In this document: positions 1 through 22,278 of the stretch, piece after piece
How the letters are laid out: each line of letters starts with the position of its first letter
Numbering within the stretch: the first letter of the stretch is position 1
Source of the DNA: Candidatus Thorarchaeota archaeon SMTZ1-45
GTDB lineage: Archaea > Asgardarchaeota > Thorarchaeia > Thorarchaeales > Thorarchaeaceae
DNA length: 22,278 nt
Direction: 5' to 3'
Assembly (NCBI GenBank): GCA_001563335.1
Contig: LRSL01000043.1
Coordinates: forward strand, 1-22,278
The notes under the pieces: generated by a model
The model's database searches: none
What the model was told of the DNA's origin: nothing
The model's input: only the letters and a program-made list of their open reading frames with translations
Made by a program: the position numbers and the translations under genes

Positions 1-388
1 CCTGCGGAGGTTTACTACGCAGTCTGTCGTTGCTCGGCTGGTGCCGACGCAGAGCGTAGTCAGGAGCGTTGAAGTACATTCTCCGGGATGTGTGGATGCA
101 AAATTGTAACACTGACCGTTTGTGCTGACCGAGCTAACCTAGACCAAGCGAGTCTAGGGACACCGGCAGATAGGCAGTTGGGCTGGGGCGGCACACGGCT
201 GACAAGAGATCAGCCGTGACCAATGCTGAGCTCAGAGGCGACGGAAACGTCTCGTTGAGATTAAGGGCATAAGCTCGGCTGACAGGATCCCGAAAAGCAA
301 CGGATCCTGGGTAGAAATACTGGCCTAGCGAACCTCAATATTGCCAATTGCAAGTGATTGAGATGACAAAAAACTTACCCCAGGGGTA
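1..388 (+). rRNA. rrl: 23S rRNA, 5' exon (partial; domain V from ~E. coli 2064 to A2450)
   Basis: P-loop-like GGCTGGGGCGGC (181-192), GGCCTAGCGAAC, and H74 strands CCTGCGGAGGTTT (1-13) / AAACTTACCCCAGG (371-384) that pair, followed by GGTA. Archaeal-type sequence, truncated by the window start. Confidence 0.96.
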
Positions 389-404
389 ATCTCTAGCCGG
401 TCGT

Positions 405-426
405 CAAAAGGCGAGTATAATAAATA
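405..426 (+). promoter_or_regulatory. Possible intron-internal archaeal promoter (BRE/TATA-like)
   Basis: Purine-rich CAAAAGGCGAG followed by TATAATAAATA (416-426), 20-30 nt upstream of GTG 446. Confidence 0.35.
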
Positions 427-445
427 CATCATTGCCGTTTAATGA

Positions 446-1162
446 GTGGAGAAAATGGAACGCTGGCGAATATCAGAAGATGAGGATTTGGAGAAAGAGA
501 ATCTGAAGAAGCCAGAATCTCTGAATCGAAGGTACATTGAACAATTGTTCGAGGGTACAGATCGCATCGCTGAAACAATGCTAGCTAGCGTAAACATAGC
601 CTATCTCGCAGGCATTACTGAAGATGCCCACCTTGGCCAAGGTGGAAAAGAAGGATATGTCTTTGACATCGAATCTAAATCAGAACGATGGCTGACTGAC
701 ATAGTTATGCCTGCACTCAAACTTGAGCTTTCTGAGGAAAAGGAAGTTAAAGTCACACGACGTGGTACCAGACCTGAATATCGTATTCAGGTGTGGGATA
801 AAGATCTCGTTGAAACCCTTCGAGTACTATTCGAAAGGCCTGGAATAGTCCGATTATGGAGTATTCGAAAACAACGAGCATGGGTTCGAGGACTTGCTGA
901 TGCAGAAGGATCAGCAACTCGGAACACAGACAAACAACCACAGTTCAGTTTCTACAACAAAGACTTTGAAAAACTCAAGATTGCAGGCGAAATCCTTGAG
1001 AAAGATGGTGTCCACTTTGGCTTCTACCTACCACAAGGTAGAGATGTGTGGCAAATGTATCTAACAGGTCGCGAGAATCTAAAGCGTTTCCTTGATGGGG
1101 AAGCTTCTGGGGTGAGCCATCCAGAGAAACGTTCACGCTTACTTCAATACCTTGCCGAGTAG
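446..1162 (+). CDS. Intron-encoded two-motif LAGLIDADG homing endonuclease (start GTG 446 or ATG 455)
   Basis: Motifs IAYLAGITEDAHL (degenerate) and AWVRGLADAEGS about 95 aa apart, plus FSFYNKD..KL and C-terminal SHPEKR typical of LAGLIDADG_3-like domains. The ORF fills the intron loop and stops just before the closing stem. Confidence 0.9.
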   Translation: MEKMERWRISEDEDLEKENLKKPESLNRRYIEQLFEGTDRIAETMLASVNIAYLAGITEDAHLGQGGKEGYVFDIESKSERWLTDIVMPALKLELSEEKEVKVTRRGTRPEYRIQVWDKDLVETLRVLFERPGIVRLWSIRKQRAWVRGLADAEGSATRNTDKQPQFSFYNKDFEKLKIAGEILEKDGVHFGFYLPQGRDVWQMYLTGRENLKRFLDGEASGVSHPEKRSRLLQYLAE

Positions 1163-1181
1163 CGCCGACTAGGGACCCTAA

Positions 1182-1575
<394 letters not shown>

Positions 1576-1602
1576 GATCAAAAGTGTGCTTCGCACAGTA
1601 CC

Positions 1603-1670
1603 TAGAGTTGTCCAAGGGTGCTGTAGTAACAGAAAAAGTATCTCCATCCTTTGTTAGTTATTTTTGCATC
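1603..1670 (+). repeat. Intergenic direct repeat, copy 1 (just after the 23S 3' end)
   Basis: TAGAGTTGTCCAAGGGTGCTGTAGTAACAGAAAAAGTATCTCCATCCTTTGTTAG plus a T-tract. 1613-1655 matches copy 5 at 39 of 44 aligned positions. Confidence 0.85.
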
Positions 1671-1888
1671 TCATAGTATGTTATTCTTCTTGATTCTACT
1701 AATGATCGACATCAACACAGGAGAAGGAAGCCAGGTCTTCAGGAGGGATTCCATCCCGGTGATTGTTGACAAAGCTCTTGCTAATTCTACATACCATTAG
1801 AATGTGGGAAGTGGTGACACCAGCAAGGGAAGGGTGGAACATAGGAGTTTTCATCAGTTGAATTCACTCACACGGTGGAAACGGGTTA

Positions 1889-1956
1889 TAGAGTTGTCTA
1901 GGAGTGTATTGTAGAAAAAGCGACCCCCATCCTTTGTGGTTTCATTTTTTGAATTC
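1889..1956 (+). repeat. Intergenic direct repeat, copy 2
   Basis: TAGAGTTGTCTAGGAGTG...TAGAAAAAGCGACCCCCATCCTTTGT plus a T-tract; shares both left and right blocks with copy 1. Confidence 0.85.
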
Positions 1957-2069
1957 AGATGATAGTACTTGCATCTATTCTCCATTGTGAATGAGCAGTT
2001 TCAAACACAACAGGATTGATTAGATGGAATAACCAACATGATGCTGAGGGAGGAATTCTGCGACCACAG

Positions 2070-3269
2070 ATGACTATCACAGGTTTTCTATTGTTTCTCT
2101 TACTTATTCCTCTCGTTTCTCCTATTGCGATTGTTGAAATCAGCTCATCACCTAAAGGAGTTGCAATATACGCGTCAATCCATGACCCAATTGTGATTAT
2201 ATCAGATAGTGATTTTGAGATGCAAGGTTGGCCTGGTAATGGCTCAGAAAACAATCCATATCTGATTGAGGATTTAGAGATTAAGTCTTCGCAGACAGTG
2301 GAAGCATGTATCCAAGTTTCATATACATCAGTCTATTTTATAATCCGTAATTGCACCCTAACTTATGAAACCCTCAATAGTGGGTACTATAAGCCAGATG
2401 GAATTATTCTACATTTGGTGTCTAATGCCCGAATCGAAAATTGCACAATCACAAATTTGAGTAAAGGAATACATTTGCATTTTGTTGAAAATTCAATGAT
2501 AAATTGGAACTCCCTGCGCTTCAACAGAATTGGGACAGTCATCTACGAATCTACAGACTGCAATATTACAGAGAACTTCATCGCTTACAATACTGAAATT
2601 GGCGTATTTTTGGATGGCGAAAGCAACCGAAATCGTATTTTCAATAATACCATTGGCTATAATCAAGCAGACCTAGCCCATGCTGAATACAACGCTCAAG
2701 ATGATGGTCACGACAATCTCTGGGATGACAATAAAACTATTGGAAATGCTTGGAGCGATTACTCTGGTGAGGGCGTGTACAATATCTCTGGATACGCAAA
2801 CAGTGTGGATAGGTTTCCAAGATTAGTACAGTTTGACTTAGCTGGCCCTGAACTTTATGGGGTCACAGACTGGCGTGTGACTGTGTATCCAGGACCTTGT
2901 CCATTCTCAGATCTGACCATCTATGCCTCAGCGCGTGATCAAACTGGAGTTGATGGCGTTTTCATCTTATACAGCAGCTCATTAAATGAAACTTGGACTT
3001 GCATAGAAATGACATATACTCCCACAGAACAGTATCCTGATCGTTACATATTCCATATTGACGGTCCATTCTACTCATTCGACTTCATTCGATACTATTA
3101 TGTCTGGGCAAATGACACTTTAGGTCTTGATTCAACTTCAGAAATGCTTGGCAATTGGAATCATTGCATTGGAGGTCCAAACCCTTTTCCCTTAATTTTT
3201 GGTATCATGATTACAGTCTGCGGAGCAATAGTTGTATCTTTCATAGTTAGTCGAAAAAAGCGCAAGTGA
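2070..3269 (+). CDS. Secreted, membrane-anchored right-handed beta-helix (NosD/CASH-like) protein
   Basis: Hydrophobic signal peptide (MTITGFLLFLLLIPL), GWPGNGSENNPYLIEDL motif, Asn-rich I.NN.I..N...GI.L repeats, NLWDD...GNAWSDY..., and a C-terminal TM helix plus RKKRK. The ORF track starts at TTG 2016; ATG 2070 fits the signal peptide better. Confidence 0.85.
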   Translation: MTITGFLLFLLLIPLVSPIAIVEISSSPKGVAIYASIHDPIVIISDSDFEMQGWPGNGSENNPYLIEDLEIKSSQTVEACIQVSYTSVYFIIRNCTLTYETLNSGYYKPDGIILHLVSNARIENCTITNLSKGIHLHFVENSMINWNSLRFNRIGTVIYESTDCNITENFIAYNTEIGVFLDGESNRNRIFNNTIGYNQADLAHAEYNAQDDGHDNLWDDNKTIGNAWSDYSGEGVYNISGYANSVDRFPRLVQFDLAGPELYGVTDWRVTVYPGPCPFSDLTIYASARDQTGVDGVFILYSSSLNETWTCIEMTYTPTEQYPDRYIFHIDGPFYSFDFIRYYYVWANDTLGLDSTSEMLGNWNHCIGGPNPFPLIFGIMITVCGAIVVSFIVSRKKRK

Positions 3270-3318
3270 AAACCGTTCATTTCATGGGTTTTTAAACTCT
3301 CAATAGCAACAGCTATCC

Positions 3319-3352
3319 TAGAACTATGACCTTCATCCTTTGATGTCTTTTA
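3319..3352 (+). repeat. Intergenic direct repeat, copy 3 (right block only)
   Basis: TAGAACTATGACCTTCATCCTTTG; 21 of 25 aligned positions match copy 4. Confidence 0.75.
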
Positions 3353-3444
3353 CTCATATCTTTAGAAAGTAGTATTCATTCAGTGTACCTTGATGGTAGA
3401 TTTGATTAGAGAACTTACACTATTTTCCATTAGTGGAGTATAGG

Positions 3445-3927
3445 ATGAGATTTTCTTTTGTATTAATACTGGCATCACTAACAATTGTGTCAGCATTGCT
3501 ACTACCGATGGGCACGGTGGTGGAAGTAGTAGCCTACTTTGGCCATAGCGGTGTATATTTTTCGGGTCTTATTGATTTGTCAATTTTTGGATTGAATTCC
3601 CTATGCCGCTCGTTTCCTGGAATTGAATTTGTTTTCATATTGTGGATATTCGTTGCATCACTTCAAGCATTAAACCTACTCGCACTTTCTCGTGGAAAGG
3701 TTCCTCTAATAGTGGCATGGTTGGTCTTTCTGTCAACACTCATCGCCCAACTATACATCCCATCATTGGTTCTTGACTTAGCTCTTCCGGTTCCACTTCT
3801 AACAAGCCGTACGTGTGAGCCAAATATCATCTGTTCATGGCTTGCAGCTCTTTGTCTAGTCGCAATCAGTTTTGGATACATACTGAAAGACAGCAGTAAC
3901 CAGTGGCTAAGAGTAGGATATGGCTGA
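3445..3927 (+). CDS. Hypothetical multi-pass membrane protein (~4 TM)
   Basis: Several hydrophobic stretches; ATG 3445 preceded by GGAG (alternative GTG 3433). Confidence 0.75.
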   Translation: MRFSFVLILASLTIVSALLLPMGTVVEVVAYFGHSGVYFSGLIDLSIFGLNSLCRSFPGIEFVFILWIFVASLQALNLLALSRGKVPLIVAWLVFLSTLIAQLYIPSLVLDLALPVPLLTSRTCEPNIICSWLAALCLVAISFGYILKDSSNQWLRVGYG

Positions 3928-3947
3928 TATGAGTCCCATACTGTCTA

Positions 3948-4010
3948 AGTTGTCTATGTTTCTTATAGAACCAGCGACCTCCATCCTTTGTTAGCGTTTT
4001 TTATGCATTC
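3948..4010 (+). repeat. Intergenic direct repeat, copy 4
   Basis: AGTTGTCTA...TAGAACCAGCGACCTCCATCCTTTGTTAG plus a T-tract; right block matches copy 2 at 23 of 26 positions. Confidence 0.85.
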
Positions 4011-4073
4011 ACAATGTTCACATTAAACTGTAAGTTTATCTCCCTTCTAGTCTAATTAAAAACCGGTAGGGAT

Positions 4074-4373
4074 ATGAGTAGTCACCAAGAAGAGATCGAA
4101 CCTACTCAGCCATCGAAGAGGAAACGCATTGGCAGGATTTTCTTTTTATTGGGACTTGCACTTGTCGTGATTGGATTAGTTTCCTCAGTTTTAATTTCCA
4201 TAGTTTCAGCTTATTCGGGTTCAGTTCCTCTCATTGCTAATTTCGAGTATATCCAGTTTCTTCTTGTTATAAGTGGCGTATTATTGATGCTTGCTGGAAT
4301 CGCTACAGTTCTTCTTCCTGAAGGTCTAGCAAAAGTTGGAATCTGGAGTATACAAACAGGACCATATCATTAA
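4074..4373 (+). CDS. Small 2-TM membrane protein with C-terminal LPEGL.K.G.WS.QTGPYH motif (paralogue A)
   Basis: Basic N-terminus, two hydrophobic helices, clear similarity to 6143-6436. Confidence 0.85.
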   Translation: MSSHQEEIEPTQPSKRKRIGRIFFLLGLALVVIGLVSSVLISIVSAYSGSVPLIANFEYIQFLLVISGVLLMLAGIATVLLPEGLAKVGIWSIQTGPYH

Positions 4374-4481
4374 GATAAATCCTGCTTATTGTTATGCTAG
4401 TTTTACCTCCTAAATTAGAATTCGTTATAGAACATGCTATCATGAAGTTTTCAAAGAACTGACTATGGACAATCCAAACTT

Positions 4482-4540
4482 CAAGGGTGCTGTAATGACA
4501 AGAGAAAGTATCTCCATCATTTGTTGTCCTTCTTTTCATT
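4482..4540 (+). repeat. Intergenic direct repeat, copy 5
   Basis: CAAGGGTGCTGTAATGACAAGAGAAAGTATCTCCATCATTTGTT, nearly identical to copy 1. Confidence 0.85.
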
Positions 4541-4619
4541 GTATCTTTAATGTTTAGCATAGATTTTTCATCTTTTTAGCTAGATGTTGATTGAATAAAC
4601 TAGAATTGGGATTCACACA

Positions 4620-5456
4620 ATGTTTCGGAGAGTTCTGTTGTTCCGGAACTTAACAGATAATATACCAAAGAACATTGGACTGTACTCAGTGGGAGTAATG
4701 CTTCTCTTCTTGTTTCGAATAACAATTGACCTATTACAAACTCTATTGGGACTACTTGCTTTCCTAATTTCTTACTCCTCGATTTATGTGCTAAACGATT
4801 TATTTGATGTTGATGATGACAAGAAGGACAATAGGAAAGCCCATAGAAAACCTTTAGCTAATGATGTTGTCAAAGAGGAAGATGCGATACGGATCTTCGC
4901 CTCATTCTTACTTCTGGGTTTAGTGCTCTCTGTTATTCTCAATCTACTATTCTTCTGTGTTGTTTGCTCACTGGTTTTCACTAACATAATCTATTCTCTT
5001 CCGATGTCACACATCAGGAAGAGGAGTTTTGAGGAAGGGAGTCCAAGAAGTTTGAAGCATACAATACTCAGTTTGCCTTTGGTTCTCCTTATGCAACTAT
5101 TGAAGATCTTTCTTCCATGGACTCTGAGTACAGAGGTGATGCAATTCCCTGTGCTATTTGCAATCGGATTTTCACTTCTCTATGTTATAATCTTCAAAGG
5201 CTACAAAGAATATCGAACTATCGGAGAATCCGTGAAGCAAACACCGTTTTTCCTTGGTTTCGCGATTATTGTTTTTGTCATATCAATGAGCATGTATCCC
5301 GAACCACTAGTTCAAGCATCAATAGTTCTCTACATATTATTAGGAATCTGGTTCTTCCGGAACTCACGTCTCACTGATAGAAAGGTCCTCTTACTAAGCC
5401 CAGTGTATATCCTTCTAGGAATCGTTGTTCTGTTCTTTCTGATATCAAACATTTAG
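4620..5456 (+). CDS. UbiA-superfamily intramembrane prenyltransferase-like protein
   Basis: YVLNDLFDVDDDK...KAHRKPLA matches the first Asp-rich UbiA motif (ND..D...D...RPL); NIIYS motif; about 8 TM helices. Confidence 0.82.
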   Translation: MFRRVLLFRNLTDNIPKNIGLYSVGVMLLFLFRITIDLLQTLLGLLAFLISYSSIYVLNDLFDVDDDKKDNRKAHRKPLANDVVKEEDAIRIFASFLLLGLVLSVILNLLFFCVVCSLVFTNIIYSLPMSHIRKRSFEEGSPRSLKHTILSLPLVLLMQLLKIFLPWTLSTEVMQFPVLFAIGFSLLYVIIFKGYKEYRTIGESVKQTPFFLGFAIIVFVISMSMYPEPLVQASIVLYILLGIWFFRNSRLTDRKVLLLSPVYILLGIVVLFFLISNI

Positions 5457-5463
5457 GGATACA

Positions 5464-5994
5464 TTACATCGAGTCATTGTCACCATGGTCTTGTGGCTTA
5501 AGGACTAACTCATATAACGCAACATCAAGTCCCCAGAAATGCCGCTGTAGATAGCCACTCTTTTTGAAACCAAACCTCTCATAAAGCGAAATAGCGTCAC
5601 TCATGAAAGGTGCTGTGTCTAACCAGACCTTGAACGAGTCATTTTCCTTTGCATATTCAATGACTTTTTCGACAAGAGCTGTTCCTACACCCATTCTTCT
5701 ATGATTCTTATCAACAGCCATGTGTGTCAGAAGGCATGCTCCGTGTTCGAGTTTACAACCAACAACCCCAATGATAGAGTTTCTGAATACAACCACCAAA
5801 TAGGTGTCTTGTTGTATCCATTGTATCATTTCCATCTTGGAGGGTTGTCTTGATTGTAGGAGCTTCTCTGGAAAATCACTTTTGAACTCATCCCAGACAC
5901 GCTTGTATAACGCTGAAATCTGTTCTGCATCCTCTTCATCAGCACATCTTATTTCAAGAGAGGGGTTGATGGAGTTCAAGTGATTGGGACACAT
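5464..5994 (-). CDS. GNAT family N-acetyltransferase
   Basis: Motif A MAVDKNHRRMGVGTALV and motif B AISLYERFGF. Confidence 0.92.
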   Translation of the reverse strand: MCPNHLNSINPSLEIRCADEEDAEQISALYKRVWDEFKSDFPEKLLQSRQPSKMEMIQWIQQDTYLVVVFRNSIIGVVGCKLEHGACLLTHMAVDKNHRRMGVGTALVEKVIEYAKENDSFKVWLDTAPFMSDAISLYERFGFKKSGYLQRHFWGLDVALYELVLKPQDHGDNDSM

Positions 5995-6142
5995 GATTAG
6001 GTTTCTACCACAATCTGACTAGAGTTTTACGATAGCTGTAGCTTAGAAAGGTCATGACAAAATTATTGTTATGAGCACAACTCATGGTCTGAATTTAGCT
6101 CAATGTTTATCTCAATTTGTGTGTAATTTACTTGGGCAAATC

Positions 6143-6436
6143 ATGACAGAATCTAAAGACAATAAGAAAATCTCAGCGAAACGATTGATTGGTAAGATTG
6201 GACTAGCTATAGGATTAATTGCCATAGTCTTTGTAATAGTTTTCGGGATGCTTGCATCATGGGTCGCTGCATATGGTGGTTCTATAGAATTAGTTCGTAT
6301 GTATGAGGTTTTCTCAGCCCCAGTTTTCGTCTTCGGTATTCTGTTCTTATTGGGTGGTCTAGTAGCCATATTTCTGCCCGAAGGCCTGTCTAAAGATGGT
6401 CTATGGAGTATGCAGACCGGACCATATCATAGATGA
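6143..6436 (+). CDS. Small 2-TM membrane protein (paralogue B)
   Basis: Ends LPEGLSKDGLWSMQTGPYHR. Start moved from 6071 to ATG 6143 to match the length of paralogue A. Confidence 0.85.
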   Translation: MTESKDNKKISAKRLIGKIGLAIGLIAIVFVIVFGMLASWVAAYGGSIELVRMYEVFSAPVFVFGILFLLGGLVAIFLPEGLSKDGLWSMQTGPYHR

Positions 6437-6619
6437 ACTCTCACTCACGTTAAAATCTGGCTATTGGTTACAACCACCAACAAACCAACTTACACTTAAT
6501 GATATTCCAAATTCGTGAATCCATTCAAATTCGTTATCCCTAAATAGTTCATTTCTAAAGAGTTCTTATTTGCGAAGTGAGTCAGTCATTTGAAAACAGG
6601 TCTTGGATTGGTGTTCTTA

Positions 6620-7522
6620 ATGGACTCAGTCGATATTGGAATTTTAAGAGCTCTTGGTGAAAACTGCAGGGCATCCTACCAAGAGATGGGTCGAAACCTT
6701 GGAATGACAGCAAATGCTGTGAAAAAGCGAGTCAACAAGCTTGTTGAATCAGGCACCATACACAACTTTGTTGTATACCTGAGTCCTGAAATGGCTGACA
6801 TAGAGTTCTATCTGGCAATTGTGAACACAGTCGGAATTGGAATCGAAGAGAAAGTTCTAGAAAAAGTTGTTGAAGACCCACATGTGTTTTCAACAGGTCG
6901 TCTATCAGATGGAAATTGCATAGTTTTCGCAGAATATGAAGGCTCAGAAAATGAATCAAAATTTGAACAATTTCTTCAAGAAATTGATGGGATAACTGGA
7001 GTAGAGATTCACAATCTTCTCTCGCCTCGTGGAAAGAAAGTAGACTTCAAACCTCTACAAATACGAGTCTTAAGATGCTTAGTTGAAGATCCTAGAATCG
7101 CTGCCACAGAAATCGCGACCAAAACGGGACTAACTCCAAGGAGAGTGCGACGTATTATCAAAGAGCTCCTTGAAGGAGGCGGTCTTAATTTTGTTGCCAG
7201 ACTAAACCTGAATGCTGGACCAGGAATCATCTATTATGCACAGATTGTCTGGAACAAGGATAGAGCGACACATACCGAAGTGGAGTATTGGCTTGACAAA
7301 GAATTTGCAGGAGAATACTTTGATTCACATATATCTGCATCTGCCCCGATGATGCTCAGTCTATTTGTTGTGGAACACCTTCGCGATGTAGAACTTCTTT
7401 CAATGAAGATTAGCCAAGGACCAATGATTGAGTCCGTCAAGGCGATTTTTCCATTTCCAACAAAGAAGAATGTCCGATTACAAAGAAGCAAGCTTGAGCA
7501 GCTATTGAATGCATTTGGATGA
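6620..7522 (+). CDS. Tandem-duplicated Lrp/AsnC-family transcriptional regulator
   Basis: Two wHTH plus effector-domain units: MDSVDIGILRALGENCRASYQEMGRNLGMTANAVKKRVNKLVESGTI and LQIRVLRCLVEDPRIAATEIATKTGLTPRRVRRIIKELLEGG. ATG 6620 follows GGTG. Confidence 0.9.
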   Translation: MDSVDIGILRALGENCRASYQEMGRNLGMTANAVKKRVNKLVESGTIHNFVVYLSPEMADIEFYLAIVNTVGIGIEEKVLEKVVEDPHVFSTGRLSDGNCIVFAEYEGSENESKFEQFLQEIDGITGVEIHNLLSPRGKKVDFKPLQIRVLRCLVEDPRIAATEIATKTGLTPRRVRRIIKELLEGGGLNFVARLNLNAGPGIIYYAQIVWNKDRATHTEVEYWLDKEFAGEYFDSHISASAPMMLSLFVVEHLRDVELLSMKISQGPMIESVKAIFPFPTKKNVRLQRSKLEQLLNAFG

Positions 7523-7609
7523 TGAATCAACATAATCGCCGTTTTCGAACTGCGTAGTGCGGCACTCTCAATTCTACTTGAATAGCTAGACTTTTGATGG
7601 TGAAATCTA

Positions 7610-8551
7610 ATGAAAAGTCTAGTCACCTACAACAAACCTGGAATAGAAACAACCATTGAATCGGCCTCTGGATTATCTCGACGTCAGATGGTGTTTGTAA
7701 TAGCTCTTCCTTTATTATTCCTAATGGCTGGATTACTATCAATAATAATCTCCAGATTTTTGGGACCCTTTGTCGCATCAAACCCTATCCTTTCAACATT
7801 GATTGGGTTTGTTTTTGGAATTATGGTCTTCATTTTATTTATACCTAAAGTTCTGAAGATGCCCAAAGGGAAGACAACACTCCGTTGCTACCTGAATGAT
7901 ATAGGTATGGACCGAATTCGTCCCCTATCTCGGACATTGCTAATCTATCTCCCATGTCTAATCAGTATCATAGTATCTCAGATCGTGGCTTCTTTGGTCT
8001 ATAACCAATTCATCCTTAGATGGGATTTTGATATTTTTGTAGATCGTCTCTTTGATATGACTCGCATTAGAACTTGGATTGGTTGGAGTCCTGTTATTGC
8101 TGTTGGAAGCATCTTTGAAGAAATCGTTCTGAGGGGCGTTGTTCTCACGATGCTGCTACAGGTCTATTCTGAACGTAGAGCCATTGCTATTTCAGCGGTA
8201 GCTTTTGGTTATGTCCACATTCTTAACCTGCTGAATGGATTGACCTATAACAATCTTATCTTTGTTATTGGCCAAATAGTATGGGCATCAATCATCGGTG
8301 TTCTATATGGTTATATGTTTCTCAAGACTGGTAATCTATATGCGAACATGTTTCTTCACTGGACAGCAAATGGTCTAAGCAATTGTTTCATGTTTCTTCC
8401 ATCTGTTACACCTGAAATGCATGTTATGCTCAATATTATCTTTAATATCGGACTCATGTCGACCACAATGTCAATTCTATGGGTTGCACTAGTTAACAGA
8501 TATTGGCCGAATAAGTCTTCAACAATCAACTTGTTGAAACATGATGAGTAA
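7610..8551 (+). CDS. CPBP/Abi (type II CAAX) intramembrane glutamic protease
   Basis: Motifs EEIVLRG, FGYVH and HWTAN in a multi-TM protein. Confidence 0.92.
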   Translation: MKSLVTYNKPGIETTIESASGLSRRQMVFVIALPLLFLMAGLLSIIISRFLGPFVASNPILSTLIGFVFGIMVFILFIPKVLKMPKGKTTLRCYLNDIGMDRIRPLSRTLLIYLPCLISIIVSQIVASLVYNQFILRWDFDIFVDRLFDMTRIRTWIGWSPVIAVGSIFEEIVLRGVVLTMLLQVYSERRAIAISAVAFGYVHILNLLNGLTYNNLIFVIGQIVWASIIGVLYGYMFLKTGNLYANMFLHWTANGLSNCFMFLPSVTPEMHVMLNIIFNIGLMSTTMSILWVALVNRYWPNKSSTINLLKHDE

Positions 8552-8649
8552 TTATCAAGCATGAAAGTATCTCTGCAACCCATGAATCTTTTTTTTGCTT
8601 ACATGAGCAATTTAAAGGTCCAATTCTTGTTGGTATCAATGAGTGTGGA

Positions 8650-9219
8650 ATGTTTATGACCAGAATTGAAATTGATAGCGGAAGTTCCCCATTTCCAAAA
8701 CCAATAGTACTCATAGGATCAATAGTTGATGGTCGACCTAACTTCTTTACAGTTGCATGGTTCAATAGAATGAGTCGAACACCCAATATTTGGGGCGCAT
8801 GTATAGGGAAGACAAAATACACACTCAAGGGAATAAGAGAAAACAAGACCTTCAGTGTTAACTTTCCAAATGCTGACATGGTAGTGAAGACCGATTACTG
8901 TGGCATTCGTTCTGGAAAAGATGTTGACAAGTCTGTTCTTTTCGACATCTTCTATGGTGAGCTTGAAACAGCTCCAATGATTAGGGAATGCCCCGTGACT
9001 GCAGAATGCACGCTCCACGACCTTGTTGACATATCAACTCATTACATTGTCCTAGGAGAAGTGAAACATGTGTATTCAGAAGAAAAATACATGACAAATG
9101 ACTCTCTAGACCAGAAAAAAATGAACCTGCTTATCTTCACAAAACCAGCTCTTCAGTATTGGACACTTGGAAAGGTCATAGCCAACGCCTATTCAATAGG
9201 GAAAGAGCTCGAAAAATAG
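8650..9219 (+). CDS. Flavin reductase-like (flavoredoxin-type) FMN-binding protein
   Basis: PKPIVLIGS...GRPNFFTVAW, TLKGIRENKTFSVNFP, DYCGIRSGKDVDK, APMIRECPVTAEC, THYIVLGEV. Confidence 0.92.
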   Translation: MFMTRIEIDSGSSPFPKPIVLIGSIVDGRPNFFTVAWFNRMSRTPNIWGACIGKTKYTLKGIRENKTFSVNFPNADMVVKTDYCGIRSGKDVDKSVLFDIFYGELETAPMIRECPVTAECTLHDLVDISTHYIVLGEVKHVYSEEKYMTNDSLDQKKMNLLIFTKPALQYWTLGKVIANAYSIGKELEK

Positions 9220-9225
9220 AATCGA

Positions 9226-9669
9226 CTACTCTAACTTCTTGCTTAAATCCCAAAGTGGAGGCACCAAATCTAAACCTGCAAGAATATCATAGAAACAGAA
9301 TGCACCCCATCTATCTGTTATTTTTCCCTCAGAGTTGATATACAGAATTGTTGCCCCCTCAAATTCAACCTCTTTTCCAGTTGGTTCAAATCCCCACGCC
9401 TTACCAACCTGTGTTCCTTTTCCCCTATATCGAATCCAGACTTTATCGTCTTGACCATTAATCTCTACTATTTCGTATTTCAGGTCCGGAAAGATTGAAC
9501 GGAAATACTTGATCTCGTTTTTGATTTGAGCCGGGCCGACTGCATCAATGTGAACCCAATCCGGATTATAATCCATATCAACTATCTCATCAGCCAGATT
9601 GAGGTCGGGCTTGCTCCACATCTCCTCATACCAGCGCCTACCAATGGCTTCATTTTTTTCATTTGACAT
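9226..9669 (-). CDS. SnoaL-like ester cyclase / NTF2 fold protein
   Basis: NEAIGRRWYEEMW, FRSIFPDLKYEI, DKVWIRY...GTQVG...GFEPTGKEVEFEG...GKITDRW. Confidence 0.9.
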   Translation of the reverse strand: MSNEKNEAIGRRWYEEMWSKPDLNLADEIVDMDYNPDWVHIDAVGPAQIKNEIKYFRSIFPDLKYEIVEINGQDDKVWIRYRGKGTQVGKAWGFEPTGKEVEFEGATILYINSEGKITDRWGAFCFYDILAGLDLVPPLWDLSKKLE

Positions 9670-9691
9670 CCGAATTCATCCTGATATTGCT

Positions 9692-10060
9692 TCACTCTTT
9701 GTTGAACTGAAGTAATTCAAGAACATTTCCGGATGGGTCTCGCATCGCCATCATAAGTCCCGCTACAAAAACCTGAGGTTCATTATAGAGTAATTCCACT
9801 CCCTTCTCTCTTAGTTCCTCTGAAGTCTTCTTGATATCATCTGTTTCAATGCCGAGTACAACCTGTGAAAACCCTGGGTACTCAATCTTGCCCACACTCT
9901 CAACCTTCTCTAGGATGACAGGTGGGCCCTCATTTTCCAAACGCACAATACACCCATCAGCATATCTCTCAGCTTCTTTAAACCCAAGCACTCCACAGTA
10001 GAACTCAACCGCTTTGTCCATATCATCTACGTAGATTCCAATCACACAAAAACTAGCCAA
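9692..10060 (-). CDS. VOC (glyoxalase/bleomycin resistance) family protein
   Basis: IYVDDMDKAVEFYCGVLGF and RDPSGNVLEL. Start refined to TTG 10060, which has a GAGGT RBS 7 nt upstream. Confidence 0.9.
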   Translation of the reverse strand: MASFCVIGIYVDDMDKAVEFYCGVLGFKEAERYADGCIVRLENEGPPVILEKVESVGKIEYPGFSQVVLGIETDDIKKTSEELREKGVELLYNEPQVFVAGLMMAMRDPSGNVLELLQFNKE

Positions 10061-10265
10061 CTCAAATACCTCACATTCCCCAGAAATATTCATGAATGAA
10101 CGATAAATGTTCCCTATCAAGCATTCAGACGTCACTCTTGAAATCATGGTGCCATGACAATATTCCAAACTTACTCTCTCTAAAGGACCTATATAGTGAA
10201 TGTTATCAACTAGTCCAGTTTCGTGATGCTAAATATCTTCATCCAAGATTGAAGGATCTGGTTCA

Positions 10266-10958
10266 ATGAGCAAAAGAGTCCACAAAGTCTTTTCAGAAGT
10301 TGCCCACCAATATGAGCTAGTGAACCATGCCCTGACATTTGGTCTTGATATTCCTTGGAGAAGAAGAGCCGCTCAAGTTGCTGCATCAGGTGGAGGGACT
10401 CTCTGGCTAGAGGTCTGTAGTGGGACCGGAGAAATGGCTGTAAATCTCAAGAAACTTGCAGCCTCTGAAACAAAGATCGTCGTATCTGATTTTTCCATGG
10501 CGATGGTTTCAAAGGCTAGTGAAAAAGGAGAACTTGATACTGCGACGATCTCGCTTGCTGATTCACAGCAACTTCCTTTTCCTGACAACACATTCGATCT
10601 TGTAGTAATTTCCTTTGCGACTCGAAATATCACGCTAACCCGGACAAAACTGAAAATGTTTCTATGTGAATTTTATCGTGTATTGAAACCTGGTGGACGT
10701 TTCATTAATCTTGAAACCAGCCAACCTTCATCAACGCCAATAAGGATTGCTCTTCATCTTTACACAAAACAAGTAGTAAAGTTGGTTGGAAGGATAATCT
10801 CTGGGTCAAAAACAGGATATGCGTACTTGGCACATACTATTTCAAGATTCATCAATGCAGAAGAGCTATCCGAAATTCTTTACGAATCTGGGTTTTCAAG
10901 TGTAAATTATATCAAAATGACATTTGGAGTTGTGGCCATCCATCGTGCTGTGAAATAA
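10266..10958 (+). CDS. ubiE: UbiE/MenG-family quinone C-methyltransferase
   Basis: VHKVFSEVAHQYELVNHALTFGLDIPWRR, SAM motif LEVCSGTGE, LPFPDNTFD, SFATRN, EFYRVLKPGG, YAYLAHTI, MTFGVVAIHRAVK. Confidence 0.85.
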   Translation: MSKRVHKVFSEVAHQYELVNHALTFGLDIPWRRRAAQVAASGGGTLWLEVCSGTGEMAVNLKKLAASETKIVVSDFSMAMVSKASEKGELDTATISLADSQQLPFPDNTFDLVVISFATRNITLTRTKLKMFLCEFYRVLKPGGRFINLETSQPSSTPIRIALHLYTKQVVKLVGRIISGSKTGYAYLAHTISRFINAEELSEILYESGFSSVNYIKMTFGVVAIHRAVK

Positions 10959-11060
10959 GAAATTAATTTTGGGTCTGGTGATTCCTCGCTTGAAAAACGC
11001 ATTGAAAGGCGAATAATTTTACTAGATTATTTGAAGTGGCTCTAGAGCTCGAAGGATTTC

Positions 11061-11258
11061 ATGCTTCAGACTGAAATATGGGGACTGACACTGATAGTCC
11101 TAAGCATAATTCCCCTTGTGTTTCTCGTATATACGATAAAACATCTTGAAAGACTAGGAATAACAATCCAACATCCAAGAGTGATTGTTGAACTCTTGAT
11201 ATTCATCTCTCTATTGGGAATTGGGTTAATTCTTTGGTTTGGTCTATCTATAGTTTGA
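11061..11258 (+). CDS. Small 2-TM hypothetical membrane protein
   Basis: 65 aa, two hydrophobic helices, AAGGA upstream; 3' end overlaps the convergent gene by 11 nt. Confidence 0.65.
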   Translation: MLQTEIWGLTLIVLSIIPLVFLVYTIKHLERLGITIQHPRVIVELLIFISLLGIGLILWFGLSIV

Positions 11259-12501
11259 TTGTCTTTTGCTCTTTGCGGCTTCTCTCAGCGGCAAAGGTCA
11301 TCAGATGGGTTTCTAGGGTTTCTTCAGGACCTGAGAGAATTAGACTTGGGTCGTTCTGTGAAACTGCAGACACAAATGTATCGATTAAAGCATAATCTCC
11401 ACCTCCATGCTCTGCGAGTGAGTTAGGAATGCGTTGAGCATCGATGGTCGTATCAATAATCTCAGTTTTACCGCTCAGAAATTGATGCAGCTGGATCTTC
11501 TTACTGTTTGCGTAGATCTCCCCGTGGCTTCCAAAAATACGCGTTTCTCTTTGTCTAGTCTTAGTAAACCCAGTCATCGTGAATGCCGCTGTTTCTCCCC
11601 CTTCGAATTCCATATTCACTACCTGATGGTCAACAACATCATTGTCGCATTCGTACACGCAGCGACCATAGGGTCCGTTTCTTAGTTCTCTGATGATTCC
11701 ACCCTTTGTCATTTCTGTTGTGATTACACTCAGAGGCCATCCAGTTTTTCCACGTTCAAGAAGTGTCAGATAAAACCTCTTTGCAGAATATGGACACTCC
11801 GGTTCGTAGCTACACTCTAGGCAGTTACTCCCTGCAGTTTCAGGTTTGTTCTCATTACGAAAGTGTGTCAGCGAACCAAAAGAAGACACAGAGGTACATC
11901 TCTTACTAATGATATATCTTATCCAGTCGAGATCATGACATGATTTAGTGAGCAGCATGAATGATGATTCTTTTTCATTTCTCCAGTTTCCTCTCACAAA
12001 TGAATGTGCTTGATGCCAATATCCAACTGGTTCAAGATGTTGGAGACTTATGACATCTCCAATGAGTCCTGAATCAATAATCGACTTCAGTTTCTGGGTG
12101 TATCTTGTATATCGAAGTACATGACCCACTGCAAAGATGATGTCCCTTGAGAGGACTGCCTTTGTTATCTCCCTACAGCTCTTTTCATCAGGCGCCATTG
12201 GCTTTTCCAAGAGAATGTGATAATCCTTTTTGGCAAATGCAATTGCGGGCTCTCGATGCAGATGGTCTTGTGTTGTGATTATGACTGCATCAGCAAATCT
12301 CTTCATCTTTGCCATATCTTTCCAGTCGGTGAAGACGTTCTCCTCAGGGATGTTGTGATCCTCTGCCATCTTCTTCCGATAGAACTCTCTGGGTTCTGCA
12401 ACACCAACTATTTTGGCTCTATTTGGATATGCTTTGGCATAGGATGCATACACAAATCCCCGGTCTCCCGCACCTGCTATTATCATCTCAACTGGAGTCA
12501 T
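11248..12501 (-). CDS. Gfo/Idh/MocA family oxidoreductase
   Basis: Rossmann IIAGAGDRG, ILLEKPMA, VGHVLRY, HSFVRGNWR, KSCHDLD, HGGGD. Confidence 0.93.
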   Translation of the reverse strand: MTPVEMIIAGAGDRGFVYASYAKAYPNRAKIVGVAEPREFYRKKMAEDHNIPEENVFTDWKDMAKMKRFADAVIITTQDHLHREPAIAFAKKDYHILLEKPMAPDEKSCREITKAVLSRDIIFAVGHVLRYTRYTQKLKSIIDSGLIGDVISLQHLEPVGYWHQAHSFVRGNWRNEKESSFMLLTKSCHDLDWIRYIISKRCTSVSSFGSLTHFRNENKPETAGSNCLECSYEPECPYSAKRFYLTLLERGKTGWPLSVITTEMTKGGIIRELRNGPYGRCVYECDNDVVDHQVVNMEFEGGETAAFTMTGFTKTRQRETRIFGSHGEIYANSKKIQLHQFLSGKTEIIDTTIDAQRIPNSLAEHGGGDYALIDTFVSAVSQNDPSLILSGPEETLETHLMTFAAERSRKEQKTIKL

Positions 12502-12620
12502 CTTGGCTTCCTGTCCTCAAGACTTGCTATGTTTTGATTACATGGCACATTTCAATGTATACTAATGACAATGAAATGCCGAAAGAATAAATAGTCAGAA
12601 ATAATGGATCGGATTCGGTT

Positions 12621-12833
12621 GTGAAGTTGGAGTCAAATCAAGAAAGGCAAGAGATCATTAAAAAAGGCAGTTTCAGCGAAGGCTGTGTCGTCTTTCTGGT
12701 TGCTTTCACTATACTTGTTGGCTTTTGGGGATTCAGCTCCTCGGATCTCTTCACTTTCGTAACAGCCCTTGGTCTATCATCTATAGCAATAGCAATTCTC
12801 CATCTTGCCAGAGTTCTCCAGAATAATGAATAA
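12621..12833 (+). CDS. Small 2-TM hypothetical membrane protein
   Basis: 70 aa with two hydrophobic segments filling an intergenic gap; start uncertain. Confidence 0.55.
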   Translation: MKLESNQERQEIIKKGSFSEGCVVFLVAFTILVGFWGFSSSDLFTFVTALGLSSIAIAILHLARVLQNNE

Positions 12834-12915
12834 TATCATCAAAATTGGTATAGTATTCACATACCTTCCCCAAAGCATAAAACGATATACTTAACTATAG
12901 TTCATTGTGATTGTC

Positions 12916-13209
12916 ATGACCATTGTAATGTTATACCATACTACTGTGAAGCCTGACGCCGCAGAAATAATGGATGAAATCAGAAATGGATTCAAGGTTC
13001 TTTACAAAAAATATGGTATCAATGTACTAGGTCACTGGAAAAGCGTAGAACAGCCAAATGAGAGTTACTACATGGTACAATACACCAGTGAAGACGACTA
13101 TCAACAAAAGACACAAGCCCTTCATGATGATGAACAATACCTCCGTTTCACATCACAGCTCAATGAGATTAGAACTGATTTCAAATCTACAAAACTAACT
13201 CCAAAGTAG
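12916..13209 (+). CDS. NIPSNAP-family (dimeric alpha-beta barrel) protein
   Basis: TVKP..., LYKKYGINVLGHW, YYMVQYTSED, terminal STKLTP; ATG 12916 (alternative GTG 12907). Confidence 0.75.
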   Translation: MTIVMLYHTTVKPDAAEIMDEIRNGFKVLYKKYGINVLGHWKSVEQPNESYYMVQYTSEDDYQQKTQALHDDEQYLRFTSQLNEIRTDFKSTKLTPK

Positions 13210-13263
13210 TGGAAAGCATAGAGTTCATAATATCTCATTTGTTGTCACTGATGAGTGGAATGA

Positions 13264-13836
13264 ATGGGTGATTTCAAGAAAGAACTTGATGTAAGACCTC
13301 CTAATGGAACCAGCTCATATAGAGTGCAAACCATTGCAGTCTTGATGACACTCATTGCACTTTTTGCACCAATCGCTGTTGCCGGGCAATACTACGGCTT
13401 GTCCTTCTATATCAATATCACAGCCATGCTTTGGACAATATTCATGAACGAATATGGTGTCACCATTCAATTTTTCGATCTCTTTGTGCTGCTATACTTG
13501 GTTCCTTTCCATTTTTTTCGTATAGCTTTTGTATTTCAAATAGTCAGATATTATCAGGAGAAAACAACAAGACGCCGAACTGCAGTGGCTGCACTTCTTA
13601 GCGAAGCTCCGTTTCTGGCCTTCTACATCTTATGGCTAATTACCTTCGGTGCTCTTATTGGGTTAGGATTTAACTTCCCCACACCAATAATGATGATAAT
13701 TGGTCTTCTGTTATTATGGAGATTTCCTGTGTCTGAAGTGACAGTTCCCTGGGAGGGTGTTAGTGAACCAACTCCTTGGTGGGAGGAAGAGCTGAAGGCT
13801 AGGACGGAACCAGTTTCGAATGACCAACCATGGTAG
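13264..13836 (+). CDS. Hypothetical 4-TM membrane protein with acidic Pro/Trp-rich tail
   Basis: 190 aa ORF; hydrophobic helices; tail VPWEGVSEPTPWWEEE...DQPW. Confidence 0.8.
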   Translation: MGDFKKELDVRPPNGTSSYRVQTIAVLMTLIALFAPIAVAGQYYGLSFYINITAMLWTIFMNEYGVTIQFFDLFVLLYLVPFHFFRIAFVFQIVRYYQEKTTRRRTAVAALLSEAPFLAFYILWLITFGALIGLGFNFPTPIMMIIGLLLLWRFPVSEVTVPWEGVSEPTPWWEEELKARTEPVSNDQPW

Positions 13837-13881
13837 ACTCGGTGTTATCGCATTCGAGAAGGGTGAAACTATCTATTCTGC

Positions 13882-15096
13882 CTAACGAGCGTGAATGAAC
13901 TCAATCGCATTATCTCTGCACACAACATAACAAAGACCGCAACCATCGCACTTCTCTTCATTGATAACTGCAGCACCATCTCTCATCTGAATAGCCACAT
14001 AACCGCCATCTGCACAGGCAATCACACAGTCTTTGCATCCAGTACAATTATCCTTAATGACATGAGCTACAATTGGAGGTAGCTTTGTGAGTGCTGTCCA
14101 TGTGGTAATCTTGGGCAGTGCTTTCCCAACGACAGAATCAAGTGATTTGTATCCCTTTCGTTTCATAAAACTAGAAAGCCCCTTGGTCAAATCCTTGATG
14201 ATTGAAAACCCATACCACATGACTGCTGTACAAATTTGAAGAGTTCTCGCTCCAACCATGAGGTATTCTGTTGCGCCAGTCCAATTCTCAATTCCTCCAA
14301 TTCCAGAAATTGGTATATCAGGTAGTGCTTTCGCAATCTGAGAAACAAAACGAAGCCCGAGTGGTTTAATTGCGGGTCCGCAAAACCCACCATAAGTGCT
14401 AAACTGTTCTTTTCTATCCTTGCCATATGCAATTGGTAGTGGCGTCGCTGTTTCGATATCAATTCCAATCAATGATTCTACTGTGTTGATTGCAGATAGT
14501 GCATCAGCGCCTCCTCTTTCAGCAGCCTTCGCTATGGGTACAATATCGGTCACGTTAGGGGTGAGTTTCACTAATATTGGGAGGTCGGTACCTTTCTTGG
14601 CAGCTTTGGTCACGCCTTCGACCAACTTTGGGTCTTGACCAATAAACGCACCCATATGTTTCTCAGGCGACCCGTGTGGACAAGAAACGTTAAGCTCAAT
14701 GGCATCTGCGCCAGTTTGTGACATAGTTTCAGCAAGTGCAGTCCATCCTTCTGGTTCAGGTCCGCTCATCATGCTAGCAATGAATATGAAGTCCTTAGGA
14801 GCCTCTTGCTTTATTTTCGGAATCCAATCATCGGTCCATGTCTTCAACGACTCGCGCGAAAGCAGCTCAATATTATTCATCCCGATTGCTTTTCCCTCCC
14901 TCCGGAGGACTCCAAGTCTTGTTCGCGGATCTACAGTTGGTTCCTCAGTGACTGTTTTCATCACTGCTCCGCCCCATCCTAATCTTGCCGCTCGAAGAAT
15001 GTGACGTGGGTCCATTGTAGGGGGTGCAGAAGATAACAAGAATGGATTCTTGAAAGTAATACCTGCAAACTCAATCTCCAATTCATTTGATGACAT
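13882..15096 (-). CDS. preA: Dihydropyrimidine dehydrogenase subunit PreA (FMN barrel plus 2x[4Fe-4S])
   Basis: NPFLLSSAPPT, GWGGAVMKT, GMNNIELLS, ELNVSCPHG, KLTPNVTDI, GGFCGPAIKP, C-terminal CTGCKDCVIAC and CDGCGLCYVVC. Confidence 0.95.
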   Translation of the reverse strand: MSSNELEIEFAGITFKNPFLLSSAPPTMDPRHILRAARLGWGGAVMKTVTEEPTVDPRTRLGVLRREGKAIGMNNIELLSRESLKTWTDDWIPKIKQEAPKDFIFIASMMSGPEPEGWTALAETMSQTGADAIELNVSCPHGSPEKHMGAFIGQDPKLVEGVTKAAKKGTDLPILVKLTPNVTDIVPIAKAAERGGADALSAINTVESLIGIDIETATPLPIAYGKDRKEQFSTYGGFCGPAIKPLGLRFVSQIAKALPDIPISGIGGIENWTGATEYLMVGARTLQICTAVMWYGFSIIKDLTKGLSSFMKRKGYKSLDSVVGKALPKITTWTALTKLPPIVAHVIKDNCTGCKDCVIACADGGYVAIQMRDGAAVINEEKCDGCGLCYVVCRDNAIEFIHAR

Positions 15097-15134
15097 ATTC
15101 TTAACACCTCCAGCTTTAATGCAGTAATACTACG

Positions 15135-15154
15135 TCCCTAAAGTCCTTTAGGGA
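15135..15154. promoter_or_regulatory. Perfect inverted repeat, candidate operator between divergent preA and aminotransferase
   Basis: TCCCTAAAG-TC-CTTTAGGGA, 9-bp arms, near the centre of a ~100-bp divergent intergenic region. Confidence 0.6.
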
Positions 15155-15199
15155 AGTGTTTCTTTGCTTTATCTCAAGAATCAAGAAGCGGTGATTGTA

Positions 15200-16537
15200 G
15201 TGAATAATGAACTAGTACCAAAGGATCTTACGAAGAAATATTCTCAGAAAGAAATTCTCGAAATTGAGAAAAAATACCTGGCACCTGCTGTTGGTCATTA
15301 CTATGAGGACCCTGTTTTATTTGTGGACGGGAAAGGTGCTATTCTAAAGGACTCTAGTGGTAAAGAGTACATAGACCTATTCGCTGGCATCTGTACGACG
15401 ATTACAGGCTACAATCATCCTAGGTATGTAGCCACAATTCAATGGCAGGCTGAACATCTAGTGTATACAAGTTCTCTTTATTCAACAATTCCTTATGCTG
15501 TGTTGGTCAAACAACTTGCTGAGATTGCTCCCAAGGGGCTATCACACTCTTTTATCGTCAATAGTGGCTCTGAAGCGAATGAAGCCGCTCTTGCAATGGT
15601 ACGCAAGTATACAGGAAATCCATACATCATAGCTTGCCAACGTGGATACCATGGTCGGACAACCCTCGCACGGGAACTCTCGAGCGCAGGATGGCGTACC
15701 TTTTCAGAAGCTCATCCCTCTGGAGTACGATTCACTCCTTATGGGTACTGTTATCGATGCCACTTTGGTAAGGAGCATCCTGATTGTGATATGGAGTGTG
15801 CACATTATCTCAGAGAAGTGATCCGAACACAGACCAACAAGGCAATTGCTGCATTCATAGCTGAGCCAATCCAAGGAGTAGGTGGTATTGTTCAACCGCC
15901 TGCTGAATATTTCCAGATTGTATATGAAATCGTGAAGGAATACAACGGTGTCTATATTTCAGATGAAGTACAGACCGGGTTTGGTCGAACTGGTGGAAAG
16001 TGGTGGGGAATCCAACATACTGGTGTAAGTCCTGATATCATCACGATGGCAAAAGGATTCGGGAGTGGTATTCCTATCGGTGGTTTTGTTTCCCGTCCTG
16101 AGATTGCTGCAAATTACACAGTGACCGACGCCTTTGCTACATTTGGAGGTAATCCTTTGTCCTGTGCAGCAGCAGTTGCAGTGATTGAAATCATCCGAGA
16201 AGAGAACTATCTAGAAAAAGCAGCCAAGCTAGGCGCTCTTCTAAAGAAGAATATGGAGGAGCTCAAGGAGGATCACAAGATCATCGGAGAAGTCCGTGGT
16301 CAAGGGATGATGCTGGGGATAGAATTGGTTCGTGATCAGTCAACAAAAGAACCAGCATTCCAAGAACTTCTAACGGTGATGGAGACATGTCGAGAAAAAG
16401 GCCTTCTTGTTGGCAAAGGTGGTCTTGATAACAATGTGATTAGGCTTCAGCCTCCACTGGAAATCACAGAGGAGCAGGTTAGCCAAGCTAGTGAAATCTT
16501 TGACGAAGCGCTTACTAAAGCAGAAAAAACAATGTAG
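15200..16537 (+). CDS. Class-III PLP aminotransferase, probable beta-alanine/beta-aminoisobutyrate aminotransferase (PydD/AGXT2-like)
   Basis: GKEYIDLFAGI, NSGSEANE, GYHGRT, AEPIQGVGG, DEVQTGFGRTG, MAKG, TFGGNP. Substrate inferred from context. GTG 15200 follows a GGTGA RBS. Confidence 0.88.
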   Translation: MNNELVPKDLTKKYSQKEILEIEKKYLAPAVGHYYEDPVLFVDGKGAILKDSSGKEYIDLFAGICTTITGYNHPRYVATIQWQAEHLVYTSSLYSTIPYAVLVKQLAEIAPKGLSHSFIVNSGSEANEAALAMVRKYTGNPYIIACQRGYHGRTTLARELSSAGWRTFSEAHPSGVRFTPYGYCYRCHFGKEHPDCDMECAHYLREVIRTQTNKAIAAFIAEPIQGVGGIVQPPAEYFQIVYEIVKEYNGVYISDEVQTGFGRTGGKWWGIQHTGVSPDIITMAKGFGSGIPIGGFVSRPEIAANYTVTDAFATFGGNPLSCAAAVAVIEIIREENYLEKAAKLGALLKKNMEELKEDHKIIGEVRGQGMMLGIELVRDQSTKEPAFQELLTVMETCREKGLLVGKGGLDNNVIRLQPPLEITEEQVSQASEIFDEALTKAEKTM

Positions 16538-16544
16538 GACTTGA

Positions 16545-17420
16545 TCACTGCTTTGTCAGTTCGCCATAGCTGTCTGGTCGACGGTCTCTGAAGAACTGCC
16601 AAGTGTTTCGCACTTCTCGAATCATATCAAGGTCAATATCCGCGACCACAAGCTCTTCCTTATCACGCGAGCCCTTAACGACTATCTGACCTCGCGGATC
16701 TGCTATATACGAACTACCATAGAATGTACCTGTCTTCCAAGGTTCATCACCAACTCGATTAATCGCAGCCATAAAGTACCCATTTGCTATAGCATGTGCA
16801 GGTTGTTCGATGCTCCATAGATGCTCTGAGAGACCTGCAACAGTAGCTGAGGGGTTAAAGACTATCTCCGCACCGTTGAGGGCAAGAGCTCGAGCCCCCT
16901 CAGGAAAGTGACGGTCATAGCAAATGTAGACACCAATCTTTGCGACAGAGGTGTTGAAGACTGGATATCCAAGATTCCCCGGTCTAAAATAGAATTTCTC
17001 CCAGAACCCAGGGTCCAAGTGAGGAATGTGCATTTTCCTGAACTTACCTAGTAACGTTCCATCGGAGTCGATGACGATTGCTGTGTTATAGTATACACCC
17101 ACTGACTCTTCTTCATACATCGGAGCAATCAGTACAAGTTTGTTGTCCTTAGCAAGTTTTTGCATTCGCTTGCTTAGTGGTCCTGGAATTGGCTCAGCAT
17201 ATTTGTACCATCTTCTGTCCTGCTCGGCACAGAAGTATGGACCATAGAACAACTCTTGAAAGCAAAGAACCTGCACTTCTTGTTGTCTTGCAATAGTGGC
17301 AAACCCCTCATGCTTTCGAATCATCTTCTCGATGTTTTTCTCTATGGCTGTTTCATCTGACACATCGCCTTCCCATGTTGCTTGAACCAAGCCTACTCGG
17401 ATATTTCTCAAAGTTATCAC
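16545..17420 (-). CDS. Nitrilase-superfamily beta-ureidopropionase (N-carbamoyl-beta-alanine amidohydrolase)
   Basis: Catalytic E-K-C triad motifs CFQELF, FRKMHIP, YICYDRHFPE; FWEKFYF; WQFFRDRRP; lies between pyrimidine catabolism genes. Confidence 0.9.
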   Translation of the reverse strand: MITLRNIRVGLVQATWEGDVSDETAIEKNIEKMIRKHEGFATIARQQEVQVLCFQELFYGPYFCAEQDRRWYKYAEPIPGPLSKRMQKLAKDNKLVLIAPMYEEESVGVYYNTAIVIDSDGTLLGKFRKMHIPHLDPGFWEKFYFRPGNLGYPVFNTSVAKIGVYICYDRHFPEGARALALNGAEIVFNPSATVAGLSEHLWSIEQPAHAIANGYFMAAINRVGDEPWKTGTFYGSSYIADPRGQIVVKGSRDKEELVVADIDLDMIREVRNTWQFFRDRRPDSYGELTKQ

Positions 17421-17519
17421 TCCGCTGACTTGAGAGATTGAACTGTTACTCTCTCATCTAATAGACGTTTCCCAAAGCGATTTATGTTGAGTTTTTCAAT
17501 ATTTTACAGAGGACTTCCC

Positions 17520-18911
17520 ATGTCCGAGTTAGATCTTATTATCAAAAGCGGTAGTATAGTGACTGCAGTTGACACCTACAATGCTGATGTTGGAGTAAAA
17601 GATGGAAAAATAACAACCCTGGGTTCTAACTTAAGTCCGGGCCCCAATACCGATATTGTGGATGCAACTGAGAAGTACATCTTTCCTGGAGGCATCGACG
17701 TTCATGTTCATTTTCAACTCCCATTCTCAGGCACTGTTTCAGCTGACGATTTTGAGAATGGAACCAAGGCCGCAGCATGTGGCGGCGTGACTACAATCCT
17801 TGACTTCGCTATTCAGAAGAAAGGACATGCGATTATGGAGGCAGTGGAAGCACGTAGAGCTGAGGCTGATTCTAAGGTCTGTATTGATTATGGTCTTCAT
17901 GCAGCCATCACCGATTGGAACCCTCAGACACAAGCTGAAATCAAAAAGATCATTGACTACGGTATTCCCACATTCAAGATGTTTATGATTTACAAGAATG
18001 AGGGCTGGATGGCTGATGATGGTATGCTATTCAATGCTTTGGAGGAAACTGCGAAGCTTGGAGGTCATATTGGAGTACATGCAGAAAGTGTCGATGTTTT
18101 GGATATGTTGATTGAGAGGTATGCACAGGAGAAGGAGAAGTGGGGTGCCTATGGTCATACTCTCTCCAGACCATGCTATACTGAAGAAGAGGCAATCATA
18201 AGAGCAATCAAATGGGCAGAAGTCACAGGTGGTCAGCTCTACATTGTACATATGTCAACCGGTGAGGGGGCAGATGCTGTTCATAATGCAAGGAAGAGAG
18301 GTGTGAAGGTCTATGCTGAAACATGTCCTCAGTACTTGCTTCTTGATGATGAAGTGTTCAAAGGTGAAAATGGGCACCTCTATGCCACTTGTCCTCAGAT
18401 CAAAAAACCACATGATAGTAAGCGCCTTTGGAAAGGATTGGCAAATGGAGATGTTCAGGTCGTCGCGACCGATACTTGTACATTTGACACAAAACAGAAA
18501 GCTGCTTGGAACGGTGATTTCAGGAAAATCCCATTTGGTATGCCTGGCGTCGAAACAATGGTGCCTTTGATGTATACAGAAGGTGTTGGAAAACGTGGGT
18601 TCACCGTGAACCATCTGGTATCTCTCGTCAGCACAAACCCAGCGAAGCTGTTTGGCATGTACCCTGAGAAAGGAACAATCGCCATTGGAAGTGATGCTGA
18701 TCTTGTTGTCTTTGACCCCAAGGAGGAAGTGACAATCAAGGCGGAGAATCTTCAGACGAATTGCGACTGGAATCCATTTGAGGGCTGGAAGCTGATAGGC
18801 TATCCCACCACGACAATTTCAAGAGGAAAGGTCGTTGCTGAAAATGGAAAATTTGTAGGTGAAGTCGGTCATGGACGTTTCCTTAAACGAAAGCCCCATG
18901 GAAAACTGTAG
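17520..18911 (+). CDS. hydA: Dihydropyrimidinase (D-hydantoinase)
   Basis: PGGIDVHVH, AAACGGVTT, FKMFM (carbamylated Lys), VHAE, YIVHMS, AETCPQYL, VATDTC, GMPGVE, GSDADLVV. ATG 17520 follows GAGGA. Confidence 0.95.
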   Translation: MSELDLIIKSGSIVTAVDTYNADVGVKDGKITTLGSNLSPGPNTDIVDATEKYIFPGGIDVHVHFQLPFSGTVSADDFENGTKAAACGGVTTILDFAIQKKGHAIMEAVEARRAEADSKVCIDYGLHAAITDWNPQTQAEIKKIIDYGIPTFKMFMIYKNEGWMADDGMLFNALEETAKLGGHIGVHAESVDVLDMLIERYAQEKEKWGAYGHTLSRPCYTEEEAIIRAIKWAEVTGGQLYIVHMSTGEGADAVHNARKRGVKVYAETCPQYLLLDDEVFKGENGHLYATCPQIKKPHDSKRLWKGLANGDVQVVATDTCTFDTKQKAAWNGDFRKIPFGMPGVETMVPLMYTEGVGKRGFTVNHLVSLVSTNPAKLFGMYPEKGTIAIGSDADLVVFDPKEEVTIKAENLQTNCDWNPFEGWKLIGYPTTTISRGKVVAENGKFVGEVGHGRFLKRKPHGKL

Positions 18912-18958
18912 ACCGCCACCTCGTCAACCTCATAAGTCATCACCCCTACTCAAATTCT

Positions 18959-19801
18959 ATGCGATTTCCTAACAACCGGGCATATCATGTGATATATGAT
19001 GACTCGTTGATGGATGCAGTCCAGTATGCATCAAAGAATGATTGGACAAGTGTAGTCCCAGACATTGGTGTTCCTGCTTTCTCCCCTGAGAAAATATCAT
19101 CTGAGGACCGCGCACACCTAAGAGACATGTCCCGTGATCTATCTATCGGGTGGGGTTTCCATGCAGCTGGTGATAACATCAGTCTATTCTCGACCTATCC
19201 TCCCATAAGGACTGGAATTATTCAGTACTTCAAACAAACTATCAATCTAGCTCGAGAGATTAGTACCGGACCGACCAATGTGGTCATTCATGCAGGCGAT
19301 CCTCCAAAATTCAAGAGAGCTCGAAATGAACCCGGAAATTTCAATGAAACGCATCGTGACTTTTATGCTCAGACACTACGTGAAAACATAACAGCACTCA
19401 TTGAGCATGCTTCTCCTCACGTTAAGATAGTAATCGAAAACACTGGGTGGACACCCCTAGTCAGGGATGCCATAAGATCGCTCCTTCCCAAAGGACTGAA
19501 GATTTGTCTGGATATTCCAAAACTCTATAGTCCAGGATTCAAAATAATGGAGGAAGACTGGAGTTTCATTAAAGAACACAAGGGATTCATTGAGGTAGTC
19601 CATATTCACGATGTAGATCCAACCCTTGGTTCACACCAGGTGGTTGGAGAGGGAATTCTCGATTTCGAACGATACCTCCGATTTCTGAGTGATCTTTCTA
19701 ACAAACCTCAGTATGTCTTCGAAGTCCGCCCCCGCGAAGCTGCTCACGAAAGCCTCTTGAAACTAGGCCGACTTCTAGATATTTTAAAATTGAATCTGTA
19801 G
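18959..19801 (+). CDS. Sugar phosphate isomerase/epimerase / AP-endonuclease-2 TIM-barrel protein
   Basis: Metal-ligand motifs GFHA, VVIHAG, IVIEN, ICLDIPK, VHIHD, H...GEGILDF, VFEV. Confidence 0.85.
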   Translation: MRFPNNRAYHVIYDDSLMDAVQYASKNDWTSVVPDIGVPAFSPEKISSEDRAHLRDMSRDLSIGWGFHAAGDNISLFSTYPPIRTGIIQYFKQTINLAREISTGPTNVVIHAGDPPKFKRARNEPGNFNETHRDFYAQTLRENITALIEHASPHVKIVIENTGWTPLVRDAIRSLLPKGLKICLDIPKLYSPGFKIMEEDWSFIKEHKGFIEVVHIHDVDPTLGSHQVVGEGILDFERYLRFLSDLSNKPQYVFEVRPREAAHESLLKLGRLLDILKLNL

Positions 19802-19905
19802 ATGTTTCTATAATTGCATAGAAAACAGGATGTAGAAGACGAAGGCAAAAATGAATAGCACCACGCCAATTATCAATGCAAACACAGTTCTCATTTCCAT
19901 GACTA

Positions 19906-20679
19906 TTACCTCTCTTGTTGCTGAAGAATCAAGGCATCTCTAATCTCACGAAATGCCTCCAGTGTGCTCTCATTGAATATTCTCTTTCTTTTTCTTGGTT
20001 CTCCAATTGTTTCAATTGGAAGTGGAGCTCGACCAAATCCTCGAAGCTCGCGAAGTATGAAGTCTCTTAGTTCCTCATGGAACTTTACACCCTCTATATT
20101 CTCTTGTGCTGTACCACCTTTCATGAGTCTTTGAAGGATTATCGCAATGAGTCCACCACCTTGCATAATCGAAGACTTTGCTGCAGTTTCAACTTGTATC
20201 GTTCCAATCTTAAAGAGTCTGTCAAAGACGCCTCTTCTCGTTCGCAAGTTGGTCACAGTCCGAAATGGTACATGCCTTTGTGTGATTGTGATAATCCCTT
20301 TTCTTACGAAAATCTCTGGACTAACCTCCCTCTCCCAACTGGCTAATGAATAGTAAATTCGTTTGACATAGATGTACGTGTAGATTATCCAAAGCAGAAA
20401 TATTGCAGCTGCTACAGTCCAATAGTACAGCGTGACAGTGCTCCATCCAAGTATAATGAAGACTTCAGTAATTTCAACTAATGTTAGGACAAAGTCTGTC
20501 ACAATCGGGTGGCTGAAAAAAAGTAAGCTTATGGTGACCCAGATGAAGAACAGGATGATAAACACCCTCAGCCATTTCTTGTAGAGAAAGGCATTGTCTG
20601 GATGGAACATTCTCCCGCTAATTACCTGTTCCATAGGTGGTTTAATGACCCGTCCCTCTTCTTGAGCCATTTGTTGCAT
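19906..20679 (-). CDS. Membrane protein with bacterial PH (bPH_2/YdbS-like) domain, paralogue 3
   Basis: TM helices then VRKGIITITQRHVPFRTVTNL...RGVFDRLFKIGTIQVETA. Confidence 0.88.
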   Translation of the reverse strand: MQQMAQEEGRVIKPPMEQVISGRMFHPDNAFLYKKWLRVFIILFFIWVTISLLFFSHPIVTDFVLTLVEITEVFIILGWSTVTLYYWTVAAAIFLLWIIYTYIYVKRIYYSLASWEREVSPEIFVRKGIITITQRHVPFRTVTNLRTRRGVFDRLFKIGTIQVETAAKSSIMQGGGLIAIILQRLMKGGTAQENIEGVKFHEELRDFILRELRGFGRAPLPIETIGEPRKRKRIFNESTLEAFREIRDALILQQQER

Positions 20680-20682
20680 TCC

Positions 20683-21411
20683 TCATTCTCTGTCTTTTTT
20701 CAGTAAATCGCGAATCTCTCGAAGGACTATCAATATCTCACTCTCAATGCTACCAGGCTCTACTACAAAGGTTTCATCATCTTCAGGATGAACTACCTCT
20801 GTACCAGTTACATATGGATCTTTGAACTTCCTGAGTTCCAAGAGGATAAAATCTCTCAGTTCATTATAGAATGTCAAGCCTTCTAATTTTTCCTCTGCTG
20901 ATTCAAAAGAGCCAGCAGATCCGCTTGCAGTTTCAACCTCGATTGAGCCAATACCAAAAAGACGGTCGAAAGGTCCTGCAACACTCTGGATGTTTGTTAT
21001 TGTTCTAAACGGTACGTGTTTTCTTGTTATGTTGATAATTCCTTTTTTCACATAGATTTCTGGCATCGTTTTGCCACTTTTCGCAAGCACAGAATATTCG
21101 AAGGAACGGATGTAGATGGGATAAATAATCAGGTAAGGTATCAAAATACAACCCGTGATGATCCAATACCAAAAATTGAACGGGAACCATATGAGGTCAA
21201 AGGTTGATGCTATACCCGCTGGGTTTCCTGTTATTATACCCACAAGCCACAGGACTAGGAACAACGAACCGATAATTGTCACCCACAACATGATCGCGCT
21301 GAAGATGCCTATGAACCAGTTCTTGTTTCGGAAGTACTTTGATGGCTTGAAGACCTTTCCTCGAGCAATCTCTTCCATTGGTGGTTTGATAACTTTGCCT
21401 CTACCTGACAT
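20683..21411 (-). CDS. bPH_2 domain membrane protein, paralogue 2
   Basis: VKKGIINITRKHVPFRTITNI...GPFDRLFGIGSIEVETA; start refined to ATG 21411 by alignment with paralogues. Confidence 0.88.
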   Translation of the reverse strand: MSGRGKVIKPPMEEIARGKVFKPSKYFRNKNWFIGIFSAIMLWVTIIGSLFLVLWLVGIITGNPAGIASTFDLIWFPFNFWYWIITGCILIPYLIIYPIYIRSFEYSVLAKSGKTMPEIYVKKGIINITRKHVPFRTITNIQSVAGPFDRLFGIGSIEVETASGSAGSFESAEEKLEGLTFYNELRDFILLELRKFKDPYVTGTEVVHPEDDETFVVEPGSIESEILIVLREIRDLLKKDRE

Positions 21412-21418
21412 GTTTCTC

Positions 21419-22183
21419 TCATCTCTCTTTCTCAAGTCTGCTATCAATCTTTTCTAATACATTTCTAATCTCACGAAGCGTTATGAGTATCTCGTCATCA
21501 AGACTATCACTCAAACGAGGAACTGGTTCATCCCTAGGATGAACGAACTCTGTTCCAGTGACATAAGGATCTCTGAATCGTCTCAACTCATGAAGAATGA
21601 AATCACGCACCTCTTCATAGAAAGTTATACCCTCTAGTTTTTCCTCAGGGCTTCTACCCCCTTGAGCACCACCAGAATATCCAGCTGTTTCAATTTCAAC
21701 CGTGCCTATTCCAAATAATCGGTCTATTGGACCTGTCCTACTTGCTATGTTAGTGATTGTTCTAAATGGTACATGTTTCTTCGTCACATTGATCAATCCT
21801 TTCTTGACATAGATCTCTGGCATTGTTGTTCCGGATTTCGAGATGACACTGTACTCAAAGTTGCGAACGTAGAGAGGGATGCCAATCAATATTGGGAGGA
21901 ACCAGAATATTGATGAAGCCGCATACCAGAAGTTGACCGTTGGTAGCCAGTCATAGAAGATTATCCAAAAAATTGGTATCCAGTTTGGAGTGCCAGAGTC
22001 TGTTGCTTCAATCAAAGATCCTAATGCAAGACAACCTAACAGACAAAGCCAGAGAAATAACCAGATGATGGCTGCTATAAAAAACTCTTTGTAATAGAAT
22101 CTGCGGTCTGGTTTGAAAACCCTACCAGCTGTCACATCTTCCATTGGAGGTTTTATTACTACACCACGACTACTCCGTTCCAC
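21419..22183 (-). CDS. bPH_2 domain membrane protein, paralogue 1
   Basis: VKKGLINVTKKHVPFRTITNI...GPIDRLFGIGTVEIETAG; GTG start abuts the upstream stop. Confidence 0.88.
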   Translation of the reverse strand: MERSSRGVVIKPPMEDVTAGRVFKPDRRFYYKEFFIAAIIWLFLWLCLLGCLALGSLIEATDSGTPNWIPIFWIIFYDWLPTVNFWYAASSIFWFLPILIGIPLYVRNFEYSVISKSGTTMPEIYVKKGLINVTKKHVPFRTITNIASRTGPIDRLFGIGTVEIETAGYSGGAQGGRSPEEKLEGITFYEEVRDFILHELRRFRDPYVTGTEFVHPRDEPVPRLSDSLDDEILITLREIRNVLEKIDSRLEKER

Positions 22184-22276
22184 TCACATCAGCTCCTTCT
22201 TCGTTCTGCATTCTTCCCTGATTACAAATCCACCTAGAAAGAACACTACCCCTACTCCCTCAAGGACACCTCCGAG
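22184..22276 (-). CDS. C-terminal fragment of an upstream membrane protein (truncated by window end)
   Basis: Reads LGGVLEGVGVVFFLGGFVIREECRTKKELM*; its TGA is directly followed by the GTG start of the next gene. Confidence 0.6.
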   Translation of the reverse strand, partial: LGGVLEGVGVVFFLGGFVIREECRTKKELM

Positions 22277-22278
22277 GA

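Follow-up and report, generated by a model that had tools for sequence, protein, structure and literature searches.

The end of the 23S rRNA gene seems to be a hotspot for gene insertion in Candidatus Thorarchaeota archaeon SMTZ1-45 and its relatives. In the 22,278-nt stretch of DNA analysed here (hereafter the window), the gene is followed by an array of repeat copies with small units between them. We consider it probable that this array is a gene-insertion island of the additive kind, with the 23S tail and trailer as its anchor and host homologous recombination as its most likely means of growth. The repeat combines a T-run with the 3' arm of the stem that leader and trailer form for pre-23S processing, and the evidence points to ordinary homologous recombination with slow turnover rather than to an integron-like machine.

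The repeat and the pre-23S processing stem

The window contig begins within the 23S rRNA gene, whose 3' part occupies 1..1579 on the + strand (Rfam RF02540, 413.8 bits, model positions 2167-2987) and contains a LAGLIDADG intron (about 390-1180, ORF 446-1162, LAGLIDADG_3 domain) that is missing from G014, G005 and G017. The intron joint 387->1181 is present in all four runs (4/4). About 100 nt of 23S are missing at 1369|1370, a junction without run-contig support, and loose run-contig ends at 1369/1370 go on into canonical 23S sequence. Contigs of the four runs (X1-X4), which cannot reveal rare forms, gave no well-supported case of an array form lacking a unit; the sole joint inside the array, 3351->3632, has only 25 nt on one side and occurs in one run.

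Five same-strand repeat copies, REP1 to REP5, are present where the first-pass annotation had placed them, with profile matches at 1604-1670, 1890-1952, 3295-3358, 3947-4006 and 4475-4538 and cores at 1644, 1927, 3333, 3981 and 4514. The first copy adjoins the rRNA end as described, although the measured gap is 24 nt (1579 to 1604, by the Rfam end) rather than about 30 nt. The core CCATCCTTTG is exact at 1644, 1927 and 3981 and carries one mismatch at 3333 and 4514. Allowing up to one mismatch, the window has seven occurrences of the 10-mer against 2.17 expected, and seven or more were seen in 0 of 100 shuffles. The T-tract assigned to each copy is also borne out, with a TTTT no more than 14 nt 3' of the core in all five, and the match of 39/44 (88.6%) between REP1 and REP5 was reproduced.

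A profile built from the five window copies and searched against the whole 3.54-Mb genome, as the annotation had proposed, recovered those copies as its sole matches (nhmmer E values of 1.2e-11, 2.3e-11 for REP2, 4e-11 for REP4, 1.1e-8, and 3.2e-6 for REP3), and the next-best match has E = 1. The exact 10-mer occurs 18 times genome-wide, with flanks common to only the three on the window contig. A genome-wide regulatory motif or a MITE is ruled out, since the profile matches are the five copies alone. Within 1560-4700, Rfam gave two chance-level matches alone at E<=5, and a metagenome scan with GTATCTCCATCMTTTGTTR returned 60 loci, none of which was a real repeat after re-scoring by profile and BLAST. 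By eye, no archaeal TATA boxes were callable between the repeats and the start codons. The GC content of the array is 35-41% against 42% for the genome, a shift too small to make a case for foreign origin.

REP1 is the native 23S trailer (1580..1670, + strand), composed of a hairpin box, a TAGAGTTGTCC box, the core GTATCTCCATCCTTTG and then the T-run. In archaeal pre-rRNA, leader and trailer form a stem that undergoes bulge-helix-bulge cleavage and yields circular pre-rRNA; copy 1 likewise forms a long leader-trailer helix around 23S, whereas here extra, unpaired arm copies lie downstream. With its own 23S leader (contig C86:1-412(-)), REP1 is predicted to form 62 intermolecular bp, with a ddG of -31.8 kcal/mol (z -6.6) against -9.9 +/- 3.3 for shuffles. 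Leader and trailer of G014 form 64 intermolecular bp (-95.4 kcal/mol), and across the core the helix is perfect for 15 bp. Moreover, REP1 is conserved together with the 23S end, at 84-95% across the genus. The terminator or processing signal listed earlier as an alternative is also true of the repeat, which as the 3' arm of the rRNA leader-trailer stem is both. A short GTGTGC..GCACA hairpin, part of the rRNA trailer, is found in copy 1 only.

The remaining copies are spares. REP2 (1889..1952, +) is a spare trailer copy whose left side is cut by an IS end, and its identity with the native arm in the relative G010 is 93.9% (G000:1889-1937 = G010:520-568). REP3 (3295..3358, +), with the core TCATCCTTTG, is the most decayed, and its block 'tgacct-core-atgtcttttt' is also found in G002@5538 and G004@2098, with differing left parts. 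REP4 (3946..4008, +), another spare trailer copy, begins directly 3' of the unit 3 stop codon, and its 'accagcgacctCCATCCTTTG' form also lies 3' of the same gene in G016. REP5 (4473..4540, +) belongs to the REP1 subtype and marks an old border 5' of UbiA. The repeat subtypes are mosaics with several junction positions, and such differing junctions are the pattern expected from homologous exchange.

Units, breakpoints and variation among relatives

The ORF and Pfam scans agree with the earlier description of the intervals (genes for a beta-helix protein, a 4-TM protein and a 2-TM protein with UbiA after them, each on the + strand), and all three gene units in the window hold one gene each. Unit 2 (2070..3269, ORF open from 2016) encodes a NosD/right-handed beta-helix surface protein (Pfam NosD 1.3e-13, Beta_helix 3.5e-9) that carries a signal-like segment at the N-terminus and a TM anchor at the C-terminus; homologues with 40-53% amino-acid identity occupy other array positions in G013, G018 and G019. 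Unit 3 (3445..3927) encodes a 4-TM membrane protein of no known family, with no Pfam or PHROGs match. In G016 and G004 its gene opens the series of units behind 23S, and DNA homology between G016 and the window covers 3329-4002, from repeat core to repeat core. Unit 4 (4074..4373) encodes a 2-TM protein of 99 aa with only sub-threshold Pfam matches, a paralogue of ORF 6071-6436 that clustering places in the same family. The UbiA-family prenyltransferase gene (4620..5456; Pfam UbiA 7.7e-16) is missing at the G005 locus, and in G002 and G014 a repeat lies on its 3' side. The ~220-bp 'orphan' once counted as an array unit is not a cassette; an IS remnant lies there, at 1701..1888.

We compared the window with 18 same-genus loci, from 23S to the flavin-reductase backbone gene. 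No two genomes have the same gene content in this interval, the number of repeat copies ranges from 1 to 7, and gene order is not conserved. Units of one or a few genes vary among the relatives, in line with the variable units proposed downstream of 23S. In G010, for example, 23S and a single trailer are followed by UbiA as the first gene, with nothing between and none of the window's units. Counting against the island reading, six genus genomes with one repeat only still differ in their adjoining gene content. Unit strands are mixed in G002, and multi-gene units occur in G014 and G001. The cargo of relatives' arrays includes toxin-antitoxin pairs, restriction-modification genes, GNAT proteins and unknowns.

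Spare copies carrying the last 23-60 nt of 23S are found in G002, G012 and G022; the window's spare copies carry no such tail (0/4), so the tail signature comes from the relatives. At the order level, 87 genomes were searched and 62 gave a match; 24 of these contain 2-9 partial tail copies. Outside the family, a phylum search that scored 3 candidates per genome gave single matches to the Thor query. Some tail-copy arrays lie far from any assembled 23S gene (G092:C84, G094:C19, G001:C15), and simple insertion at the rRNA gene leaves these unexplained. Scatter of the motif had been named in advance as grounds for refutation; the host genome holds five copies only, but some copies in relatives do lie away from 23S.

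Breakpoints were expected to fall in the repeat, and homology indeed breaks at repeat edges in three pairwise comparisons. Between G006 and G017 (88% identical), homology is lost exactly after the T-run. Relative to G010, the window has 1666-4555 as extra DNA, with the end of REP1 as one limit and that of REP5 as the other, and homology resumes at 4556. Between G012 and G014, whose flanks are 92-94% identical, a clean 806-bp insertion in G012 is made up of a HepT gene and a 115-aa ORF along with the right part of the arm. A 58-bp duplication flanks it, covering the final 24 nt of 23S and 33 nt of trailer, a regeneration of the rRNA site of the kind the first-pass annotation had envisaged.

Between G012 and G014, a block comprising tail, arm and two genes shows 94.5-95% identity, against about 67% for flanking protein genes and 75% for the next best relative, and on these identities it has moved recently. 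Recipient-type sequence over its first ~50 nt puts a crossover in the tail/hairpin part. Cassette proteins common to several species show 40-62% identity versus 66-75% for backbone genes; being as diverged as the backbone or more, they indicate that most of the array is old. Recent transfer of the window's own units was considered and rejected, as their best DNA matches are 64-78% and their protein identity does not exceed that of the backbone. No insertion event in progress was seen.

Growth of the array and competing explanations

New DNA would enter through recombination within the 23S tail and trailer, bringing its own copy of the tail-trailer segment, so that the rRNA end and a working arm would be restored at the gene and the displaced arm would remain downstream as a same-direction spare. 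Repeated events would stack units, four in the window and from none to at least six in relatives, and spare arms may afterwards decay, be cut by IS elements or recombine among themselves. The likeliest agent would be the host's own recombination machinery, for which the highly conserved 23S tail would serve as homology anchor; we infer the direction of events, the circular or linear intermediates and the recombination enzyme. Of the gene-capture or tandem-integration array originally suggested, the variable units, repeat breakpoints and regenerated rRNA end thus stand, whereas a recombinase was not found. A further-reaching proposal, which we hold to be unlikely, is that the Asgard 23S gene end is a recombinase-free gene-capture platform, with arms interchangeable between species and exchange perhaps stimulated by TnpB-omega-RNA breaks. 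If this is true, the replacement tail and arm in each unit would let rRNA maturation survive every insertion, and an integron-like outcome would arise from rRNA-processing sequence and host recombination only.

Among the rivals, an integron-like or tyrosine/serine-integrase-like system, with a dedicated recombinase elsewhere, perhaps from an unrecognised family, an att site in the 23S tail/trailer and small circular cassettes, is doubtful. No PF00589 or PF00239 protein lies in or beside any array examined. As the first-pass annotation had reported, no recombinase occurs among the 24 window ORFs (Pfam), and no integrase or resolvase was found among 170 ORFs of relatives' arrays (Pfam) or among 97 PHROGs queries (93 relatives' array ORFs, 4 from the window), the sole mobile-element match in arrays being a TnpB-like 'transposase'. 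However, 92 of those 97 queries had no PHROGs match, and ORFs without a family could hide an enzyme. Across 28 genus genomes, PF00589 and PF00239 each occur in 8, but among the nine array-bearing ones (G000, G001, G002, G004, G012, G013, G014, G016, G022) the counts are 0/9 and 2/9 (G001 and G014), and genomes matching PF00589 mostly have 0-2 tail copies. PF00589 also had no match in the whole host genome, in a lossy family search of a genome 87.7% complete; its negatives need care, the RF02540 query having missed the window's own 23S.

The structure of the repeats bears on the same rival. One gene per unit and co-oriented repeats in the window would suit a site-specific system, as would the G012 duplication, which resembles an attL/attR pair, and the cargo of relatives, which is like that of integrons and islands. 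Yet spare tails lack a fixed left end (the spread covers about 15-75 nt of 23S), mosaic junctions vary, and genes in G002 lie on either strand. An inverted-repeat scan of 1500-4700 found no arm pair inside any spare copy, in keeping with the reported lack of attC palindromy, and a 21-nt 23S-tail word, taken as a candidate viral attP, had 0 matches in viral_contigs.

Less probable again is that spare copies are kept as working terminator, RNA-processing or insulator modules that shield or free the adjacent gene from read-through driven by the very strong 23S promoter, having been duplicated with the genes. The five window copies do retain the T-run and the leader-pairing core helix, and all window genes are co-directional with 23S, but copies 2-5 pair with the leader far less well than copy 1 (for REP2, ddG -18.6, z -2.5). 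CCATCC is intact in 10/10 native versus 17/27 spare copies, a loss in 10/27, and the T-run is gone from 7/27 spares; constraint on the spare arms is relaxed, and spare cores decay. Furthermore, some spares carry 23S coding sequence, which has no termination role, opposite-strand units exist, and REP2 is cut by an IS. G012 is more favourable to working modules, as its spare arms pair with the leader about as well as the native arm (ddG -38 to -42 for all three); for the same reason, leader pairing was set aside as a test of native versus foreign arms in that genome.

The first interval brings in a mobile element. TnpB of the IS200/IS605 family is accompanied by a right-end omega-RNA (reRNA). 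The IS200/IS605-type remnant at 1701..1888 (+), with TnpB-like last codons and a ~120-nt structured RNA scaffold, is, judged by its sequence, a defunct right end left by a TnpB insertion sequence, with a putative omega-RNA-like scaffold. Its right end, ...GGGTTA, adjoins REP2, and homology stops at ...GGTYA in all copies. A TnpB-like C-terminus overlaps elements of this type in L016-L019 and in the host's own contig C89, and the element is multicopy in 18/28 genus genomes, with up to 28 copies. RNAalifold predicts 30 pairs from 28 copies, 15 of them with compensatory changes; Rfam gave no match at E<=1, the best being STnc490 (E 1.6, 18.4 bits versus a gathering score of 56). In 1701-1888, as in known IS605 TnpB/omega-RNA systems, a structured RNA overlaps a TnpB-like 3' end, ends at the right end and is multicopy. 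Unlike those systems, the window copy is a stump that has lost the TnpB gene bar its last codons; a full homologue (42% identity) is found elsewhere, on C34.

TnpB elements flanked on the guide side by a TAGAGTTGTC box or 23S tail might cut naive repeats, with repair producing duplications and swaps, but we regard such nuclease-driven exchange as very unlikely. Contact with the tail or repeat occurs in only 3/28 sampled IS copies: in the window, where the right end adjoins TAGAGTTGTC; at the homologous locus of G015, which has the same flank and an intact TnpB C-terminal part (aa 212-550; the contig begins inside the gene); and in G001, where a third copy adjoins 23S at about window position 1405. 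TnpB-like genes do lie within the G014 and G001 arrays, yet such elements occur in few arrays and are missing from most of those examined, and the window copy has no TnpB gene. Finally, an assembly or binning artefact (collapsed repeats or chimeric MAG joins) is scarcely credible: although the contig starts inside 23S, the 1369|1370 junction lacks support and the genome has 5.8% contamination and incomplete recovery, one independent Logan contig (run X1) runs through 1542-4657 with 0 differences, which excludes a binner-made join, identical pieces occur in three further runs, and dozens of genomes assembled separately have the same architecture.

Known systems and implications

Integrons are built from IntI, attI and attC cassettes, and archaeal integrons have reportedly been found. 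The array resembles them in its one-gene co-directional units, recurring site, fixed platform and similar cargo types. It differs in having no IntI and no attC-like palindrome in the repeat, in that genes of relatives face either way, and in a site that originates as an rRNA processing arm. Textbook cases likewise include islands at the ends of tRNA and tmRNA genes: integrase-bearing islands and proviruses accrete in tandem at the 3' ends, leaving the gene intact together with a direct repeat. There, too, the insert carries a replacement gene end, the direct repeat stays, and reuse of the site gives arrays; direct repeats of the RNA gene's 3' end around an insert, with the gene regenerated, are what G012 displays. 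In contrast, every array examined here is without a defining integrase, units go down to one gene, and repeat left edges are not fixed.

Literature searches did not find an rRNA gene end serving as such an island anchor with a processing arm as border and no integrase. If general, gene insertion at this site would give a simple rule for the entry of accessory genes (surface proteins, toxin-antitoxin pairs, restriction systems) into Asgard genomes, and would account for rRNA contig breaks in these MAGs. It suggests a second role for the cell's most conserved DNA, that of anchoring gene flow between species through homology. There is also a warning for annotation, as conserved intergenic motifs downstream of rRNA genes, like orphan '23S fragments', would be scars and not new RNAs.

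A close parallel is offered by additive flexible genomic islands bordered by repeated 3' ends of tRNA genes; in 'Ca. Methylopumilus', for example, the repeat is the last 20 bp of tRNA-Lys (PMC10872708). These islands differ from the present array: here the anchor is a 23S rRNA gene, the host is archaeal, the repeat is mostly transcribed trailer of about 60-150 nt versus 20, and insertions come without an accountable mobile-element gene, no integrase or transposase being tied to units in the arrays examined. Both share several features, namely a fixed locus whose content varies among relatives, co-directional repeats of a stable-RNA end, mostly unknown or accessory genes, and a size ranging from nothing to many genes (PMC10872708). 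The same locus with differing content and growth by addition, which characterizes an additive flexible island, is what the window and the 18 related loci display.

The repeat as an arm of the pre-23S processing stem

The archaeal 23S rRNA gene is open at the start of the window, which is the complete contig C43, and its 3' end lies at 1579. As claimed in the first-pass annotation, five copies of the repeat follow on the + strand (1604-1670, 1890-1952, 3295-3358, 3947-4006 and 4475-4538), their cores exact at 1644, 1927 and 3981 and with one mismatch each at 3333 and 4514. The interval genes are also as described, namely those of a NosD/beta-helix protein (2070-3269), a 4-TM protein (3445-3927) and a 2-TM protein (4074-4373), with UbiA (4620-5456) after the last copy. 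At one mismatch or fewer, 2.17 cores are expected in the window and 7 are present; none of 100 shuffles had as many. The motif might have been scattered genome-wide, which would have spoken against an array; in the 3.54-Mb assembly (G000, 119 contigs), a profile of the five copies matches these five alone (E 1.2e-11 to 3.2e-6) and the next match has E = 1, so the motif is local and no genome-wide signal.

In the relative G014, whose complete 23S gene is assembled (Rfam), the 5' leader and the post-gene sequence are predicted to form a long duplex of 64 intermolecular base pairs (-95.4 kcal/mol), in which a 15-bp helix without mismatches, AGAGGAUGGAGGUAC/GUAUCUCCAUCCUCU, spans the core. The G000 leader, with the 23S 5' end, lies on a contig separate from the window (C86:1-412, minus strand); the middle of the gene, between this 5' end and the 3' part in the window, is unassembled. 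Copy 1 forms 62 predicted base pairs with this leader (ddG -31.8 versus -9.9 +/- 3.3 for shuffles; z -6.6), and in copies 2-5 it is chiefly the core helix that remains, with ddG of -17 to -25 and z of -2.4 to -3.1. From these leader-trailer duplexes in both genomes, the repeat is identified as the pre-23S processing stem's 3' arm together with the T-run that follows; the working arm is that of copy 1, and the T-run is presumably a transcription terminator. The 4.8 kb upstream of the G014 23S gene (locus L032, 1-4860) contain an RNase PH gene and neither 16S nor tRNA genes, so that the 23S gene is apparently solitary, with TATA-like promoter boxes of its own.

Variable content behind a conserved 23S end

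A BLAST search of 1300-4700 against 40 relatives found the 23S end and copy 1 conserved across the genus (84-95%) and everything behind copy 1 not conserved. Gene content downstream of 23S had been proposed as a check on the array, and it is indeed variable: between 23S and the backbone, which begins with a flavin-reductase gene, content differs in each of the loci fetched from 18 same-genus genomes. Repeat copies per locus range from 1 (G005, G006, G010, G017, G024, G041) to 7 (G002), with a single orientation throughout; in G010, for example, 23S is followed by one trailer and UbiA, with none of the units of the window. Many spare copies in relatives, that is, copies beyond the native trailer, carry the last 23-60 nt of 23S, as in three places in G002, two in G012 and in G022; none of the four in the window does.

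Across the order, a 191-nt tail-plus-trailer query matches 62 of 87 genomes, 24 of which carry 2-9 matches, mostly partial (about the last 25-65 nt of 23S and the first ~35 nt of trailer). Other genera with multiple matches are represented by G092 and G094 (9 each), G093 (7) and G049 (6), and loci fetched from eight multi-match genomes hold arrays with 0.9-7 kb spacing. Some arrays have no assembled 23S gene near them (G092:C84, G094:C19, G001:C15); either units move on, or whole arrays have been relocated. Tail-plus-trailer copies at G001:C15:12077-12232 and G092:C84:9617-25070 occupy internal positions of large contigs, with core genes around them (tRNA synthetase, PolX, ferritin/Fur).

The array cargo is typical of flexible islands, comprising LRR and beta-helix surface proteins, HepT/MNT and PIN toxin systems, restriction-modification genes, GNATs, methyltransferases, ABC transporters and many unknowns. 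The 2-TM gene has a paralogue in the window at 6071-6436, both products ending ...LPEGL.K.G.WS.QTGPYH, and family members occur in 14 of 19 mapped loci, sometimes immediately after a repeat copy. A protein of 1879-1902 aa without Pfam or PHROGs match is encoded inside arrays of G014 (L023 6780-12416) and G001 (L025 2233-7938), adjoining a TnpB-like gene and a weak HEPN-like ORF in a three-gene arrangement that differs between the two. Elsewhere in the window, 19906-22183 on the minus strand holds three tandem paralogous genes of ~255 aa each with a bacterial PH (bPH_2) domain.

Origin of the array

We consider it rather likely that the array is an additive insertion island: units would have been added one upon another at an anchor formed by the 23S tail and trailer, and host homologous recombination would have been the main builder. 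The closest described system (PMC10872708) is an additive flexible genomic island marked by recurring tRNA gene-end repeats. Integrase-borne islands at tRNA/tmRNA genes and integrons are alike in outcome, but the enzymes and sites that define them were not found here. A full-text literature search of main articles returned no rRNA-tail arrays, and passages of PMC8813620 hold nothing on them.

Breakpoints were expected at the repeat, and homology edges fall there in three pairwise comparisons. G006 and G017, 88% identical over 23S and trailer, lose homology precisely at the end of the T-run and regain it two genes further on. Between G012 and G014 (flanks 92-94% identical), G012 has an 806-bp insert containing the right part of an arm together with a HepT toxin gene and an ORF of 115 aa. 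Each side of the insert has a copy of a 58-bp direct duplication, made up of the terminal 24 nt of 23S and 33 nt of trailer. Compared with G010, the window has 1666-4555 in addition, bounded by the ends of copy 1 and copy 5. Furthermore, the 4-TM unit is homologous to G016 at the DNA level (BLAST) over 3329-4002, from one core to just beyond the next.

One G012/G014 block, made up of a spare tail, an arm and two genes, has 94.5-95% identity, against ~67% for flanking protein genes and 75% for the next best relative, and on sequence identity this shows a unit moved or exchanged recently. The first ~50 nt of the block carry G012-specific variants, which places a crossover within the tail/hairpin part. 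Proteins common to the arrays of different species are at least as diverged as backbone proteins, so most of the visible array is old. Repeat subtypes are mosaic: 'tgacct-core-atgtcttttt' is common to copy 3 of the window, G002@5538 and G004@2098, with three different left parts, and lineage-specific tail and hairpin variants are common to all three copies in G012. Spare-tail left ends are scattered across ~15-75 nt of 23S. Mosaics and scattered left ends are more in keeping with homologous recombination and gene conversion than with one fixed crossover point.

A hidden site-specific recombinase is an unlikely builder. Pfam searches of 24 ORFs of the window and 41 + 37 + 92 ORFs of relatives' arrays turned up no integrase, resolvase or DDE transposase, and the only mobile-element match that PHROGs gave for 97 family-less ORFs (93 from relatives' arrays, 4 from the window) was a TnpB-like 'transposase'. 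In whole-genome searches of 28 genus genomes, lossy enough to miss the window's own 23S, PF00589 and PF00239 were each found in 8; among the nine array-bearing ones (G000, G001, G002, G004, G012, G013, G014, G016, G022), PF00589 was found in none and PF00239 in two (G001, G014).

We regard it as slightly more doubtful still that spare arms are retained as working terminator or processing modules. The core word CCATCC is intact in 10/10 copies attached to a full 23S end versus 17/27 others, and a T-run follows 9/10 native versus 20/27 spare copies; among those counted as spare, G001@1369 and a few located at the start of a contig may be native. Constraint on the spare arms is, judging from their sequences, relaxed.

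Breaks driven by TnpB are a distinctly improbable cause, even with such an element in the array. The orphan interval, 1701-1888, had been taken for a cassette and is instead the right end of an IS200/IS605-type element, an omega-RNA-like scaffold whose gene is lost, as indicated by overlap with a TnpB-like C-terminus elsewhere, multicopy occurrence and a conserved fold. Its homologues overlap this C-terminus wherever the gene is intact (loci L016-L019 and contig C89 of G000), it is present in 18 of 28 genus genomes in up to 28 copies, and 15 of 30 predicted RNA pairs have compensatory changes (28 copies). The element end, ...GGGTTA, directly adjoins the copy 2 TAGAGTTGTC box and so accounts for the left start of that copy; the homologous locus of G015 has the same flank and an element with an intact TnpB C-terminal part, its contig opening inside the gene, and in G001 a third element copy abuts 23S itself. 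Copy number in the family is uneven in the genus, from 0 in ten genomes to 28 in G015, the scaffold is not in Rfam, and related G000 sites lie at C89:47852-47988 and C34:21467-22606.

Assembly and 23S alleles

That the array is an artefact is scarcely credible, as a single contig of sequencing run X1 spans 1542-4657 with zero differences and identical pieces occur in runs X2-X4. The junction 1369|1370 is unsupported by run contigs: all relatives have ~100 nt more of 23S at this point, and beyond 1369 the run contigs read on into canonical 23S (...GGTACGAGAGGAAC, sarcin-ricin region). The gap is probably a deletion introduced into the contig during assembly rather than a biological one. Upstream, 390-1180 is a 23S intron with a LAGLIDADG homing-endonuclease ORF (446-1162), absent from the 23S of G014, G005 and G017. 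The intron-less joint 387->1181 appears in contigs of all four runs, which means that the samples contain, side by side, 23S alleles or species with and without the intron.
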